Shown in pieces: positions 1 to 64,000 of a stretch of DNA of 64,000 nucleotides. Both the position numbers and the translations under genes were made by a program. Positions within the stretch are counted from its first letter, which is position 1. Every line of letters begins with the position of its first letter. Below the pieces are notes generated by a model that was not told the DNA's origin, did no database searches, and worked only from the letters and a program-made list of their open reading frames with translations. This DNA comes from an uncultured Elusimicrobia bacterium. GTDB lineage: Bacteria; Elusimicrobiota; Elusimicrobia; 2-01-FULL-59-12. The stretch spans positions 1,760,001-1,824,000 of the forward strand of contig OY969767.1 in assembly GCA_963702895.1 (NCBI GenBank). The letters run 5' to 3'.

Positions 1-828
1 TACTACACCTTTGTCTGGACGATGGCTCTTGCCATGCAGGCCTGCGCGAAATACGGGAAGAAATTCATCGTCCTGGACCGCCCGAATCCCATCAACGGTG
101 TGACGATGGAAGGTCCGGTGTTGGATCCTCGTTTTGCTTCCTTCGTAGGCCTTTACCCGATCCCCGTCCGCCACGGCATGACGATCGGAGAGATCGCCCT
201 GTGGATCAACGAGGGGCTTGGCGTTGGCGCCGATCTTCAAGTGGTCCCAATGAAGGGATGGAAACGATCGATGTATTTCGAAGAAACCGGACTCCCCTGG
301 GTCCCGCCTTCGCCCAACATGCCAACGGTCGATACCGCCGTGGTCTACCCGGGAGCCTGCCTGATCGAAGGAACGCCTCTTTCAGAAGGCCGCGGGACCA
401 CACGCCCTTTCGAGATCCTGGGCGCTCCTTATATTGATCCTGACTTGCTGCACTTGGCCCTTCAGTCCATGAATATCGCGGGTGTCCTGTTTCGTGCCTG
501 CCGTTTTGAACCCACCTTTCACAAATTCTGGGGAGAGTCCTGTGGAGGGATCCAGATCCACGTACTCAATCGAAGGACGTTTAAGCCTTTTCTTGTCGCA
601 CTCCAAATTATTCAAACGGTGAGAGAACTCTACCCAACGCACTTTCTTTGGCGAGACCCCCCCTATGAATACGAGACCGAAAAACTGCCTTTTGACATAC
701 TCTGTGGTACCGATCACGTGCGTCAAGCGATCGAGACCGGGCGTGCGGTCACGACCCTCGAAAGCCGTTGGCAGGACGCGTGCTCCGGCTTTGCTCGAGA
801 GCGTCAACCCTTTCTCCTGTATAATTGA
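1..828 (+). CDS. namZ: Exo-beta-N-acetylmuramidase NamZ family (DUF1343), 5'-truncated by window edge
   Basis: Open frame from base 1 (YYTFVWTM...). Motifs LDRPNP, RHGMTIGE, WVPPSPNMPT, SEGRGTTRPFE. Confidence 0.9.
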   Translation, partial: YYTFVWTMALAMQACAKYGKKFIVLDRPNPINGVTMEGPVLDPRFASFVGLYPIPVRHGMTIGEIALWINEGLGVGADLQVVPMKGWKRSMYFEETGLPWVPPSPNMPTVDTAVVYPGACLIEGTPLSEGRGTTRPFEILGAPYIDPDLLHLALQSMNIAGVLFRACRFEPTFHKFWGESCGGIQIHVLNRRTFKPFLVALQIIQTVRELYPTHFLWRDPPYEYETEKLPFDILCGTDHVRQAIETGRAVTTLESRWQDACSGFARERQPFLLYN

Positions 829-847
829 CCGCAAAAATATATTTGCG

Positions 848-930
848 GTCATCCCGGCGGATTGTTAGCCGGGATCCATCATGCCTTTTACGAAATTGAT
901 GGACCCCGGATAACGGATCTCCGGGGTGAC
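848..930. repeat. REP-like composite palindrome (GTCATCCCGG..CCGGGATCCA ... TGGACCCCGG..CCGGGGTGAC)
   Basis: Two internal hairpins arranged as an inverted pair in the namZ-nagZ spacer. Confidence 0.75.
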
Positions 931-965
931 GACATATAGAAATCTGACTTATCCGATAGGTATTT

Positions 966-2513
966 ATGCAACTTGAAGAATTGATTGGGACTCGCCTTGT
1001 CTTCGGTATTCCAGGGACCCGCATCACGCCCGAGATCGTTCGCCATTTCCAGGATACACACGCGGGCGGCCTGATCCTCTACCGAATCAATTTCGAGTCC
1101 CCAGAACAGACGCGGCGGTTGATTTCAGATTTAGAAAACGCCCTGGGCCGCCGATTGCTCGTTGGCTGCGATCACGAAGGCGGCCGCGTGATCATGTTTC
1201 AAGACGGTGTCACCGTCTTTCCGTCCAACCAAGCCATCGGAATAACGGGTGATCCTCAATGGGCAAGGGTCCAAGGAACACAAGAAGCGCGTGAGCTTCG
1301 CCGTTTGGGCATTGATGTGAATTTCGCGCCCGTATTGGACGTGCTGACGGAGGCTTACAGCCCGAACATTGGCATTCGCTCCTACGGCCAAGACCCGGAC
1401 ATGGTGGCCAAAATGGGAGCCGCCAGGATCTCCGCCATGCAGGTGGAAGGCCTCTCGGCCTGCGCCAAGCATTTTCCCGGTCTAGGGCCAGCGACCCTGG
1501 ACCCCCACTTACACCTTCCCACGATCCACGCGACCTGGGACGATCTTGAGAAAACACATGCCATTCCTTTTGCGCGGGCCATGCGTACGGCCGTTCACGC
1601 CATCATGACGTCGCATCCGCTCTACCCGCAGCTCGATCCCAAGCCCCGTACGCCGGCCACCTTCTCTCGCAAGATCGTGTATGACTATTTGCGCAAGGGC
1701 CAGGGCTATAAAGGGGTCATCTTCTCCGATGATCTGGAGATGGGTGCCATCCGAGAGCTCTGTGACATCGGGGAAGCTGCTGTTCGAACGGTCGAGGCAG
1801 GGCACGACATGGTCCTCTCCTGCCATGACGCGCGAGCTCAGAAGGAGCTCACACACGCCCTTCGAGCGGCCTATCAATCCCATCGATTGTCCAAGAAGGA
1901 GCTGGAAGAAAGCAGCCAAAGGATACAGAGTCTCATGTCCCAGCGATCCGAGCGCTTTGCCAGTCCCCCTTCGACGGAGATCCGCGCCAGGAAAGAACAA
2001 GATGAGGTCCATGGCGCAGTCCGTCAGATCACGGATCTTTCCGTGACGATCCTCCAGCCAGGCGTGATGCCGACACCGTCAGCCCGGACGGTCGTTGTTT
2101 TCCCGCAACTGTCGAAACTCGCGGGCACTATTATGATGGAGCCCGAGGAGCAGGATGAAACCGCCTTTCTGAACCGTCTTTGCGACCAGGTTGGGGTCAG
2201 GTCCTCTTCGACAGCGCTCTATGCGATTGACCTGAAACCCGAAGACGTCGCACCCCTCGTAAGCTCCGTGTCCGGCTTCGAGCAAATCCTCTTGTTCCTC
2301 TTTGACGCCCATCTCTACCCTGCACAAAAAGAGTTGTTGGACGCTTTACAAAAATCTGGGAAGAGAATCACGGTACTTCTCTTAAGAGACGTCTATGACT
2401 TGTCCTTTGTTCAGCAGGGTGTCGCCTGCCTGACCAATTACGGATTCCGAGCCTGTGACATTGCCGCACTTCTTCGTAAATTATTTTCTCCCGCGCCAGT
2501 TCCCACCCCATAA
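966..2513 (+). CDS. nagZ: GH3 beta-N-acetylhexosaminidase
   Basis: DHEGGRV, NFAPVLD, RSYG, KHFPGLGPATLDPH catalytic motif, SDDLEMGA. Confidence 0.93.
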   Translation: MQLEELIGTRLVFGIPGTRITPEIVRHFQDTHAGGLILYRINFESPEQTRRLISDLENALGRRLLVGCDHEGGRVIMFQDGVTVFPSNQAIGITGDPQWARVQGTQEARELRRLGIDVNFAPVLDVLTEAYSPNIGIRSYGQDPDMVAKMGAARISAMQVEGLSACAKHFPGLGPATLDPHLHLPTIHATWDDLEKTHAIPFARAMRTAVHAIMTSHPLYPQLDPKPRTPATFSRKIVYDYLRKGQGYKGVIFSDDLEMGAIRELCDIGEAAVRTVEAGHDMVLSCHDARAQKELTHALRAAYQSHRLSKKELEESSQRIQSLMSQRSERFASPPSTEIRARKEQDEVHGAVRQITDLSVTILQPGVMPTPSARTVVVFPQLSKLAGTIMMEPEEQDETAFLNRLCDQVGVRSSSTALYAIDLKPEDVAPLVSSVSGFEQILLFLFDAHLYPAQKELLDALQKSGKRITVLLLRDVYDLSFVQQGVACLTNYGFRACDIAALLRKLFSPAPVPTP

Positions 2514-3404
2514 ATGAGCAGCACGTCCTGGGTGGTCGGCATTGATCTTGGCGGCACCTGGATACGCCTCTGCGCGCTGAGTCCTCGACGCAAGATTGTT
2601 CTCAAGATCACACGGCCGGCTCCTTCCCTCGAACAGTTGCCCCACTTCCTCAAAAAGGTCCTCGCCCCTTATCGCCAGCGCCTCTTGCACCTCATGATCG
2701 GATCCAAAGGGGTCTGGAAACAAAACAAAAAGAAATGGCTCGCCCGTGCCCTGGAGGGAACGGCCGACCAGGTGAGCGTGATATCAGACGTTGAGGCGAC
2801 CTGGGAAGCCGCCTTTGGCCATTCGGCCAGGCCTATGCGAGGGGTCGTGGTGATTGCAGGCACGGGCTCCATCGCTTATGGTCGCCGGGCGGATGGCACC
2901 TTCGCCCGGGCGGGCGGACGCGGCCCCGGGAAAGGCGATGAAGGCTCAGGGTATTGGATAGGAAAAGAGTGGTTGGCCAGAACAGGCAAGAGGAACAAGA
3001 GAAGAGGGACGACAGACGACCGACGAGGGGCGAGGCGAGCCCTGGGAAGCACATGCGATGACGTTCGGCGTGTGGCGGCACTGGCTCCCGAAATCGTCAA
3101 GAAAGCTAGAAGCAAGCACGCTCTCGCCTCCTTGATCATTCGAGAAGCTCAAGAGCATCTGGTAGACCTCTTCGCCTCCGTGTCGCATCGCCTGCGCCTC
3201 AAGGGGACAGTAAAAGTTGCTCTCCATGGGAGCGTCCTTCAAAACACGTGGTTTCAGAAGGGCTTCCTGCAAATGGCGCGCAGAAGGGGACTTCGGCTCG
3301 AGTTGAAACCTTTAACCTTCGATATCGCTTTCTCTCTTGCGTCATCCTTCTTCTCTCGTCCCTCAAGCCTCATCCCTCGTCCCGCGTCTTGTTCCGAAGT
3401 ATAA
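2514..3404 (+). CDS. BadF/BadG/BcrA/BcrD-type sugar kinase (GlcNAc/MurNAc kinase-like)
   Basis: GIDLGGT, IAGTGSIAYG, GDEGSGYWIG; abuts nagZ. Confidence 0.85.
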   Translation: MSSTSWVVGIDLGGTWIRLCALSPRRKIVLKITRPAPSLEQLPHFLKKVLAPYRQRLLHLMIGSKGVWKQNKKKWLARALEGTADQVSVISDVEATWEAAFGHSARPMRGVVVIAGTGSIAYGRRADGTFARAGGRGPGKGDEGSGYWIGKEWLARTGKRNKRRGTTDDRRGARRALGSTCDDVRRVAALAPEIVKKARSKHALASLIIREAQEHLVDLFASVSHRLRLKGTVKVALHGSVLQNTWFQKGFLQMARRRGLRLELKPLTFDIAFSLASSFFSRPSSLIPRPASCSEV

Positions 3405-3410
3405 TGGGTC

Positions 3411-3953
3411 ATGGTTCTGGCTGAACCAACCGCCGCTTACAGGGGCAAGACCCTTCCGGATTATCTCGCGCCGCATCTCAAACTCCTCATGGTCGGCATC
3501 AACCCCGGGACGTATTCCGCTCACACCGGGCATTATTACGCCAGGCCAGGGAACCTTTTCTGGTGGGCGCTCTCCAACTCCGGGCTTGTCCCGCATGCGA
3601 TGGGACCGGAAAATGATGCGGAGCTTCTCCGCTACGGCATCGGCCTGACGGACATCGTCAAACGCCCCACGAACAGTTCAGGAGATCTCCGGCAAGCCGA
3701 ATTCGATAACGGCGCCCGGTTAACTTCAAAAAAGATTGAGGCCTACCGTCCACGGGTCGTCTGTTTTGTCGGTCTTCTGGGTGCAACCGCTTTTGTGGGG
3801 AGGCACGTCACCATTGGTCCTTTGGCTGAAAGGATAGGAAACACGAAGCTCTACGCGATCCCCTCCACCAGCAGAAGAAACGCGCATTACGGGCAACAGA
3901 CCATCCTCAAGCACTTCCAAGACCTTTCGGCTTACGTCAAGAACGCTTCTTGA
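3411..3953 (+). CDS. mug: Mismatch-specific (G/U) DNA glycosylase, Mug/TDG family
   Basis: LPDYLAP, VGINPG, GHYYARPGNLFW, PSTS motifs. Confidence 0.92.
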   Translation: MVLAEPTAAYRGKTLPDYLAPHLKLLMVGINPGTYSAHTGHYYARPGNLFWWALSNSGLVPHAMGPENDAELLRYGIGLTDIVKRPTNSSGDLRQAEFDNGARLTSKKIEAYRPRVVCFVGLLGATAFVGRHVTIGPLAERIGNTKLYAIPSTSRRNAHYGQQTILKHFQDLSAYVKNAS

Positions 3954-5133
3954 CGAGAAAATACAGCTTCCCCTGATTCCAGAGATGTGACGCAAAGGAC
4001 AGCGCTTCCTCACCGCGTCCCGCAAAGATGTCGACACGGCCAGGACCCTGAATCGCGCCCCCTTCATCCTGATTGAGCACAAAGCGCTGCAGAGGACGCG
4101 GCCCTTCCACAACAATCCAAGCCAAGGCCCCTTTGGGGAAGATTTTAGGGTCTGTCGCAATCGAGCGCCCCGGTGTAAGCGGTACCTGGATATTGCCAAA
4201 CGCGTAAGGGGCAGCCGTGCTCGTATCGAGGCGGAAGAAGATATAGCGCTCATTGACATTTAAGATCTTCTGGCGCTCACGCGGGTGCTCTTGAAGGTAG
4301 CGCCGCAGTGCATCGCGGGAGAACTTATGTTTGGGAATCTTGCCTGTGGAAATGAGATATTGGCCGACGGACCTGAAGCGCTTCCCATTATCACCGTCGT
4401 AACGGATCCGGCGCAGATTTCCACTGCCGAAATCAAGCCATCCCGAACCCTCGATCTGCATGTCCAGCACGTCGAAGGCATCTCTGGCCCAGGCCAACTC
4501 AAGCCCCTTCACCCTTGATTGATGGACGCCCTCCAGCTCCCCCCTCGTGTAATAAGGGACCAGCGCCCTGCCCTTCTGGCGGCCGACGATGCGGGCCCCC
4601 GGGTTGCCGGTGCCAAAAAGCGAAAGGTCCACATCGATGAGATCTGGCGGGCGCGCGTAAAGAGGAAACTTGTACTGCTCATCCGGCGCTGGACGAGCTG
4701 GAATGGTAGGCTCAAAGTAGGACGTAAACGTGACGCTGCGCTGCTCATCGGTGCCAATCGACTGATACACTGCAAACTCTGAGGCAATGCGTGCCGTCCA
4801 GTCTTGTTGATTCGGCGACTGTCTCAAGAAGCTCATCACGTCGTCCATGGAACTCGCGAGATGCTTGACCGTGTAGGTATCGTGACCCAGCACGAAGAGA
4901 TCGTTCGCAGGCAGTGCCTTGTAATAGGTGTAGCTCTGGAGGACGGCACGGGCCAGGGAGGGGGAGTTGAGATCGTCCAGGAATGGCGGGTATTGCGAGG
5001 GGTCCAGGCGTACCAGGGCTTCATAGCGTGACACCCGCGGCTCAGGCGGCAAGGGACGCGGAGGGGCCGTCACGCATCCGTCAAGCAGAAGGAGAAAGGC
5101 CAAAGGCAGCAGCAACACCTGACCCAAAAACAT
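3937..5133 (-). CDS. mltA: Membrane-bound lytic transglycosylase A (lipoprotein)
   Basis: Lipoprotein-type signal, FTSYFEP, QIEGSG, SIATDP, QDEGGAIQGPGRVDIF (3D domain). Confidence 0.9.
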   Translation of the reverse strand: MFLGQVLLLPLAFLLLLDGCVTAPPRPLPPEPRVSRYEALVRLDPSQYPPFLDDLNSPSLARAVLQSYTYYKALPANDLFVLGHDTYTVKHLASSMDDVMSFLRQSPNQQDWTARIASEFAVYQSIGTDEQRSVTFTSYFEPTIPARPAPDEQYKFPLYARPPDLIDVDLSLFGTGNPGARIVGRQKGRALVPYYTRGELEGVHQSRVKGLELAWARDAFDVLDMQIEGSGWLDFGSGNLRRIRYDGDNGKRFRSVGQYLISTGKIPKHKFSRDALRRYLQEHPRERQKILNVNERYIFFRLDTSTAAPYAFGNIQVPLTPGRSIATDPKIFPKGALAWIVVEGPRPLQRFVLNQDEGGAIQGPGRVDIFAGRGEEALSFASHLWNQGKLYFLVKKRS

Positions 5134-5151
5134 GCGTTCAATATAGCTAAT

Positions 5152-5793
5152 TTAAAAGAGAAGGGCGATGTTGCGTGCTGCGACGGAAAGGTAAGAAAAC
5201 ACGGCTGTCAGTTGCTGGGACGAAAGTGTCGAAATACCGGCCTGCGTGTCCGAGCTCATTTCACTGACAAGCTCAATATCAAAGTGGGCACTCTCGGCGC
5301 GCGCGATCACGCCGGCCAAATCCGCCAAAGCCGCCAGTGCGCCCCCACGGAAATTCGTGCTATCACGCTCGAAGACCTCCTGGAGCGAGATGCCCACGCG
5401 GACACGGCTGTCGATCTGGTTCATGAAATAGTATTTGTTCTGCCAAGTCGATTTGTTCACGCCCGTAAGCGCCTTGTTTCGAATGCGCTCGACCGTTTCT
5501 TTCCTGATGCGGTCAATATATCTCTGTGAGGCTTGCGGGTTGTCCTTTCGCTTAATAGCCTGCTCGAAAGCATCGACCGCCTCCGAGTTACGCCCCGCTT
5601 TGTAGAGTTCGAGCCCTTCTGTATAAAAACTGGTGTTCGATTTGGCGGCCTGTGCCCAGTTGAGGGTCAAGGACACCCCCGCCATGATCACCGCCGCCAA
5701 GATCCAGTTCCAGCCTCTGGCTCGTGACGCCTTCGAGACACCAGAAATCCTCAGGGTCGAACGGCTCATCGCGCCCCTCCAATCTTGAGCCAA
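5152..5793 (-). CDS. Exported TPR-containing hypothetical protein (start may be near 5769)
   Basis: Hydrophobic N-terminal segment followed by one TPR-like unit (YTEGLELYKAG..AVDAFEQAIK). Confidence 0.6.
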   Translation of the reverse strand: MAQDWRGAMSRSTLRISGVSKASRARGWNWILAAVIMAGVSLTLNWAQAAKSNTSFYTEGLELYKAGRNSEAVDAFEQAIKRKDNPQASQRYIDRIRKETVERIRNKALTGVNKSTWQNKYYFMNQIDSRVRVGISLQEVFERDSTNFRGGALAALADLAGVIARAESAHFDIELVSEMSSDTQAGISTLSSQQLTAVFSYLSVAARNIALLF

Positions 5794-6776
5794 AAGGAAA
5801 CGATTTCTCCTCGAATACTGGTCGCGACGTGGTCATGCTCGATCATGCCGGGAACGAGTTTCAGATGTTTTTGGAGGGCCTCCACCAAAGCGCTTTTTCT
5901 CTGAGCCGAAAGGTCCTTATCGTCTCCCGAGATGCGCAGATGCATCTTGTTGACACCCGTTTCGCGGACACGTTCGGCAAATTTGGCGAGCATCACTTTT
6001 CCCTCTGCGGAAATGTCAGATCGGTCCTTCTCAAAGAGTCGGACCAAGGAAAATTCGACGGTTTCAGTTTCCTCGGAAGCGTAGATCATCGAAGGCAAAA
6101 TGACGCTATTGCCTGAAATCGAAGTCACCTTGCCATTGAGGTCGACCAGCGTCAGCTGCGCGCTGTAGAGCCGGTCAACCACAGCAAATTTCTTTTCAGA
6201 ATCTCGCCCTTCCCAGATCAGCTCGTCCGGCAAGGCGTTGGTACCACGTTGCCTGAAAATGGTCTGACCTTGCGGGTTAAACACCTCAAAGGTCCACGAT
6301 TGGAGCGCGGGCTCTTTAGGATCGAGCTTCGGCGGGGTCATCCGTAGAAACGGGGGTTCCGCGATCGCCGGGATCCAGGGCACGAAGGGCAAATGGCCTT
6401 TGACTTCAGAGCGACCGTTGAATTCCGCACTCTGGGAAATAGGAAGAGGGTCCAGTAGAATCTTTTGCGACGGATCTTCCGGGAAATCCTGGAGTTTCTC
6501 AAGGTTCATGGTGATCGGAGCGACGATCTTTTTGACCATCAGTCGCCCCTTGAAGGTGCTGCGTATTTGAACTTCCATTTCATCGGGCGTCACGGACGAT
6601 GGCGACGAAGCGGCAGGCTTGGTCGAAGGGGCGGCCCATAGGGCCGAAGAGAGAAGGACGATCAGGGAAGATAAGGGAATATGAAGAAAGAGGAGGGAAA
6701 GGACCCGTCGTCGATCATGCATTTCTCTGATCTTCCCTATTCTTCCCTGCTGTTCCCTGATCTTCCCTGTCCTCAT
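5766..6776 (-). CDS. Exported protein with FlgD-Ig-like (WEGRD) and OmpA-like C-terminal region
   Basis: Signal-like segment; SWTFEVFN..LIWEGRD motif; C-terminal LF..DRSDIS..LSAQR pattern resembling a degenerate OmpA_C. Confidence 0.55.
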   Translation of the reverse strand: MRTGKIREQQGRIGKIREMHDRRRVLSLLFLHIPLSSLIVLLSSALWAAPSTKPAASSPSSVTPDEMEVQIRSTFKGRLMVKKIVAPITMNLEKLQDFPEDPSQKILLDPLPISQSAEFNGRSEVKGHLPFVPWIPAIAEPPFLRMTPPKLDPKEPALQSWTFEVFNPQGQTIFRQRGTNALPDELIWEGRDSEKKFAVVDRLYSAQLTLVDLNGKVTSISGNSVILPSMIYASEETETVEFSLVRLFEKDRSDISAEGKVMLAKFAERVRETGVNKMHLRISGDDKDLSAQRKSALVEALQKHLKLVPGMIEHDHVATSIRGEIVSFWLKIGGAR

Positions 6777-9700
6777 TTGAGCTCCTGGATACGCAGCCGC
6801 GCCTGCTTGGCGACCTCTGGATCAGGAGTTGAGGCGGCCAGGTCCTGATAGAGCGCGCGGAGTTTTGCCGGCGGAGCGCCTTCGCTTTCATAAATCTCAC
6901 TCAATTTAATCAAGGCCGCCAGACGAAATTCGCTCTTTTTGTCCGGCAAAGCGCGAAGTTCCTCGAGGAGGGCTCGGGATTGCGCAGCGCTCTTGCGCTG
7001 ATCCAGGAGCATCGCCGCGCGGTAAAGCGATTCGGGATATTCGGGGGAAGACTTCGCGACTCGGGTATAAGCTCGCTGGGCCTCCGCGTGCTTGCCCTGG
7101 ACTTCCAAGAGGGCGCCCATCTGCAGCCAAACCGCGTTGACCTTGGGATCGTTGGGATATTGCTCAATGACATATTTATAAGCTTGGACCGACTGGTCAA
7201 GCTGGAACGCCTTTTTATGAGCGAGCGCGATATTGAGCCAGGCTTCCTTCGCTAAAGGATGGGTGGGATATTTTGAAAGGAACACCTTAAAATCAGCCAC
7301 CGCCAAGTCAAAGGCCCCTTTGCGGAACAGGCACACCGCCTTCTGGAACATGGCGTTGGGCACGCGTTCATGCTTCGGGAAGGAGAGATAGAAATTCTGA
7401 TAAGCGTTCGCCGCTTCATCCCACTTTTGCATCCAGAAGAAGCAGTCGGCGTTGTAGAAGTAGGCGAGCGGCGCGTATTCATCGTTCGGATAAGAAAGCA
7501 TGATTTTCTCAAAAAGCTTCTGGGCCGGCTCGTACTTACTCTCATTAAAGAGTGAAGCCCCACGCTCCCAGAGGAGTGCCGCCCCACCAGCAGAACCAGG
7601 GGCGAGTCGAAGCAGCTGTGCTTGCTGGCTGGCAGGAATCACGACTTTCTTCTGATGGAAGGCGCTCAACAAATTATCGGCGGCTTTCGCGATACGCGCA
7701 TCATCCGGATACTGCTTGGCGAAAGCCAAGAGCTCGTTGGCGGCTGTCTTGAAATCTCCCTGGTTAAAGGCGCATTGGATCAGCTGGAACGCGCCCTCTT
7801 TACCCACTTCGGAACCCGCATAGCTCTTTTTAATCGTCGCAAAGGTGCTCGCCGCTTCGGACCATTGGCCAAGGCCCGCTTGTGTGATGCCGATGCGCAT
7901 GAGCGCCTCCGACACCAGAGGATCGGTGCGATAGGTCTGCACGAGGGTCTTCCATCGTTTGATGGCTTCTTGGTAGAAGTCCTGACGGGTGAGCGCGTCC
8001 CCTTCACGGTAGAGGGCCTCCGCTCGAACCGCTGGCTGTGTGGAGACCGTCACGAGGTGGTTCCAGGTGGAAGCGGCCTTGGCATAATCACGTTGGTTGT
8101 AAAAGACTTTGGCGAGTTCCACCTCAATTTGTTCCGCTAAAGACTTATTACCCAAATCGAGGGCGCGCATCTGGGCTTGGTTGAGCGCAATGATCGCTTC
8201 GGCATCCCGCTTGGGTCCTTGGGCCGAGAGGGTCGCGGCCAAGTTCTCGAGGGCATAGGGGACGAGCGGGCTCTGCGGGGCCTTCAGGATAAATTCCTTA
8301 TAGATTTTCTCAGCGCTCGACAAATCGTTCAATTGAAAATAGGCGTCGGCAATCCAGTAAAGGGTGTTCTGGGTCCATTCATCCACCGCAACGTTACTTC
8401 CAATGGCTTTGGACATGCGCTCATGGACTTCGTTCAGGATGCCCGCCATACGGAAGGGATCGCGGGCGGAGTGCAGGCAAAGGGTCATCAAGTACACCGC
8501 CTTGCCAGTCGCGGAACTCTCGGGGAACTTATTAAGGAGGTCTTGATAGACCTCGAGGGCCCGGTCATACTCCCCCATGCGATAGAGGGACAAACCTTTG
8601 GCGAGATAGGCATAGGCCGTCATAGGCTCTTTGGGATAACGGGTTATAAACTTATCAGCGAGGATTTTGGCTCCGTTGAAATTATTGAGCAACAGATGCG
8701 CCCATAGAATGCGGAACTCGGCGGAGAGGCGCAGCTGATATTCATCCGCCCCGTGGATGCGGGGTGCCAGCCCGCGCGAGAACTCGAGGGCCATCTTTTG
8801 CTCCTGGATGGCTTTTTTCCAGTCTTTTTTGAAGATCGGGATGGAAGCGTAGATATAGGTCCACTGCATCCGAAGCGGGTGCTTAGGGTATTCTTTTAAA
8901 AGTCCTGTGAAAATCTCATCGGCTTCATTGAATTTCTTTTCTTCGAAATAGAGACAGCCCCGGCGGTGCAGCGCCAAGGGCCTCAAGACCGCATCCGCCG
9001 CTGGCCGGGTGACAGGCTTAAAGAATTCGTGGGCTAAAGGCAGATCGTGCGCGGCATAAAAAGCCTCCCCCAAGACCATCCGCATCCGATCGACCCATTC
9101 GGAGTTAGGGCTTTTCTGAAGGATTTGCTGGTATAGCGGCAGGGCGTTCGAGATTTCTTTTTTCTGAATATAGGCAACCGCCTGATAATAGAGAGCCGAG
9201 GGCTCATCGGGATAGCGCTTCACGTAAACCAGGGCTTCATCGGGACGGTCTCGTTCCAGGGCCGCGACCCCGCGCAGTAAATTCACGGCCAGATCATTGG
9301 AATAGGCAGGGTTCGTACGGACCAGTTGGAGCATGGCCTTCTGCAGGGAAGCCCAGTCTCGCTTCACAAGATAACAGCGCGCCTGCAAGAAGAGGGCCTC
9401 TTGGGACACGTAGGGATTGATCTCCTTGGCCTGGTAGGGCGCAAGGGCCTTAAGCGCGTCGTCTGCCTTGCCTTGAAGCAGGAGGATTTCAGCCATACGC
9501 AACCCCGAGATTTGCTGAATAAAGAGCGAGGGCGATGGCTTCTTGGCTTTGAGGAGCTTCTGGAAGGCGCGCCGGCTATCGTCCAAGAGACCCATGGAGA
9601 ACGCTTGCTCGGCTTGAGCGGAAATCAACTGGAAACGAATGGCTTCTTCGGTGGCCTTGTCGGAGAGTTTTTCGATGAGCGCCGCGGTCTCATTCCAATG

Positions 9701-9865
9701 CCCATTGGAAACGGAGACTTTTCCCACAACAGGGAAAGGCCGCGGTGCCTCCGCTAAGGCCGCTATGGACGCAAGCGGTAAGGAGAGGACCCCGGCAAGA
9801 ACAATGCGAAAAAATTTACTTAATAATGATGAGCTTGCCATTCTTCTTACTTTCTGGCGATTCAA
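6773..9865 (-). CDS. Large exported tetratricopeptide-repeat protein (start possibly 9841)
   Basis: Signal peptide, then numerous TPR units ending in YP/FP..A motifs over ~1000 aa. Confidence 0.85.
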   Translation of the reverse strand: MNRQKVRRMASSSLLSKFFRIVLAGVLSLPLASIAALAEAPRPFPVVGKVSVSNGHWNETAALIEKLSDKATEEAIRFQLISAQAEQAFSMGLLDDSRRAFQKLLKAKKPSPSLFIQQISGLRMAEILLLQGKADDALKALAPYQAKEINPYVSQEALFLQARCYLVKRDWASLQKAMLQLVRTNPAYSNDLAVNLLRGVAALERDRPDEALVYVKRYPDEPSALYYQAVAYIQKKEISNALPLYQQILQKSPNSEWVDRMRMVLGEAFYAAHDLPLAHEFFKPVTRPAADAVLRPLALHRRGCLYFEEKKFNEADEIFTGLLKEYPKHPLRMQWTYIYASIPIFKKDWKKAIQEQKMALEFSRGLAPRIHGADEYQLRLSAEFRILWAHLLLNNFNGAKILADKFITRYPKEPMTAYAYLAKGLSLYRMGEYDRALEVYQDLLNKFPESSATGKAVYLMTLCLHSARDPFRMAGILNEVHERMSKAIGSNVAVDEWTQNTLYWIADAYFQLNDLSSAEKIYKEFILKAPQSPLVPYALENLAATLSAQGPKRDAEAIIALNQAQMRALDLGNKSLAEQIEVELAKVFYNQRDYAKAASTWNHLVTVSTQPAVRAEALYREGDALTRQDFYQEAIKRWKTLVQTYRTDPLVSEALMRIGITQAGLGQWSEAASTFATIKKSYAGSEVGKEGAFQLIQCAFNQGDFKTAANELLAFAKQYPDDARIAKAADNLLSAFHQKKVVIPASQQAQLLRLAPGSAGGAALLWERGASLFNESKYEPAQKLFEKIMLSYPNDEYAPLAYFYNADCFFWMQKWDEAANAYQNFYLSFPKHERVPNAMFQKAVCLFRKGAFDLAVADFKVFLSKYPTHPLAKEAWLNIALAHKKAFQLDQSVQAYKYVIEQYPNDPKVNAVWLQMGALLEVQGKHAEAQRAYTRVAKSSPEYPESLYRAAMLLDQRKSAAQSRALLEELRALPDKKSEFRLAALIKLSEIYESEGAPPAKLRALYQDLAASTPDPEVAKQARLRIQELK

Positions 9866-12632
9866 TCACGTAGAAGTATACTCCGCTTGCAATGCTCTCG
9901 CCAGAAGTATTTTTGACATCCCAATCGTAGGTATCGGCGCTGACCCTGGTTTCAAACACCAGGCGCCCACTCGTACTATAAATATGGATGGATGCTTCTG
10001 AGCCCAAATTGGCGAAGGTGATGGTCCCCCGGCCCTGGCTCGCTTTATAAGGAACCGGGTAAGCCTTAGCGTTCGTGACGTCATAGCTGACCGACGTCAC
10101 CAGGATAGACCCGCTGATGCCTGAGGCGGTGGCGGTCACCGTTTGGCTGGTCCCGATCTCGCCCGAACGAAACACACCCGCAGCACTAATGCTCCCGCCG
10201 CTTGTGACCGTCCAAACCACGCCTGAGAGGGGCGGCATGGATTGTCCGAATTGATCCATGCCATTGGCCACAAACTGCTGGTCCTCTGAAGCCTTGATGG
10301 TAACGCTGCTCGGACAAGATGTCGAACCGGCCGGGCAGACTTGGATCGCGGTCAAAAATTGAGCCAAATCCCTTGTAGCCGTGACACCTGAGCCGGAAAT
10401 ACTCGCGGGGTCTGTCACGGTACAACGGAAGGAATAGCTCCCGGCTCTTGTGAACGTAACGATGGAATTCTTGGCAGCATTCGTGCCGTTCGCGCTGTAG
10501 CTCACGGCGGCCGGTCCAGACTCGAGACTCCAGGTGTAGATTAAACTCGGTTCCGGATAGCCCGGGTCCGTCGCTGTACAACTTAAATTGCCCGTCACAT
10601 GGTCCGGATTCAAAGTCAATTCGGCGGAGGTAACCACGGGACCGGAGTTGCTGACGGTGACCGGCACGATCACGCTCGTATAACCCGAACGCGAAGCCGT
10701 CAAGGTAAAGCTGCCGGCAACCGTCGCAGTTAAAATGGTGGAAGCGCCAGAAGTCGTGCTGATCTGCCCGGCGCCGCCGCTATAGAGCCAGGTGACTGTC
10801 GCGCCAGGAATCACGGCGCCAGATTCATCGGTCACCGTCGCCGTGAAGGTGAGAGGGGTGCCAGTCACAGCACTGCCGGGATTGGGCGCGACCGTAATCG
10901 CGCTCATGTTGGGCGGTGTCGTCACGAACCCAATGATCAGAAACGCACTGTCGGGCCACGTGGGCCGAGAGATGTTGCGGGTTCTCACACGGGCATAATA
11001 GGTCGTCGTCGGACTCACCGTGAAGGTCAGGGAAAAGGTTGGCTTGGCAACCGTAGCGGTCTGGCAACCGGTGGTAAAGGCAGCATCCAGACAAAGGTTC
11101 ACTTCATAAGTCGACCCGTTGGGGTTGGCTGAGCCGTCCACCCAATTGACCTGGAGGCTGGTGGCCAGCACGTTCGAAAAGCTCCCAGACGTTGGTGCAT
11201 ATGGCGTAGTCGTAAATGAACTCGGCGTAAATGGGAGTGGCGATGAAGGGCACCCAGCTTCTCTTAGAATGATGGTCGGCGTGTATAACGTGTTAGGAGT
11301 TAAACCTGTGACGGTATGGTCCTGGTTGATATTCGAGCTATCCCCAGTCAGAACGGTACTGCCGTTCAGACGAAGATCCCAGCTTGCCAGACCCGTCACA
11401 TCCACCCCCGAAATTCGGAGTGTTGCGCTCGTATAGAAGACGTTGAGCACAGTGAAGGAGCCGCCCCAGGCTAGCGTGGTGATGGGAGGACCACTGATGT
11501 TCGCACTGTCGGGCCAATTGCTAGCGCCGCGGTTCTCCGCTTGGACTCGAGGTGTATACGACGTGTTGGGACTGAGCCCCGTTATGTAAACGGTATTCGT
11601 GTCATTGAATCGACCCGTGCCACCGATAGTTTTCGTTGCACAAGCCGCTCCAAGGCAGCCCGTATAAGGAGATGAACTCGGGTTCCCTAGCACTCCGCTA
11701 AATGCACTTGCGGCATTCTGGAATGTGATCGTTGCCGCGCAGTGAGAGAAGTTGGATCCTACACTCACGTTCGCAGGATCAAGCGGAGCGGTCCACAAAG
11801 GAAAGACGGTTTGCCCAGCTGCCGGGGCCAACGTAGCATAGGGGAAGTTGACCTGTCCTTTATACCGGTAGTATGTATTTGGGCGGAACCCATTCCCGTC
11901 TGGGTTGTACTGCACGCTCGTCAAGAATGGGTAGACCTGCGGTGGGGCTCCTGAAACACCGCCCTGATTGATCCCGATCACGGTGAATCCATTATCAACA
12001 TCCGTCACGGTTATGGAAGCGCGTGAAATCGTACTCGCGTCGGTACTGCCGATACTGGTGCGAACGCGAATACCTCCGGTCGTGACGTCGGCGACACCGA
12101 TGGCTCCTTGCACAGGCACAGCAAAGGGATTGCTTGGATAGGCGAGTGTGGTGGTGGTGTTAGATTTGATCTTGACCCATCGCGAGCACTGCAAAGTATT
12201 GACGCCAGCGCCATTTGGACAAGCCTGTGCATACGCATAATAGGCTGAAGCACCTTTTGTAGGAGTGACAAAACCACCTGTGACAGTGCTCGCTGGGTCA
12301 GACGAGAAATTTTGGACTGATGGGCCAATAACAGTTGTGCCTGCCGCTAAGTCGGAAACGATGCTGCCATTTGCAGCGGAAGCCCCTCGATCGGTTGTCG
12401 TCAGTGCAAAATAGTAGTTACTGAATTGCTCGTTCCCATCAGAAGAACCAGAATTCAACGCCTGCATATTGTTGACCTGCGTGATGGTAATGCCCCACCC
12501 GGAGCTTGTAATCGCATTGAACGAAGGATCGACACACGGTATCCCTGTGGTGCCGCATACTGTCAAAGCATGCAATGGGCTCACGAAACCGATCAGAACT
12601 GCCGGCAACAGAAAAAGCATCGTGCGTTTCAT
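9816..12632 (-). CDS. Secreted Fn3/Ig/PKD-repeat surface protein with T9SS type A-like C-terminal sorting domain
   Basis: Signal peptide; Fn3 motifs (GLSPNTSY, GLTPNTLY); C-terminal AYPVPY..IHIYSTSGRLV..WDVKN..GESIASGVYFYVI..KLIIIK. Confidence 0.85.
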   Translation of the reverse strand: MKRTMLFLLPAVLIGFVSPLHALTVCGTTGIPCVDPSFNAITSSGWGITITQVNNMQALNSGSSDGNEQFSNYYFALTTTDRGASAANGSIVSDLAAGTTVIGPSVQNFSSDPASTVTGGFVTPTKGASAYYAYAQACPNGAGVNTLQCSRWVKIKSNTTTTLAYPSNPFAVPVQGAIGVADVTTGGIRVRTSIGSTDASTISRASITVTDVDNGFTVIGINQGGVSGAPPQVYPFLTSVQYNPDGNGFRPNTYYRYKGQVNFPYATLAPAAGQTVFPLWTAPLDPANVSVGSNFSHCAATITFQNAASAFSGVLGNPSSSPYTGCLGAACATKTIGGTGRFNDTNTVYITGLSPNTSYTPRVQAENRGASNWPDSANISGPPITTLAWGGSFTVLNVFYTSATLRISGVDVTGLASWDLRLNGSTVLTGDSSNINQDHTVTGLTPNTLYTPTIILREAGCPSSPLPFTPSSFTTTPYAPTSGSFSNVLATSLQVNWVDGSANPNGSTYEVNLCLDAAFTTGCQTATVAKPTFSLTFTVSPTTTYYARVRTRNISRPTWPDSAFLIIGFVTTPPNMSAITVAPNPGSAVTGTPLTFTATVTDESGAVIPGATVTWLYSGGAGQISTTSGASTILTATVAGSFTLTASRSGYTSVIVPVTVSNSGPVVTSAELTLNPDHVTGNLSCTATDPGYPEPSLIYTWSLESGPAAVSYSANGTNAAKNSIVTFTRAGSYSFRCTVTDPASISGSGVTATRDLAQFLTAIQVCPAGSTSCPSSVTIKASEDQQFVANGMDQFGQSMPPLSGVVWTVTSGGSISAAGVFRSGEIGTSQTVTATASGISGSILVTSVSYDVTNAKAYPVPYKASQGRGTITFANLGSEASIHIYSTSGRLVFETRVSADTYDWDVKNTSGESIASGVYFYVIESPESKKNGKLIIIK

Positions 12633-12635
12633 GCG

Positions 12636-13898
12636 TTAATTCCCCTCCGGAATAACCGGCTTCGCACCCTGCGCTTGCGCCGATCGAGGCGTTCCCAAGT
12701 TCAGCAACTGCTCCAAATCGTCCATTTCGGGGAGGGCGGGCTTGCGAACCGCTCCTTCGGAGCCGGGCTGAAAGATCCTGCCCTGCTTGGCGAGCATCTG
12801 GGCCTGTTGGCCTTCAAGTTTCGCCAATGCGATCTTCATATACCGGCGCGCCGGCTTATAGCTTGGCTCCAGCTCAATAAGACTGTCGAAGAGAAGCGTC
12901 GCTTGCTCATAGCGTTCCTGGTTCATGGCGGTCTTGGCCTGCTGCAAAATCTTTCGTTCCTCCGCCGTAAGGATGGGGCGCGGCTCGCCAAAACGCAAGG
13001 ACAATTCATACCGGTGGCTCATGCCCAGTTCGCCCTGCCCCGCATAGGCATAATCGAAGGAAACGCCTTTGACGCGCAAGCCAATACCCGCGCGCATGCC
13101 ATTGCCCTCGTTCTTGGAGTTCAAGTAGCCCGCGCGCAGCGCTACAAAGGGAACGAGCCAGTACTCAAAACCGCTGGAAATGTAGCCCGTGTCTTCGGTG
13201 GGCTTCGTGTAATCGAGTGACACATTAAGCTTTTTATTCATCATCTGGACCGCCGCAAGTCCCAGCTTCCAATCCATCGGCAGAGGGTCCTTCTGCTGCT
13301 CAAATTTGATATCCGAACCCATATTGCGTAGCGCGGCGCCAAACCGAAGCGTACCGCTCAGGATCGGACGTGGGTAAATGGCATTGAAACCCAGGTCAAA
13401 GGCGGCGCCGGTGGCTTTTTCGTCCGCGAGCTTTTGCTGGATTCCTTTGACATTGAGACCGGCGGACCATTGATTGCCGAGCCAAGCCGCACCCAACGTT
13501 GCCACAGCGCTATAGGCCTCTTGATTGCCGATCGAGTTCCCGGTGGTGTCATAGCCCTCGATTTTCCCATAGCCGAGGTGGGAGAGATTGGCCCCAATGG
13601 CACCATTCTCTAAGGGGATACCGATGTTGAGGTTTTGAAACTTCAAATCTTGGTACATCTGGTTGTACATAAAGGACGCCTGGCGCTCGACCATGAGCGC
13701 AAGGCCGGCCGGGTTCCAGTATAGGGAAGACACATCGTCGGCTTGGGCCACGTAAGCTTCTCCCATCGCGATCGCTCGCGCACCGACGCCGATCTTTAAG
13801 ACTTCTGCTCCCGTCGTGCCAGCGCTAGCGGCCCAAGCGAAGCCACCCATCTTTAGACCTAGGCTCGAGGCGAGGACGAGGGTGAAGATTCTTTTCAT
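12636..13898 (-). CDS. PorV/PorQ family outer-membrane beta-barrel with C-terminal TPR extension
   Basis: LKIGVGARAIAMGEAY, YWNPAGL, FDYAY..LGMSHRYEL motifs; start placed at MKRIFTL signal peptide. Confidence 0.88.
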   Translation of the reverse strand: MKRIFTLVLASSLGLKMGGFAWAASAGTTGAEVLKIGVGARAIAMGEAYVAQADDVSSLYWNPAGLALMVERQASFMYNQMYQDLKFQNLNIGIPLENGAIGANLSHLGYGKIEGYDTTGNSIGNQEAYSAVATLGAAWLGNQWSAGLNVKGIQQKLADEKATGAAFDLGFNAIYPRPILSGTLRFGAALRNMGSDIKFEQQKDPLPMDWKLGLAAVQMMNKKLNVSLDYTKPTEDTGYISSGFEYWLVPFVALRAGYLNSKNEGNGMRAGIGLRVKGVSFDYAYAGQGELGMSHRYELSLRFGEPRPILTAEERKILQQAKTAMNQERYEQATLLFDSLIELEPSYKPARRYMKIALAKLEGQQAQMLAKQGRIFQPGSEGAVRKPALPEMDDLEQLLNLGTPRSAQAQGAKPVIPEGN

Positions 13899-14126
13899 AT
13901 ATTTCTTAGTCACGGGATAAATATAACGCATTATTGTTACAGATTCATTGCGGCAAAGTAAATTCTGTGTTACAGAATACACGGTATTCATTAGCCCCAA
14001 ATTGTGCACTCGTCAACAGCAGAGTTAACACCTCTTAACCTTCATTGAATTCTATAGTCAAAAATGCTCACTCTGACGGAGCCTGTATAATTTATGATCG
14101 GATTATAGATAGGTTTTGAAATAGAC

Positions 14127-15704
14127 CTAAATCAACCGTTTGTAATTATTAACAGGCAGCCGCCACACCGTGACGCCACAATACCGATCGCCTTCCGGAC
14201 AGAAAGGCCTCTGCCCCGCTTCTTGACGCATCCAGCAAGGTGCCCCAAAATACCCACCGATCTGGGGAAATAAGTCTTGGAGCTGGAGGACCTCTTCTTG
14301 GGACGTTTTCCAGATTTCCTCCTGGGCCGTATAGCACAGGCGGTGCGTCCACTTATGGTGGAAATTGAGAAGATCACCGGACTCCTCAAAGCGAACGGGA
14401 AAGGCGTTGGGGAGAAGGTAGCACACGTTTTCTTCTGATTCCCCCCTCTCGATCAACTGCTGCATCTGGGTCCAAAGTCCTTTCATCGTCGCACGATAGT
14501 AATCCAGAGCGGGTGGCGTTTCCTGAACAAGCTTCGGGACGATGAAGTCCGGCTCATCCCACTGGACCTGCCGTACCAGGACCGGCCGGGAGGCGGGCGT
14601 CATCCGGTGCCTTTGGTCCTGGGAATCGGCCGTATGCGAGATCTTCTTCTTAAACGTGAAATGGGGATGAACAAGGGCCCTGGTCAATTTGCCAAGAGAA
14701 GTGAGATTCAATGATTCGGAAAAATATCGATTCTTGGAAGGGTTGAGCACCAGATCGATAGCCTCGGCGTCTGTCATGGCACTCTTAGGAAGACCCAGAA
14801 CCGTGCGGACACTCTGCGCGAGCACCACCTCGGAATTAGCCTTAAAATCAATAAGTTTTGAAGATAAGCCCCCCAACTCCTGATCAAACTCCTTAATAAA
14901 GGCCTTGGGGTAGAAGTGCCTGGCACTTTCATCAAAGGTTTGAAGAATTTGGTATTCGATGGTTTGCTCCAGGGGCAGCGGGTCCTCGATGTCCTTAAAG
15001 AACTCCGGGTCGAAGCGACTCACCGCCTCCACCATTTTCCCCACCACGATCTTTTGTTCGGTGGGCACATCCCATTGCTGGCAGAGTCGGTGATAGCGGT
15101 GGAGGGTAAGACCCGAGATAGTGTGATATAGGTGCGCATGCGTCGCGACGGGTAAGAGATAGCGCGACACCTCCTGGCAGCGCTTCTTGATGGCATGAAT
15201 CCAGCGCTTTTCCTGCAGGTCGCGGGCCCGAAAAAGCCGTTTAAACTCTCGCGTCACAGTCGGCTCGAGGAGCTTCGCCAACTCCTGATAGGCGCTCATT
15301 TGCCCCTGGACGGCCTGTGTATAGAGGGACAGGTTCTTGTCCTGGAGAGCGGGGGTCGTAAAGTTTTCCGCTTTGATCTCCACATAGCGCTGACTGACCT
15401 GTTCAGAGTTGTAGAAGGGGTGGCTATGAAGAAAGGACCAGATCAGCTGCCGGGACACCTTGTCCAGAACGAACTGGAAGGTCGCATGCTGCAGGGTCGT
15501 GTGGTGGCCGGCTTTATAAATGGACCGGGCAATCAAGTCGCGCCGGGATCGGGAAGCCTCGTCCTTGGCCACATCCTCCGCCCGCACAACTTGGGAGGAA
15601 TAGCAGGTCCGGGCGGTTGCCACCGCATTGTTATAAGGATCCTGGAAAGCGTTCTCGAGATAAACGACCGGCTCAGGTGAAAGAAGCGTTTTCGTCGTGA
15701 TCAT
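14127..15704 (-). CDS. thyX: FAD-dependent thymidylate synthase-like protein with two ThyX domains
   Basis: ARTCYS, GHHTTLQH, SQRYV, RYLLP in domain 1; QDQRHRM, YLLPNA, RLCYTAQEEI in domain 2. Confidence 0.8.
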   Translation of the reverse strand: MITTKTLLSPEPVVYLENAFQDPYNNAVATARTCYSSQVVRAEDVAKDEASRSRRDLIARSIYKAGHHTTLQHATFQFVLDKVSRQLIWSFLHSHPFYNSEQVSQRYVEIKAENFTTPALQDKNLSLYTQAVQGQMSAYQELAKLLEPTVTREFKRLFRARDLQEKRWIHAIKKRCQEVSRYLLPVATHAHLYHTISGLTLHRYHRLCQQWDVPTEQKIVVGKMVEAVSRFDPEFFKDIEDPLPLEQTIEYQILQTFDESARHFYPKAFIKEFDQELGGLSSKLIDFKANSEVVLAQSVRTVLGLPKSAMTDAEAIDLVLNPSKNRYFSESLNLTSLGKLTRALVHPHFTFKKKISHTADSQDQRHRMTPASRPVLVRQVQWDEPDFIVPKLVQETPPALDYYRATMKGLWTQMQQLIERGESEENVCYLLPNAFPVRFEESGDLLNFHHKWTHRLCYTAQEEIWKTSQEEVLQLQDLFPQIGGYFGAPCWMRQEAGQRPFCPEGDRYCGVTVWRLPVNNYKRLI

Positions 15705-16456
15705 GGGAGAATGTCCGGAAGGTCATCGAGCGAGTCGATCCGGACGACGCTATTATAGGCCTTTCGGTGAGGAGCCCGCAAATGACGCCGGGAAGGGCTT
15801 CCCTGATCGAGCGAGGGATGGGCCCGGTCGATCAACACCGCACGGAGACCCGCCCGTGAGGCCCCGTGATAGTCGTCCTCCAGGCTGTCTCCGACATGCA
15901 CGCTGTGCGCGGCATCCGCCTTCATCGCCGTTAGGGCCGCCTCGAAGATTTTCTTTCCTGGCTTGGCAACACCTACCGCCGAGCTTGCCGTCACATGCTC
16001 AAAGAAGCGCGAGAGTCCCAGTTGTTCGACAATCGAGAAGAGACGATGGTCCCAGTTGGAGATCATACCGAGGCGAAATCCCTGCTTTTGGAGGCTCTCC
16101 AGGGTCGGCACCGCGTCATCGAAGAGGCGCCAGCATTCCGCCCGCGCGAACTGGTCATAGAGCTCCTGGAAAAAAGCGTCAAAGTCATCAAATTGGCCCA
16201 GATTCCCAAAGACGTCCCGCACGAGGGTATACCACCACTGGCGCTCAATCTTCTCGCTGCTTAAGCCCGCAAGCGTCGTCATGCCGTTACGTTTATGCCA
16301 CTCGGCGTGAAAAGCCTTCTCCACCACTTCGGCGTCGACCGTCACCCCGTGTTTTTGGGCAATGCGGGCGTAGACCGCGCCTACCGATGGGTAGGGCCGG
16401 AAGAGTGTGCCCCCTGCGTCAAAGAAGACGACCTGTGTTTTTTTACTTTTTCGCAT
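15701..16456 (-). CDS. HAD-IA family hydrolase (REG-2-like)
   Basis: FFDAGGTL, ISNWD, KP, HVGDSLEDD motifs. Confidence 0.9.
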   Translation of the reverse strand: MRKSKKTQVVFFDAGGTLFRPYPSVGAVYARIAQKHGVTVDAEVVEKAFHAEWHKRNGMTTLAGLSSEKIERQWWYTLVRDVFGNLGQFDDFDAFFQELYDQFARAECWRLFDDAVPTLESLQKQGFRLGMISNWDHRLFSIVEQLGLSRFFEHVTASSAVGVAKPGKKIFEAALTAMKADAAHSVHVGDSLEDDYHGASRAGLRAVLIDRAHPSLDQGSPSRRHLRAPHRKAYNSVVRIDSLDDLPDILP

Positions 16457-17102
16457 AGCGCGTCTGATCGATAACTTGAGCGGCCCTGAAGGCCCGTCTT
16501 CGTTCGGCGCATTTATTGCACCGGCCGCAATGAAGACGTCCCCGCGGCGAGAGGCACGAAAAGCTCAAATGGAGCGGCCAGCGGCTGGCGCGCTGGATCA
16601 CCTGGGCCTTGGAAAACCCACGATAAGGAGCGATCACCGAAAGGGGCTGATCCAGGCCCTTGGAAAGGGCTTTCGCCCAAAGCTTGAAAAAGTCCGGCGA
16701 GGCATCCGCAAAAGGGTTGTGATCCAGGCTTCCCAGCGCGATGAGGGGGATGCCATGCATCGCGGCAAAGATCGCGGCTTTGACCGTGAGCACCATGTTG
16801 CGGCCGGGGAGATAGACCGCCGTGTCTTTCGTGCGGGGCCCCGGCACGGCAGTTCCCCCCGTACTCCAGTGGGTCCCGTAAACGTCCCGCATCGGGACCG
16901 AAAGAAGAGTCAGAGCTTGGAGGCCCGGACCCCGGACCGCTCCCAAGTAGCGCCCGAGCCAATAAAGCTCGTAGGCTTCCCAGCGAAGCCCCTGCCGAAT
17001 ATAGAGAGGCCAGACGTCGTATCCTCGGGCCATCATCTCGCCGAGCAAGGCACAGCTGTCAAGACCCCCACTGGCCAAGAGACAGACTTTCTTTCTCTTC
17101 AC
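16443..17102 (-). CDS. queC: 7-cyano-7-deazaguanine synthase
   Basis: SGGLDS PP-loop, YLPGRN, C-terminal SC..HCGRCNKC. Confidence 0.88.
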   Translation of the reverse strand: MKRKKVCLLASGGLDSCALLGEMMARGYDVWPLYIRQGLRWEAYELYWLGRYLGAVRGPGLQALTLLSVPMRDVYGTHWSTGGTAVPGPRTKDTAVYLPGRNMVLTVKAAIFAAMHGIPLIALGSLDHNPFADASPDFFKLWAKALSKGLDQPLSVIAPYRGFSKAQVIQRASRWPLHLSFSCLSPRGRLHCGRCNKCAERRRAFRAAQVIDQTRYAKK

Positions 17103-17108
17103 CGCAAC

Positions 17109-17116
17109 ATTATAAT
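17109..17116. promoter_or_regulatory. Overlapping bidirectional -10 boxes for queC and queD
   Basis: ATTATAAT gives TATAAT on both strands, each 6 nt upstream of a GTG start. Confidence 0.7.
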
Positions 17117-17122
17117 CCGTGC

Positions 17123-17530
17123 GTGTTCAAGGTCACGAAAGAAATTCATTTCTGCTACGGCCACCGGCTCCTCCACTACGAGGGCAAGTGCCGCTACCTC
17201 CATGGCCACAACGGGAAGGTATGCCTCGAGCTCGCCGCCGACAATCTCGACGCCAAAGGCATGGTGCGGGACTTTACGGAAATCAAAACCATCCTGCAGA
17301 CCTGGATCGACCAGACGCTCGACCATCGCATGATCCTCAACCGCAGGGACCCGCTGAAGGAGGCTCTGGAAAAAGCGGGAGAGCCTCTTCATCTGATGGA
17401 CGACAACCCGACGGCTGAGAACATTGCGAAGTTGATCTATGAGACGGCGCGCAAGAAAGGACTGCCGGTCAGCTCGGTAATACTTTGGGAAACTCCGAAT
17501 TCGTGCGCGACATACTCTGAGACACCGTGA
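17123..17530 (+). CDS. queD: 6-carboxy-5,6,7,8-tetrahydropterin synthase
   Basis: GHRL..KCRYLHGHN, GMVRDF, LDH, PTAENIA, WETP. Confidence 0.92.
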   Translation: MFKVTKEIHFCYGHRLLHYEGKCRYLHGHNGKVCLELAADNLDAKGMVRDFTEIKTILQTWIDQTLDHRMILNRRDPLKEALEKAGEPLHLMDDNPTAENIAKLIYETARKKGLPVSSVILWETPNSCATYSETP

Positions 17531-18980
17531 GGAAGGCCACGTAGGCAAAACCCGAACCAAAAAATCCGATAAAGCATAGACTCACCCACTGCTTGAGCGC
17601 GATCGCCACGCCGAGCGCCGCCAAAAAATAGATCGCAAAAGCAACTTCGATCACCGCTGCCACAGGACTTCTCGTCCGATAGAACTTCGACTTCCATGGG
17701 CTGTCCTTGCTTACAACCGAGTACTTCGGCGTGCGGCGGAACTCGAACGGGCGGGACATAAAACCCTGCAGCACCGCCTTGGCGTTCGAAAGACAAACCC
17801 CGAGACCCAGAGAAAGCAGGAACGGCAAATTGCGAATCCGCACTTTCCAGTCTTTGTGCAAATCCCTCTGACAGATGGTGTAAAAGATAAAGAGCGAGAC
17901 CGTCGTCGCGCCGAGCGCGAATCCCTCCAGAGCGCCGGTGAACGACCAAGAACAGCGTGAGCGAAAGTACAGACTGCAAGGCAGAAGCACAGACAGTGCC
18001 GCCGCGATCAAGTAACCGAGACAGGCCGTCAAGTGAAAGGTGGCCTCAACTTTCACTTTGAGCGGCAGCACGCTTCGCCAGATCGTGGGCAGCATTTTCC
18101 GGGCGGTTTGGATGGCCCCCATGGTCCAGCGGTTCTGTTGCGTTTTGAAAGCATTGATATCGACCGGCAGCTCCGCCGGACACACGACCTCCGGCAGATA
18201 CATGAAACGCCATCCCTTCATCTGCGCCCGGTAAGAAAGATCGAGGTCTTCGGTGAGCGTGTCATGCTGCCAGCCCCCGGACGATTCGATGGCCTCACGC
18301 CGCCAGATGCCGGCGGTCCCATTAAAGTTGAAGAAAGCGCCGGAGCGGTTCCGGGCGGTATGCTCGATCAAGAAGTGACCGTCCAGGAAGATCGACTGCA
18401 CCCAGGTCAGCAGCGAATGGTTTTCATTCAAATGCCCCCAGCGTGTCTGCACCATGCCGATCGCCGGGTCGCCAAACCAAGGGAGGGTCTTCTTTAAAAA
18501 GTCAGTCGGCGGAACGAAATCCGCGTCAAAGATGCAAAGGTACTGGCCACGGGCCTGCTTGAGCCCCGAAGCCAAGGCCCCGGCTTTATAGCCCGCACGG
18601 TCCTTTCGGTGAAGGTGTGCGACGTCAAAACCCTTCGCCCGCCAGGACGCGACCTGGGCCCGAAGGATCTCGGCCGTATCATCCGTGGAATCATCAAGCA
18701 CTTGAATCTCCAGAAGCTCTCGCGGGTAGTCCAGCGCACAGGCCGAGGCAAGGAGTCGCTCCACCACATAACGTTCGTTATAGACCGGAAGCTGGATGGT
18801 GACGACAGGAAGTGTAGAAGGAAGATCCGGCTCAGGCGTTGGCTTGGCCCACTTGTAGTATCGGAAATAGAGGTAAAGGATCCAGTACCGATGCACTCCG
18901 TAGAGCGACAGGAGCACCATCAGCGAGAGATAGGCCGCCATCATAAGGTGGCTGAGCAACATCACAGAAGATCCTGACAT
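17469..18980 (-). CDS. GT2 cellulose-synthase-like glycosyltransferase
   Basis: QLPVYNE, DDSTD, KAGAL, FDADF, TEDLD, QQNRW (D,D,D,QxxRW) plus TM helices. Confidence 0.9.
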   Translation of the reverse strand: MSGSSVMLLSHLMMAAYLSLMVLLSLYGVHRYWILYLYFRYYKWAKPTPEPDLPSTLPVVTIQLPVYNERYVVERLLASACALDYPRELLEIQVLDDSTDDTAEILRAQVASWRAKGFDVAHLHRKDRAGYKAGALASGLKQARGQYLCIFDADFVPPTDFLKKTLPWFGDPAIGMVQTRWGHLNENHSLLTWVQSIFLDGHFLIEHTARNRSGAFFNFNGTAGIWRREAIESSGGWQHDTLTEDLDLSYRAQMKGWRFMYLPEVVCPAELPVDINAFKTQQNRWTMGAIQTARKMLPTIWRSVLPLKVKVEATFHLTACLGYLIAAALSVLLPCSLYFRSRCSWSFTGALEGFALGATTVSLFIFYTICQRDLHKDWKVRIRNLPFLLSLGLGVCLSNAKAVLQGFMSRPFEFRRTPKYSVVSKDSPWKSKFYRTRSPVAAVIEVAFAIYFLAALGVAIALKQWVSLCFIGFFGSGFAYVAFLTVSQSMSRTNSEFPKVLPS

Positions 18981-18992
18981 CCTCCTACTGAA

Positions 18993-19721
18993 TTATCTTT
19001 TTCCCACAAACTTCATATGCACCTTGAGCGTGTCATCCGGAAATCCATGGGGCAAGGGCGGCATGGGATTGGCAAACAAGACCGCCCGCAGCGCCAGTTG
19101 ATCAAAGAGCGAATCGCGCGACGACTTCGAAATCGTAGAGCCAGAAATCTGTCCCGTGCGGTTGATGATAAAGGTCACCTGGCACTCGGTCTCCGGCTCA
19201 TAGGCCTGCGGCGGCTTCCACTGTTGATCCAGCCTGTCCGCGATCGCCTTCAGGTACCAGGGGAAGGGAAAGGGCGTGCCCGTGGCCGCCATGATGCCGG
19301 GCCCGCCGCCCAAATTCGTCCCCGCTCCGTGTCCGGAGCCCTGCGAAGTCCCTGATCGTTCCCCCACGACAGGGAGTCTCGAGTCCGATTCCTCCGCCTC
19401 AAGCTTCTGCTGGGCCAAGCGTTTCTTCTTCAGCTTGGCAAGCATTCGGATGGTGTCCTGATCGGAAGCGACTTCCTCTTTCGCCACTTTCGGCGCGGTC
19501 CGCATAGCCTTTGGCAGCGAGACCTTGGGAGCCGCAGGCGCTGTAATCGCATCAGGCGAAGACGTCGAGCTGAAAGCGCCTCCTCCACCCGACGAGAGCG
19601 AACTCATCAGATCGACTGCATAATAGCTCATTGGCGCTTTGGAGAGCAAAGTGCCCATCACGAGCAGCGTCCCCAGGATCAAACCATGGATCGCGCAGGA
19701 GTAATAAAGAAAAGGCTTCAT
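18993..19721 (-). CDS. TonB/TolA C-terminal domain protein
   Basis: N-terminal TM with SxxxH, low-complexity linker, C-terminal F.I.R.G..SS..FD..ALRAV. Confidence 0.85.
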   Translation of the reverse strand: MKPFLYYSCAIHGLILGTLLVMGTLLSKAPMSYYAVDLMSSLSSGGGGAFSSTSSPDAITAPAAPKVSLPKAMRTAPKVAKEEVASDQDTIRMLAKLKKKRLAQQKLEAEESDSRLPVVGERSGTSQGSGHGAGTNLGGGPGIMAATGTPFPFPWYLKAIADRLDQQWKPPQAYEPETECQVTFIINRTGQISGSTISKSSRDSLFDQLALRAVLFANPMPPLPHGFPDDTLKVHMKFVGKR

Positions 19722-20134
19722 TTCTTGGGAGGTTCCACCGAGATGCCTAACTTGGAGACCTGCAGCTTTTTGGCGATATCCATGACCGAAACGACGTATT
19801 GAAGCGCAATGTCCTTGTCCGCCTGGATCATGAGCGGACGCTCACGTTTGGGTCCAAGCAAAGGCTTCAGAAGCGCTTCCAGCGTGCTGATGGAAGCCGG
19901 TTTGCCATTGAGGCTGATTTCCCCCTGTTTTTGGATCATGACGATGATCGGGCGGTCTGGCGCTTCGCTTCCCGCCACCGATTTCGGGAGGTTCACCCGG
20001 ACCTGCTGCTGCACGAGAAACGGCGTCATCACCATGAAGATAATGAGCAGAACCAGGGCAACGTCAATGAGCGGGATCATGTTGATCTCCGCGATGGGAC
20101 CGTGCCTCTTCCCCCTGCGCAGGGTCGCGGCCAC
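19718..20134 (-). CDS. exbD: Biopolymer transporter ExbD/TolR
   Basis: EINMIPLIDVALVLLIIFMV, V.LP, IQADK. Confidence 0.92.
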   Translation of the reverse strand: MAATLRRGKRHGPIAEINMIPLIDVALVLLIIFMVMTPFLVQQQVRVNLPKSVAGSEAPDRPIIVMIQKQGEISLNGKPASISTLEALLKPLLGPKRERPLMIQADKDIALQYVVSVMDIAKKLQVSKLGISVEPPKK

Positions 20135-20766
20135 TAGCGCGCTCCGGTGAGGTCGAGGATTTCTTGGGCGCAGAGCTCCATGTCTTCGGCGATCCGCTCC
20201 ACTTTGCGGCCGTAGGCGTTATAGGCGACAATGGCGGGGATCGCCACAAAGAGGCCTAAGGCTGTCGTCACGAGGGCTTCGGCGATGCCGTTGGCGACCA
20301 CGCCCGGCCCCCCACCTGCGTTTTCAGCAATCGCATGAAACGCGTGAATAATACCCACGACCGTTCCGAAAAGTCCCACGAAGGGCGAAATGCTGCCGAT
20401 CGTGCCAAGGACGGTCAGGTAATGGTTCATGCGGGAGGTCTCGGTCCGGATGAGCCGCAGGGCCACGCGTTCCATATGCTCCCGGCCGGCAGCCCGGTCC
20501 TGGGCGCTCGGGCGAAGGACGTAACAAAGGATGTGTCCGACGGGGCGCTTAAGGTGTTCGCAATAGCCTATGGCCGCCTCTTTGCCGCCTTCCGCGAGGA
20601 GTTTCCGGACGCGCTCGAGCACCCCGTCCCGGTCAAAATCAAAACGCCTCAGGAAAAAAAAGCGTTCCAAAATGACAGCCCCTGAGAAAATGGAACTGGC
20701 CAGCAGGAGCGACATGACTGGCCAAGCGGTCGCCCACATTTCTTTTAAAGCACTCAGGCTGAACAT
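20134..20766 (-). CDS. exbB: MotA/TolQ/ExbB proton channel
   Basis: LGTIGSISPFVGLFGTVVGII, GIAEALVTTALGLFVAIPA. Confidence 0.92.
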   Translation of the reverse strand: MFSLSALKEMWATAWPVMSLLLASSIFSGAVILERFFFLRRFDFDRDGVLERVRKLLAEGGKEAAIGYCEHLKRPVGHILCYVLRPSAQDRAAGREHMERVALRLIRTETSRMNHYLTVLGTIGSISPFVGLFGTVVGIIHAFHAIAENAGGGPGVVANGIAEALVTTALGLFVAIPAIVAYNAYGRKVERIAEDMELCAQEILDLTGAR

Positions 20767-20814
20767 AGAAAGATCCTTTCGTAGGGACTTATGATTACTT
20801 TGGATTTTAACACC

Positions 20815-22596
20815 TTACCGAGCTCTCAGCACGCGGACCCAGCGGCGCACCGACAGAAAGATCATCGTGATCGCGCAAGCCATCATGAGAACCGTCAGGA
20901 TCGCGTTGATCGAGCCGATCAAAAACTTCCCTGGCTCTCGGGCCAGGGGCAGAAAATTGTCCCAGATATTGAGCCACCCCGCCGTGAGCGTTGTGACGGC
21001 GACAAAGACCATGGGCGCAAGCGTCACCACCATATAACGCGCCTTGCCCCTGTGCAAGATGACGGTCGTGCCGATGCAAAGCGCGATCACCGCCAACAGC
21101 TGGTTGGCGACGCCAAACATGGGCCAGATCGTGGAGATGCTTCCAGTCAGAATAAAGTAAGTCCAGGGGGCGACCACCAAGGCGCTTGCGATCACGGTCC
21201 CCGGCAACCAATCGGTCCGCGCGAAAGGAGGGTAGGCTTTGCCCAGAAATTCCTGGGCGATGAACCGGGCCACGCGTGTGCCGGTGTCGATCGTCGTGAG
21301 GATAAAGAGCGCCTCAAACATGATCGCGAAGTGATACCAGTAAGACATGAGCCCTTTCATCCCGGGCAACGATGAGAAAACCTGCGCCATCCCCACCGCA
21401 AGCGACACGGCCCCGCCTGTGCGACCCGCGATATTTTCCCCCACCTGCCGGGCGAGTTCCGGCAGATTCACGGTCCCGATCCCAAGCAGAGCGAACTTCG
21501 CGGGAGAAACATTGATGGCAAAATAATCACCCGGGTAAAGGGCGGAGCAGGCGATGAGCGCCGTCACCCCCACGAGTCCCTCCAAGAGCATCGCGCCATA
21601 GCCGATGGGGCGAATGTCCAGTTCGCTACTAATCATTTTGGGCGTCGTGCCGGAAGCCACCAGGGCATGAAACCCAGAGATCGCCCCGCAGGCGATCGTG
21701 ATAAAAACAAAGGGAAAGAGCTTCCCGGGAATGATGGGGCCGCCGCCGTGAATAAAGTCGCTCACGGCAGGCAGGCGCAGCTCCGGACGAACGAGGAGCA
21801 GTCCAACAATCAGAAACCCGATGGTGCCGAGCTTCATATAGGAGCTCAGATAATCCCGCGGGCACAAGAGCATCCAGACGGGAAGAACGGAGGCGATGAA
21901 ACCATAGATGGCGATGGAAAGCGTCACCTCGGTGTGGCTGAGCGTCAGAAGAGGTCCCAGGGCAGAGTCTTGAATGAACTTGCCGGCAAACACCGCTAAG
22001 AGGAGCACCGCGACTCCGATGGCAGAAGCTTCTGCGATCTTTCCTTTGCGGAAGCAGTACATGTACCAACCCATAAAAAGGGCCAGCGGTATGGTGCATC
22101 CAATCGTGAACACCCCCCAAGGGCTGTCTCGTAAGGCATTCACCACCGCCAGGCCCAGACCCGCCAGCGCGACCATGATGATGAAGAGGATGGCGATCGC
22201 GGTGACGAGACTTGCGACCGGCCCCAGCTCTTCGCGCGCGATGACGGCAAGCGACCTTCCCTCCCGTCGCGTGGAGGCAAAGAGAATGATGAAGTCCTGC
22301 ACCGCGCCTGCCAGCACCACGCCGATGAGAAGCCAAAGAAAGCCCGGAAGGAACCCAAATTGCGCTGCGAGCACCGGCCCGATGAGGGGCCCCGCCCCCG
22401 TAATCGCGGCAAAATGATGTCCAAAGAGGACCCAGCGGTTCGTGGGGTGATAGTTCGACCCGTCGTTGAGCGTATGGGCCGGTGTTTGTCTTGCGGCGTC
22501 CAGACAAACAACTTTGGAGGAGAGAAACGCGCTGTAGTACCGGTAAGCCAAGGCGAGAACGCAGAGCGTCCCCACCATAAATGGAAACGAAGACAT
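20815..22596 (-). CDS. cstA: Carbon starvation protein A (peptide/pyruvate transporter)
   Basis: [43 protein letters not shown]. Confidence 0.95.
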
Positions 22597-22615
22597 GGCG
22601 AAAATTATATCAGGA

Positions 22616-23071
22616 TCAGTTCAGGTATTTTGCGAGCTCGGGACCGATGGCCATTTTCTTGAGCAGTGTGTCGCTCACGATCATCTCCGGGTCGCTGGCA
22701 AGTTGAAGGGCCAAAATGATAGAGGTCACTTCTCCAGGCAGGAGCGAGATCGTCGCGACAGGGCTCGTATAGTGATCGACAATCCCCGAATGACTCTTTG
22801 TACGAGCTGCATAGACGCGATAACGCCCTGGGGGGACTTGAATTGAAACTGTGGCAGAGGTTGGATAGACTCCGTAAAACTCATCACGGTCGTTGGCATA
22901 GACATACACTTGAGCGCCCGTCGCATAGGCTCCTGCATCATCGAGCACCATCGTAGAGATCGTGGCGGCAGGGACCTGCTCGGCATCCAGAGGAGCGAGC
23001 GAGCTTATCGCCAGGAAAGCAGAAATCGCGTAAAGTCCTCGGCACCTTTTCACATAATAACAGTATCGCAA
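22616..23071 (-). CDS. Exported hypothetical protein (beta-sandwich; paralog of 23154-23579)
   Basis: Signal-like segment; VLDDAG..VYVY..PPGRYRV pattern. Confidence 0.6.
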
Positions 23072-23102
23072 TTGGAGAAATTCTTCTATGGGCCTGGAAA
23101 CT

Positions 23103-23134
23103 AAAAAAAGTGGGCCAAATGGCCCACTTTTTTT
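23103..23134. terminator. Intrinsic terminator (bidirectional shape) downstream of the 23154-23579 gene
   Basis: AAAAAAAGTGGGCC-AAAT-GGCCCACTTTTTTT hairpin with A and T tracts. Confidence 0.85.
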
Positions 23135-23153
23135 ATGAGACTTTTAGCGTGAT

Positions 23154-23579
23154 CTAGTTGAGGTGAGACGGCAAACCAAGCTTTTTCAACTCGGCCATCG
23201 TCAGACTCTGGGCCGGGGTGATCGGCATCAGCCGAAGCGTGACCACGGCATTGTCTCCCGCGACCACCTCGATATGGGCCTCATGACTCGCGAAACGATC
23301 GACATAATCACCCGTTTTCTTGACGATCGCCGAGGAGATGCGATAGGTGCCGGCGGGCATCGAAAAGGTGGTTGTTCCCGGGATATCTTTTCCTCCAATG
23401 AATTTCGTCCGATGTTCCCCAAAGATATAGACAGGGGCTTCTGGCACGATGGCGCCACTTTCATCCAGGACGCTGATATTGACTGTTCCTATATGGGTTG
23501 GTTCGGCCGCATAGGCCAGGCCGCCGCTCAGGATGGCCACCACACTCAAGATCAAGATTGCCTTTTTCATATTCAACAC
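23154..23579 (-). CDS. Exported hypothetical protein (beta-sandwich; paralog of 22616-23071)
   Basis: MKK signal peptide; VLDESG..VYIF..PAGTYRI pattern. Confidence 0.65.
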   Translation of the reverse strand: MLNMKKAILILSVVAILSGGLAYAAEPTHIGTVNISVLDESGAIVPEAPVYIFGEHRTKFIGGKDIPGTTTFSMPAGTYRISSAIVKKTGDYVDRFASHEAHIEVVAGDNAVVTLRLMPITPAQSLTMAELKKLGLPSHLN

Positions 23580-23773
23580 CCTCCCTTGGTTCGAGCATAA
23601 GGTGTCCCTCGCTTTTCAGCCATAGGTTTCAAACAGGGTTAACCCCTGTTTTCGGGGATTGAGTGTCAATATATGTAAACCTAATTAGATATTAAAATAG
23701 ACTCGTTTTTAATAGAGCCCTGTTAAGGCCTTACAAGACGCCCCTTGCGCTTTTTTGTAAAAATACATGTTAC

Positions 23774-24568
23774 GTGATAGACTCTTTCGAAGTGAGCTCT
23801 GACATCCTCCAGTCTCTCTTTTTAGGTTCGGTCCAAGGACTCACCGAGTTCCTTCCAATATCCAGTTCCGCCCACTTGATCCTCGTGCCTGCCATCATGG
23901 GTTGGCCAGATCAAGGTCTGGCCTTTGACGTCGCCCTCCACCTGGGCACCTTAGTTGGGTTGATGTCTTATTTCTGGCGGGACTTTTGGGTGATGCTCAT
24001 CAAAACCGAGCAGAGAAAGACTTTGTATTACCTGATGGCAGCGACTCTTCCGGGGGCGCTGGCGGGGCTTCTCCTGGAACACAAAGTGGAAACGCTCTTT
24101 CGATCGCCCTCTCTGATTGCGCTCACCCTCATCGTGATGGGAACCGCGCTAGCCCTGGCAGACCGGTTTAGCCGTGGCAACAAAAAAGTGGGCAATCTTT
24201 CGTTTGGACAGGCCCTCCTCATCGGCGTTTCGCAAGCGCTGGCGCTCGTTCCTGGCGTATCGCGTTCCGGCATTACGATTACGACGGGGCTTGCTCTCGG
24301 GCTGGAACGCCCTGAAGCCGCAAAATTTTCGTTTCTCCTTTCAGCACCCATTATCGCGGGGGCCGGCCTCCTCAAAGCGAAAGCCATTTTTCTATCGCCG
24401 GATAAGACGGCGATCGCCGCGGGATTTGCGGCGGCGGCTCTGGCTGGATTTTTTGCCATTTGGGCGCTGCTTCGCTACGTCCAAACCCGCCGCTACACGC
24501 CCTTTGTTGTCTACCGCTGGATCCTGGGCGTCCTGATTCTTCTGAACCTCCGTCATTTTTCCTCATGA
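23774..24568 (+). CDS. uppP: Undecaprenyl-diphosphate phosphatase (start may be 23792)
   Basis: QGLTEFLPISSSAH, PGVSRSGIT. Confidence 0.95.
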   Translation: MIDSFEVSSDILQSLFLGSVQGLTEFLPISSSAHLILVPAIMGWPDQGLAFDVALHLGTLVGLMSYFWRDFWVMLIKTEQRKTLYYLMAATLPGALAGLLLEHKVETLFRSPSLIALTLIVMGTALALADRFSRGNKKVGNLSFGQALLIGVSQALALVPGVSRSGITITTGLALGLERPEAAKFSFLLSAPIIAGAGLLKAKAIFLSPDKTAIAAGFAAAALAGFFAIWALLRYVQTRRYTPFVVYRWILGVLILLNLRHFSS

Positions 24569-25341
24569 ACCGGCGACGCTGGATCGTGCTCGTTCTGAGC
24601 TTGACCTCTTTGCCTGCCCTCTCGTATCCCGATCAAGTCATCATGAAAGATGGAACGGTGTACAAAGGAAAAATTCAAATCGACACCGATAAGGCGATTC
24701 TGATCGGCAACCCTCCTCTTGACCCCACAAGCTATCTGCTCAAAACCCAGGACATCGAGAAGATCATCTATGAGCCCTATCACCCCGCCCCCCCCTCTGA
24801 GACGAAGCGCGGTCTGATTTTTGAGGCTCAGCTCGGCGGAAGGACATTTTCATCGAATGAGCTGGACCTCCATCCGACCGCCGGGCTTTATCTGGGCATG
24901 GGCTTTCGCGTGCATCCTCTGGTGGAGCTCAGCGCTGGGTTTGACTGGATGCCCGCGCTCGAATCAAAAGATGACTTTGCTGTATCCAATGGCACCACCA
25001 CACGGCGCTACGAGCATTTTGCACAATACGGTGCTGGCTTCTCGCTGCGCCTTTACCCCCTTTATCAGAAGCACTGGAAGACCGAACCCTATGTGACGGC
25101 CGGTTATCAGTGGGCGAGCCTCGCGCCGAACGCCTCGGGTGACAGTTTCAAGGGGGCCGGATGGAACGCGGGGGCGGGTCTCATTCATCCGCTCACGACA
25201 CACCTCTATCTCGAAGCCCGCCTGAGTTATCAAAATTTGACCTTCGATCAGATCCACTTTCTGGGGCGCCAGAGCGGCATCAACCCCACGATCCAAGAGC
25301 GCATGATGTCGGTTCAGGTCGGTGCCTCCTATCGAATGTAA
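24565..25341 (+). CDS. Outer-membrane beta-barrel protein
   Basis: Signal peptide from MNRRRW, small N-terminal domain (MKDGTVYKGKI), amphipathic strands, terminal GASYRM. Confidence 0.7.
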   Translation: MNRRRWIVLVLSLTSLPALSYPDQVIMKDGTVYKGKIQIDTDKAILIGNPPLDPTSYLLKTQDIEKIIYEPYHPAPPSETKRGLIFEAQLGGRTFSSNELDLHPTAGLYLGMGFRVHPLVELSAGFDWMPALESKDDFAVSNGTTTRRYEHFAQYGAGFSLRLYPLYQKHWKTEPYVTAGYQWASLAPNASGDSFKGAGWNAGAGLIHPLTTHLYLEARLSYQNLTFDQIHFLGRQSGINPTIQERMMSVQVGASYRM

Positions 25342-25359
25342 TGTGCTAGAATTCCGCCG

Positions 25360-25842
25360 ATGAAAAAGAAAATTTCTTTGCTTCTCGTCGCTCTTGGCGG
25401 CCTCGGTATTTGCCCTGAGCTCTCTGGTGTGACGAGTCGCGTGGGTTCGGCGGAGGACTTGGGCATGGGGATGGAATTCGGGCAGCCCATCGGCGTGACG
25501 GCAAAGTATTGGCTCAATTCGACCCTGGCCATCGATGCCGCCATGGGCTATCACTTCAACGGTAATTTTGATCTCCACACGGATGCACTCTGGCACAGTT
25601 TTTCCAGCTTCCACTTGAGCAGTGGACGATTGCCTTTTTATGCGGGCCTCGGCGGGAGGGTTCTTCTGGGAAACGATTCTCAGCTGGGGGCCCGGCTGCC
25701 GTTGGGCTTGTCCTACCTGCCTTCCACAAAGCCGATCGAGCTTTTCCTCGAAATCGCTCCTGTGCTGGAACTGGTTCCTTCCGTGGAGATGGATGTGGAC
25801 GGTTTGGTGGGTTTCCGCGTTTACATCAACTATCTAAAATAA
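25360..25842 (+). CDS. Small outer-membrane beta-barrel protein
   Basis: Signal peptide; G.PIGVTAKYW, LGARLPLG, ELFLEIAP, GFRVY. Confidence 0.7.
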   Translation: MKKKISLLLVALGGLGICPELSGVTSRVGSAEDLGMGMEFGQPIGVTAKYWLNSTLAIDAAMGYHFNGNFDLHTDALWHSFSSFHLSSGRLPFYAGLGGRVLLGNDSQLGARLPLGLSYLPSTKPIELFLEIAPVLELVPSVEMDVDGLVGFRVYINYLK

Positions 25843-25882
25843 GACTCGTCCTTTGCGCCGAGGCGCCGATCTCCTCTGAGCC

Positions 25883-26296
25883 TTAAAGAATCGATTTGTC
25901 TCGGACCGTGATGTGGCTATAACGCCCCGTGGGTTGGACGCGTGAGGCATCGAGCAACTCCGGCTTGTCCGACTGTACGATGGCATAAAACAAGTCCTGC
26001 ATATCTTCCGGCGTCTGGGCATCCGAATCGACCACAAAGCTGAAATAAAGGTTCTGGTACTTGGCGAGTAAGTCCTCAACCGTGGGCGCTTTCTTTCCTT
26101 TCCAGTGATCCAGGAGGGCCTCCGCGATGGTTTTGTCCTTCACCCAATCCGCGAAGATGACTTTGGGGTTCTGCGCCCCCTCGAAGCTCACGAGCTCATA
26201 GATGCCCGGCTTTTCAGGCGCGTGACTGTAGATGGCTTCTTCCTTAAAACGGTAGCTGCGCTCAGACTGCCAGATGCCGAATTCTCGGTAAGCCAT
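25883..26296 (-). CDS. Hypothetical protein with possible degenerate GIY-YIG fold
   Basis: APEKPGIYEL..VIF resembles the UvrC-type GIY-YIG N-terminus but lacks YIG. Confidence 0.5.
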   Translation of the reverse strand: MAYREFGIWQSERSYRFKEEAIYSHAPEKPGIYELVSFEGAQNPKVIFADWVKDKTIAEALLDHWKGKKAPTVEDLLAKYQNLYFSFVVDSDAQTPEDMQDLFYAIVQSDKPELLDASRVQPTGRYSHITVRDKSIL

Positions 26297-27178
26297 TTAT
26301 CGGAGGACCACTTCAGGGACTCGGGCAGCAACGGTTTTTTCGATGGGAGCATCGATGAGATTCCCCCATTCGGTCCATGAACCGTCGTAATTTCGGACGT
26401 CTTTATAACCCAGAAGGTATTTCAGGACAACCCAGGTGTGGCTGGAACGTTCGCCAATACGACAGTAGACGAGGATGGTCTTATTCGGGCCAATCCCTTT
26501 CCTCTGAAAGAGTGTCTTCAGTTCTTCGCTGGATCGAAAACTCCCGTCCTCTTTGACGGCTTGGACCCACGGTATATTTTTCGCGCCAGGAATATGGCCG
26601 CCCCGCTGGGCGGTTTCGCGCATGCCAGGAGGCGCGATCAATTGGCCGGCGAACTCCTCCACGGAACGAACATCGACGAGGCTATATTTTTCCGGTTGGT
26701 TCAAGGCACTCATCACCTCGTCACGAAAAACGCGTATGGAAGGATCGGGGTCCTTGGCCCGATAGTCCGTGCGACCGACGATGGTGGGGTCGGTGGTCAG
26801 GGGGCGCTGTTCCAGGATCCATTTTTTACGACCCCCGTTCAAGAGCTTGACGTGTTTGTGGCCATAATACTTGAACTGCCAAAACGCCCAGGCGGCAAAC
26901 CAATTATTATTGTCCCCATAAAGAATGACGGTGGTCTCGGGTGTAATGCCGGCGGAGCTCGCCAGGGCCTCAAACTGGGATGGGGTCGCGATGGTCCTAC
27001 GAAGCTGGTTCTGCAGCTGGGTTTGCCAATTCCACCCGATGGCGCCAGGGATGTGGCCCTTCCCATAGGCGGTGGTGTCCACATCGACTTCAACAAGACG
27101 CAGCCCCGGTTCGCCCGCATGCGCGGCGACCCATCCTGTTTCCACAAGGACTTCGGGATGCGTGTAATGACTCGCCAT
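26297..27178 (-). CDS. Sulfurtransferase (double rhodanese, CysA/SseA type)
   Basis: GHIPGA twice, VYCRIGERSS, YDGSWTEW. Confidence 0.93.
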   Translation of the reverse strand: MASHYTHPEVLVETGWVAAHAGEPGLRLVEVDVDTTAYGKGHIPGAIGWNWQTQLQNQLRRTIATPSQFEALASSAGITPETTVILYGDNNNWFAAWAFWQFKYYGHKHVKLLNGGRKKWILEQRPLTTDPTIVGRTDYRAKDPDPSIRVFRDEVMSALNQPEKYSLVDVRSVEEFAGQLIAPPGMRETAQRGGHIPGAKNIPWVQAVKEDGSFRSSEELKTLFQRKGIGPNKTILVYCRIGERSSHTWVVLKYLLGYKDVRNYDGSWTEWGNLIDAPIEKTVAARVPEVVLR

Positions 27179-27209
27179 AGAGTATGTTCTGGGAAGACCC
27201 GCCTTCGTA

Positions 27210-27809
27210 TTATCTCAAATACGGGGGACGCATCCACCAGCGAAGCGCCTCCAGGAGACTTCGCGACCAAACCAGCAGAAAGCGCAGACCTCTGGGATGG
27301 AAAGCGGCCCGGGCCTCCGGATGGCCCACATAACGCCAATGCCAGGGCTCGTAGCTGACTCCCTGCCAGTTCTCTGGCGGAAAAGAGAGCTCAAAACCAT
27401 ATTGACTTGCATGCTGGGTGAGCCACCGAAAGGCTCGGGTCCGCACAAAGAGAGGGTTATCATCTGCGTCAGGGTCCTGCCAGTCCCCGAGATCGAGCAC
27501 CCAACCTGTTTGATGTTCCGAGTATCCCGGTGGCGCGAGCCACTGGATGCCGTGGCGGGGGCCATGTTGGCGCTTGGCCTCTTCGAACTGAACCTTTTGA
27601 AGTTCTGGATCTCGAAAGGCCCAGATGACATGCAGCTTGATCCCTTCGCTCTGCGCGGCAGAGGCCATGCTCTGAAACGCTTCGACGGTCTCGCGTCGGG
27701 CCATGTGCTGCAAAGTCCCATCCCGGGAAAACCCAAGAGGCATCATCAGCGCCCGATCCGGAAGAGGGGACCAGCGGTGGACCACCAGGCTAGGGAAAAG
27801 CCATCGCAT
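27210..27809 (-). CDS. M15B D-alanyl-D-alanine carboxypeptidase (VanY-like)
   Basis: APPGYSEHQTG..D and EPWHWRY motifs. Confidence 0.88.
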   Translation of the reverse strand: MRWLFPSLVVHRWSPLPDRALMMPLGFSRDGTLQHMARRETVEAFQSMASAAQSEGIKLHVIWAFRDPELQKVQFEEAKRQHGPRHGIQWLAPPGYSEHQTGWVLDLGDWQDPDADDNPLFVRTRAFRWLTQHASQYGFELSFPPENWQGVSYEPWHWRYVGHPEARAAFHPRGLRFLLVWSRSLLEALRWWMRPPYLR

Positions 27810-27931
27810 GCCTTCATCCTACCAAAGGAAATCCGCCGACCCATCACGGCCAGGGGACGCTCACGACTCGGGGACTCTCCGCAAGCCGTCAAATTGACAT
27901 CCGATAGACCGCTTGTTAAGCTACCCTCACG

Positions 27932-29167
27932 ATGACAGCGACTTATTCACCGCGGCCCGATCTCATCCAAGTCACCTACAAGGTCCAATCCCAAAAGCTG
28001 CTCGACCCAGAGAAAAAGGCGAAGGCCATCGCGCTCGGACAAACCACCGGCACCTGGACCCCCCATGAGCTCTCAGGCAAAAAGAAACTGGCGAAACACA
28101 GCGGTGTCGTCCTTGGGCTCGACGAACGGTCCCATATCGCAGGAAAGCCTTATGAATATTATCTGACCATCGGATTCCCCCCCGACAACACCGAAGGCGA
28201 TATCCCGTCCTTACTCACCATGATTTTCGGCAAGATCAGCATGGACGGGCTGATCCGATTGGACAGCATCCAATTTCCAGAGAGCTATCTGGAAAATAAA
28301 GGGCCTCGCCACGGCATCACGGGCATCCGGCAGAAAGTGTCAGAACCCGACAAACCGCTGACCATGGCGATTTTTAAACCCTGCTTGGGTCTGTCCCCCA
28401 AAGAGTTGGGTGCCATGTTCTACGAGCTGGCTTCAGGCGGGGCGCATCTGGTCAAGGATGATGAGATTCTTCCTGATTTGCCTCTGTGCCCGGCAGAAGC
28501 GCGGCTGGAGGCATGCTTGGAAGCGGCGGAGCGCGCGAAAGAGCAAACCGGACGCACGACTCTCTATGCCATGAACCTCACCGGCCAACCCAGCAAGATC
28601 GTCGCCAAAGCCAGAAGACTCAGCAAACTGGGGGCCCCGTGCTTCCTCTTCAACGTCTTAAGTTATGGGTATGGCCTTTTGGAGGAACTGACAGACGTCG
28701 GGGTGCCGATTATCGCGCATCCCGCTCTCGCGGGCGCGCTGGGGGGATCCCCGGATACAGGGATCCGCTATTCCGTTCTTCTCGGTACGCTCATGAGACT
28801 GGGCGGCGCTGATATCGTTCTTTTCCCTTCGAGCTACGGGGCTATCTCCTTGCCCGTGCAGGAAACTATGGCTATCAAAGAAGCTTTGACCTGGACCATG
28901 GGCCAACTTCCAAAATCTTTCCCAGGACCTTCTGCCGGCATTCGTCCGGGTCTAGTGCCCAAGATCCTGCAGGATTATGGCACGGATGTGATCGTGAACG
29001 CTGGCGGCGGTGTGCATGGCCACCCCAAAGGGGCACGTGCGGGAGTGAAAGCTTTTCAGCAGGCGATTTCTTGGGCGCTTCAACGAGGCAATCTCGGTGG
29101 GATTTCCCATCGCGAGTTTCCTGAGCTTTCGGAAGCGTTGAGGATCTGGGGAAAGGGCGAGATATGA
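27932..29167 (+). CDS. mtnW: RuBisCO-like protein (form IV), 2,3-diketo-5-methylthiopentyl-1-phosphate enolase
   Basis: IALGQT.GTW, IFKP, KDDE, HPA.AG, SAGI, GGGVHGHP.G; adjacent to mtnB. Confidence 0.88.
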   Translation: MTATYSPRPDLIQVTYKVQSQKLLDPEKKAKAIALGQTTGTWTPHELSGKKKLAKHSGVVLGLDERSHIAGKPYEYYLTIGFPPDNTEGDIPSLLTMIFGKISMDGLIRLDSIQFPESYLENKGPRHGITGIRQKVSEPDKPLTMAIFKPCLGLSPKELGAMFYELASGGAHLVKDDEILPDLPLCPAEARLEACLEAAERAKEQTGRTTLYAMNLTGQPSKIVAKARRLSKLGAPCFLFNVLSYGYGLLEELTDVGVPIIAHPALAGALGGSPDTGIRYSVLLGTLMRLGGADIVLFPSSYGAISLPVQETMAIKEALTWTMGQLPKSFPGPSAGIRPGLVPKILQDYGTDVIVNAGGGVHGHPKGARAGVKAFQQAISWALQRGNLGGISHREFPELSEALRIWGKGEI

Positions 29168-29811
29168 AATTCAATAAAAAAGCCGCCGCGATGGACCGTG
29201 ACATCCTTCTTGAGATCGGGAAACAGTTTTACGAACGCCAATGGATGTGGGGCACTTCCGGTAATTTGTCTTTACGGTTACAAAGCGATCCCTTGTCCAT
29301 CGCGTTGACCCCCTCAGGACTGAACAAGGGCCATATGGAGCCCACGGACCTCATCACCATCACCGAGGGCAAGCCCATCCCGCCCCATCCCAGAGGACTT
29401 GCGCCATCGTCGGAAACACTCATCCATCAAGCGGTTTATCACGCCGTCCCCGGCGCGAAAGCTGTCTTTCACGTCCACCCTTTATACGCCACGCTCATGT
29501 CGCGTTTCCATGGCCACCCCAAGGAAAAACGGATGCTGCAGGTGGAATGGTTTGAAATGATGAGAGGTGTCGGTGTGGGAGAAGAGGAAAGTTCGGAAGT
29601 CGCGATCCTCCCCAACTGGCAGGACGCGTCCCTGATCGCGCGAGACATCACGAACTACATCAAGTCCACTGCCAAAGCGCTGCCGGTCGTTCTGATTTAT
29701 AACCACGGTCTGACGGGATGGGGCACAACACCAGACCAGGCGAGAAACCACCTCGAAATTATCGAGTACGTCTGCCAGTACCTCTATCTGAAGAGTCTCA
29801 CTACACGTTAA
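29164..29811 (+). CDS. mtnB: Methylthioribulose-1-phosphate dehydratase
   Basis: GTSGNLS, TPSG..KG, PSSET.IH, HVH, NHG (class II aldolase fold). Confidence 0.88.
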   Translation: MKFNKKAAAMDRDILLEIGKQFYERQWMWGTSGNLSLRLQSDPLSIALTPSGLNKGHMEPTDLITITEGKPIPPHPRGLAPSSETLIHQAVYHAVPGAKAVFHVHPLYATLMSRFHGHPKEKRMLQVEWFEMMRGVGVGEEESSEVAILPNWQDASLIARDITNYIKSTAKALPVVLIYNHGLTGWGTTPDQARNHLEIIEYVCQYLYLKSLTTR

Positions 29812-30883
29812 AGCGGAAGTAGGCCACGTCGCTTTCCTGCATGAGGTACTCCTTGCCTTCCAGACGAATGAGTCCTTTTTCCTTGAGGGCCGCTTCGGTT
29901 TTGTGCGTGACAATATCCGGGAAGCTGTAGATTTCCGCGCGTATAAAGCCGCGCTCAATATCCGAATGGATTTTCCCGGCCGCCTTCACCGCGGGCGTCC
30001 CCTGGGCAATGTCCCAGGCGCGTGATTCTTCGGGGCCCGCTGTAAAGAACGTCATCCTCCTCAAGAGCTTCTGCCCCGCTCGCACGAGGCGATCGAGTCC
30101 CGCTTCCTGGAGTCCCAAAGAAGTGAGGAACTCTCCACGCTCCGCCTCCGGAAGCTGAGCAATCTCGGCTTCGATCTTGGCGCAAAGCACAACGGCTTCA
30201 GCCCCCTGCCGGGTGGCGTAGCCCAGAAGCGTCTGGGTCAGAGCGCTTCGGCCTTCGACATCTCGCTCATCGACATTGGCCACATAAAGCATGGGTTTGG
30301 CGGTTAGAAAATGGTAGGAGGCAAGGACAGGCTCCCTCACGACCGGGATGTTCCTTGCCGGGACGCCTTGGTTAAACCCTTCGATGACCTGATCCAACGC
30401 TTCGACTTTGTCTTTGGCATCTTTTTGACCGGACCGGGCTGCTCCCAGAAGGCGCTCGCGGGCTTTGACGGCCACATCCAAATCGGACAAGAGGAGTTCC
30501 GTCCCAATAATCTCGGCGGAGTCAACGGGATCGACTTTCGTGCCGTAATGAACAATGTTTTCATCCTCGAAGCACCGTACCACCTGCGCGATCGCATCAA
30601 CATCTCGAATGTACGACAAAAACTCGTTCCCCTTCCCTTCGCCTTTGCTTGCGCCCTTCACAAGACCCGCGATGTCCACAAAGCGAACGCCCGCGGGGGT
30701 GATTTTCTTGCTGTGAAAGATTTCCCCCAGCTTGTAGAGCCTGGGGTCACGCAGGGGCACGACCCCCACGTTGGGTTCGATGGTGGCAAATGGGAAATTA
30801 GCGGCCAGAACCGAAGCCCCGGTCAACGCATTAAAAAGCGTGGATTTTCCGACGTTAGGAAGACCGACGATTCCGATTTCCAT
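29801..30883 (-). CDS. ychF: Redox-regulated ATPase YchF
   Basis: [37 protein letters not shown]. Confidence 0.96.
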
Positions 30884-30884
30884 T

Positions 30885-31158
30885 TAGGAGTTTGAGCCGT
30901 GAGTAGCGTGATCCTGACCGGGGCACTTTTGCCCGAGTCCGAGGCGCGAGGAGTGATGCGTACCTGAAAGGTACGTGAACGACGAGTAACGATGGAATCG
31001 GGCTAAAGAGCCCCGGCCCGCAGGGAAAGCCCATCTTGGGCCGGATGCATCGTCGCTCCTTCTTGCCGTACCGTTCAGGTACGACGTCGTCGTCGCTCCT
31101 CGCATCCGGCTCCAATCTGGGCTTTTCAGGTTCACGCTACTCACGGCTCAGACTCCTA
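30885..31158. mobile_element. MITE-like non-coding element A
   Basis: 33-nt terminal inverted repeats with 2 mismatches (30885-30917 and 31126-31158), TA at both ends, self-complementary interior. Confidence 0.75.
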
Positions 31159-31954
31159 GACTCCTCATCCATCCCAAAAGTTTCTTCGTGAAGGGGTCGT
31201 CGAGCATCTGCACCCCATGTCCTGAATCCGCTTGTTCGACCCTTTGCTTCTCACTCGGCGCGAGCATCGACAATTGTCTGACGCTGGCGAACGAATAGGC
31301 ATCTCCCGGGGCGGCTGCGATAAAAACGGGGCGCCCCTTGAACTTCACGTACGGACCAGGGCTTTGGACCCCCACATACTCCAACCCTGGCGAGAGCAGC
31401 AGCAAGGCAGGCACCGCCGAGTGTTCGCTCGCATACACGAGAGCGACATTGGCACCTAAACTCGCGCCGCCCACGGCAATACGGCTTTCTTGAAGATGTC
31501 TTTGCGAAACAAGGATTTGAACGGCACCCGCTAAATCTCTCGACATGCTATCCCACGGTGTGCCAGGACCGGCATTCCTCCAATGTTGATAGTTTAGACG
31601 TTCGCCGGAGCGTGTTTGTGTGCTCTGCCCATGTCCACGGGCATCATAGACGAATACCCCAAGTCCCTGTTCTGCCATGCGATGGGCCAAAGCATCCCAT
31701 TCACCACCCGTACTTCCCAGGCCGTGCAAGAGCACCCAGGTCATTGCTTCTGAGTTCGGCGATGCGTGATACTGGCCAGCCAGGACCACGCCATCCGGCG
31801 TGGTCCATTTGAGTGGCTGCCAAAAAGAATCCGCGGAGGCAGGCGCGACCCACAGGGTGACGAGGAAAAGAAATCGGGCCAACACGAGCAGTATTCTACT
31901 CGGTTTCTGCATGGAAACACTATAGGACACAGCGGTCAAGAACATCGACGGCAA
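31148..31954 (-). CDS. Exported alpha/beta hydrolase (true start probably near 31912)
   Basis: LLHGLG, YDARGHG, GASLG nucleophile elbow, late HG. Confidence 0.85.
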   Translation of the reverse strand: MPSMFLTAVSYSVSMQKPSRILLVLARFLFLVTLWVAPASADSFWQPLKWTTPDGVVLAGQYHASPNSEAMTWVLLHGLGSTGGEWDALAHRMAEQGLGVFVYDARGHGQSTQTRSGERLNYQHWRNAGPGTPWDSMSRDLAGAVQILVSQRHLQESRIAVGGASLGANVALVYASEHSAVPALLLLSPGLEYVGVQSPGPYVKFKGRPVFIAAAPGDAYSFASVRQLSMLAPSEKQRVEQADSGHGVQMLDDPFTKKLLGWMRSLGV

Positions 31955-32022
31955 ACGACGCCCACCATCGAAGATGAGCGCGTGGATTGAAACGGTCTGA
32001 AAACCAGGGAGCGAAGCGTCGA

Positions 32023-34209
32023 CTATTGGGGTAAAGTAATTTTGTTGGTCGCGCTGGTGGCCGCACGAGCGACCAAGGGGTTGGAATCCTTCATGGCCGC
32101 CGCGATGGCCCGGGATGCCGCATCGTCCGGGAGGAGCTGGCTCAGGGCCCAGACCGCACGAATTCGAACCGCATCAGGAGCGCCTGTGGTACGCTTCCAG
32201 AAGGATTTCTTCGCTTGAAGGAGCTGCACAAGGTCGGGGACCGCGCGCTTTTCTCCGAGATTACCCAAAGCGATGCACATCTCCTCTTGGACCACGGAGA
32301 CCGCGCCGGAAAGCCGTCTGGCGATTTCAAGGGAGGCCAGCTTGAGTTTGAGCTCACCGATCAAGCGCACCGCCTCGGCCTGGACTTCCGGGTCCGCGTC
32401 ATCCAGAAGGCCCACGAGAAGGCTCTGAACTTTAGGCTCTTTCACTTTGGCCAAGAGTTGCGCGACCTGACGCCGGACACTGGCATCCGGATGCTGCAGG
32501 AGCTGCGTCAGGGTCGGAAGGAGGGTGGCGTCAGCAAATTCTTCAAGAAGCGGGATGAGCTTGACCAGGGCGTCGCCCGCCATACCCACTGTCATCTGCT
32601 TCAAAAGGGAATCTTTCACCACCGGTCCCATACGACGCAGCGCCTGGACTGCCGCTTGCTTCGCGCGAAGGTCCACAGAGCGCTTGACCGCTTCGACCAA
32701 AGGCTCCACGGCTTCCTCGCCAAGTTCCGCCAGGACGCGATGGGCGCCATTTTGGCGGTCTTTGAGCGGCGCATTTAAATCCGCGCAGATGACTTCGAGC
32801 CCACGCGCCGAAAACTCATGGAGAGCGTTCGCCGCATGCTGCTTTTTCTTTTGACCGATAGGGCTTTCCTCGCGGCTGTGGCGCCGGAGGGTACTGAGGA
32901 TCCCGGCCGACTCTTCAAAGCGCCAGTGCACGAGAAGTTCCATGGAAGCGGCTTGGAGGGCGCTCGCCACGTGCGCGTAGACTTCCGGTGCGCTCTCGGT
33001 TTCCGCCATCTTATGGAGCGTGCTCACAATCAATGAAAAGGGTTTCTCCTTTCGGTTGGCGGCCAGGATCTCCTGGAAGGAGCGAATGAGCTTCAGGGCG
33101 GTTTCTCGTGCCAAAGGCGCCTGGTTGTTGAGATTGGCCAGAAGCTTCTCCGTGAGTTTCCCCAAGGGTTCATCGAGCGCCATGCCGCAGAGGGCTTTGA
33201 GGAGCTCCGGGAGCCGCTTGCGCACCACCGGCTCAAGCAGAGCCTCATCAGGACCGTTTAAGAGGCTCTCGACTTCTGTGAGAAGCCCGGCGTTTTCACC
33301 TTTTTGAACACCTTGTGGGATCTGCTCAATGAGCCCGACATTGAGCAATTCTTCATAGAGAGCAAAAGGAACAGTTTTACTCGCTGGGGAGTGGAGGACT
33401 TTACCGAGGAAGCTCTTGAGACCACTCAGTTTTTCCACCACCTCAAATTCGGACTTGCTTTCCTGCTTGATCTGGTGGTACCACTTATTGACTTCCTCAA
33501 GAGTCTCCTCCAGCTTTTCCTTGGACATCTCTTTGACGACATTTTCCTTTAAAGCTGACTTTTCCACGCGCTCAGACAGCTTCGCCTCGAAAAGCTCTTT
33601 AAGCTGGTACGGAGGCAGGGTGGACAGATGATGGGCCACTTTCTTATGAGCCTCGTTCTTGGAAACATCGTCTGGCAGCTGGTCAATCAGGCGATAAGAC
33701 TCCTCTAAGGAGCTGACCAGGCTCGGCACATCCGTGGATTGTTCCAGCAGGGAGAGGACCTGCTGAATCACGACATCGCCTTTTTTAAGCTCGACGAACT
33801 CGACCTCTTCGGCTTCAATATGGGTGACTTGGTTGGCTTTTAGAAACTCCTCCAGGTTTTTGTGTTCTCCCAGCTGTCCTTTGCGCTTACCAAGCGCATC
33901 GGTCAAGGCCGCGACTTCGCTCGCCTCGAGCCCCTTGAAGAACTTGAGGCATTGCACTTCGTGCTGGATCAGGAAGGGGCGAAAATCTTTCGCTTCGGAG
34001 GCCTCTTTGCCATTGATGCAAAGTTTTCCCTGAAAATCGGCGACGGTCATGGGCGAGCTTTCCTGGAGGCACCCCTCGAGGGCAGCGAGGGCGCCTTTGA
34101 TAGCACCCTCCACCATCTGACTTCCTTTCGGATAAATACGACTGTTCACAATAGCCGAGCGCAGCATGGAGATGGCCTTGCCGGCGGTGATAGGAACTGG
34201 GGGTGACAT
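32023..34209 (-). CDS. HEAT-repeat domain protein
   Basis: Multiple HEAT/PBS-like units (VRRQVAQLLA, VQAEAVRLIG, VRIRAVWALS). Confidence 0.8.
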   Translation of the reverse strand: MSPPVPITAGKAISMLRSAIVNSRIYPKGSQMVEGAIKGALAALEGCLQESSPMTVADFQGKLCINGKEASEAKDFRPFLIQHEVQCLKFFKGLEASEVAALTDALGKRKGQLGEHKNLEEFLKANQVTHIEAEEVEFVELKKGDVVIQQVLSLLEQSTDVPSLVSSLEESYRLIDQLPDDVSKNEAHKKVAHHLSTLPPYQLKELFEAKLSERVEKSALKENVVKEMSKEKLEETLEEVNKWYHQIKQESKSEFEVVEKLSGLKSFLGKVLHSPASKTVPFALYEELLNVGLIEQIPQGVQKGENAGLLTEVESLLNGPDEALLEPVVRKRLPELLKALCGMALDEPLGKLTEKLLANLNNQAPLARETALKLIRSFQEILAANRKEKPFSLIVSTLHKMAETESAPEVYAHVASALQAASMELLVHWRFEESAGILSTLRRHSREESPIGQKKKQHAANALHEFSARGLEVICADLNAPLKDRQNGAHRVLAELGEEAVEPLVEAVKRSVDLRAKQAAVQALRRMGPVVKDSLLKQMTVGMAGDALVKLIPLLEEFADATLLPTLTQLLQHPDASVRRQVAQLLAKVKEPKVQSLLVGLLDDADPEVQAEAVRLIGELKLKLASLEIARRLSGAVSVVQEEMCIALGNLGEKRAVPDLVQLLQAKKSFWKRTTGAPDAVRIRAVWALSQLLPDDAASRAIAAAMKDSNPLVARAATSATNKITLPQ

Positions 34210-34267
34210 AATCGTTTCGAGTTTACAAGGAGTTTTTCACAACTGCAAGAGAATTTCTCGGGAGCTT

Positions 34268-34539
34268 AGTGCTGACTTTCATAGGATCGCCGCGGGTTTG
34301 CCGGAGCCATTTTCGAGCGAGCCAAGGAGCGAGGAGCGAGCATACTCGAGCAGAGTCTGTGAGTGACGAGCGACGCTGGCGCAGCCGAAAAGGACCCGGC
34401 CCTTCGGGGACGCCGATCTTGGGCAGACACTTCGTTACTCCTCACTCACAATGCACTCCGACATTGCTCGATCGTCGTGCCTCGTCTGTGCCTCAAGCTC
34501 GGCGTCCAAACCCGCTGCGCTCCTATGAAAGGCAGCACT
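34268..34539. mobile_element. MITE-like non-coding element B, related internally to element A
   Basis: 33-nt terminal inverted repeats with 3 mismatches (34268-34300 and 34507-34539); CTTAG at both junctions. Confidence 0.75.
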
Positions 34540-35480
34540 TAGACGGACGTTCTGGATGGGGTCAAGAGTTCTCGCGGCAAAGCAAAACTGACATCCTCTT
34601 TAATGACATCGAGCTCTTCCACCGTTGCTCCCAGCGATTGGAGATATTTCACAACATCTTCGACGAGGTATTCAGGGGCGGAGGCGCCGGCCGTGAGGCC
34701 AATGTTCGCCTTATGGAGAATCCAAGACGGCTGAATCTCAGAGGCACTATCAATCAGATGCGACTCGACGCCTTGCGCTCGGGCCACTTCGCAGAGCCGA
34801 ATCGAATTGGAACTGTTTCGCGAGCCTACGACGAGCAAGAAATCAATCCCCGCTTTAATCATCCCCTTGACCGCATCCTGCCTGTTTTGGGTGGCGTAAC
34901 AGATGTCGTCCTTCGCGGGGACGAGCATATTGGGAAAGCGATTTTTTATCGCCGCCGCGATACTGTGCGTTTCATCCAAACTGAGCGTCGTCTGCGTGAG
35001 ACACACCACTTTATTCGGATCAGGTACTTGAAGGGACGCGACGTCTCCAACCGTGCCGACCACCTGAATCTTGTCGGGGGCTTCGCCGGTTGTGCCGACC
35101 ACCTCGTCGTGCTCTTTGTGACCAATGAGAATAATGGTGTAGCCTTCGCGGACAAACTTATGGACTTCCAAATGCACCTTGGTGACGAGCGGACAGGTCG
35201 CGTCGATCACATGCACATCACGGTCCTTGGCCTCCTGCCGGACCGCTGGGGAAACACCATGGGCACTAAATATCACGAGGCTCCCACGCGGGGCCTCCTG
35301 GAGGCTGTCGATAAAGATGACGCCTCGTCGCTTAAAGTTATCGACGACGGCCCGGTTATGGACAATTTCCTTGCGCACATAGATCGGGGCAGGAAACTTC
35401 TCGAGCGCGATCTCGACAATATCGATCGCGCGCACAACCCCGGCGCAAAACCCACGCGGTCTGACCAAAATGACTTTCAC
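34539..35480 (-). CDS. ispH: 4-hydroxy-3-methylbut-2-enyl diphosphate reductase
   Basis: PRGFCAGV, IVHN, SAHG, DATCPLV, DICYATQNRQ, SSNS, TAGASAPE; GTG start at 35480. Confidence 0.96.
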   Translation of the reverse strand: MKVILVRPRGFCAGVVRAIDIVEIALEKFPAPIYVRKEIVHNRAVVDNFKRRGVIFIDSLQEAPRGSLVIFSAHGVSPAVRQEAKDRDVHVIDATCPLVTKVHLEVHKFVREGYTIILIGHKEHDEVVGTTGEAPDKIQVVGTVGDVASLQVPDPNKVVCLTQTTLSLDETHSIAAAIKNRFPNMLVPAKDDICYATQNRQDAVKGMIKAGIDFLLVVGSRNSSNSIRLCEVARAQGVESHLIDSASEIQPSWILHKANIGLTAGASAPEYLVEDVVKYLQSLGATVEELDVIKEDVSFALPRELLTPSRTSV

Positions 35481-35513
35481 AGACGGTATTATACAACAGA
35501 GGGAAGCCCCCCC

Positions 35514-36547
35514 GAAGTTCCATATGCTAGTGCAACACTCTGATGTCATGAAGGCCTGGCCTACAATAGGCAGGTATGACCTACACACAGATGACTGAAA
35601 AAGAACGAGACACGCTTGCTGTTTATCGAAGTCGCGGGCTCTCCTTGCGAGACATCGGCAATCGCCTAAACCGGTCTATCGGAACTCTCTCCCGAGAACT
35701 CCATCGAAACCGAGGAAAGGGCGGTTACTTCGCCCGGCATGCTCAAGAACAATCCCAGACTCGCTTGCGCACCGGGCACAAACGGATGCGCCTCAAAAGC
35801 CACGTCTTACGCCACGAGGTCGAACAGATGCTGGTCAAAGGCTGGTCCCCCGAACTCATTGCCGGGCGCATCAGCAAACACCGTAAGGATCTCGGTTCCA
35901 TCGGGTACGAAGCGATCTATCAATGGATCTACAGCGAACGCCCAGACTTGATCGGATGCTTGGTCCGTTCCCATCCCAAACGCTGGTCTCGACGGTATCG
36001 CCCTTATCGACGCCATGTGGGCATTCCTGGACGCGTGTCGATCTTGGAACGTCCGGAAGCGGCCAATACGCGCTCCGAAGCAGGCCATTGGGAAACCGAT
36101 CTGATCGTGGGCCCGGGCTTACCTGCCCTGCAAGTCCTGGTCGAACGACAAAGCCGCTACAGTAAGCTGCGCGGTATCCCGAATAAAACCGCCCCGGTCT
36201 CCCGCGCGGCCCTGACAGGCCTTTTGACGAATGTCCCCGATCATCTTCGGCGTAGCATCACCTATGACAATGGTTCAGAGAACTTTGAACACGCGGTGCT
36301 CAATGACGACTTCGCCATGACCTCATACTTTTGTCAGCCTTACCACAGCTGGGAAAAGGGAACCGTAGAGAACACCAATGGCTTAATTCGTCGTTTTGTT
36401 CCAAAGCGTACCAGACTCGATTCCATGGGACCGGAACGCTTTCAACAGATCGAAGATTGGCTCAACGATCGTCCTCGGAAATGCCTTAAATTCCAAACCT
36501 CACGGGAGGCCTTCAATGCCGCGTGTTGCACTTAATGGTGGAATTCA
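35514..36547 (+). mobile_element. IS30-family insertion sequence
   Basis: Imperfect ~25-nt terminal IRs with core AGTGCAACAC (35529-35538) and GTGTTGCACT (36523-36532) flanking the transposase. Confidence 0.8.
35576..36535 (+). CDS. IS30-family transposase
   Basis: N-terminal HTH, WSPE.I, GHWETD, ITYDNGSE, PYHSWEKGTVENTNGLIR, LNDRPRK. Confidence 0.95.
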   Translation: MTYTQMTEKERDTLAVYRSRGLSLRDIGNRLNRSIGTLSRELHRNRGKGGYFARHAQEQSQTRLRTGHKRMRLKSHVLRHEVEQMLVKGWSPELIAGRISKHRKDLGSIGYEAIYQWIYSERPDLIGCLVRSHPKRWSRRYRPYRRHVGIPGRVSILERPEAANTRSEAGHWETDLIVGPGLPALQVLVERQSRYSKLRGIPNKTAPVSRAALTGLLTNVPDHLRRSITYDNGSENFEHAVLNDDFAMTSYFCQPYHSWEKGTVENTNGLIRRFVPKRTRLDSMGPERFQQIEDWLNDRPRKCLKFQTSREAFNAACCT

Positions 36548-36560
36548 CCCCCCCCTTTTT

Positions 36561-37586
36561 TTAGAGGAAGGGCGTTAAGGCGTCGGCCAGAGCATTGAAC
36601 AGGACGTAGCCAATATAGCCGACGAGACAAGTGGCGAGCATCCCAAAGAGTCCCAGGAAGATGTTAATGGAACCGAGAAGCATACAGGCCAAGATCGCGA
36701 CGACCGTGCAGGTGGTCGCCACAAGCCGTCCGAGGTACTGACAGGCCGCGATAAAACGCGCCAGGGCCGGCCGGCGAGGTGGAGAGAGCTTCTCGGGGGG
36801 TGCGGCGACCTGCAAAACGTCCCCACAGGAAGCGCAATACCAGGCGCGCAGGACATTCGCATGATGGCACCGATCACATTCTTTATAACTGACGTTCTGG
36901 ATGATTTTTCTCTTGAAGACAAAAAGTTTTTCTCCCAAACCCAGCACCGCCCAGAAAACAGCTCCCAGAATGGCGCCGGTGAAGCCTTCGATCAGGCGGC
37001 GGGCTGCCCAAGTGGGTTTGGCCATATCCATGAGGCTCGCATACATCTGGTAGCCAAGCCATCCGCCCAAGGCGCCACCCAAAAAGCCGCACAAAAAGCC
37101 GGCCAGATACCGCTCACGCTTCCTTTCCATCCAGGAACTCACAAGGCCAATAGCGCCGCCCGCGCAGGCAAAGGTGGCCATCACGGCAGGGATGCCGACG
37201 TTCGGGTCATTGCTCCGAATGAGATAGGCAGCGATAAGGCTTCCGATGAGTCCTCCCAGAATACCAGCCAAGGCGCCGCGGAGGGTCTTGAGATTGGACT
37301 CTTCCATCATTCCTTCCGCAGCCCCCAGGAAGAGGCCTCCAAGGGCACCGGAGAGCATGAAGTGGCCATCCTGAGACAGGCTGTTGCCCGCCGCACGGCT
37401 TGCGGCTGCGGCCACCATCCAGCCGGCCATGCCGGAAGAAAATCCGGCAAGGCTCCGGCGTAAGACCCACGCCAGCGTATCGCGGAGTCGTGCCAGGCGA
37501 GGTCCGCTCTTGGACGCCGCAAAACCGCAGCGAATGCAGAAATCGGTGGTGGTGGGAGAGCTGTAATTACAACTGGGGCAGGTCAC
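36561..37586 (-). CDS. Gly-rich multi-TM membrane protein with double zinc ribbons (GTG start)
   Basis: CPSC..CIRC and CDRC..CASC motifs with repeated GxxGG helices. Confidence 0.7.
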   Translation of the reverse strand: MTCPSCNYSSPTTTDFCIRCGFAASKSGPRLARLRDTLAWVLRRSLAGFSSGMAGWMVAAAASRAAGNSLSQDGHFMLSGALGGLFLGAAEGMMEESNLKTLRGALAGILGGLIGSLIAAYLIRSNDPNVGIPAVMATFACAGGAIGLVSSWMERKRERYLAGFLCGFLGGALGGWLGYQMYASLMDMAKPTWAARRLIEGFTGAILGAVFWAVLGLGEKLFVFKRKIIQNVSYKECDRCHHANVLRAWYCASCGDVLQVAAPPEKLSPPRRPALARFIAACQYLGRLVATTCTVVAILACMLLGSINIFLGLFGMLATCLVGYIGYVLFNALADALTPFL

Positions 37587-37592
37587 AGAACC

Positions 37593-38261
37593 TTAGAAGC
37601 CACCACCGAAGGCTTTGAAGAAATCATCGCCTCCGCCGGAATCTTTCTTCTCAAGAGGCTTGGTTTTCTTCGCACCCGGCTGCTCTTTCTTGGTTCCAGA
37701 ATCCGCCAACTGCACAGGGCTTACAAAACATTTACGCAAACCTTCGGCGAAGGCGAGCACCTTGCTGCCCCGGTCGTAATAGAGACGAAAGGGCGTTTCT
37801 TTCTCCGCAGGTTCGTAGGAATTGCCGAGACTGTCCCGTTTCTGCTCCCAGTCGGGCGCGTAAACGAGCTTGTTGCGAATATCCACACGGTCCTTGGCAT
37901 CAAAAGGAACGGAAAAACGGATTCGGTAGATGCCGTTGTAATTGGTCACGGTCGGATCAAACATAGAGTTTTCTTCGCCAGGATCCCCGACACGGACCAG
38001 GACCCCCTCGACTGGGTTCTCGCTTCGGTCCACCACCATCCCCCGAATAAAGCCTTCCAGATACTCGGTATAGCGCGGGGTGTTGATAAACAGAAATTTT
38101 TTTCTGCCGGTGACTTTTTTTACGATCGTGACATCCACGATGCGCTCCTCAGCGAAATCGGAGCGGACCAAGTCCGCTTTCGATTCTGCCGTGTGCACGG
38201 CGCTCGGCACCCCTAAACTCACAGCCAGAAAGGAAAACGTCCAAAACCGGCTCCTGCGCAT
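37593..38261 (-). CDS. Exported hypothetical protein
   Basis: Signal peptide; IRGMVVD..NPVEGV.V resembles a carboxypeptidase-regulatory-like domain. Confidence 0.6.
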   Translation of the reverse strand: MRRSRFWTFSFLAVSLGVPSAVHTAESKADLVRSDFAEERIVDVTIVKKVTGRKKFLFINTPRYTEYLEGFIRGMVVDRSENPVEGVLVRVGDPGEENSMFDPTVTNYNGIYRIRFSVPFDAKDRVDIRNKLVYAPDWEQKRDSLGNSYEPAEKETPFRLYYDRGSKVLAFAEGLRKCFVSPVQLADSGTKKEQPGAKKTKPLEKKDSGGGDDFFKAFGGGF

Positions 38262-39235
38262 CAGGAAGCCCTCCCCGTCGGGGCTGCATCCATGCGACCA
38301 TAGAACCCGTACGTGATTTTGGCGATCGAGGCGATGAATCGCTTGGCGTTCTTGTAGGTCGCGTCGTGAGAAGTGAGGACACAGATCATGTAGTCACCAT
38401 GCGGAGAAAAAACAATCCCAACATCATGGCAAGCTTTGCGTAGAAGCCCCGTCTTGTGGGCAATCTCCCAACCTTTCGGCAAGTAGCGCGGGAGACGGTC
38501 CCGGAGTTTTTGGTGCTTTAAGATCTCCAACATCGCTTCACTCGCCTGAGCGCTCACCAGCTCTCGCTTATACATTTTCTCAAGGAGATAAGCCATATCG
38601 CGCGGGCTGGTCATATTGTCTTCTGGCACACGGCGAGAGGTGAGACGGAAACCTTGGGGTGTAATGACGGTGTCCTTCAACCCCAACCGATAAAAGGTGT
38701 CTTGGAGATAATCATAGCCGAGTTGACGAATCAGAAGCTCGGTGGCCGTGTTATCGCTGTGTACGATCATGGCCTCGAGGAGCTCGCGGTTCGTATACAC
38801 TCGGCCGGAGGGCGAGAATTTCAGAACGCCGGAACCGCCACGCTTATCGTGGCGAAGGAGGGTCACGGGTGCGCTCAAGGAGAACCGCCGGTCTTCGGCC
38901 GCCTGAAAAGCGGCGCACAGAATTGGGAATTTGATGAGGCTGGCGCTGGGGAAAGCCTCGGCGGAGTTGATCTCAGCCGCCCGCCCACTTGAAAAATCTT
39001 TCACGACATACCCGAGATCGCCGCGAAAGCCCTGGGCCCTCTGGCTTATGGCCTCGACCAGGGACTGCCAGTCGTCCGGGTTGATGGTCAGCACAGCCGC
39101 TTTTTGTGCCAACGGTGCCATGGATACAGAGGCGACGTGATCTCCCGCCAGAATCACGGCAATGGAAATCCCGAGCCCCAAGGCGTAGAAACGCGCTTTA
39201 TGGATTCTCAGTTTCTTTGTTCGCATTACACTCAT
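38261..39235 (-). CDS. Serine hydrolase, class A beta-lactamase-like
   Basis: SASLIK (SxxK), SDN, HKTG. Confidence 0.88.
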   Translation of the reverse strand: MSVMRTKKLRIHKARFYALGLGISIAVILAGDHVASVSMAPLAQKAAVLTINPDDWQSLVEAISQRAQGFRGDLGYVVKDFSSGRAAEINSAEAFPSASLIKFPILCAAFQAAEDRRFSLSAPVTLLRHDKRGGSGVLKFSPSGRVYTNRELLEAMIVHSDNTATELLIRQLGYDYLQDTFYRLGLKDTVITPQGFRLTSRRVPEDNMTSPRDMAYLLEKMYKRELVSAQASEAMLEILKHQKLRDRLPRYLPKGWEIAHKTGLLRKACHDVGIVFSPHGDYMICVLTSHDATYKNAKRFIASIAKITYGFYGRMDAAPTGRAS

Positions 39236-39278
39236 CCCTATCAGATTTCGTCAAAAAATCAAGGACTATTAGATCATT

Positions 39279-40133
39279 TTACGTCGTGAGATTTTTAATG
39301 CGTTTTCGTAGCGAGAAATAGATGCTTTCTTTGCGTTCTCGAAGGCGCCTCAGATAATAGGGTAACCATTGCGACCCGTAAGGAATATAGACGCTGACTT
39401 TGTAGCCCTCTCGAGCGAGCGAAGCGAAGCGAGGATTCTCAACACCGTAGAGCATTTGAAACTCCAAAGCCTCTTGCGCCACGTGGCGCTCTTTCATGAG
39501 TGAGCCGATCAAGTCAAGCATAGCGGGATCATGGGTCGCAAACGCGGGAGAAACGCCCCGGTGGAGGTGGTCAAACGCTTTCTGCGTGAGCATCCGGAAA
39601 TTGCCATCGATGGCATTCCTCGTCCTATAGGCAATGCTGGGCGTTTCCTTATAGGTCCCCTTGCAGAGGCGGACGTGAAAGGGCGTCTTCGCCAACTGGT
39701 CAAAGTCGCCCCCGGTCCGAACGAGGCTTGCCTGCAGACATAACCCGACTTGTTGAAATTTCTCACGGAGCGCATCAAAGATTTCGATCGTGCTTCTCGT
39801 AAGGGCAGAGCGCTCCATATCGAGCCAGAGAAAGACCCCAACGCGCGCGGCCTCTTCCGCGATGCGTGAAAGATGCTCGAAGCACAAATCAGGGGAGAGG
39901 AGGATCCCCATCTGGCTGACTTTGAGCGTGATGGCGGCGCGCACCTTCTCCGCGGCGATACGCTTCAGCAGACGCACATACTCCTCTGCCGCGGCCCGCG
40001 CCATCCCCGCCGAGGGGACGTCCTCCCCCAGATAGTTGAGGAGGGCGCTCATCCCCTGTCCATTCACCTTGCGGGCCAGCTCAATGGCATCCACCGCTTG
40101 AGCACCGGCCACAAAACGGCTTACCAGAAACAT
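39279..40133 (-). CDS. Monofunctional proline dehydrogenase
   Basis: RFVAG, LDME, RLCKGTY, ATHD, EFQMLYG, YIPYG..RRL.ER. Confidence 0.88.
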   Translation of the reverse strand: MFLVSRFVAGAQAVDAIELARKVNGQGMSALLNYLGEDVPSAGMARAAAEEYVRLLKRIAAEKVRAAITLKVSQMGILLSPDLCFEHLSRIAEEAARVGVFLWLDMERSALTRSTIEIFDALREKFQQVGLCLQASLVRTGGDFDQLAKTPFHVRLCKGTYKETPSIAYRTRNAIDGNFRMLTQKAFDHLHRGVSPAFATHDPAMLDLIGSLMKERHVAQEALEFQMLYGVENPRFASLAREGYKVSVYIPYGSQWLPYYLRRLRERKESIYFSLRKRIKNLTT

Positions 40134-40206
40134 CGCTTCTCCAAAAGAATCCGCTCCGGTCGAAAGTGCGTGAGAATCTCCATGATGGGGCTCTGTCTAG
40201 GACGTT

Positions 40207-42282
40207 TCACGGAATAGTATGACGCTCGCCAGCGCCTTCCCCTGGGAAAGATTCAGATCGAACATGATAAAGCTGAACCTCCGAGCTGAGATCGATCGGA
40301 TCCAGTGGGAGGCTGTTCTTGACATACGAGAAGGCTTGTGGGTCAACGGCCTGCCTATAGGCTAACACATATTGGAAACGCAGGTTCGCCGCGGCATACC
40401 GGCCAAAGACGGGCTCTGCCGCCGCGTCTCCACCTTTTTCTTCGAGAGAGACGATTTTCTGGATGAACGGGTCCTCCTTGTACCTGGCGAGGACCCGTCG
40501 AGAAATTCGGCCGATGTACCCGCCTACGATCGGCTTCTGGTGAAAGGTTTGCGCCCAGAGGTGGTCCCAAGGAAATAACCATTGCCGATCCTGGCGAAGG
40601 TCGCTCCCGATCCCAATGCTTGAATCTCCGGCGTAGAACGGGAGAACAAGCACGCCAGCCCGCGGCAAGGCTTTCAGGCGTTGATAGACCTCAAGCGGCA
40701 AAGGGGGCCTCTGAAAGGGAATCCCGGGCCAGTTCTCGAGCAGAAGGAGTGCCCCGGCCACAAGACAAAGTTTGCGCAGCGACCAGGACCATCGCTCACT
40801 GAGCCGAACAAGCGCCAGCGCCAAAACAACGGACCAGGCAACCGTCCCCACCGCCATCCAGCGTTCGGGGACTCGGACATTGCCCAGCACGGGTAAGAGC
40901 CGGGCCAAGAAAAAGGGAAGCGGCAGCCAGGTGTTGTGCTCTGCCACATGCAGGTGGGTCCCCAGCGCGAGCACCGTCGCCGAGAGAGCCAGGGCAAGCC
41001 AGCGGCTCAGGACCCCTCTCTTCTGCCAGATTTTTGCAAGGAGAAGTATCGTCAAGCAAACCCAGCCTATGGAGGCCGCCTGTTCTTGGGGATTTAAGCC
41101 TCGCGAGACGAACCATTGACTCACCGCAGGTCCCCAAGCGATCTGCAGAGGGTTTGGCATAAGAAGAGAAAACAAATTGGCGCCGGTCAGGTGCGTTTTC
41201 CAAAGGATACTTTGCTGTGGATATCCACCCTGCCGGATCAGCCAAAGGCTCTCCCAAACAAGAGGACTCAGGCACAGCGCGCTCACGCCCACGAGAACCG
41301 CGTGACACACCAGGAGTCTGCGTCTCTCAAGAGGATCCGACATCCTCAGGTGAATTCTCACGCGAAGACCCGCGACCAAGAGCATGATGAGAAAGACCCA
41401 CATCAAGAAGAGCGGGTTGTCCGTGCTACGAAGACTCACGCGCGCGGCGCCCAAGACGATCTCCCCCGGACGCAGGAAGATCGCGAGCGCCGCCGCGCCG
41501 GCAAGGGCCGAGAGACTAACCAACATGACGCGGACCATCTTTCCCGGCGCCCGATACGTGAAGCTCATCCCATAAGGAGACAAATCGTAGAGGGCCACCG
41601 CGCACCAAAGGAGAACGGAATAGATGAGAAAGTAATAATGGCACGCGGCTGTCCAGGCCAGGGCCATGCCGGCAAGAACCCAGGAGCCGGGCCTCTTCTT
41701 CCTTCGGGCTCGAAGCAGGCACCAGAGAAAGAGTGCGATCCCATAGAAATTGAACTGGCCCCAGTTTTGCATCGCACGGGCCAACCCATAGCTGTGCGTG
41801 ATCGCATAGACCCCTGCGACGAGAGCCGGCCCTTCGGCTCGAGACTTGTCTGGGCCCAGCACTTCTCTGGCTAAGCCGTAGGTACAAAAGCCATTTAACA
41901 GCCAGCTGATCGCAAACCAAAGATTGGAGGAGGCAATGAGCGTCATTCCGGCCCTCTGTCCCAAGTCGGTGATCAGGTTCATCCAAAGAGGAAAATCATG
42001 GGAGATGAGGCTCGTTCCATAGGGGTGGAACAGGAGGTCCGTTCGAAAGGGGTTCGTATGGAGTTCCGCGAGGGCGTGATGATACCACCAGGCATTCCAG
42101 AGAAAAAGGCGCGTATCCTGGAGTCCTCCTGGAATGGCCTGGTCCCAAACGGGCCAGAGCTTCCAGAGAAAGATCCCTGTGAGAGCGCCGAAGAAAGTGA
42201 AAGCAGCAAGGGTCCTCGCAGAGAAACGAAAGCAGGATTGGAGAGAAGAATTTTGAATGTTTATCGTTTTGTTATCGTTCAT
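40207..42282 (-). CDS. Polytopic membrane protein, GT-C/YfhO-like glycosyltransferase
   Basis: D..LFLWNAWW..NPF..LFHPYG, R.PER, QTFHQKPIVGGY; many TM helices. Confidence 0.65.
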   Translation of the reverse strand: MNDNKTINIQNSSLQSCFRFSARTLAAFTFFGALTGIFLWKLWPVWDQAIPGGLQDTRLFLWNAWWYHHALAELHTNPFRTDLLFHPYGTSLISHDFPLWMNLITDLGQRAGMTLIASSNLWFAISWLLNGFCTYGLAREVLGPDKSRAEGPALVAGVYAITHSYGLARAMQNWGQFNFYGIALFLWCLLRARRKKRPGSWVLAGMALAWTAACHYYFLIYSVLLWCAVALYDLSPYGMSFTYRAPGKMVRVMLVSLSALAGAAALAIFLRPGEIVLGAARVSLRSTDNPLFLMWVFLIMLLVAGLRVRIHLRMSDPLERRRLLVCHAVLVGVSALCLSPLVWESLWLIRQGGYPQQSILWKTHLTGANLFSLLMPNPLQIAWGPAVSQWFVSRGLNPQEQAASIGWVCLTILLLAKIWQKRGVLSRWLALALSATVLALGTHLHVAEHNTWLPLPFFLARLLPVLGNVRVPERWMAVGTVAWSVVLALALVRLSERWSWSLRKLCLVAGALLLLENWPGIPFQRPPLPLEVYQRLKALPRAGVLVLPFYAGDSSIGIGSDLRQDRQWLFPWDHLWAQTFHQKPIVGGYIGRISRRVLARYKEDPFIQKIVSLEEKGGDAAAEPVFGRYAAANLRFQYVLAYRQAVDPQAFSYVKNSLPLDPIDLSSEVQLYHVRSESFPGEGAGERHTIP

Positions 42283-42310
42283 CGGCTGGGGGGATCTGAA
42301 GTATTCGTGG

Positions 42311-43228
42311 TCAGGGGTGGTCGAAATGGCTGAGTTCTTTGAGCGTCCGTACCCGGGCCAAGAGCTGTTCTTCGGTCAGGGTTTTCAGTCGCTCAAGGCT
42401 GAAGTTCTCAACGGTAAAAGACGCCATGGCCGTCCCAAACACAACGGCACGGCGGAGCATCGGCTCCGAAATATCGCCGCCGTTTTGGGCGAGATAGCCA
42501 AAGAACCCTCCGGCGAAAGTATCGCCAGCACCGGTGGGATCATACACTTCCTCAAGAGGAAAGGCGGGTGCCGCGAAAAAGCTGTTGTTTCCAAAAAGCA
42601 AGGCGCCATGTTCCCCCTTTTTAATCACGACATACTTGGGCCCCCACGACTGGAGTAAGCGACCCGCTCGAATGAGGCTCGGGCTGTCGGCGAACTGCCT
42701 TGCTTCTCCATCATTGATAAAAAGGAAGTCAACCCTCTTGAGCACGCGCTTCAAGGCGTCCGGTTTGATCTTGATCCAAAGATTCATCGTGTCGCAGGCA
42801 ACAAGTTTCGGTTTTTCCACCTGATCGAGCACGGACAGCTGCAAGTCGGGATCGATATTGGCGAGAAAGACGAAGGCGCTTTTCTTGTAGGAGGCCGGGA
42901 TTTGAGGCCTAAAGGTTTCAAAAACGTTGAGTTCGGTGGCGAGCGTACGCGCTTCGTTCAGGTCATATTCATACGAGCCCGCCCAACGGAAGGTTTTCCC
43001 TCGGGCCACCTGCAGGCCCTCCGTGTGAATGCCCCGCTTCTTGAGAAGCGTGAGGTGTTCCAGAGGAAAGTCCTCCCCCACCACGCCGACCAGCCTTACG
43101 GTGGGCACGAAAAAGCTCGCGGAATAACAGGAATAGGTGGCCGACCCGCCGAGGGCTTCCTTGACTTCCCCAAAAGGTGTGCGCACCGAATCGAGCGCGA
43201 CCGACCCGACGATCAACAATTCACTCAT
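42311..43228 (-). CDS. PfkB-family carbohydrate kinase
   Basis: LGGSA, GVVGEDF, DPTGAGDTFAGG. Confidence 0.93.
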   Translation of the reverse strand: MSELLIVGSVALDSVRTPFGEVKEALGGSATYSCYSASFFVPTVRLVGVVGEDFPLEHLTLLKKRGIHTEGLQVARGKTFRWAGSYEYDLNEARTLATELNVFETFRPQIPASYKKSAFVFLANIDPDLQLSVLDQVEKPKLVACDTMNLWIKIKPDALKRVLKRVDFLFINDGEARQFADSPSLIRAGRLLQSWGPKYVVIKKGEHGALLFGNNSFFAAPAFPLEEVYDPTGAGDTFAGGFFGYLAQNGGDISEPMLRRAVVFGTAMASFTVENFSLERLKTLTEEQLLARVRTLKELSHFDHP

Positions 43229-43670
43229 TCGTGGGGATCAGTTTAATATTTTCTGGAGGGGCAATGTTAGCGGCATTGGCAACGGAGGTCAAAAAGGCGT
43301 GCCAGCTGTAAGGCTTCTCAAAGAACCCCACCACGAGTGAGCGCTCGTGCTCGCTGAGTTGTTCGAGCCATGGCCGGCCGGGGCGTGGCCCGCGGAAGGC
43401 CCGGTTGCCCATGGCGGTGATCAGGATTACTTTGGGTTTCTCCTTGAGTCCCAACTCCCAGAGTCTGCGGATGACTTCCAGTCCGTTCATCTCATCCGCA
43501 AGCGCAATATCGAGGATCATGACATCGGAGGGGTCCTTGAGTGAGAGCTCCACGGCTTCTTTGCCGGACAGCACATGCTCTTGCGACCAGTCGGAGAAAA
43601 TAAAACGCACGAAATCTGCGATCGCCCTAGCGGTCGCTGGATGATCTTCCACAATCATGACCTTTTTCAC
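43221..43670 (-). CDS. Stand-alone response regulator receiver
   Basis: IVEDH, ILD, ITA, KP motifs. Confidence 0.85.
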   Translation of the reverse strand: MKKVMIVEDHPATARAIADFVRFIFSDWSQEHVLSGKEAVELSLKDPSDVMILDIALADEMNGLEVIRRLWELGLKEKPKVILITAMGNRAFRGPRPGRPWLEQLSEHERSLVVGFFEKPYSWHAFLTSVANAANIAPPENIKLIPTNE

Positions 43671-43771
43671 GATATATGGATATACCCCGAAATGACAGAT
43701 CGTTTCAATGGGTCAAGTGATTATTTTTGTGTGGGTCGAAAGGACAGCGTCAATAGGCCTTCAAATCGCAT

Positions 43772-44152
43772 TTAAAGGGAGGAGCGTTTTGCATGCGTGT
43801 TGAGGGGTTCATGCTTGGAAGCCCTCGCAGGCTGCTTGAGACGAGGGGGTTGGCATGCATTTCCTAGAGCCAGTCGCACTTTTCTCGGGCGCGGGAGGCG
43901 CTTGATGCCGGCTTCTCTGCGCAGAGCTGCGGCGCGGCAATAGCCTTGTTCGGAGTAAAGAAGCCGTACCGGTCGATGGGTGCGCGTGTAGGCGCCGCCG
44001 CGCCCGGCGTTATGGGCCAGGACCCGGGCTTTTAAGTCTTTGGTAATGCCCGTATAAAGCGTGCCATCCGAGCACCGAAGGATATAGACATACCAGTCCG
44101 TGCCGCCATCGTCTTTCATGCCAGCGAGCATCTTCACATAACGGGGATGCAT
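43772..44152 (-). CDS. GIY-YIG nuclease (UPF0213/YhbQ-like)
   Basis: WYVYILRCSDGTLYTGIT..R..HN.G.GGAYT..A.RRE..IK. Confidence 0.9.
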   Translation of the reverse strand: MHPRYVKMLAGMKDDGGTDWYVYILRCSDGTLYTGITKDLKARVLAHNAGRGGAYTRTHRPVRLLYSEQGYCRAAALRREAGIKRLPRPRKVRLALGNACQPPRLKQPARASKHEPLNTHAKRSSL

Positions 44153-44319
44153 CAGCCCTTCTTCGTCATGAGAAAACCGTTTTCAGGCGTCATCTGATGA
44201 AAAGAGCCTGACCCGGAAGGGACATCCGGCCAAGAGCTTCGCGCTTGCCTTTGTGGGAGTTCCTCTCCATCGCGTCAAAATGCGTCCAATGTTTCACCGG
44301 AAAAGAGAATCGTGACGCT

Positions 44320-44967
44320 TCAAGCTACCTTGCGCGACTTTCTCACCTCCAGCAAATACAGGACATTGACTGCAGGTGCCCATCCCTCTAACAAATACTC
44401 ATAGGCCAGTGGCAAGTGCCTGGCCAAATATTCGAACCCCAGCCACCGATGTGGTGTTCGAAAAGTCAGATGGCGTTCCACGATTTTAAAATAAGGCTCG
44501 GTGTACCATCCCCGAAGCGGAGTGCCCTTCGCAAAGAACCGATTAAACAAGACTTGGGCCCGTGGCAAGGGAGCGTCTTCTGGTTGAGAAAAGAAATCGA
44601 AACTTCTATAGGCCATATACCGAACATGCGTCGGGTCCACAAACGCGTCCGGGTTGGAATGGTGAGGACAAACAATTCTTATTGAAGCACCTGACTTGCT
44701 GATGCGATGAAGCTCTCGACAGAAGGCTTCCAGGTCAGGCATATGTTCGGCGATGTGGCTTACGATCAGGTGATCAAAAGTATCATCGGGAAAGGGCCAT
44801 GGGTAGCGGGTGAGGTCATGCACGACATCAGTCCCTTCACTTTTGACTCGGTCAATACCGATAGCCCATGGGACCTTTTTCAGAGGACCACATCCGATAT
44901 CCAAGACCGACGTTCCAGCGGGAAAATGTTCAGCAGCAAAAAAGGATGCTTCTTTGTCCTGGCCCAT
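44320..44967 (-). CDS. Class I SAM-dependent methyltransferase
   Basis: VLDIGCG, HDL..PWPF.D..FD, SH.AEH, DPTH. Confidence 0.85.
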   Translation of the reverse strand: MGQDKEASFFAAEHFPAGTSVLDIGCGPLKKVPWAIGIDRVKSEGTDVVHDLTRYPWPFPDDTFDHLIVSHIAEHMPDLEAFCRELHRISKSGASIRIVCPHHSNPDAFVDPTHVRYMAYRSFDFFSQPEDAPLPRAQVLFNRFFAKGTPLRGWYTEPYFKIVERHLTFRTPHRWLGFEYLARHLPLAYEYLLEGWAPAVNVLYLLEVRKSRKVA

Positions 44968-44985
44968 ACGTTGGTGTGAATGAAA

Positions 44986-45741
44986 CTATGTTTTCCTGCA
45001 AAAAACAACTGTGTAATAAGGGGGAAGCGAACTCCCCTCTGCAGTTGCTCCACCATGTTGATGGGAGCCGTCCATGCCAATGGGATGGCTGTGGTTGCGC
45101 ATGAGCGCACCAAAATGAAGTCCTGCATCCGATACCGCATATTGACTAGGCGGTGGAAACCCTGAGCTACCCCCGTGAGCGTGTTGTCCGTCCAATGCTA
45201 TGCCGTGACTGTGCGTTGCGGACCCGCCCGTAACCCCCGAGGTCGCACCCCCCAAAGGAAACCGGGTATTGAGCTGAGTGAACGGACTCCAACCGACAGG
45301 ACAGGATGAATCAAACAGCGCGATCATACCGCTGGGCACTAAGCCAAAACCACTCGTGACCTTGGAAGGCGAGACGGACCCATCTGCAATGGAACTGGCG
45401 ATGTTCGCGTAGACGGTCGCGCTCACGGGCTCACGGGGAAGGAGCTGCTGCCCCTCAATCGTCACTTCAATATAGGGATCCACCGTTTCCCAGGGAACTC
45501 CTGAAGGATTCAATTGCACAGCAAAGTGGCCGTGGGAGACCTGCACCGGCAGGTTGCCGCTCGACCAGTAGACTTGCGTGCCCGCCTGATTGGTGATGCG
45601 GAATTGCATTTGCTTGGAACCGCTTGCCGGGACCCCTTTGTCTTTGAGCGCTCCCTGATAGGTGATGGTGGATGGCATGGCCCAGCCCGCCAGAGGAAAC
45701 GACCAAAAATACAGGGATAGCAGTATAAGTCTCATGTTCAT
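44986..45741 (-). CDS. Secreted protein with phage tail-collar/fibre-like C-terminus
   Basis: Signal peptide, ITYQG.L N-domain; VPSGMIALF..CPVGW, HxH repeats, LPPYY.V.FC.K. Confidence 0.65.
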   Translation of the reverse strand: MNMRLILLSLYFWSFPLAGWAMPSTITYQGALKDKGVPASGSKQMQFRITNQAGTQVYWSSGNLPVQVSHGHFAVQLNPSGVPWETVDPYIEVTIEGQQLLPREPVSATVYANIASSIADGSVSPSKVTSGFGLVPSGMIALFDSSCPVGWSPFTQLNTRFPLGGATSGVTGGSATHSHGIALDGQHAHGGSSGFPPPSQYAVSDAGLHFGALMRNHSHPIGMDGSHQHGGATAEGSSLPPYYTVVFCRKT

Positions 45742-45753
45742 GAAAGATACCTC

Positions 45754-47016
45754 CTACCCCTTAGATGCAGAAGTCGCAAAAATATTCGCGATCATGCTAA
45801 AAAAAGGTCTAAAGTCCCGGGTCTCAGACTCAAGCGTGAGAGGACTTCTGATCATCACGTGTGGCGGTTGATCACGGTGTGAAACAGGCACTAAAATCAA
45901 TGGTTTTCCGCGCGCGGCCAGCCTCGCCTGGAGCACCCGTAGGAGCCGCGCGCGGTAAGGAACAGGCAACTGAAATTCTTCTCGCAGCTCTTCCATCACT
46001 GCCTCTATCCCTTGGGACTCCAAACCCCATCGGCTCAGGGCGGCTCGTATTTCATGTTGTGCCTCATGGGGGATCTCACCCCGCTCGGCCGGCCAGACCC
46101 CAGCCGTATGATTCATGAGGATTTCCATGAGCTCCAGCTGGGCCGCTCGTTTGCTCACTCTCCACGTCTTGGGCTGTAATCTCTGGACCCACTCTCTGGC
46201 GCAGTAGAGGAGTCTCGCGTTATACGGCAGGCCTCCTCCCAGCGCCAAGAGGACGGGCACATTCGTCTTGAGTAAACGAAGGAGCTTCCAGCCGATGTGC
46301 GAAAAATCTGTGCCACGCAGGAAAAGACGCCTCTGACTCCAGGACTGTGTGGAAGGCTGGCGGTCATAGGCAAGATAGATCTGGTTCATCCAAGCGCCAT
46401 AAAAGCCACCCACAGCGGCAGAGACCGTATCCAGCGCGAAAGGATCGATCGCGAGCAGACATTGGGGATGCTGATGAAAGAGGCGGCCTGGGCGGCGAGC
46501 TTCCACAAAGGCATCCGCCACCACAAGGGCCTGCCTCATCACCTCAAAGCGGAGCCATTCGAGGGGCCCCACGGTCTCCGGATGAGACAGGACGACAAGA
46601 AGTGCCGGCCACTGGCCGTTTTTGCGCTTGAGCTCTTCCGCCAGATGCAACGTCTCTTGAATTCTTTCCTCCAGATGCGGATTCGACTCCGGCGCGTGGT
46701 TTCTCATCGCGCTCACCACCCACTGGACATACGGTTTGCGCAAGCACCAAGGCAACAGAAACATCGCAGATCCCCAGAGAGTGCCCACGAGATTAAAGAA
46801 GGGCTCGATCCAAACACGTTGGAAGGGTTGAAACCGAGCGGGAGCTTGGTGGAGCGCCCGTCGCCGGATGGCATCCGCCTTGATGACCGCGTTCGTCAGG
46901 TCTTCCGGGGATGGCCTGCGCATGACGTTAAGGGAGCCAGTAGGAAAGAAGGATCGTCTTATGGCCCGAGCCAACGGCGGCAATCCAGAGTTGAGAACGG
47001 CCTTGCCCCATCGCAT
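45754..47016 (-). CDS. Hypothetical protein
   Basis: 420-aa ORF in operon orientation; no recognised motif. Confidence 0.5.
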   Translation of the reverse strand: MRWGKAVLNSGLPPLARAIRRSFFPTGSLNVMRRPSPEDLTNAVIKADAIRRRALHQAPARFQPFQRVWIEPFFNLVGTLWGSAMFLLPWCLRKPYVQWVVSAMRNHAPESNPHLEERIQETLHLAEELKRKNGQWPALLVVLSHPETVGPLEWLRFEVMRQALVVADAFVEARRPGRLFHQHPQCLLAIDPFALDTVSAAVGGFYGAWMNQIYLAYDRQPSTQSWSQRRLFLRGTDFSHIGWKLLRLLKTNVPVLLALGGGLPYNARLLYCAREWVQRLQPKTWRVSKRAAQLELMEILMNHTAGVWPAERGEIPHEAQHEIRAALSRWGLESQGIEAVMEELREEFQLPVPYRARLLRVLQARLAARGKPLILVPVSHRDQPPHVMIRSPLTLESETRDFRPFFSMIANIFATSASKG

Positions 47017-48427
47017 CAGCTACGACAAAATCCGCCAGCAACCCCGCGACAGGCAACTTCCATTGTGGTGCCATTTCGAGGCCGTTCCAAGCTAAGCTCA
47101 CAAGCTCAGATTCTTTATAAATCTTGAGCCGAGCCAGTCGGATGGGGCTGGCTTGAATATTGTGAGGAACAAGCAGCTGCGATTTGCCTGGCTCTGCGCG
47201 ATAGCTGAGCAGCCGTGGATAAAGGCTTCCCATTTGCTCACCTTCCCAACTAAAGTCCGCCTTCGTGCCGCCATAGACCTCACGCGAACTCCATTTGGCG
47301 TCCCGAAAGAGGGTCCGCAAGCGCTCCCCGCTTTGCAAAAACGCGAAATCTTCCACCCCGTCAGCATCCCAGTCCCCCCAGGTATAACCAAAGAGCTGAT
47401 CGTCATTGAGCGCTCGGGGGAGCTTGAGCGCGGGGCCGTTCGTGAATGTCTGGTCCTTCTTGACGACCAGGGAGGGCTGCCGTACGCGCAACTCGCGAGA
47501 CATCGAAAGGTCTTGCCAGACCAGGTCCCGTCTTCCGTCCATGCGGTCCATCGCTCGCACAAAACCGTCCATGCGGCCGACTTCCCGCAGAGCGCCACTG
47601 GAAAGTTCCAGGACGACGGTACGGGCGCGGCGATTGCCTTCCACAAAGAGAGAGGCAAAAATGAGCTCATGACCGACGTTTTCGAGATCCGCGGTACCCA
47701 CCGCCAGGAAATTTCGATAGGAGCGAGACTGATAAACCGCCACCGACTCGAGCTTCGTGGAATTCCAGCGAAAAACCTCAAGTTGATCGCGATAGGCCAC
47801 CACGACTTCCTTTTCCCCGTCTCCGTCGACATCAGCCACAGCAAGACCCATGGCTTCCTGCTTGATGGGTTCGCTTCGCCAGGTCTCTTTAGGGAGAAGG
47901 GGCACCATCACGGAGGCAAGTCCCAAAGCAGCGGGAACAACGGTCGGCTGAGCCGCTGCCGGCGCGGCGGCCTTGTGGCGCGTACGGTCACCCGCTTTAA
48001 GATCCTGCTTCGACTGGAATAATTTTCCGGTCGAGACCTTTTTCTGTATGGACTCGAGAACCCCCTGCCCCAGGACGGACTCTGAGCGGCCGAGGGACGC
48101 TCCGGTGACGGGATGCTTGAGCTCCTCTCCTTCGCGGTAAATCTCAAACTGATCACCCAGGGCAACACCGGAGGTCGCACCCCAGTCCAGATAGACCGTG
48201 GCGCTTTCAACTTTCACGACATAGCCGTCCGTGACAGAGGCCAGGGTCCAGGAGAGAGCGGACAAGAGGAAGACAGAACATAGCAGAAGGGTCAAAGCAG
48301 AAAAACGATAGCAGAGAAAGGAGAGCTGAGCTCTCTGCTTTGCAGGCATTGCTTTCGTCGGTGTGCGATGAGATTTTTGCTTTAAGTTTTTTTCCGAGGT
48401 TTGCTGTGTTAGATCGTGTATTTCCAT
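46928..48427 (-). CDS. Exported FG-GAP/VCBS repeat protein with FlgT-C-like N-domain (start uncertain)
   Basis: VYLD.G..GV..GD.F.IYR.G..HPVTG..LG; ADVDGDG and GDWDADG repeats. Confidence 0.75.
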   Translation of the reverse strand: MEIHDLTQQTSEKNLKQKSHRTPTKAMPAKQRAQLSFLCYRFSALTLLLCSVFLLSALSWTLASVTDGYVVKVESATVYLDWGATSGVALGDQFEIYREGEELKHPVTGASLGRSESVLGQGVLESIQKKVSTGKLFQSKQDLKAGDRTRHKAAAPAAAQPTVVPAALGLASVMVPLLPKETWRSEPIKQEAMGLAVADVDGDGEKEVVVAYRDQLEVFRWNSTKLESVAVYQSRSYRNFLAVGTADLENVGHELIFASLFVEGNRRARTVVLELSSGALREVGRMDGFVRAMDRMDGRRDLVWQDLSMSRELRVRQPSLVVKKDQTFTNGPALKLPRALNDDQLFGYTWGDWDADGVEDFAFLQSGERLRTLFRDAKWSSREVYGGTKADFSWEGEQMGSLYPRLLSYRAEPGKSQLLVPHNIQASPIRLARLKIYKESELVSLAWNGLEMAPQWKLPVAGLLADFVVADAMGQGRSQLWIAAVGSGHKTILLSYWLP

Positions 48428-49251
48428 GCGGCCTCCAGATCAGCGAAGCTTCGAAATTTAGCCGGGTAAGCATCCGAGATCGCCTGATCCACCTCCACCA
48501 CGCGCAGCTCACTTAAGAATTGGGCAAAGGCGAGCGGACTTCCCTGGGCAAGAAGATAAGAGACGACGCTTTCCACCTGCTGGTACCAGACATCGGTCCG
48601 TCTCTTCTCTTCGGAGTTCGTTACGAAAAAGGTCATTTGTGAAAAAGCCATTCTGCTTTGGCGAAGCTGGGCGGTTTGGGAAGAGGAATAGGACGCGCGC
48701 TCACTCTCCGACATCCTGGAGACTTCTTCATACATCGCGAGCCCCTCGTCGAGCCATTTGAGGGTGGTGAGCTTGTCTCCGAGGTAGGCCTTGAGGAGCA
48801 GATGCGCCATAAAGTGCGCCAGTTCCGGTTCGAGGTCCTCTCTGTTGTAATAGAGGAACATGGTTTTCCCGCTTGTGACGACCTGAGATGTGGCTGGCTG
48901 CTTGGTCTTGTTCAAGTAGTCCTCACGATCCCGGTACACAACAAGGTTGAAACTTTGCGACGACAGGAACGTGTAGAGACCGATATCCGAACCAATCTTC
49001 GTGAACAGGTCCTCCGCCAGAAGGCGGAGGCTCTCAAGGTCTGCCTGCGAATAGCCCTTGAGCGTAAAGTGGGCGCTTGTGACGGTCGCGTGACCGGCAT
49101 CCAAATCGGGGTAGGGGGTCTCCGGTTTGGACTCGCTTTGCACGGCGGGAACGGCCCCCGGAGGGAGCTGCTCGAGGGAGACGCAGGAGGCTAAAAAGAG
49201 CCCCGAGAGGAGCGGACAGAGGCGCGCGAAAAAACGAGAATGGCTTTTCAA
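48409..49251 (-). CDS. Lipoprotein, peptidase MA-like with variant zinc motif
   Basis: LASC lipobox; LAHFMAH (HExxH Glu replaced) followed by WLDEGLA. Confidence 0.7.
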   Translation of the reverse strand: MKSHSRFFARLCPLLSGLFLASCVSLEQLPPGAVPAVQSESKPETPYPDLDAGHATVTSAHFTLKGYSQADLESLRLLAEDLFTKIGSDIGLYTFLSSQSFNLVVYRDREDYLNKTKQPATSQVVTSGKTMFLYYNREDLEPELAHFMAHLLLKAYLGDKLTTLKWLDEGLAMYEEVSRMSESERASYSSSQTAQLRQSRMAFSQMTFFVTNSEEKRRTDVWYQQVESVVSYLLAQGSPLAFAQFLSELRVVEVDQAISDAYPAKFRSFADLEAAWKYTI

Positions 49252-49745
49252 TCCTTCTTTTCTTTCTTGGGTGGAGCGCCGATCTCACCCAGCGCCCGGG
49301 CCGCCGCGGCGCGCACTGCGGGTTCCTGTTCACTGGCGACGATATCCGTGAGCCACTTGATGGCTTTTTTCTCACTAATCTTGCCGATCACGACCACCGA
49401 TTTTGCCTTGGCGCCCGCGCCCCACGTAAACTGCGGATTCACAAGGGCCTCCATCAAGCGCTTCACCGTAGCGTCTTGGTGAGCGGCCACAAGCGCTTTG
49501 ACAAGAGCCTCCTGGAGACCGGCATCGGAAGAAGCAATCAGCGCGGTTTCCAAGGGCATCACCGCTTGCTCAGCGGCATCCGGTACTTCGGAGAGCGCCC
49601 AGGCCGCGGCGCTGCTGACTTCGATATTGGCATCTTGCAAAGCCTTCACCAGGGCCTGGACCGTTGGCTTGGGAAGCCCTCCGGCATAGGCTTGGACCGT
49701 GATCCCTGCGGCGGCGACACAAACAGCGAAGGTTGATTTTTTCAT
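49248..49745 (-). CDS. Exported HEAT-repeat protein
   Basis: Signal peptide; AAAWALSE and VRAAAARALGEIG. Confidence 0.75.
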   Translation of the reverse strand: MKKSTFAVCVAAAGITVQAYAGGLPKPTVQALVKALQDANIEVSSAAAWALSEVPDAAEQAVMPLETALIASSDAGLQEALVKALVAAHQDATVKRLMEALVNPQFTWGAGAKAKSVVVIGKISEKKAIKWLTDIVASEQEPAVRAAAARALGEIGAPPKKEKKD

Positions 49746-49766
49746 GATGTCCCATGTTAGGATAGA

Positions 49767-50627
49767 TTGATGCGTAAAATCAACGCCGGGTCGTCGGCCA
49801 TCCTTTTCCTGTTGTGCCTAAGCGCCTGCAGTCCCCAGCGATATTTCTATTACCCCAACCGCGTCCTCTACGTTGATCCCGACAAGACCGGTCTCGACCC
49901 TGAACTCGTGCAGTATCCCAGCATCAACGGCAAGAAACTGACCGCCTTATTCTTTAAGACCGCCCAACGGCCAAAGGGCACGATTGTCCATTTCCATGGC
50001 AATCATGGGAATGTCTCCGGGCATTTCCCTTATGCAACCTTTTTATTGAAGTACGGGTATGATCTGCTGGCCTTTGATTACCAGGGCTACGGAGCGTCGG
50101 AGGGGAAGCCAACACCACAACATCTGGTCGAGGATGGAATCAGTTCTGTTCGCCATGCTCAGAAACATCTCCGCGATCCACAGACGGGTGTTGGCATCCT
50201 GGGACAGTCGCTTGGCGGCGCGGCCGCCTTGGTGGTGAGCGCCCAAGAGCCGCTTGTGAAAGCGGCGGTCATCGAGTCCGCCTTTTCCAGCCACGCTTCC
50301 ATGGCCCGCGCCGCGCTGGGGCGACATATTCTCACTTGGCCTCTCTACCCCTTCATGCCGTTCATGATGAACCGATCTTGTGATCCTATTCGGTTTGCTG
50401 ACAAAGTGGCCCCGCGACCTCTTTACTTTCTTCATGGGGATCAAGACAAGATCATTCCTGTCTCGATGAGCCGGGTGCTTTTTGAGCGGGCGCGGGAACC
50501 CAAAAAACTATGGATTGTTCCGGGCGCCGGGCATCTTGAGATCCGGAAGAAGATCGGAACGGACTACGAGAAGTCGATCGCGGCGTTCTTTGACGAGGCG
50601 CTCTCTACAGGTAATAAACCAAACTGA
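49767..50627 (+). CDS. Alpha/beta hydrolase lipoprotein (YfhR-like; ATG at 49770)
   Basis: LSAC lipobox, HFHGN, DYQGYG.S.G, GQSLGG, HG.QD, GAGH. Confidence 0.88.
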   Translation: MMRKINAGSSAILFLLCLSACSPQRYFYYPNRVLYVDPDKTGLDPELVQYPSINGKKLTALFFKTAQRPKGTIVHFHGNHGNVSGHFPYATFLLKYGYDLLAFDYQGYGASEGKPTPQHLVEDGISSVRHAQKHLRDPQTGVGILGQSLGGAAALVVSAQEPLVKAAVIESAFSSHASMARAALGRHILTWPLYPFMPFMMNRSCDPIRFADKVAPRPLYFLHGDQDKIIPVSMSRVLFERAREPKKLWIVPGAGHLEIRKKIGTDYEKSIAAFFDEALSTGNKPN

Positions 50628-52464
50628 ACAGGGCTTCCTTGTTGGAGTTTAAGCGCTCAAGCTTCACGCGAAGCTCGAAGTCCTTGGCTACCGTGAGGCT
50701 TTGCACAAGACTCCATTTCACCGTGGCAGGAGTTCCCCCCACCGCATAAGGGAAATACGCTGACGAAAGACTCATCCGCCAGAGCTTGACGGGATAGAGC
50801 AGCAGTCCTCCGGAAGGACCACCGCCGAAGCGCACCCAATTCTCGTACATGTGCCCCAACTCAAGCGTCATTTCGACCATGCCGTAAAGAAGGGCTTTGT
50901 CGCTTCCAAAAAGCCTAACGGTGTACCCGGGACCGAGATTCAAACCGTAAGAGAGACTGTGTTCGGGGTCTCGGTCGAGGTCCCCGGCTACAGCGAACCC
51001 CGAGTTCACTTTCCACGAGGGCGGGTGGATCCAGCGGTCATAGGGAACGATGGAGACCATATCGATCAAAGAAAACTGCTGAACATAAAACTCGCTCCGG
51101 TCGTTGTCCATCCGCAACTTCAGGTGAAACATCTCAAGCTTACTCCCGGGCAGATAGCCTTCTGCCGGATCTTCTTGATCGTGAATGGCCGGGCGCAGCG
51201 AAAGCTCTTCAAAATGAGACCTGTTCGAAACGCCGTAGGAGAGTCCGATCCTCCCTGATTTGTGCCCCTGGTCTGGCGGGACCACGGTCCCGAGGGCTTC
51301 TTGCCCAGCTGGCTGGGTTGGCGGCAACTGGCTTCTGGCCTGAAGGAGGAGGTGCTCCTTTTCCTTGAGACTTTCGGACTGGTCGCGCGAAAACCCGTGC
51401 TTGTATCGGAAAAGGTCATGCGCGGACTCAAGGACAAGAGCCTGCCGCTCGGGTGGTAGAGCGAGGAAGTCGGCCGTTTTGACCTCGTCTGGCTCGGCGT
51501 AGACCTGTTCCGCAAGCATCACCTCCGCTTCCTTGAGGCGAGCGCGGGCCGCGAGCATCCGCTTGGCATGCGAGGGGCGGAGCACGGAGGCTGTTCCCCC
51601 AACTTGACCAGAGGTGGCCACGCGAAGCGTGTCCGCTGGAATCGTCTTCAACAGGAAACTGCTTTTATAGTCTTTTGATGGATCCGCCACTTCAAGGAGC
51701 GGCATGAGGTAATAGGAGCAATTCTTATTGAGAAAAAAGTAGCGTAGCCGGGCATTGCCGAGCTCCCAAAGGTGATCGATGAGGCGCGCGATCGCAGGCG
51801 TAGAAAGCCGCAGATCATATTCCCAAAGGTCCCGGGACTCGAGGTTCGAGTATTCCTGGACTTTCATGTAATAGGGAAATGTCGAGAACCGGCCGTGGTA
51901 GCCTCCCAGGAGGCCTTTCACCGCAAAGAGCAGGCCGGAATCCCCCTCAAGGTCTGCGGCAAAGTTGACGACATAGTTCATCAGTTCATTTTCTTTCCCC
52001 GCCTTTTTCCTGAGCAGCAAAAAGGTATGGCCATACATGGAGGAAGGATTGCTCATGTATGAGGAAGCAAAGACGAGCGCAACCTCTTGCGGAAGCATCT
52101 GGTCTTTCCACTTCTGGTAACGCTCGCAAGCGGGGTGCGCTAGGGCGGCGGGATCGAGGCCGAGCTGCTCCCGCAGCCATTGGAAACGGGCAGGATAGCG
52201 GCAGATGGCATGCTGAAGGGTCGTGTCGGAAGGAGATGGCGCGAAAAAGGCTCCCAGCGTCGCGAAAAGCTCTGCTCGTGGATCACGCCGACCGCCGCGA
52301 GAAACAAAAAAAGAGGCATCATCAATTTCGCTCTGATAACGACCGAGCAAGTTCGTTCGGTAATGGAGAAGTCTTAACCAGTAGGGGTGGGAATCCAGAC
52401 GCAACGCCAGAGCTTTCTCCTGAAGGGACTCCAGAGCGTTGGAAGCAAAAGCGGGCTGGATCAT
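50605..52464 (-). CDS. DUF4105 (Lnb-like) protein with C-terminal beta-barrel
   Basis: W..LLHY, CRYPAR, SMYGHT, ESRDLWEY, YFFLNKNCS. Confidence 0.82.
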   Translation of the reverse strand: MIQPAFASNALESLQEKALALRLDSHPYWLRLLHYRTNLLGRYQSEIDDASFFVSRGGRRDPRAELFATLGAFFAPSPSDTTLQHAICRYPARFQWLREQLGLDPAALAHPACERYQKWKDQMLPQEVALVFASSYMSNPSSMYGHTFLLLRKKAGKENELMNYVVNFAADLEGDSGLLFAVKGLLGGYHGRFSTFPYYMKVQEYSNLESRDLWEYDLRLSTPAIARLIDHLWELGNARLRYFFLNKNCSYYLMPLLEVADPSKDYKSSFLLKTIPADTLRVATSGQVGGTASVLRPSHAKRMLAARARLKEAEVMLAEQVYAEPDEVKTADFLALPPERQALVLESAHDLFRYKHGFSRDQSESLKEKEHLLLQARSQLPPTQPAGQEALGTVVPPDQGHKSGRIGLSYGVSNRSHFEELSLRPAIHDQEDPAEGYLPGSKLEMFHLKLRMDNDRSEFYVQQFSLIDMVSIVPYDRWIHPPSWKVNSGFAVAGDLDRDPEHSLSYGLNLGPGYTVRLFGSDKALLYGMVEMTLELGHMYENWVRFGGGPSGGLLLYPVKLWRMSLSSAYFPYAVGGTPATVKWSLVQSLTVAKDFELRVKLERLNSNKEALFSLVYYL

Positions 52465-52515
52465 CAGGAGGACGATCCAACCCGCTCTTTGAAGCGAACG
52501 GAATGACAGGGTGAC

Positions 52516-52998
52516 TTAGCCCAACAGTTCCGGATGCTGCGAGAGGCGCTCCGTGAGCGTTTCGAGCATCTGCGCAGACGTTGTATCTGACGTTGGGAAG
52601 AGCGTCTGATACTCGGCCTGGAAGAAGCGAACCATCTGAGGACGCGTTGTTTCTGTAGCCCCTAGAAGAGAGGCGAGCGTGTCCACATATTCGCCTTGAC
52701 CGGAAGCCATTTCCAGTCGTAGGGAGTCAAAATTCACATCGACATAGACTTCTGTCGCTCGCACAATTTTGACAGCACCGTCTTGCGTGCAGCCTGATGT
52801 ACCGGAGCTGATACCAAATGTTTGATTGCCAAAAGTACCATTGGTAGTGGCTCCTAATACTTGCATGACTTTGTCGTTTTCCTTACTACCAAGCAGGATA
52901 TACCCTAATCCGCATCCGGCCATCGGATGATTGCCAGCCGCCAGCGCCAGGCTTGGGACAAGACCTGCAAGAACTACAAGTGCGATAATCTTCTTCAT
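52516..52998 (-). CDS. DUF3015 family exported protein
   Basis: AGCGLG, ATTNGTFGNQTFGISSGTSGC, MASGQGE; start at MKKIIAL. Confidence 0.85.
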   Translation of the reverse strand: MKKIIALVVLAGLVPSLALAAGNHPMAGCGLGYILLGSKENDKVMQVLGATTNGTFGNQTFGISSGTSGCTQDGAVKIVRATEVYVDVNFDSLRLEMASGQGEYVDTLASLLGATETTRPQMVRFFQAEYQTLFPTSDTTSAQMLETLTERLSQHPELLG

Positions 52999-53081
52999 GA
53001 TTCCTCCGTTATATGATTTCTGGAACACCCAGGGCCATAATACAAAAAAGTCCATGCGTCGGTGAGCTATTCACAAGCTGA

Positions 53082-53201
53082 AAGGGTCGCACTCCCGGGG
53101 CAGGACTCGGGCGCCACACATCAGGCGCCCGCCCGACCGTCGTGTGTCGGGCGAACCTGCAACCCTGCGAGGATGTTCTTCAATGCACGTCGGCCATTGC
53201 C
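53082..53201 (-). repeat. Direct repeat copy 1 (GIY-YIG 3' end, tRNA-Asn 3' fragment with double hairpin, trailer)
   Basis: 120 nt matching 53394-53513 with one mismatch (53120 vs 53432). Confidence 0.9.
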
Positions 53202-53381
53202 GCTTTTTAGATACTTTTCACGTTTAAGCGCTTCGTGAAGAGTCGGCCAGGGTTCCTTGAAGACCAACTGATAGGTGCGCTTGTTAGTCTTGTGTTCTGC
53301 TAATCGACGAATAAGATCTTCGGTTAAACCAGTATAGAGCTTGCCCGTTTTCTGACACCGAAGGATATAGATCCAGTACAT
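53121..53381 (-). CDS. Small GIY-YIG nuclease (86 aa), copy 1
   Basis: MYWIYILRC..LYTG.TEDL.RRL.EH..ALKREKYLKSGNGR; ATG at 53381. Confidence 0.88.
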   Translation of the reverse strand: MYWIYILRCQKTGKLYTGLTEDLIRRLAEHKTNKRTYQLVFKEPWPTLHEALKREKYLKSGNGRRALKNILAGLQVRPTHDGRAGA

Positions 53382-53393
53382 TTCAAAACACTG

Positions 53394-53513
53394 AAGGGTC
53401 GCACTCCCGGGGCAGGACTCGGGCGCCACACGTCAGGCGCCCGCCCGACCGTCGTGTGTCGGGCGAACCTGCAACCCTGCGAGGATGTTCTTCAATGCAC
53501 GTCGGCCATTGCC
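53394..53513 (-). repeat. Direct repeat copy 2 (GIY-YIG 3' end, tRNA-Asn 3' fragment with double hairpin, trailer)
   Basis: Matches 53082-53201 at a 312-nt offset. Confidence 0.9.
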
Positions 53514-53693
53514 AGACTTTAGATACGCTTCTCGGCGCTGTGCTTCGGATTTGCTCGTACGAGCTTCCTTGTGGACTAACTCGTAGTATGGCTTCTTGAC
53601 TCTATGTTCGGCAAGACGTCGGTCTAAGTTTTCGGCGAAACCGACATACAACTTGTGAGTACCTTTACACCGAAGAATATAAACCCAGTACAT
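53433..53693 (-). CDS. Small GIY-YIG nuclease (86 aa), copy 2
   Basis: MYWVYILRC..LYVG..NL.RRL.EH..AQRREAYLKSGNGR. Confidence 0.88.
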   Translation of the reverse strand: MYWVYILRCKGTHKLYVGFAENLDRRLAEHRVKKPYYELVHKEARTSKSEAQRREAYLKSGNGRRALKNILAGLQVRPTHDGRAGA

Positions 53694-53724
53694 TCCTAGA
53701 GTGTCTAGAGAGTAAAGGGTCGCA

Positions 53725-53796
53725 CTCCCGGGGCAGGACTCGAACCTGCAACCCTCCCGTTAACAGCGGGATGCTCCACCATTGAGCTACCCGGGA
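53725..53796 (-). tRNA. tRNA-Asn (GTT), no encoded CCA
   Basis: TCCCGGG TA GCTC AATGGTG GAGC A TCCCG CTGTTAA CGGGA GGGTT GCAGG TTCGAGT CCTGC CCCGGGA G folds as a full cloverleaf. Confidence 0.95.
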
Positions 53797-53823
53797 GTGC
53801 GACCCTCATTGTCATTCTATCTT

Positions 53824-54018
53824 GGCAGGACTCGGGCGCCACACTACAGGCGCCCGCCCGCCTGTTGTCTGGCGGGCGAACCTGCAACCCTCCCGTTAAC
53901 AGCGGGATGCTCCACCATTGTCCGCCACTACGACTATGGCGGATCCGCCGAAGCCGCAGTGGCGGAAGCTCCGCCACACTTCAGGCGGATGCGCCTGCCT
54001 TGTGGCGCATACCCGGGA
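53824..54018 (-). pseudogene. Interrupted tRNA-Asn copy carrying three double-hairpin insertions and lacking most of the 3' acceptor strand
   Basis: Removing 53834-53877, 53921-53966 and 53970-54009 restores sequence identical to the intact tRNA from its 5' end through the T-stem. Confidence 0.9.
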
Positions 54019-54243
54019 GTGCGACCCTCAAAGTCATTCTATCTTGGCAGGACTCGGGCGCCAGGCGCTAACCCGTTAGGCTATGATTGTATCTTGGCTT
54101 TTAAGCTTTGAGGGGTGATTGTAGAAAAAATGTTGATTTCTCCACAAAAACCGGGGGCCCATAAATCATGGAGGCCTATTGGGAGTGGGAATTTAGCCTC
54201 TTGGTCTATAGCAAGCACGAGGAAGATAAGACATAAACATGGT

Positions 54244-54492
54244 ATGCAAAGACAATCTTGTTTGCGGTGTCACGGACATTTACAGGCGAAAAGCGTAGAG
54301 CATCCCTACTGGAACGGCTCGAAGCTTGTGGCGCTCATTGAGGACGTTCCCTCACTCGTCTGTGAGACCTGCGGATTTCAGCACTTCGAGGAGAACGTCG
54401 AATCCAGCCTTCAGACCCTGGTCCAAGACTACATTAAAATGGGGACCCTGTTCCCCATTCCGAAAACGTCTTACCGAAATCTGTCGTCCTAA
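54244..54492 (+). CDS. YgiT-type zinc-finger protein (MqsA-like antitoxin N-domain)
   Basis: CLRC..IEDVP..VCETCG; start at MQRQSC. Confidence 0.8.
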   Translation: MQRQSCLRCHGHLQAKSVEHPYWNGSKLVALIEDVPSLVCETCGFQHFEENVESSLQTLVQDYIKMGTLFPIPKTSYRNLSS

Positions 54493-54496
54493 ATTC

Positions 54497-54532
54497 CAAA
54501 CCCGCGGCGATCCTATGAAAGGCAGTGCTTAG
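54497..54532. repeat. Solo terminal repeat of MITE-like element B
   Basis: CAAACCCGCGGCGATCCTATGAAAGGCAG..CTTAG is near-identical to the ends of 34268-34539. Confidence 0.8.
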
Positions 54533-56730
54533 AGGGATTCGGCTTTCGTGCGGATCGCTTCGATTTGGGGGACGAGCAAGCGTCGGCCCATTTTTTCGAT
54601 CACCCAATTCATCGTGCGTCCGGTGGGCACGAGGTTGACGTGGAACGCCATGCGAGATTCGGCGGTGACAGGGTCCGAGGTGATCTGAAACGAACCTCTC
54701 AGGCTCTCAAAGTCTCCGGCAATCCGCTCAAACTGAAGGGCATGTTCTTGTGGGTGCTCCATCACACGCAGATGGAGATTGACCTTGAAGACAAAGAACA
54801 TGAACCGCGTCAAATAGACCGCATGCACAATGGTCGATGCCCCGTCCTGCCCTTCCCGTTCGCTCGCCAGCATATCGGGAACGAACTGCTTGAGGTGGTC
54901 ATAGCCCGTAACGATTTCCCAGATCTTCTGAGGGCTGGCGCGGCTGGTGGCTTGAACCACGAAGATCCGTTGGCGGCCAGAACCCGTTTCCATCCGGCAA
55001 TCGACAGCGCTCCCCTTGAGGGGCGCTCGAGCCGGCGCGGCTTTTTCATCCTTGGCAGGCGTCGCGACCTTCTTGGCTTCCGTAAGGCGCGCTGCGCTTT
55101 GGCCTGATGGGACGGTCGCGGACAATGGATCGGAACCCAGGCGCGGATCGTGGGTCAGCTTCTTGTGAACGAGCGCCAAGCCATAGGCCTGCGCCACACG
55201 CGAAAGAGCCGCCGTCGTGTAGAGCTTGGCGTATTGCCGCACCACCGTATCCAAGGCGAGAGGCGAAGCGCCCGGCTGGGCCGCCATCACCAGTTCTTCG
55301 GTGTCTTTGGCGATGGGACGGCGTTCCTCGGGAGGAATGCGGGACTCATCAAAGAACGCATGCAAGGTGTTCGAACGGACCTGGTCTTGGCCTCCTGGCT
55401 CCACCGAGCCTCGCTCAAGGTCCGCTGAAAACGCAAAGTGGAGCGGTCGTTTGGGCGCCCCATCCGGCTCACGGCCACCGGAGAAGCTTAGACGCACCTC
55501 ATAGAGGGGGCCCTCCATCAAGGAAGCGCTCCAGTCGAGGTCGTTATAGAGATAGACTCTCTTCCCTGTTTCGAAAGCGGTGGAATACTCCCGGTCACGA
55601 AGGATTTGCATCAAAATCTCCGTGTTTCGATCCATGGTTCGCAGGCCGCCGTAAATGCGGTTTCGCTGGACCTGGCGAATGGCCTGTTCCTCTTGCGAGG
55701 TCCATAAACTTTTCTCCGCGCGCCGCTTGGTCGTAACCGGCGATTGAAGAGGTGCCGAGTGCCGGCGCTGCAAGGGGGCAGCCTCCGCGATCACGTGAAA
55801 GGGCACTTCTTCGGTTTTCGTGTCAAGTTCAGGTGACGGCGTGTGTGCTTCTGTCTTGGGGGCCGCGCTTGCGCCCGTCAAGGCAACTGGCGGAACAACG
55901 GACTTCGCTTTGGCGCGAGAGGCCTTCGAAGACCTCTTGCGCTTGGCCTTAAGATGGGTGGAGCTCCCCCTGGAAGGCACAGGGGACAAGGGCGGCGCCA
56001 CCAGGACAGGGGTTGGTGGAACAACGTGGCGCTTCTTCCATGATCGCACTCCCAAGAAGGACCCTCCGGCCAATATCGCAAGACCCGCGACCAGCGCAAT
56101 CAGTTTGGGTAGCGGGATATCCACGGTGGGGGCCCCCGGTACGCTGACATCGATCCTGCCTCGATCCTGCGATACGGGCATCGAGGCCGATGCCTTGGGT
56201 GGCTCGTGTCGTGCTTCGACCGGAGTGGCTTTTTCTTCGACAATCATGGAAGGTGGAGCACCTTTCAAAACGTCCCCACATTTCATACAGAGAGCCACAT
56301 CGCGTGGGTTCCTAAAGCCGCACGCTTCACAAAGATTCCGAAGCTCAAGCTCTGGGCTGCTGGACGCCGCGCGAGCGGGTCCCGGAGAAACCGCGGGCAC
56401 CTCCGGAGACGGATCACTTTTCTTGGCCTCGAGGGTTGAGCCGAGCCAGTCCAAGTTGGGCTCTGAAAGAGTCACTTCTTCGATGATGGGAACGGGCGGC
56501 GGAGGCTCCCATTGGGGGGCCGCGTTACCTGCGTCAAGAGCGAAGGAATTCGGATGCGGCGGGGAGAGCAAATAGGATTTGATCTCAATCACTTCATCCG
56601 CCATGCGCCAGACTTGAGCGCCTTCTTCGCAGACCTGTGTCAAGAGATTAAACCCTGACACTTTGCTCAAGGATGCAACGTCCATTGGACCCTGGACTTG
56701 ATCGCCGATGTAGACCCAAAATCGAGGCAT
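54529..56730 (-). CDS. Membrane-anchored protein: GYF_2/DUF4339-like, zinc ribbon, TM and C-terminal SRPBCC domain
   Basis: FWVY..QVQGP..W; CEAC..CMKC; hydrophobic helix; IWEIVTGYDHLKQFVPD..GDFESLRGSF. Confidence 0.7.
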   Translation of the reverse strand: MPRFWVYIGDQVQGPMDVASLSKVSGFNLLTQVCEEGAQVWRMADEVIEIKSYLLSPPHPNSFALDAGNAAPQWEPPPPVPIIEEVTLSEPNLDWLGSTLEAKKSDPSPEVPAVSPGPARAASSSPELELRNLCEACGFRNPRDVALCMKCGDVLKGAPPSMIVEEKATPVEARHEPPKASASMPVSQDRGRIDVSVPGAPTVDIPLPKLIALVAGLAILAGGSFLGVRSWKKRHVVPPTPVLVAPPLSPVPSRGSSTHLKAKRKRSSKASRAKAKSVVPPVALTGASAAPKTEAHTPSPELDTKTEEVPFHVIAEAAPLQRRHSAPLQSPVTTKRRAEKSLWTSQEEQAIRQVQRNRIYGGLRTMDRNTEILMQILRDREYSTAFETGKRVYLYNDLDWSASLMEGPLYEVRLSFSGGREPDGAPKRPLHFAFSADLERGSVEPGGQDQVRSNTLHAFFDESRIPPEERRPIAKDTEELVMAAQPGASPLALDTVVRQYAKLYTTAALSRVAQAYGLALVHKKLTHDPRLGSDPLSATVPSGQSAARLTEAKKVATPAKDEKAAPARAPLKGSAVDCRMETGSGRQRIFVVQATSRASPQKIWEIVTGYDHLKQFVPDMLASEREGQDGASTIVHAVYLTRFMFFVFKVNLHLRVMEHPQEHALQFERIAGDFESLRGSFQITSDPVTAESRMAFHVNLVPTGRTMNWVIEKMGRRLLVPQIEAIRTKAESL

Positions 56731-56807
56731 GTCGATTGCACCAAGTCTAGAGCGTGTTTTAGCGATTTTAAAGGGGTTTTTTACATCCCACCTCTGGACT
56801 TGACTGT

Positions 56808-56958
56808 CCCCTCTCCCGACGGGAGGCGGGAGAGGGCGGTCGCCAGTCGTCTAGCGACCGGGTGAGGGCTCGGCGTGCCCTCATCCTAGCCTTCTCCCAC
56901 CTTCGGCGGGAGAAGGGAGATTTTTTTCTACCTCTCCCACGTTCCGCGGGAGAGGGAT
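56808..56958. repeat. Cluster of CCCTCTCCC..GGGAGAGGG REP-like palindromes
   Basis: CCCTCTCCC..GGGAGAGGG, GGGTGAGGG..CCCTCATCC, CCTTCTCCC..GGGAGAAGG, CCTCTCCC..GGGAGAGG. Confidence 0.75.
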
Positions 56959-57005
56959 CACATGGGCATCCGAATCATCCAGTTGAGTCTTGCGGCAGAA
57001 GCCTT

Positions 57006-59564
57006 CTAGCTCAGGGAGACGGTGATATCGAGGGTGGGGCTGGCCTGAGCGGTGAGCGCGGACCTCGGGATGAGAAACTCTGCGGCGATCTCTTGGGGCA
57101 GAGGCAGGGTTTTTCCTTGCAAAAGGATGGATTCGATGCGGTACTGTCCGTAAGGCGTTTGGGCGCGCTTGAGGTAGGTCACCTTCAGGCGCTTACCGGC
57201 AAAGCCGATCTCGGCGGAGATCTGGCCTGATTTTCCAAACTGTTCGGGAACAAGCTTGGGTGCCACGAGCAAGTCTCCCCACCTGCCGCGAAGGCCCAGC
57301 ACTTGGGTGATAAGGGTCAGCAAATACCAGCTGGCGGAGCCGGTGAGATAAAGGTACATGCCGCGCCCCTCACCGTTAAAATACTCCGGCATGCAGGGGT
57401 AAATTTTGGAGACATTCGTGTTGAGGCACATCCGGTAAAGGCTTGAAAAAACATCATGGCCTTCCTCGACGAAACCACGGCTATACAAAGCGTTCGCCAA
57501 CATCGCCGTCATATGGCTAAAGAAAGCTCCGTTTTCCTTTTCCCCGTAGGCAAAAGAAAACGCACGGCCAAGGCTGGGTTGAGTCTCCTTAAAATCTGTA
57601 TTCAACCGGTACCCGCCCAATTTTTTGTCAAAGAGATAGCGTTTGGCGGCGGCGAAGGACTGAGCGACCTGCTCGTTGGTGGCCACACCGGAAAGGATCG
57701 GAAACACCTGGCCCGTCATCGTCATGCGCACGCCCTTGGGGTGTTCCCCTTCGACCCGCTCTCCCAAATTGTTGTAATAGCCGTTAAACCAAGCGTGGCC
57801 GGAAGCGCTTTTGATCCATTCGTTTTCTCTCACATGAGACGCCAGCGTTTCGCCTTGGGCTTTGAGCTCCGCCGCTAAAGCTTTCACGGACTTCCTCGAG
57901 CGCTGCAGGGTGAGTTCCTCAAGCCCAAGCTTGTCCTTCATGACCAGCAAAGTCTCCGCCATCCGAATCAGGTTGCCGGCGTAAACCGCGGTGAAAGCCA
58001 CGCTTTCCCCACGGTCACGGGCCATATCCAGGCCGTCGTTCCAATCGGCATCCAGCAATTTGCAGTGGCCATGCTCACCGAGTCTGGAGGTCGCGGCCCC
58101 ATGCTGAACCAGCAGGTGCTCCAGGACCGTGCCGCGGCCGCCCTCAAAGTAGGGAACCTCTTCGAGAAGGAAGGGCAGGTCCCCGGTCTGATGAAGATAA
58201 AGCTCGGTCGTGATCCAGGGCCATGCACCGTGGTCCATCCAAGTGCGAGAAATGTTGTTGCGATCAGCCATGAACTCTCCCGGTTCTTGGCCGATGATGG
58301 TCGCGTTGGTGCCATCGGCCCGCACACCCGCAAAATTATTGAGAAGGAGTGTCCGAACGTCCGTCCGACGTTCGACGTCCGACGTCGGACTTCGGACGTC
58401 GGACGAGTTACCCCCCATGAGGAGAAGCGCGAGACAATCTTGCCACAGATCCCGCCAACCCCGCCCCCCTCGGCCATAGTCAAAGTCCGGAAGAAAAGAG
58501 CACCCAAAGATCTTGCGGAGGATGGGCTGAAGACTCACCCAGCGCACCCATCGTCCGAAGTCTGGATCGTCCGTTTTCACCTGGATGCGGTCGAGCTGTT
58601 CCTTCCAAAAGGCTTGGGTGTGTTCGAGGGCCTCTTGGGCTTTTTCGCTTGAACCGTAGGACTTCAGCCAGGACTGGGCTTCTTTCTTGTCTTTGGCGAT
58701 GCCCATCAGAACGAGATAGGTGACGGATTTGCCCGGGGAGAGTTTTCGGCTCTTAAAGCGAAGGGCTCCCACCGCCTCACGTCCTTGAAGTTCGACCTCT
58801 TCCAAGTCCGGCAAATCCCAATCTTCGAGGACCGCGCGTGGAGCGTCGAAAGAACCGCCTTCGCCCAGAAAGCTGGCCACGGTGGGGAAGCTCCCCGCGG
58901 GCGGCTGACCATCGGATTCGGCGCCCAGAACACCATAGACCGTCGTATTGGGAACGTGGCCTCGTTCATCAAAGGACATTGTGGGCGTCACCAGCACCCC
59001 CTGCGGCACCTGATCGATCCGGTGCAGGAGGGACGTCACATGGCGGTGATCGCGAAGATTATCAGCCGAACGGCCAAAGAGGGGAATGGCCGCTGTCGCG
59101 GTGATCGCGACCGGTTTTTTACTGATGTTCGTGAGCTCGACTTGCATCACCTCGACCCATTCAGGGCCCGCCGGAATGAAAGACGTGATGACCGATTGGA
59201 GTCCTAGCGTCTTATTCTCCCGAGTCACACGCTGCCACAGCGCACCCGCCTGAAGAAGGAGGGATTCCTTCGGTTTCGCCGCGGTCGCTGACCAAGCCCC
59301 TTTGCCTTCGACATAGATCCAGAATTGACGCGAGGACCTCGTGTTGTGAAGATCTTGCTCTGAAACGGGCAGCGTGAGGAAATGGTTTTGCCCCGCCTTA
59401 ATATCCCCATGAAGCGTCGGCGTAATCGAGGATAAAAGGCCCGCCTCATTGCAGAGCGGAAAATAGAGCCGGCTGATCTGGTCCGGGTTTCGCGCCTCAA
59501 ACTCTTCGTTGGGGTCCGTAAAAGACCACCAAGATTTCGTGTTGTTTGTTTTGGCTTTTCTCAT
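57006..59564 (-). CDS. GH94 glycoside phosphorylase (cellobiose phosphorylase-like)
   Basis: GRGWRDLWQD, ADWNDGL, GES, KENGAFFSH, TGSASW. Confidence 0.88.
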   Translation of the reverse strand: MRKAKTNNTKSWWSFTDPNEEFEARNPDQISRLYFPLCNEAGLLSSITPTLHGDIKAGQNHFLTLPVSEQDLHNTRSSRQFWIYVEGKGAWSATAAKPKESLLLQAGALWQRVTRENKTLGLQSVITSFIPAGPEWVEVMQVELTNISKKPVAITATAAIPLFGRSADNLRDHRHVTSLLHRIDQVPQGVLVTPTMSFDERGHVPNTTVYGVLGAESDGQPPAGSFPTVASFLGEGGSFDAPRAVLEDWDLPDLEEVELQGREAVGALRFKSRKLSPGKSVTYLVLMGIAKDKKEAQSWLKSYGSSEKAQEALEHTQAFWKEQLDRIQVKTDDPDFGRWVRWVSLQPILRKIFGCSFLPDFDYGRGGRGWRDLWQDCLALLLMGGNSSDVRSPTSDVERRTDVRTLLLNNFAGVRADGTNATIIGQEPGEFMADRNNISRTWMDHGAWPWITTELYLHQTGDLPFLLEEVPYFEGGRGTVLEHLLVQHGAATSRLGEHGHCKLLDADWNDGLDMARDRGESVAFTAVYAGNLIRMAETLLVMKDKLGLEELTLQRSRKSVKALAAELKAQGETLASHVRENEWIKSASGHAWFNGYYNNLGERVEGEHPKGVRMTMTGQVFPILSGVATNEQVAQSFAAAKRYLFDKKLGGYRLNTDFKETQPSLGRAFSFAYGEKENGAFFSHMTAMLANALYSRGFVEEGHDVFSSLYRMCLNTNVSKIYPCMPEYFNGEGRGMYLYLTGSASWYLLTLITQVLGLRGRWGDLLVAPKLVPEQFGKSGQISAEIGFAGKRLKVTYLKRAQTPYGQYRIESILLQGKTLPLPQEIAAEFLIPRSALTAQASPTLDITVSLS

Positions 59565-60535
59565 AAAGCGGCTAACAGTTTATCAGAAATCAAACGGACG
59601 ATGTCCTCTGGGAGCGGCGCCTCGACACGCAGCTCCGATTTCTTGATCGGATGCAAGAAGCTGAGGGCCGCCGCGTGCAAAGCGACGCGCGGAAAGCCCA
59701 GGACTTTGCGCTCCTCGAGCGTCGCGGTGCCTTGTGTCATGTGCTGATAGACGCTTCCGTCTCCGGTGTAGAGGGGGTCGCCCAACAGAGGATGTCCTAT
59801 CGCCGCGAAATGGACGCGAATCTGATGCAGTCGCCCTGTCTTGGGCATCACGCGCACGATCGAGAGCGTTGGCGCCTCTTGCCGTTCATAGATCACGCGG
59901 TAATCCGTGACAGCCAGAACGGCCTCAGGCGTATGGACCCATTGCTTGACGCGGATCTCTCCTCCCTGACGGCCGATCGGTTGGTCCAGCCTGCCTTCGC
60001 GCTTCGGCAACAGGCCCCGCACGACGGCGATGTATTCTTTTTGGATACGATGGGCTTCCATCTGACGCGTCCAGGCTTGTGCCGCTTTCGGGTTTTTAGC
60101 CAAGGCCAAGACCCCGGTGGTCTCCCGGTCAAGCCGGTGAAGCAGATGCAGTTTGCCTAAATCTTTTCGGCTATGGCGCAGCACGCCCAGGACGGTATGA
60201 TCCACGATCTTATCGGTGGGGTGCGAAAGGAGGTTCGCCGGCTTGTTGACGATGAGGAGGTCCTCATCTTCGAAGAGAATGGGCAGGGACGCCTCCGGCG
60301 CGAGCGCCGGCTCCGGACGCCGGAGATAGGCGATCTGGATCTTGTCTCCGGTGTGAACGCGCGTATTGGCTTTGGCCGTTCGTTCTTCTTTTAAGACGCG
60401 GGCCTGCTCGAGGATCCTTTGCACACGGTTTCGCGAGTAACCGGCAAGCCGTTGCGATAAAAACCGATCAATCCGGTAACCGTCATATTTTTGATCGACC
60501 TCAAAGGGCACCCACACCCAGCGCTCCGTCGTCAT
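59561..60535 (-). CDS. RluA-family pseudouridine synthase with S4 domain
   Basis: RIDRFL, NKP, HRLDRETTG, TGRLHQIRVH, GHPLLGDPLY; start at MTTERW. Confidence 0.92.
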   Translation of the reverse strand: MTTERWVWVPFEVDQKYDGYRIDRFLSQRLAGYSRNRVQRILEQARVLKEERTAKANTRVHTGDKIQIAYLRRPEPALAPEASLPILFEDEDLLIVNKPANLLSHPTDKIVDHTVLGVLRHSRKDLGKLHLLHRLDRETTGVLALAKNPKAAQAWTRQMEAHRIQKEYIAVVRGLLPKREGRLDQPIGRQGGEIRVKQWVHTPEAVLAVTDYRVIYERQEAPTLSIVRVMPKTGRLHQIRVHFAAIGHPLLGDPLYTGDGSVYQHMTQGTATLEERKVLGFPRVALHAAALSFLHPIKKSELRVEAPLPEDIVRLISDKLLAAL

Positions 60536-61302
60536 CGTTTGACCCGCATCGCAAGCCTGTCCGCAAGTTCCGGCATCCAGCGGTGCAGACGTAACGCCCA
60601 CGAGACGTACCAGGGGTAATAAAGTTCCCTTTGCCGACGCCGCAGCGCACCGAGGATCGCCCTGGCCATCTGCTCCGGAGACTTGCCAAGACGGTCTCGG
60701 AGCGTTCCCCTCTGCACGAAAGGCGAGGTCATGTCCGTTCGGATATAGCCAGGAAAAACACTCAGGACATGGATGCCGGTGCCTTGGAGTTCCTGCTGGA
60801 GGGCTTCCGAATAACCAGCCAAGGCAAACTTGGAAACGCTGTAAGAAGCCGACGTCGCGGTTCCCCATCGGCCATAAGTCGAGGAGATATTCACGATCGC
60901 GCCCTGTCGAGCCGCCCGCATCGCCGGAAGGACCGCTTGCGTGACCCGGACAGCGCTCATGACGTTGTTTTCAAAAGCCCGGGCATACTCCTCGGGCAAA
61001 GCCTCGCGCAGGGGTGTGTTGAAGTTGGAGCCCGCATTATTGATCAAAAGCGTAATGTTGCCCCAGCGTGATTGGACCTCGGCCAGGACCTCGGCGATAT
61101 GCGCCGGATCGGCCGCGTTGCCTGCCCTGGCCAAAATCTTGCCGGACCCCGTCCCGGAAGCGATGGAATGGCACGTTTCTTCGAGGATCTCTTTCCGACG
61201 ACCCGTCAGGAGTACGCTTGCGCCTTCGCGATAGAGCTCCTCGGCTAAGGCTCGGCCGATGCCGGTCCCCCCGCCTGTAATCCAAGCCAGCGTTATGGAC
61301 AT
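60532..61302 (-). CDS. SDR family oxidoreductase
   Basis: TGGGTGIG, NNAG, NISS, YSVSK. Confidence 0.92.
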   Translation of the reverse strand: MSITLAWITGGGTGIGRALAEELYREGASVLLTGRRKEILEETCHSIASGTGSGKILARAGNAADPAHIAEVLAEVQSRWGNITLLINNAGSNFNTPLREALPEEYARAFENNVMSAVRVTQAVLPAMRAARQGAIVNISSTYGRWGTATSASYSVSKFALAGYSEALQQELQGTGIHVLSVFPGYIRTDMTSPFVQRGTLRDRLGKSPEQMARAILGALRRRQRELYYPWYVSWALRLHRWMPELADRLAMRVKR

Positions 61303-61580
61303 ACTTTGGTCACGAGCCGAATATCTTCCAGGACCATGGCCACGGCTTCGCAATGCTCGCGGGGACCCGTGTAAACAACAGCCTTCCCACTGCGATGAAC
61401 CGTGTTCGCCAGGTCCATCCCCCGCTCGTAACTGACATGGATCGCTTTCATGAGCTGGCGTGCGACCTCTTCGAACGTGTGGCAGTTGCAGTTAAAAAGG
61501 ATCGTATTCCAGGGGAGGCCTCGCGTGGTGCCATCGGTGGTCTTCTCTTGCTTACGCGGTTTCTGCAGGGATAGGGTCAT
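61293..61580 (-). CDS. clpS: ATP-dependent Clp protease adaptor ClpS-like
   Basis: WNTILFN..HTFEEV..VH.SGKAVV; start at MTLSLQK. Confidence 0.78.
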   Translation of the reverse strand: MTLSLQKPRKQEKTTDGTTRGLPWNTILFNCNCHTFEEVARQLMKAIHVSYERGMDLANTVHRSGKAVVYTGPREHCEAVAMVLEDIRLVTKVCP

Positions 61581-62037
61581 CCGGCACTCCTCCCGTCTGA
61601 CGCAGCGCTTCGAAGAGAACGACCCCAACCGCTGTCGATAAATTGAGCGATCGCACGGAACCTTCAAGCATGGGAATCCGATAGAGCCGCTGCTCATAGC
61701 GCTGGAGGACCGCGTTGGGGAGCCCGGCCGTTTCACAACCGAAAATCAAATAGCTGTTTTCCGTAAAGTGAGCATCCCAATACCGTCGTTTTGCTTTCTT
61801 CGAAAAGAAGAACAGCTCCGCATCCGGGGGAAGCGTTTTGAGAAATTCGGCCCAATCCGTATGTTGAACCAGTTGCACCCGCTCCCAATAGTCAAGCCCT
61901 GATCTTTTGAGGTAGGGCTGATCCAGCGAAAAACCGAGTTTGCCGACCAGATGAAGCGTGGAACCCGTGGCCAAACAGCTCCGCCCGACATTGCCGGTAT
62001 TTCCCGGGATATCCGGCTCATAGAGCACCACGTGCAT
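61552..62037 (-). CDS. trmL: tRNA (cytidine/uridine(34)-2'-O)-methyltransferase
   Basis: VLYEPDIPGNTGN.GR, RSGLDYW, FG.ET.GLP, RSLNLS; start at MHVVL. Confidence 0.92.
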   Translation of the reverse strand: MHVVLYEPDIPGNTGNVGRSCLATGSTLHLVGKLGFSLDQPYLKRSGLDYWERVQLVQHTDWAEFLKTLPPDAELFFFSKKAKRRYWDAHFTENSYLIFGCETAGLPNAVLQRYEQRLYRIPMLEGSVRSLNLSTAVGVVLFEALRQTGGVPDDPIPAETA

Positions 62038-62045
62038 AGGACCAA

Positions 62046-63350
62046 TTATACCTGCCCCCCAGGCGATTCGTGCTTCGCTGATGGGCTGGCCAGAAGCGCC
62101 GCCAGCCGCGAGGCTGCTCCTGAGAAGTCGTGACGAGCGGCCCATGCCGCTCCGGCTAGTCCCATACGCTTGAGCCAAGGCCGATCCGACAAAAGGCGCC
62201 TGAGGCCCTGCAGGAGGTGCTTTGGAACAGAGGAACGGGAGACCTCAGGCAACATCTCGCCAAACTCCGGCTGGAAGATTTCACACGCCCCATGGGTGTA
62301 AGTGGTCAAGACGGGCAGCCCTGCGCGGAGAGCCTCCATCATCGTTAAACCATAACTTTCATGGATGGATGGGAAGACATAGAGGTCAGCCAGTCTAAAA
62401 AGTGCCTGTTTCTTTGCCCCAGACGTATGGCCTATGAAATGGACGCGGGTTTTTCGAAGTCTTCCCGCCATTTTTTTGAGTTTCTTTTCATAGGACTTTC
62501 CCATCATATAGGCCGCCTCCCCCGAGAGGATCACGGTCACGCCTTCCCGGGGGTAATCCAACTTTTTCTCCCAGAGCGCCAAGGCTTCCAAAAGGCCATG
62601 CTGTCCTTTTTCAGGAGCGATTCGACTGAGCAGGAGAAGGACCGGGGAGCCAGCTCGGAGGTCATACTGATATCGATAGGATTCCATCTCGCGGGTGATG
62701 TCCTCCTCCGGCAGGTTCTCCACCCTGGAGCCCCACGGGATCACGTGCACGCTCTCAGAATGAAGATCCGGATAGCAGGCGAGAAGCACAGACTTCATGC
62801 GCTGGGACGGGACCACGAGCCCCTGGGAATAAGTGACGCTGGCCTCCTGTTTCTTCCAGATGAGTTTGAGCACGTGAGGCATCAGCCACGAAAGCCCGTG
62901 TTGGCTGATCGCTCGATACGCCGCGGTGGTCCACTCGGGCCTCACGAGCCCCCTCAAATAAATTCGCGTGACGTAATCGACGACATCCACATGATAAAGG
63001 GTGAAGAGGGTGTAGCCTTTGCGGGCCAGCGTCTTAAAATCCGGCCCTTCGGACACGTCGTTGCAGAGCACGACCACCTGGCGGGGGTCGTACTGCAGAA
63101 TGGCCTCCGTCACGGCTCGCTCAAACCGGCGGCAAAAGCTTGCGTACTGCAGCGCAGAATAGTGAACGAGGTCTTTGTGCCGCGGAGAGGGGATCCCCAG
63201 GACCTCGGGGCCAAGCATTCGAAACGGAAAAGGCTTGGTTTCGGTCCAGGACTGCGCCAGCGCCTGGCCAATGGCAGCCCCGCCCCCGAGAGGAACCTGA
63301 CCGAGGTCGAAACCGCTGTGCGCCGCTGTGTAGAGAATGGTTTTCACCAC
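62046..63350 (-). CDS. GT4 glycosyltransferase
   Basis: SRIAPEKG, YVFPSIHESYGLTMMEA. Confidence 0.88.
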   Translation of the reverse strand: MVKTILYTAAHSGFDLGQVPLGGGAAIGQALAQSWTETKPFPFRMLGPEVLGIPSPRHKDLVHYSALQYASFCRRFERAVTEAILQYDPRQVVVLCNDVSEGPDFKTLARKGYTLFTLYHVDVVDYVTRIYLRGLVRPEWTTAAYRAISQHGLSWLMPHVLKLIWKKQEASVTYSQGLVVPSQRMKSVLLACYPDLHSESVHVIPWGSRVENLPEEDITREMESYRYQYDLRAGSPVLLLLSRIAPEKGQHGLLEALALWEKKLDYPREGVTVILSGEAAYMMGKSYEKKLKKMAGRLRKTRVHFIGHTSGAKKQALFRLADLYVFPSIHESYGLTMMEALRAGLPVLTTYTHGACEIFQPEFGEMLPEVSRSSVPKHLLQGLRRLLSDRPWLKRMGLAGAAWAARHDFSGAASRLAALLASPSAKHESPGGQV

Positions 63351-63369
63351 AACATGTTATTATACGCGC

Positions 63370-64000
63370 ATGAAATGGCTGGATTTCCTCGAGCGCCGCG
63401 TGCCGTTTCTCACGATTCCCCAGTTCCCGCTTTTTCTTGCGACAGCCAATGGTGTCTGCTACTTCTTGACCCAGGCCCAGCCGGAATTTGTGAGCAAGCT
63501 CACACTGTCCCCCACGGCCATCCGCGCGGGCGAATGGTGGAGAGTGCTGAGCTTTCTCTTCGTACCCCCGCTGATCCATCCGATTCTTCTTATCTTCTGG
63601 CTTTTTCTCCTCTATCAGTTCGCGCAATCTCTGGAAAACGCCTGGGGAGAATTCCGTTTTTTCTTTTTTTATCTCTTTGGCGCGGTGGTGACGGCGGCGG
63701 CCTCTGTTTTGATCTTGAACGGCCCGATCGGGAACGCTTACTTGAACACCACGCTCTTCTTGGCTTTTGCGACGCTCTTCCCGGATTACGAACTCCTTCT
63801 TTTCTTCTTCTTGCCCATCAGGATCAAATACCTTGCCTATCTGACCTGGTTGATGACGATCACCGCTTTTCTCTTGGGCAGCATGACGGACCGCGTGGCC
63901 ATCAGCGCCTCACTGGCCAATTATTTTCTTTTCTTTGGCTCGAGCCTCTGGCGAGTGGTGGTCCTTCGGTGGGGTATCTACAAGAACCGACGACGACTCA
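63370..64000 (+). CDS. Rhomboid-like membrane protein, 3'-truncated by window edge
   Basis: ATG at 63370 with the frame open to the window end: MKWLDFLERR..GEWWRVLSFLF..LENAWG..F..FY..FLAFATLFPD; absent from the ORF track because there is no stop. Confidence 0.8.
   Translation, partial: MKWLDFLERRVPFLTIPQFPLFLATANGVCYFLTQAQPEFVSKLTLSPTAIRAGEWWRVLSFLFVPPLIHPILLIFWLFLLYQFAQSLENAWGEFRFFFFYLFGAVVTAAASVLILNGPIGNAYLNTTLFLAFATLFPDYELLLFFFLPIRIKYLAYLTWLMTITAFLLGSMTDRVAISASLANYFLFFGSSLWRVVVLRWGIYKNRRRL

Follow-up and report, generated by a model that had tools for sequence, protein, structure and literature searches.

Putative GIY-YIG nuclease genes in partial tRNA duplications of an Elusimicrobia bacterium end at stop codons taken from neighbouring sequence

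Two genes encoding putative 86-aa GIY-YIG nucleases were identified 3' of the tRNA-Asn gene in a 64,000-nt stretch of the genome of an uncultured Elusimicrobia bacterium (contig OY969767.1; here called the window). Both end at a TGA located in the loop of a hairpin that is inserted in a partial copy of the tRNA. These genes probably belong to a family of selfish mini-cassettes that reside in partial tRNA duplications, borrow a stop codon opportunistically, are then filtered, and carry a C-terminal tail without function. The borrowed stop is opportunistic and filtered and does not represent a designed lock. Such a tRNA-nesting GIY-YIG gene family appears to be undescribed; the borrowed stop itself has precedents (IS870, IS1239, and REPs). 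The locus contains the following features:

53824..54028, minus strand: dead upstream tRNA-Asn copy with no nuclease gene
53724..53797, minus strand: intact tRNA-Asn(GTT), found by ARAGORN
53433..53693, minus strand: ORF A, gene for an 86-aa single-domain GIY-YIG nuclease as assigned by Pfam; predicted folded part, residues 1 to 75
53465..53478, minus strand: 5' part of stub A, comprising variable loop, T-stem, and GTTC (tRNA positions 43 to 56), read as G73 to V76
53421..53464, minus strand: twin hairpin insert (22 + 22 nt) inside the T-loop of stub A; TGA of ORF A at 53433-53435
53395..53420, minus strand: 3' part of stub A, comprising the remaining T-arm, the acceptor strand, and a 9-nt trailer; copy of the intact tRNA
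53121..53381, minus strand: ORF B, gene for an 86-aa putative GIY-YIG nuclease, with ATG at 53381; 71% identical to ORF A
53153..53166, minus strand: 5' part of stub B, with the same sequence as that of stub A
53109..53152, minus strand: twin hairpin insert in stub B; TGA of ORF B at 53121-53123
53083..53108, minus strand: 3' part of stub B and trailer
52516..52998, minus strand: DUF3015 gene, downstream flank

The tRNA-Asn(GTT) is the only ARAGORN find of its kind in the genome (a relaxed setting gave 13,607 noise matches, which were discarded), and tRNA was the sole Rfam match at the locus; across 20 other loci, Rfam identified tmRNA and Flavo-1 and nothing else. On the minus strand, the intact tRNA is followed on its 3' side by two 312-nt units, each made up of a GIY-YIG gene, the copied tRNA 3' end, and a short trailer. 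In the dead upstream copy, the D-arm region holds four hairpins (53920-54008) and the T-loop a twin hairpin (53834-53877). The 3' stub looks like the attR of an integrative element at a tRNA 3' end. However, an integrase would be expected between attL and attR of such an element, whereas the only Pfam match between the duplicated tRNA ends was GIY-YIG, with no integrase. None of the sequencing runs screened for the locus had more than 8% of the query words. The acceptor stem of the tRNA-Asn is lengthened by 10 perfectly paired flanking bases, which gives a 17-bp stem (window 53707-53806); the paired flanks are shorter in relatives.

As judged by sequence, ORFs A and B qualify as GIY-YIG superfamily members: they match PF01541 over the cut-off (40.6 and 40.8 bits versus 22.6; E of ~3e-10) and have the catalytic Tyr, Arg, His, and Glu. 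In an alignment of 95 rows, Y5, H30, and E55 were invariant, and Y16, G18, and R26 were conserved in at least 90%. The TIGR01453 score (22 bits) was far under the 56-bit cut-off. By sequence, the closest solved structures are those of structure-specific nucleases, UPF0213/YhbQ (1zg2; E of 1e-14) and Slx1 (E of 2e-6). In a Foldseek fold comparison, 1zg2 was again the closest (E of 1.6e-3), and the ORF model retrieved nothing at an E value of ≤0.001. A protein search for homologs gave four candidates, three of which were genuine. In the AlphaFold model, pLDDT is at least 90 over 60 residues and below 50 at residues 77 to 80 and 84 to 86; a confident domain extends through residue 75 and is followed by a low-confidence tail. 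The C-terminal tail is predicted to be disordered, and the folded domain of the model would finish about where the tRNA-derived sequence starts.

The tRNA-matching sequence starts at ORF nucleotide 216, the third base of codon 72 (tRNA position 43), and neither ORF has a stop upstream of it. The initial annotation had proposed that the peptide GLQV(R) is read from the variable loop and T-arm. This was confirmed for G73 to V76, which the variable loop and T-stem encode. Codon 77 (R77) is a hybrid, with the 44-nt insert starting at ORF nucleotide 230. This insert forms two hairpins of 22 nt, with 7-bp stems and 8-nt loops (z score of -4.3; 0 of 200 shuffles were as good), and both TGA codons occupy loop positions 1 to 3 of the second one, in agreement with their earlier assignment to this loop. 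When the insert is skipped, both reading frames close after 88 aa, and therefore the hairpin trims the protein by two residues and is no rescue. ORF B lies in the same frame as ORF A at a distance of 312 nt, and ORF A minus its TGA would gain 103 codons and pass through ORF B.

The two tails are identical, as first noted, but they represent one copied tract. The DNA of ORFs A and B differs at 71 positions in the first 180 nt (61% identity; of 35 shared residues, 15 have synonymous differences) and nowhere in nucleotides 181 to 261; beyond these, there is one difference at nucleotide 262, and the next is only at nucleotide 301. The identity spans the last 30 aa, 16 of which are gene body. As the identical DNA begins at nucleotide 181 and includes the gene body, the tails are a single recently copied or converted tract (n = 1), the result of one event, not two. 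A convergent origin was ruled out by the identical DNA. We infer that recombination homogenized the 3' ends.

The orthologous locus was compared in 11 genomes of the family, 9 of which have the full tRNA-Asn locus. A GIY-YIG gene is present behind the tRNA-Asn in two of the nine (the window genome, G000, and G007), and in three (G005, G009, and G010) the site is empty, with the DUF3015 gene directly behind the tRNA. Because of this distribution, we regard the window genes as insertions, judging from the compared sequences. The tRNA-Asn site of G007 has the same layout as the window, with the junction 2 nt later in the tRNA, another frame, and another tail, and the gene stops at a TAG at loop position 3 of hairpin 2. 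A DNA pattern consisting of the gene end, T-loop, and hairpin matched in 9 of 401 genomes, of which G000 and G007 are apparently real. The other seven were judged to be chance matches from the matched text and control counts.

Twin hairpins recur throughout the genome (one count gave 97), and 41 of the 97 are within 400 nt of a tRNA, a zone covering ~1.5% of the genome; the other 56 are farther off. Among 110 standard twins of the genome, 11 have TGA at loop positions 1 to 3 of hairpin 2 (both window twins counted), and another 11 have TAG at loop position 3. Twin-hairpin-plugged stubs with no nuclease gene were found 16 times, at seven other tRNA genes (among the 22 rows listed). In the gene-less stubs, 4 to 18 nt of tRNA match precede GTTC, compared with 6 to 10 nt in the five gene-bearing stubs. 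An ORF with known DNA that reaches hairpin 2 of a T-loop twin exists at two independent loci (G000 and G007), both with an in-frame loop stop. With a chance of ~10% for each, this leaves room for a tighter link between gene and hairpin.

The closest relatives were identified in a quick tree of 177 rows, which excluded short and broken-core rows, had an inverted-repeat group (described below) thinned to 12, and left 89 of its 173 forks open. ORFs A and B are inside a 13-row clade (SH-aLRT, 98), the endings of which were classed by eye: (i) the stop is in the hairpin loop in three rows (A, B, and G007); (ii) a TAG in the stub T-stem, ahead of the hairpin, ends two (L201 and L215); (iii) the stop straddles the junction in one (L004); (iv) it lies 0 to 2 nt before the tRNA 5' end or a 5' stub in four (L002, L119, L200, and L204); and (v) three have a stop in their own sequence (L199, L205, and L206). 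Of these, L199 lies behind a tRNA-Asn and has no stub. The claim that the cassette has no stop codon of its own is thus valid for ORFs A and B but not for relatives such as L199 and L206. The further proposal that the stop ties gene, tRNA fragment, and hairpin into one obligate unit was not supported: relatives stop in their own sequence, in the stub, or in another frame, plugged stubs exist elsewhere with no gene, the frames close at 88 aa with no insert, and the tail is predicted to be unstructured. Since the stops of relatives come from many different places, the tail is an incidental result of where the gene landed. A conserved functional tail was rejected, as the tails vary among relatives and the window tail is predicted to be unstructured. 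For P0002, known from protein only, the tail can be read as a further T-arm and twin hairpin, and it ends at the expected place of loop 2. In the quick tree, the UPF0213-like homologs of these genomes form a separate branch, mostly with no tRNA duplications.

A wider survey covered 208 distinct genes chosen by their likeness to the window protein, kin included; one contributing search supplied the best 150 of 291 matches, of which ~90 were taken, and the GNG search patterns bias the sample. In this sample, 95 genes, including 6 of the UPF0213-like branch, are no more than 350 nt from a tRNA or tmRNA on the same strand, and two layouts recur. In one, the gene precedes an intact tRNA and a 5' stub lies upstream; in the other, it follows the intact tRNA and has a 3' stub downstream. 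Automatic classing of the 95 genes placed 52 stops ahead of the junction, 21 inside the intact tRNA, 2 past it, and 20 in duplicated sequence; 43 are accordingly in or past tRNA or duplicated sequence. Frequent borrowed stops include TAG at tRNA positions 8 to 10 and stops in the D-loop. The GIY-YIG ORFs L027 and L063 run through a whole intact tRNA gene. The expectation that homologs would have tails encoded by other tRNAs was borne out, as their tails are commonly translations of other tRNAs or tmRNA. The same C-terminal peptide in homologs at non-tRNA loci would have spoken against the tRNA origin of the tails; the window tail words were absent from all 206 other distinct genes sampled. For annotation, the tails of tRNA-nested GIY-YIG proteins should not be taken for conserved motifs. 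The tRNA-side family is present in Elusimicrobiota, Patescibacteria, Bacteroidota, Omnitrophota, and other phyla.

The automatic junction calls contain errors, and of the 45 rows that read into the tRNA or its copy, 8 were excluded (three with the stop on the junction, one at a contig end, and four with false junctions, mostly tandem gene copies), which left 37 curated genes. In these, the junction is at a median of 13.7 codons past the K of the K[ST]G motif. The borrowed stop marks the 3' edge of the element, whose own DNA ends ~14 codons past K[ST]G. The frame used is the one with the earliest stop in 26 of the 37 genes, the middle one in 9, and the latest in 2 (median of 15 nt versus 78.5 nt). 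With one gene per layout and tRNA type, the earliest-stop frame is used in 13 of 18 (P of 9e-4 against one-third), a significance overstated by kinship and sampling. The frame bias may reflect a fixed insertion geometry instead of selection.

The cassette consists of one GIY-YIG domain of 75 to 85 aa nested in a partial tRNA duplication that leaves one tRNA intact. The DNA of the gene itself ends at about the last helix, often short of a stop, and translation would continue into the neighbouring sequence, which here is a duplicated tRNA 3' stub plugged by the genome-wide twin hairpin. Insertions would persist mainly where the frame used meets an early stop, and the filter may be selection against long tails. 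The substrate of the nuclease may be DNA that is single stranded or extruded, cut just 5' of the T-arm or hairpins, and copying during repair may generate the stubs; by analogy, a cut 5' of a hairpin, as by Ssn, or one in the T-loop, as by SegB, would fit. A single process for gene-bearing and gene-less stubs fits their similar matches before GTTC. More tentatively, and with some doubt on our part, the GIY-YIG domain could be the mobilizing enzyme of a minimal tRNA-targeted system, which would recognize T-arm-like hairpins, cut 6 to 10 nt 5' of GTTC, and produce tRNA duplications, plugs, and gene copies through repair. The twin-hairpin plugs would then be non-autonomous partners, and stop-less gene copies would survive if the landing frame had a near stop. 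In the closest relatives, the gene joins the tRNA 6 to 10 nt before the T-loop GTTC, near the starts of the gene-less stubs, and the junctions thus give a predicted cut site and substrate for a putative nuclease family beside tRNA genes. Cleavage at the junction by this enzyme, if it occurs, would account for the tRNA debris with hairpin plugs found in these genomes and would place a very small nuclease guided by structure beside Ssn.

Other explanations were considered less probable. The gene, stub, and twin hairpin might travel together, with the hairpin stop as a built-in part of the element. The in-frame loop-2 stop in both the window and G007, despite their different frames, the similar ending of P0002, and the long extension through ORF B that the TGA prevents would agree with this. 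However, the stop is in another place in 10 of the 13 closest relatives, among them L199 and L206, which weaken the case, gene-less plugged stubs exist, and a stop at 88 aa is available with no insert. In addition, the stub always matches the local tRNA and was therefore made on site, and we consider joint travel improbable. The nuclease could also be the passenger of a duplication made by another enzyme: hairpins would invade tRNA loops by some other route, the host would duplicate the tRNA, and a GIY-YIG gene would be captured. Most plugged stubs of this genome have no adjoining gene, and more than half of the twin hairpins (56 of 97) are far from tRNAs, as such a bystander role would predict. 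It is nevertheless unlikely, as the captured gene is of one family over a wide span of phyla and tRNA types, no tRNA adjoins any of the 19 genes in the NTS-flanked sister clade, and the junction position is steady relative to the protein.

Programmed read-through, in which a leaky or recoded hairpin-loop TGA would yield an A-B tandem nuclease, is very improbable. ORFs A and B are in frame, as are the genes of the tandem pair in G030 (321 nt apart), but one in three pairs is expected to be in frame by chance, and the tandem pairs L127 and L126 are out of frame (340 and 319 nt, respectively). ORF B also carries the same TGA with no fusion partner. Read-through as a design was rejected on the out-of-frame pairs and on the partnerless TGA of ORF B. 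The opportunistic borrowing of stops from the landing site remains our preferred reading.

In its apparent mode of working, the cassette resembles several known systems, SegB or Ssn above all, and it seems to belong to none of them. SegB is a longer, multi-domain protein with a DNA-binding domain behind the nuclease domain. According to the accessible text of PMC13096335, SegB of phages T4 and T6 is a free-standing GIY-YIG homing endonuclease that adjoins tRNA genes of many types, cleaves inside them at the reported motif RAWTSGAAC, and drives tandem repeats of tRNA plus C-terminally cut segB. By our reading, this motif corresponds to the reverse complement of the T-loop consensus. The window family likewise consists of free-standing GIY-YIG genes beside tRNA genes. 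However, SegB is a phage enzyme acting on dsDNA, and that accessible text (PMC13096335) reports no hairpin repeats, whereas the window gene is chromosomal, is known from its sequence, is predicted to have a single 75-residue domain with a disordered tail, and is accompanied by twin hairpins.

Ssn (cd10448) is a ~90-aa single-domain GIY-YIG nuclease associated with NTS/SRM hairpins that are repeated genome-wide; its ssDNA cut falls a few bases 5' of the hairpin, its authors proposed an IS-like origin, and tRNA is unmentioned in the main text of that paper as accessible (PMC11893778). The window family shares both the single-domain GIY-YIG protein and the genome-wide hairpin repeat. The NTS motif had no match within the window at three mismatches, and an SRM-like pattern flanks 11 of 19 sister-clade genes but 0 of the 95 tRNA-adjacent genes. 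In the quick tree, a branch with a support of 99 divides the window proteins from this SRM-flanked clade, taken as Ssn. Membership in Ssn was judged improbable on these grounds, namely, the lack of NTS in the window and the position of the proteins outside the NTS-flanked clade of the quick tree. Two Ssn-like genes with flanking NTS-like CGTC hairpins are present elsewhere in this genome (G000:C1:543345-543620 and 554285-554560).

Stop codons supplied by the target are reported in the accessible text of PMC13630536 for IS870, ISMt1, IS1547, IS1110, and IS1239, and relaxed selection is reported there for the IS1239 tail. As in the IS870/IS1239 type, the window genes and about half of their tRNA-adjacent relatives are mobile ORFs with no stop of their own and a site-dependent C terminus. 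As far as the accessible text describes them, however, those elements have transposases, terminal inverted repeats, and short target repeats, whereas the window has an 86-aa putative GIY-YIG nuclease and a long, plugged tRNA duplication, and no inverted repeats bracket either window gene besides the tRNA acceptor-stem arms. REP/REPIN elements are short, often paired palindromes linked to tyrosine transposases, and their ends give stops to flanking ORFs; "GIY" is absent from the main text as accessible (PMC3733652). The stop is at the palindrome ends in these elements, whereas in the window it is in a hairpin loop and the repeat is inside tRNA loops. In the accessible literature on small GIY-YIG proteins, tRNA, and repeats, no published account of a tRNA-nested mini GIY-YIG cassette was found.

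Some related arrangements were also observed. Seven further short GIY-YIG-like matches were found in this genome. A GIY-YIG gene with an internal TGA (G000:C1:580611-580880) lies between tRNA-Ile and tRNA-Ala, and its frame closes at the TAG at positions 8 to 10 of tRNA-Ala. Two others (G000:C1:1700934-1701170 and 205875-206130) are upstream of tRNA-Ala and tRNA-Gln, respectively, each behind a hairpin-bearing 5' stub and with a stop before the tRNA. In other genomes, the 3' end of tmRNA has the GIY-YIG/stub layout (L129 and L144), and a tRNA-Asn-like gene behind a GIY-YIG gene is split after the anticodon by an apparent intron (L048). In a related group of GIY-YIG genes (L133 to L198, mostly Bacteroidota, and L044, L049, and L060), which end in ..TG, terminal inverted repeats bracket the gene, the stop coincides with the outer end of the right repeat, and an inverted copy was found upstream in 35 of 41. 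None of this group is tRNA adjacent, several split other genes (integrase-like by eye), and gene-less copies of the group's ends are present at L039.

Follow-up and report, generated by a model that had tools for sequence, protein, structure and literature searches.

Twin-hairpin inserts in spare tRNA copies beside tiny GIY-YIG genes of an Elusimicrobia genome: possible scars of nuclease-made breaks

An intact tRNA-Asn gene and its interrupted copies

The 64,000-nucleotide stretch of DNA analysed here (the window), from an uncultured Elusimicrobia bacterium, contains an intact tRNA-Asn(GTT) gene (53725-53796, minus strand; 68.9 bits in Rfam, also called by ARAGORN), which is the sole Asn call among the 54 ARAGORN calls in the 2.72-Mb genome. 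Upstream of it, sequence comparison reveals a spare copy interrupted by three inserts (53824-54027, minus strand), which runs from a 12-base leader through the tRNA 5′ end to one base beyond the T-stem and has no 3′ acceptor strand. Taking out the three inserts leaves 77 bases that are identical to 53732-53808, that is, to a stretch of the intact gene plus 12 leader bases; a preliminary description of this DNA had held that deletion restores the exact tRNA, which is right for the 77 bases and wrong for the end that the copy lacks. Downstream of the intact gene, on the same strand, lie two genes for 86-residue GIY-YIG proteins: gene 1 (53433-53693; PF01541, E 2.8e-10), a single-domain member of what we refer to as the short-loop subclade, and gene 2 (53121-53381; PF01541), which is 71% identical to gene 1. 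Behind each gene comes a 3′ fragment of tRNA-Asn on the minus strand (53397-53478 and 53085-53166, respectively) with a 44-base twin hairpin in its T-loop (53421-53464 and 53109-53152), the same type of insert as in the T-loop of the spare copy, as had been described. The stop codon of each GIY-YIG gene lies inside the twin hairpin of the adjoining fragment.

What survives of a further, decayed copy (54046-54078, minus strand) is 11 bases of the T-arm, the remnant of a collapsed hairpin and a few bases from the anticodon arm; the junction of T-arm and spacer at which it ends is the one seen in the triple-insert copy (53811-53830). This remnant appears to be an older duplicate, and the upstream tRNA-Asn copies probably arose as tandem duplications joined at a GCC microhomology. 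We also note that the leader and trailer of the intact gene (53716-53724 and 53797-53806) are complementary and lengthen the acceptor stem, as they do, with other bases, in the relatives G005, G007 and G009, and that an open reading frame divergent from the tRNA (54115-54492, plus strand) has a weak match to a YokU-like antitoxin (E 2e-5, below the cut-off). A promoter scan gave one match against 0.6 expected and none at the tRNA, and the idea that the T-arm fragment is a source of a -35 box was dropped.

The three inserts of the spare copy are 44, 46 and 40 bases long, the lengths and positions first reported for them. The 44-base insert (53834-53877) interrupts the T-loop at C56-G57 and reads CG, unit, CG, inverted unit, CG, with two 20-base units that have 8-base loops; the target bases CG are thus repeated on each side and mirrored in the middle. 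Like this one, each of the 44-base T-loop inserts at the locus can slide by two bases, which amounts to a 2-base CG target duplication. The 46-base insert (53921-53966) lies in the D-stem between T12 and C13 and has a slide of 0 and no target duplication, while the 40-base insert (53970-54009), between A9 and G10, has a slide of 1, a duplication of 0 or 1 base (A) and a T in the middle. The earlier view that there is no obvious target duplication therefore fails at the T-loop, is arguable for the 40-base insert and holds for the 46-base insert. The loops at the locus (ACACATCA/ACACGTCA/ACACTACA/ACACTTCA) vary, the stems are kept and carry CGCC..GGCG cores, and a GCC-to-GAC change is compensated across the stem, all as had been noticed; to this we add the correction that the 46-base insert, with its 11-base loops, belongs to a second class of hairpin. 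Only the T-loop insert folds at minimum energy as the two abutting hairpins that had been ascribed to all three; in each D-arm insert the two units are inverted repeats of one another, and the insert therefore forms a single rod.

The assembly is a single contig from an uncultured organism, and no public run contains the genome (best share 0.07; eight of 24 runs compared with the locus show relatives only), which might raise the concern of an assembly or sequencing artefact. The inserts differ from one another in loops and stems, however, and the same kind of insert is present in five other genomes and in contigs of independent runs, so that an artefact is already refuted by independent assemblies and we regard it as next to impossible. 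We also find it very improbable that the inserts are selected RNA structures, such as removable introns or a tRNA-like decoy or antitoxin RNA in which the mirrored bases serve to close stems. It is true that the triple-insert copy folds very stably (z -7.1) and precedes the tRNA on the same strand, and that contigs of relatives with the T-loop insert are found in three RNA libraries and in one library guessed to be RNA (depth 2-4, with DNA carry-over possible, and no gauge of splicing, level or strand). Nevertheless, those contigs retain the insert, and its removal would not yield a tRNA because the 3′ acceptor strand is absent. Unlike a tRNA with an intron, moreover, the locus gave only tRNA matches, and no intron match, in an Rfam search. 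Many tRNA genes have copies of this kind, cut short in different ways, repeated in tandem and decayed, and four of the six relatives that have a gene neighbouring the locus in common with G000 (G003, G004, G009 and G010, where G001-G010 are relatives in the same family, G000 is the genome under study and C1 its contig) have neither an insert-bearing copy nor a nuclease gene at the locus.

A genome-wide family of twin hairpins and its junction rule at T-loops

Each insert consists of two directional hairpin units of 18-23 bases in inverted orientation, and both units read 5′-stem-AC.. loop away from the 3′ end of the target. Defining a unit by a CG[CA]C core and a directional loop of either 8 bases (A[CG]A[CA]..) or 10-11 bases (ACT[AG]..), we find 176 units of the first class and 40 of the second, 216 in all, against none in one order-4 Markov simulation; the units are not the product of chance. 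The same-sense inverted orientation holds in 61 of 67 pairs of neighbouring units (two pairs with two-way loops being counted twice). A wider definition gives 81 twins in the genome, and 43 of these lie within 700 bp of a tRNA gene (48 tRNA calls) where 1.7 would be expected, a figure that tandem arrays inflate. The other 38 are away from tRNA genes, many of them nested in other palindromic repeats. Twelve of the 81 fall in long open reading frames, which cover 81% of the genome, although this comparison is crude, since six-frame reading frames include false ones. The suggestion that these are tiny, non-autonomous, paired hairpins is borne out by a genome-wide and tRNA-enriched family. The overlap of target bases at the ends of the 81 twins is 2 in 30 cases, 0 in 20, 1 in 17, 3 in seven, 5 in one and negative in six, and so the stagger varies with the site.

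Many tRNA genes in this genome have partial copies of their own sequence on their flanks, in which there are twins or, where the anticodon arm should be, a single hairpin. Intact tRNA genes appear to be nested in older, hairpin-bearing copies of themselves, often with short inverted repeats on both sides of the intact gene (G000:C1 1666506-1666880 for Glu, 909333-909590 for Pro and 2042420-2042775 for Arg). Single hairpins, some of them with palindromic loops, replace the whole anticodon arm in partial copies at C1 positions 1701267, 2042475 and 2184311, and they do so as well in other families of the class (L038, L041, L045 and L052); they may be the product of two added units annealing to each other. 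Tandem arrays are made up of repeats of the 3′ ends of tRNA-Val(GAC), in 120-base units (C1 1171090-1171695), and of tRNA-Gln(CTG), in 82-base units (2455056-2455461). Two small open reading frames lie between hairpin-bearing 3′ fragments of tRNA-Gly(CCC) (C1 1908794-1909640; in L081, 940-1388), and by eye they look like a HicB/HicA toxin-antitoxin pair, which would be a cargo different from the nuclease. Immediately behind tRNA-Ala(GGC), just below C1 1700842, there is a long run of ATCC/ATCT tetranucleotides.

To describe the junctions we used an insert finder that was blind to hairpins: it required only that removal restore the neighbouring tRNA exactly and left the middle of the insert unconstrained. 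Among 44-base T-loop inserts, to which the junction count is confined, with other lengths left out, there are 26 distinct examples at 21 tRNA loci in four genomes (14 in G000, 2 in G001, 2 in G005 and 8 in G007). All 26 have the layout XY, unit, reverse complement of XY, unit, XY. The middle bases are CG in 17 of 17 inserts at CG targets and TG in nine of nine at CA targets (Fisher p 3e-7 for genomes that are kin and not independent), and the left copy of XY equals the target in 25 of 26. Stems of 6 bp are perfect in 50 of the 52 units, with outer stem bases that vary in nine ways. In a loose-pattern scan of 38 of the 64 parts of a species collection, together with virus contigs, 117 loci were recovered, most of them noise (98 with fewer than three of the four stem parts paired). 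Seven were fully paired twins, all in Elusimicrobia or Elusimicrobiota records and all mirrored; three had already been counted and four were new, one of these with a CA target and a TG middle. Among the 12 loci with three of four stem parts paired, 11 were not mirrored, with no tRNA called nearby, and neither of the two pattern matches in the virus contigs was paired.

These junctions bear on the possibility that pre-formed twins move whole, in the manner of REPINs or MITEs, with middle and end bases that belong to the element and choose the target by pairing, or else spread by gene conversion between tRNA fragments. The constant 44-base length at T-loops would suit such movement, as would the combination of terminal inverted repeats with a 2-base duplication, and whole-twin copying is evident in the tandem arrays and in two neighbouring tRNA-Pro inserts, which have one unit in common and differ by 2 bases in the other, so that whole twins can also be copied. 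Against this, no identical pair of units occurs at two different tRNA genes among the 26 inserts, and one and the same 20-base unit is found on either side, paired with various partners, at CG as well as at CA targets. Duplication length, which a MITE would keep fixed, ranges from 0 to 3 depending on the site (2, 0 and 0-1 at the three sites of the locus), even though inverted units are present as in a MITE. The junction bases are set by the target, and the earlier idea that the hairpins insert as fixed, pre-formed pairs is not supported; movement of whole twins as the general route seems to us unlikely.

Tiny GIY-YIG genes and their distribution among genomes

The products of genes 1 and 2 match PF01541 only, and across 14 sequences Y5, R26, H30 and E55 are invariant and Y16 is nearly so. 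The 86-residue protein is predicted to form one domain with a disordered tail; it scores 22 bits against TIGR01453, for which the cut-off is 56. Foldseek gave no match at E 0.001 or better, and a word-index protein search found three relatives only. A profile reaches 7,257 clusters at E 1e-10, UPF0213-like proteins included. Both genes belong to a subclade with a loop about seven residues shorter, from which we take its name. The genome has ten PF01541 matches: six lie beside tRNA genes, two are flanked by Ssn motifs, one is UPF0213-like and one is UvrC-like. Five of the six tRNA-adjoining genes are in the clade of genes 1 and 2, two of them broken, and the sixth, at tRNA-Gln, is of another branch. 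The broken clade members are at C1 580611-580847 and 1652975-1653151, and one of the two, with an internal TGA, lies between tRNA-Ile and tRNA-Ala. The Ssn-motif-flanked genes (C1 543339 and 554279) suggest, together with a DUF559 gene at 1904956 and additional families of palindromes, that several nuclease-repeat systems coexist in this genome.

Across the class, 15 of 18 loci with homologues are within 400 bp of a tRNA gene, and in many of them partial copies contain CGCC..GGCG hairpins. Of 44 homologue loci in metagenomes, 15 are within 350 bp of a tRNA gene, always on its strand, and eight have duplicate fragments; this breadth outside the class rests on one protein query. The 8-base-loop twin pattern occurs in six of 151 genomes of the class, all of them in this family (54, 17, 12, 3, 1 and 1 matches), and a reversed control gave none. 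T-loop twins are found in four of the 11 genomes of the family (22, 9, 4 and 2 matches), and the short-loop subclade is present in exactly these four (G000, G001, G005 and G007), an agreement that would arise by chance once in 330 if genomes were independent, which must be read knowing that they are kin, that several are incomplete and that the subclade split was drawn after the counts were seen. Single units with 8-base loops number 22-57 in these four genomes versus 1-12 in the other seven, and a twin lies within about 100 bases of all five short-loop genes that these four genomes contain. Picked by its twin alone, the genome behind L112 contains a short-loop gene adjoining tRNA-Gly together with a partial copy that bears a hairpin. 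From the genome behind L085, where the loops of the twin are 5 bases long, only a partial nuclease gene of another type was recovered, and G003, G006 and G008 have one to three twins with no short-loop gene found. Where no gene of the wider clade was found (G004, G009 and G010), units of both classes number 2, 2 and 5, versus 13-121 in the other eight genomes. Copies of the hairpins are present throughout the genome and the nuclease subclade accompanies them across genomes, the two points on which the preliminary description had staked its reading. As to the second class, units with 11-base loops number 13-64 in G000, G001, G002, G006 and G008 and 0-5 in G003, G004, G007, G009 and G010, and they are commonest in genomes with a full-length tRNA-linked nuclease, with the exception of G005, which has 21. 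It is possible that these units and the full-length nuclease form a second nuclease-hairpin pair.

At the locus itself, G007, which belongs to another genus, has upstream a partial copy of its own, with a twin inserted between A9 and G10 as in G000 and flanked by the same junction bases, and its downstream GIY-YIG gene ends at a T-loop twin. The events in G007 and G000 look independent, because the leader of the G007 copy is its own. In G005 the upstream copy has hairpins, and there is no nuclease gene.

An alternative is that the inserts are the work of another enzyme, whether the reverse transcriptase of the genome primed at a nick, a HUH/RAYT transposase since lost or the break-repair machinery of the host, and that the GIY-YIG genes simply occupy the same tRNA niche or employ the hairpins as marks that protect. 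The genome holds three 507-residue reverse transcriptase reading frames, fold-back templated insertions are described in the covered parts of two reports on eukaryotic break repair (PMC11724301, PMC5728401), and one DNA contig of a relative joins a hairpin-bearing fragment to a tRNA with no nuclease gene between them. The reverse transcriptase genes are more than 20 kb from tRNA genes, however, and the only Y1 HUH match found in the genome is a fragment of 55 residues (E 1e-4) with no units within 300 bp; the hairpin-poor genomes G004 and G010 hold two and six Y1 matches. With no intact enzyme of this type found in the genome, the earlier suggestion of RAYT-like mobilisation stands as an analogy only. 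Taken with the match between the short-loop subclade and the genomes that have T-loop twins, this makes an origin by another enzyme rather doubtful.

Possible scars of nuclease-made breaks

A homing endonuclease of the SegB type combines its GIY-YIG domain with a further DNA-binding part; the 86-residue protein, with its single predicted domain, has no such part. SegB of phage T4 is free-standing, recognises the T-loop motif GGTTCRANTCC and leaves mostly 2-nt 3′ ends (PMC2330249, as far as covered), and it drives tandem amplification of tRNA and segB genes (PMC13096335, likewise in part). The present locus is like those of T4-like phages in having a GIY-YIG gene beside tRNA genes, a putative T-loop target and duplication of tRNA and nuclease genes, and by analogy its 2-base duplication fits a SegB-type double-strand cut with 2-nt 3′ ends. 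SegB, however, is a phage gene about 2.5 times longer (a 687-bp cloned fragment) that spreads by homologous repair, and the covered parts of these reports mention no hairpin inserts (PMC2330249, PMC13096335), whereas the 86-residue proteins are encoded in the chromosome and twin hairpins interrupt the very T-loop motif.

In their domain structure genes 1 and 2 are like Ssn (cd10448), a single-domain GIY-YIG protein of about 90 residues with catalytic Tyr, Tyr and Glu. SsnA cuts single-stranded DNA a few bases 5′ of its own directional hairpin, and, as in the present system, the ssn gene is flanked by its own directional hairpin repeat (NTS/SRM), which is present in many copies genome-wide; the part of the Ssn report covered here demonstrates cutting and not insertion, and mentions neither tRNA nor duplication (PMC11893778). 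In contrast to Ssn, the locus has no match to the SRM pattern: of 147 SRM matches in the genome, none lies in 53050-54110 or within 300 bp of the six tRNA-linked genes, and it is two other genes that carry SRMs. In a tree, this SRM-flanked pair, a stand-in for Ssn since SsnA itself is absent, is separate from the 29-row clade of genes 1 and 2 (support 99/98). The nearest solved relatives are stand-alone Slx1-like/UPF0213 GIY-YIG proteins (PDB 1zg2 and 1ywl; PMC1564403, in part), with a sequence match at E 6e-15 and a weak fold match at E 1e-3; UPF0213-like rows form a separate branch that, unlike genes 1 and 2, has no tRNA or hairpin context.

The hairpins, for their part, resemble REP dimers or REPINs with their RAYT (TnpA-REP) partners, which the covered sections of two reports describe as inverted doublets of short palindromes, including heterodimers, some nested, and non-autonomous (PMC3116915, PMC3733652), and all of these features recur here. 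The twins differ in that their units have no GTAG or CGTC tag and are flanked by target bases, in that there is no spacer and the junction mirrors the target, and in their strong tRNA targeting. Mitochondrial double-hairpin and repetitive hairpin elements are likewise short, paired and seemingly mobile, but are organellar and are reported to be without flanking duplications, with no partner enzyme known in the part of the source covered (PMC2800124, citing Allomyces work). By analogy, the present system may resemble SegB in what it targets, and Ssn/SRM or RAYT/REPIN in that a nuclease goes together with a hairpin of its own. In the literature searched, which covers few subscription journals, no description of such twin-hairpin inserts was found.

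On balance, we think that the twin hairpins in spare tRNA copies may well be scars at breaks made by the neighbouring tiny GIY-YIG nucleases, a reading drawn from sequence in which the link to the nuclease is one of co-location and of co-occurrence among related genomes. The preliminary proposal that the hairpins mark sites already cut survives in this sense of a scar. The candidate nuclease would cut the DNA of tRNA genes in loops and at stem bases. In the T-loop, a cut with a 2-base 3′ stagger around C56-N57 would leave the 3′ overhangs XY and its reverse complement, and each 3′ end would then gain one hairpin unit in the same sense, either through ligation to a donor that has been cut immediately 5′ of its hairpin or through copying of a donor. 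A cut of the SsnA type, 5′ of a directional hairpin, would supply the hairpin-bearing 5′ end for such a ligation. GIY-YIG enzymes are hydrolytic, so the joining would need host enzymes. The new end would fold back and copy the overhang, giving the mirrored bases, and the two copied ends, now complementary, would anneal and be filled in; fold-back copying and annealing would account for both the observed product layout and the perfect stems. Blunt or 1-base cuts could give the 46- and 40-base inserts. Repair of the break would probably also create the tRNA duplicates, carrying the nuclease gene along, and inserts would persist only in duplicates because insertion into the sole tRNA-Asn would be lethal.

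Several observations count against a scar. The D-arm inserts, two of the three at the locus, have little or no duplication, and among the 81 twins the many with zero or negative overlap and the 38 away from tRNA genes weigh in the same direction, as do the two tRNA-Pro inserts, the twins of G003, G006 and G008 without a short-loop gene and the genome behind L085. We put forward only tentatively, and with less confidence than we have in the scars themselves, the broader idea that an 86-residue tRNA-targeting GIY-YIG nuclease and a 20-base hairpin constitute a minimal selfish system. In such a system no element would be moved whole: each end of a staggered break would be capped by a hairpin, fold-back would generate sticky ends, the product would read target, hairpin, mirror, hairpin, target, and nuclease subclades might pair with 8- and 11-base loop codes across thousands of clusters.

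The inserts are real, and by analogy they would represent a variant within the nuclease-plus-palindrome systems. We know of no transposition or homing route that would leave the target duplicated on either side of the insert and, in mirrored form, at its centre. If confirmed, the junction signature would point to a new route of DNA insertion. Since the intact tRNA adjoins, the empty site can be read to the base, and the junctions are therefore a direct footprint of the reaction; the candidate enzyme, donor and target are each smaller than 100 residues or bases, which makes the reaction testable in vitro. The finding addresses the question of how short bacterial palindromes originate and spread outside RAYT systems, and such a system would account for the swarms of broken copies that make tRNA genes confusing to annotate in these genomes.
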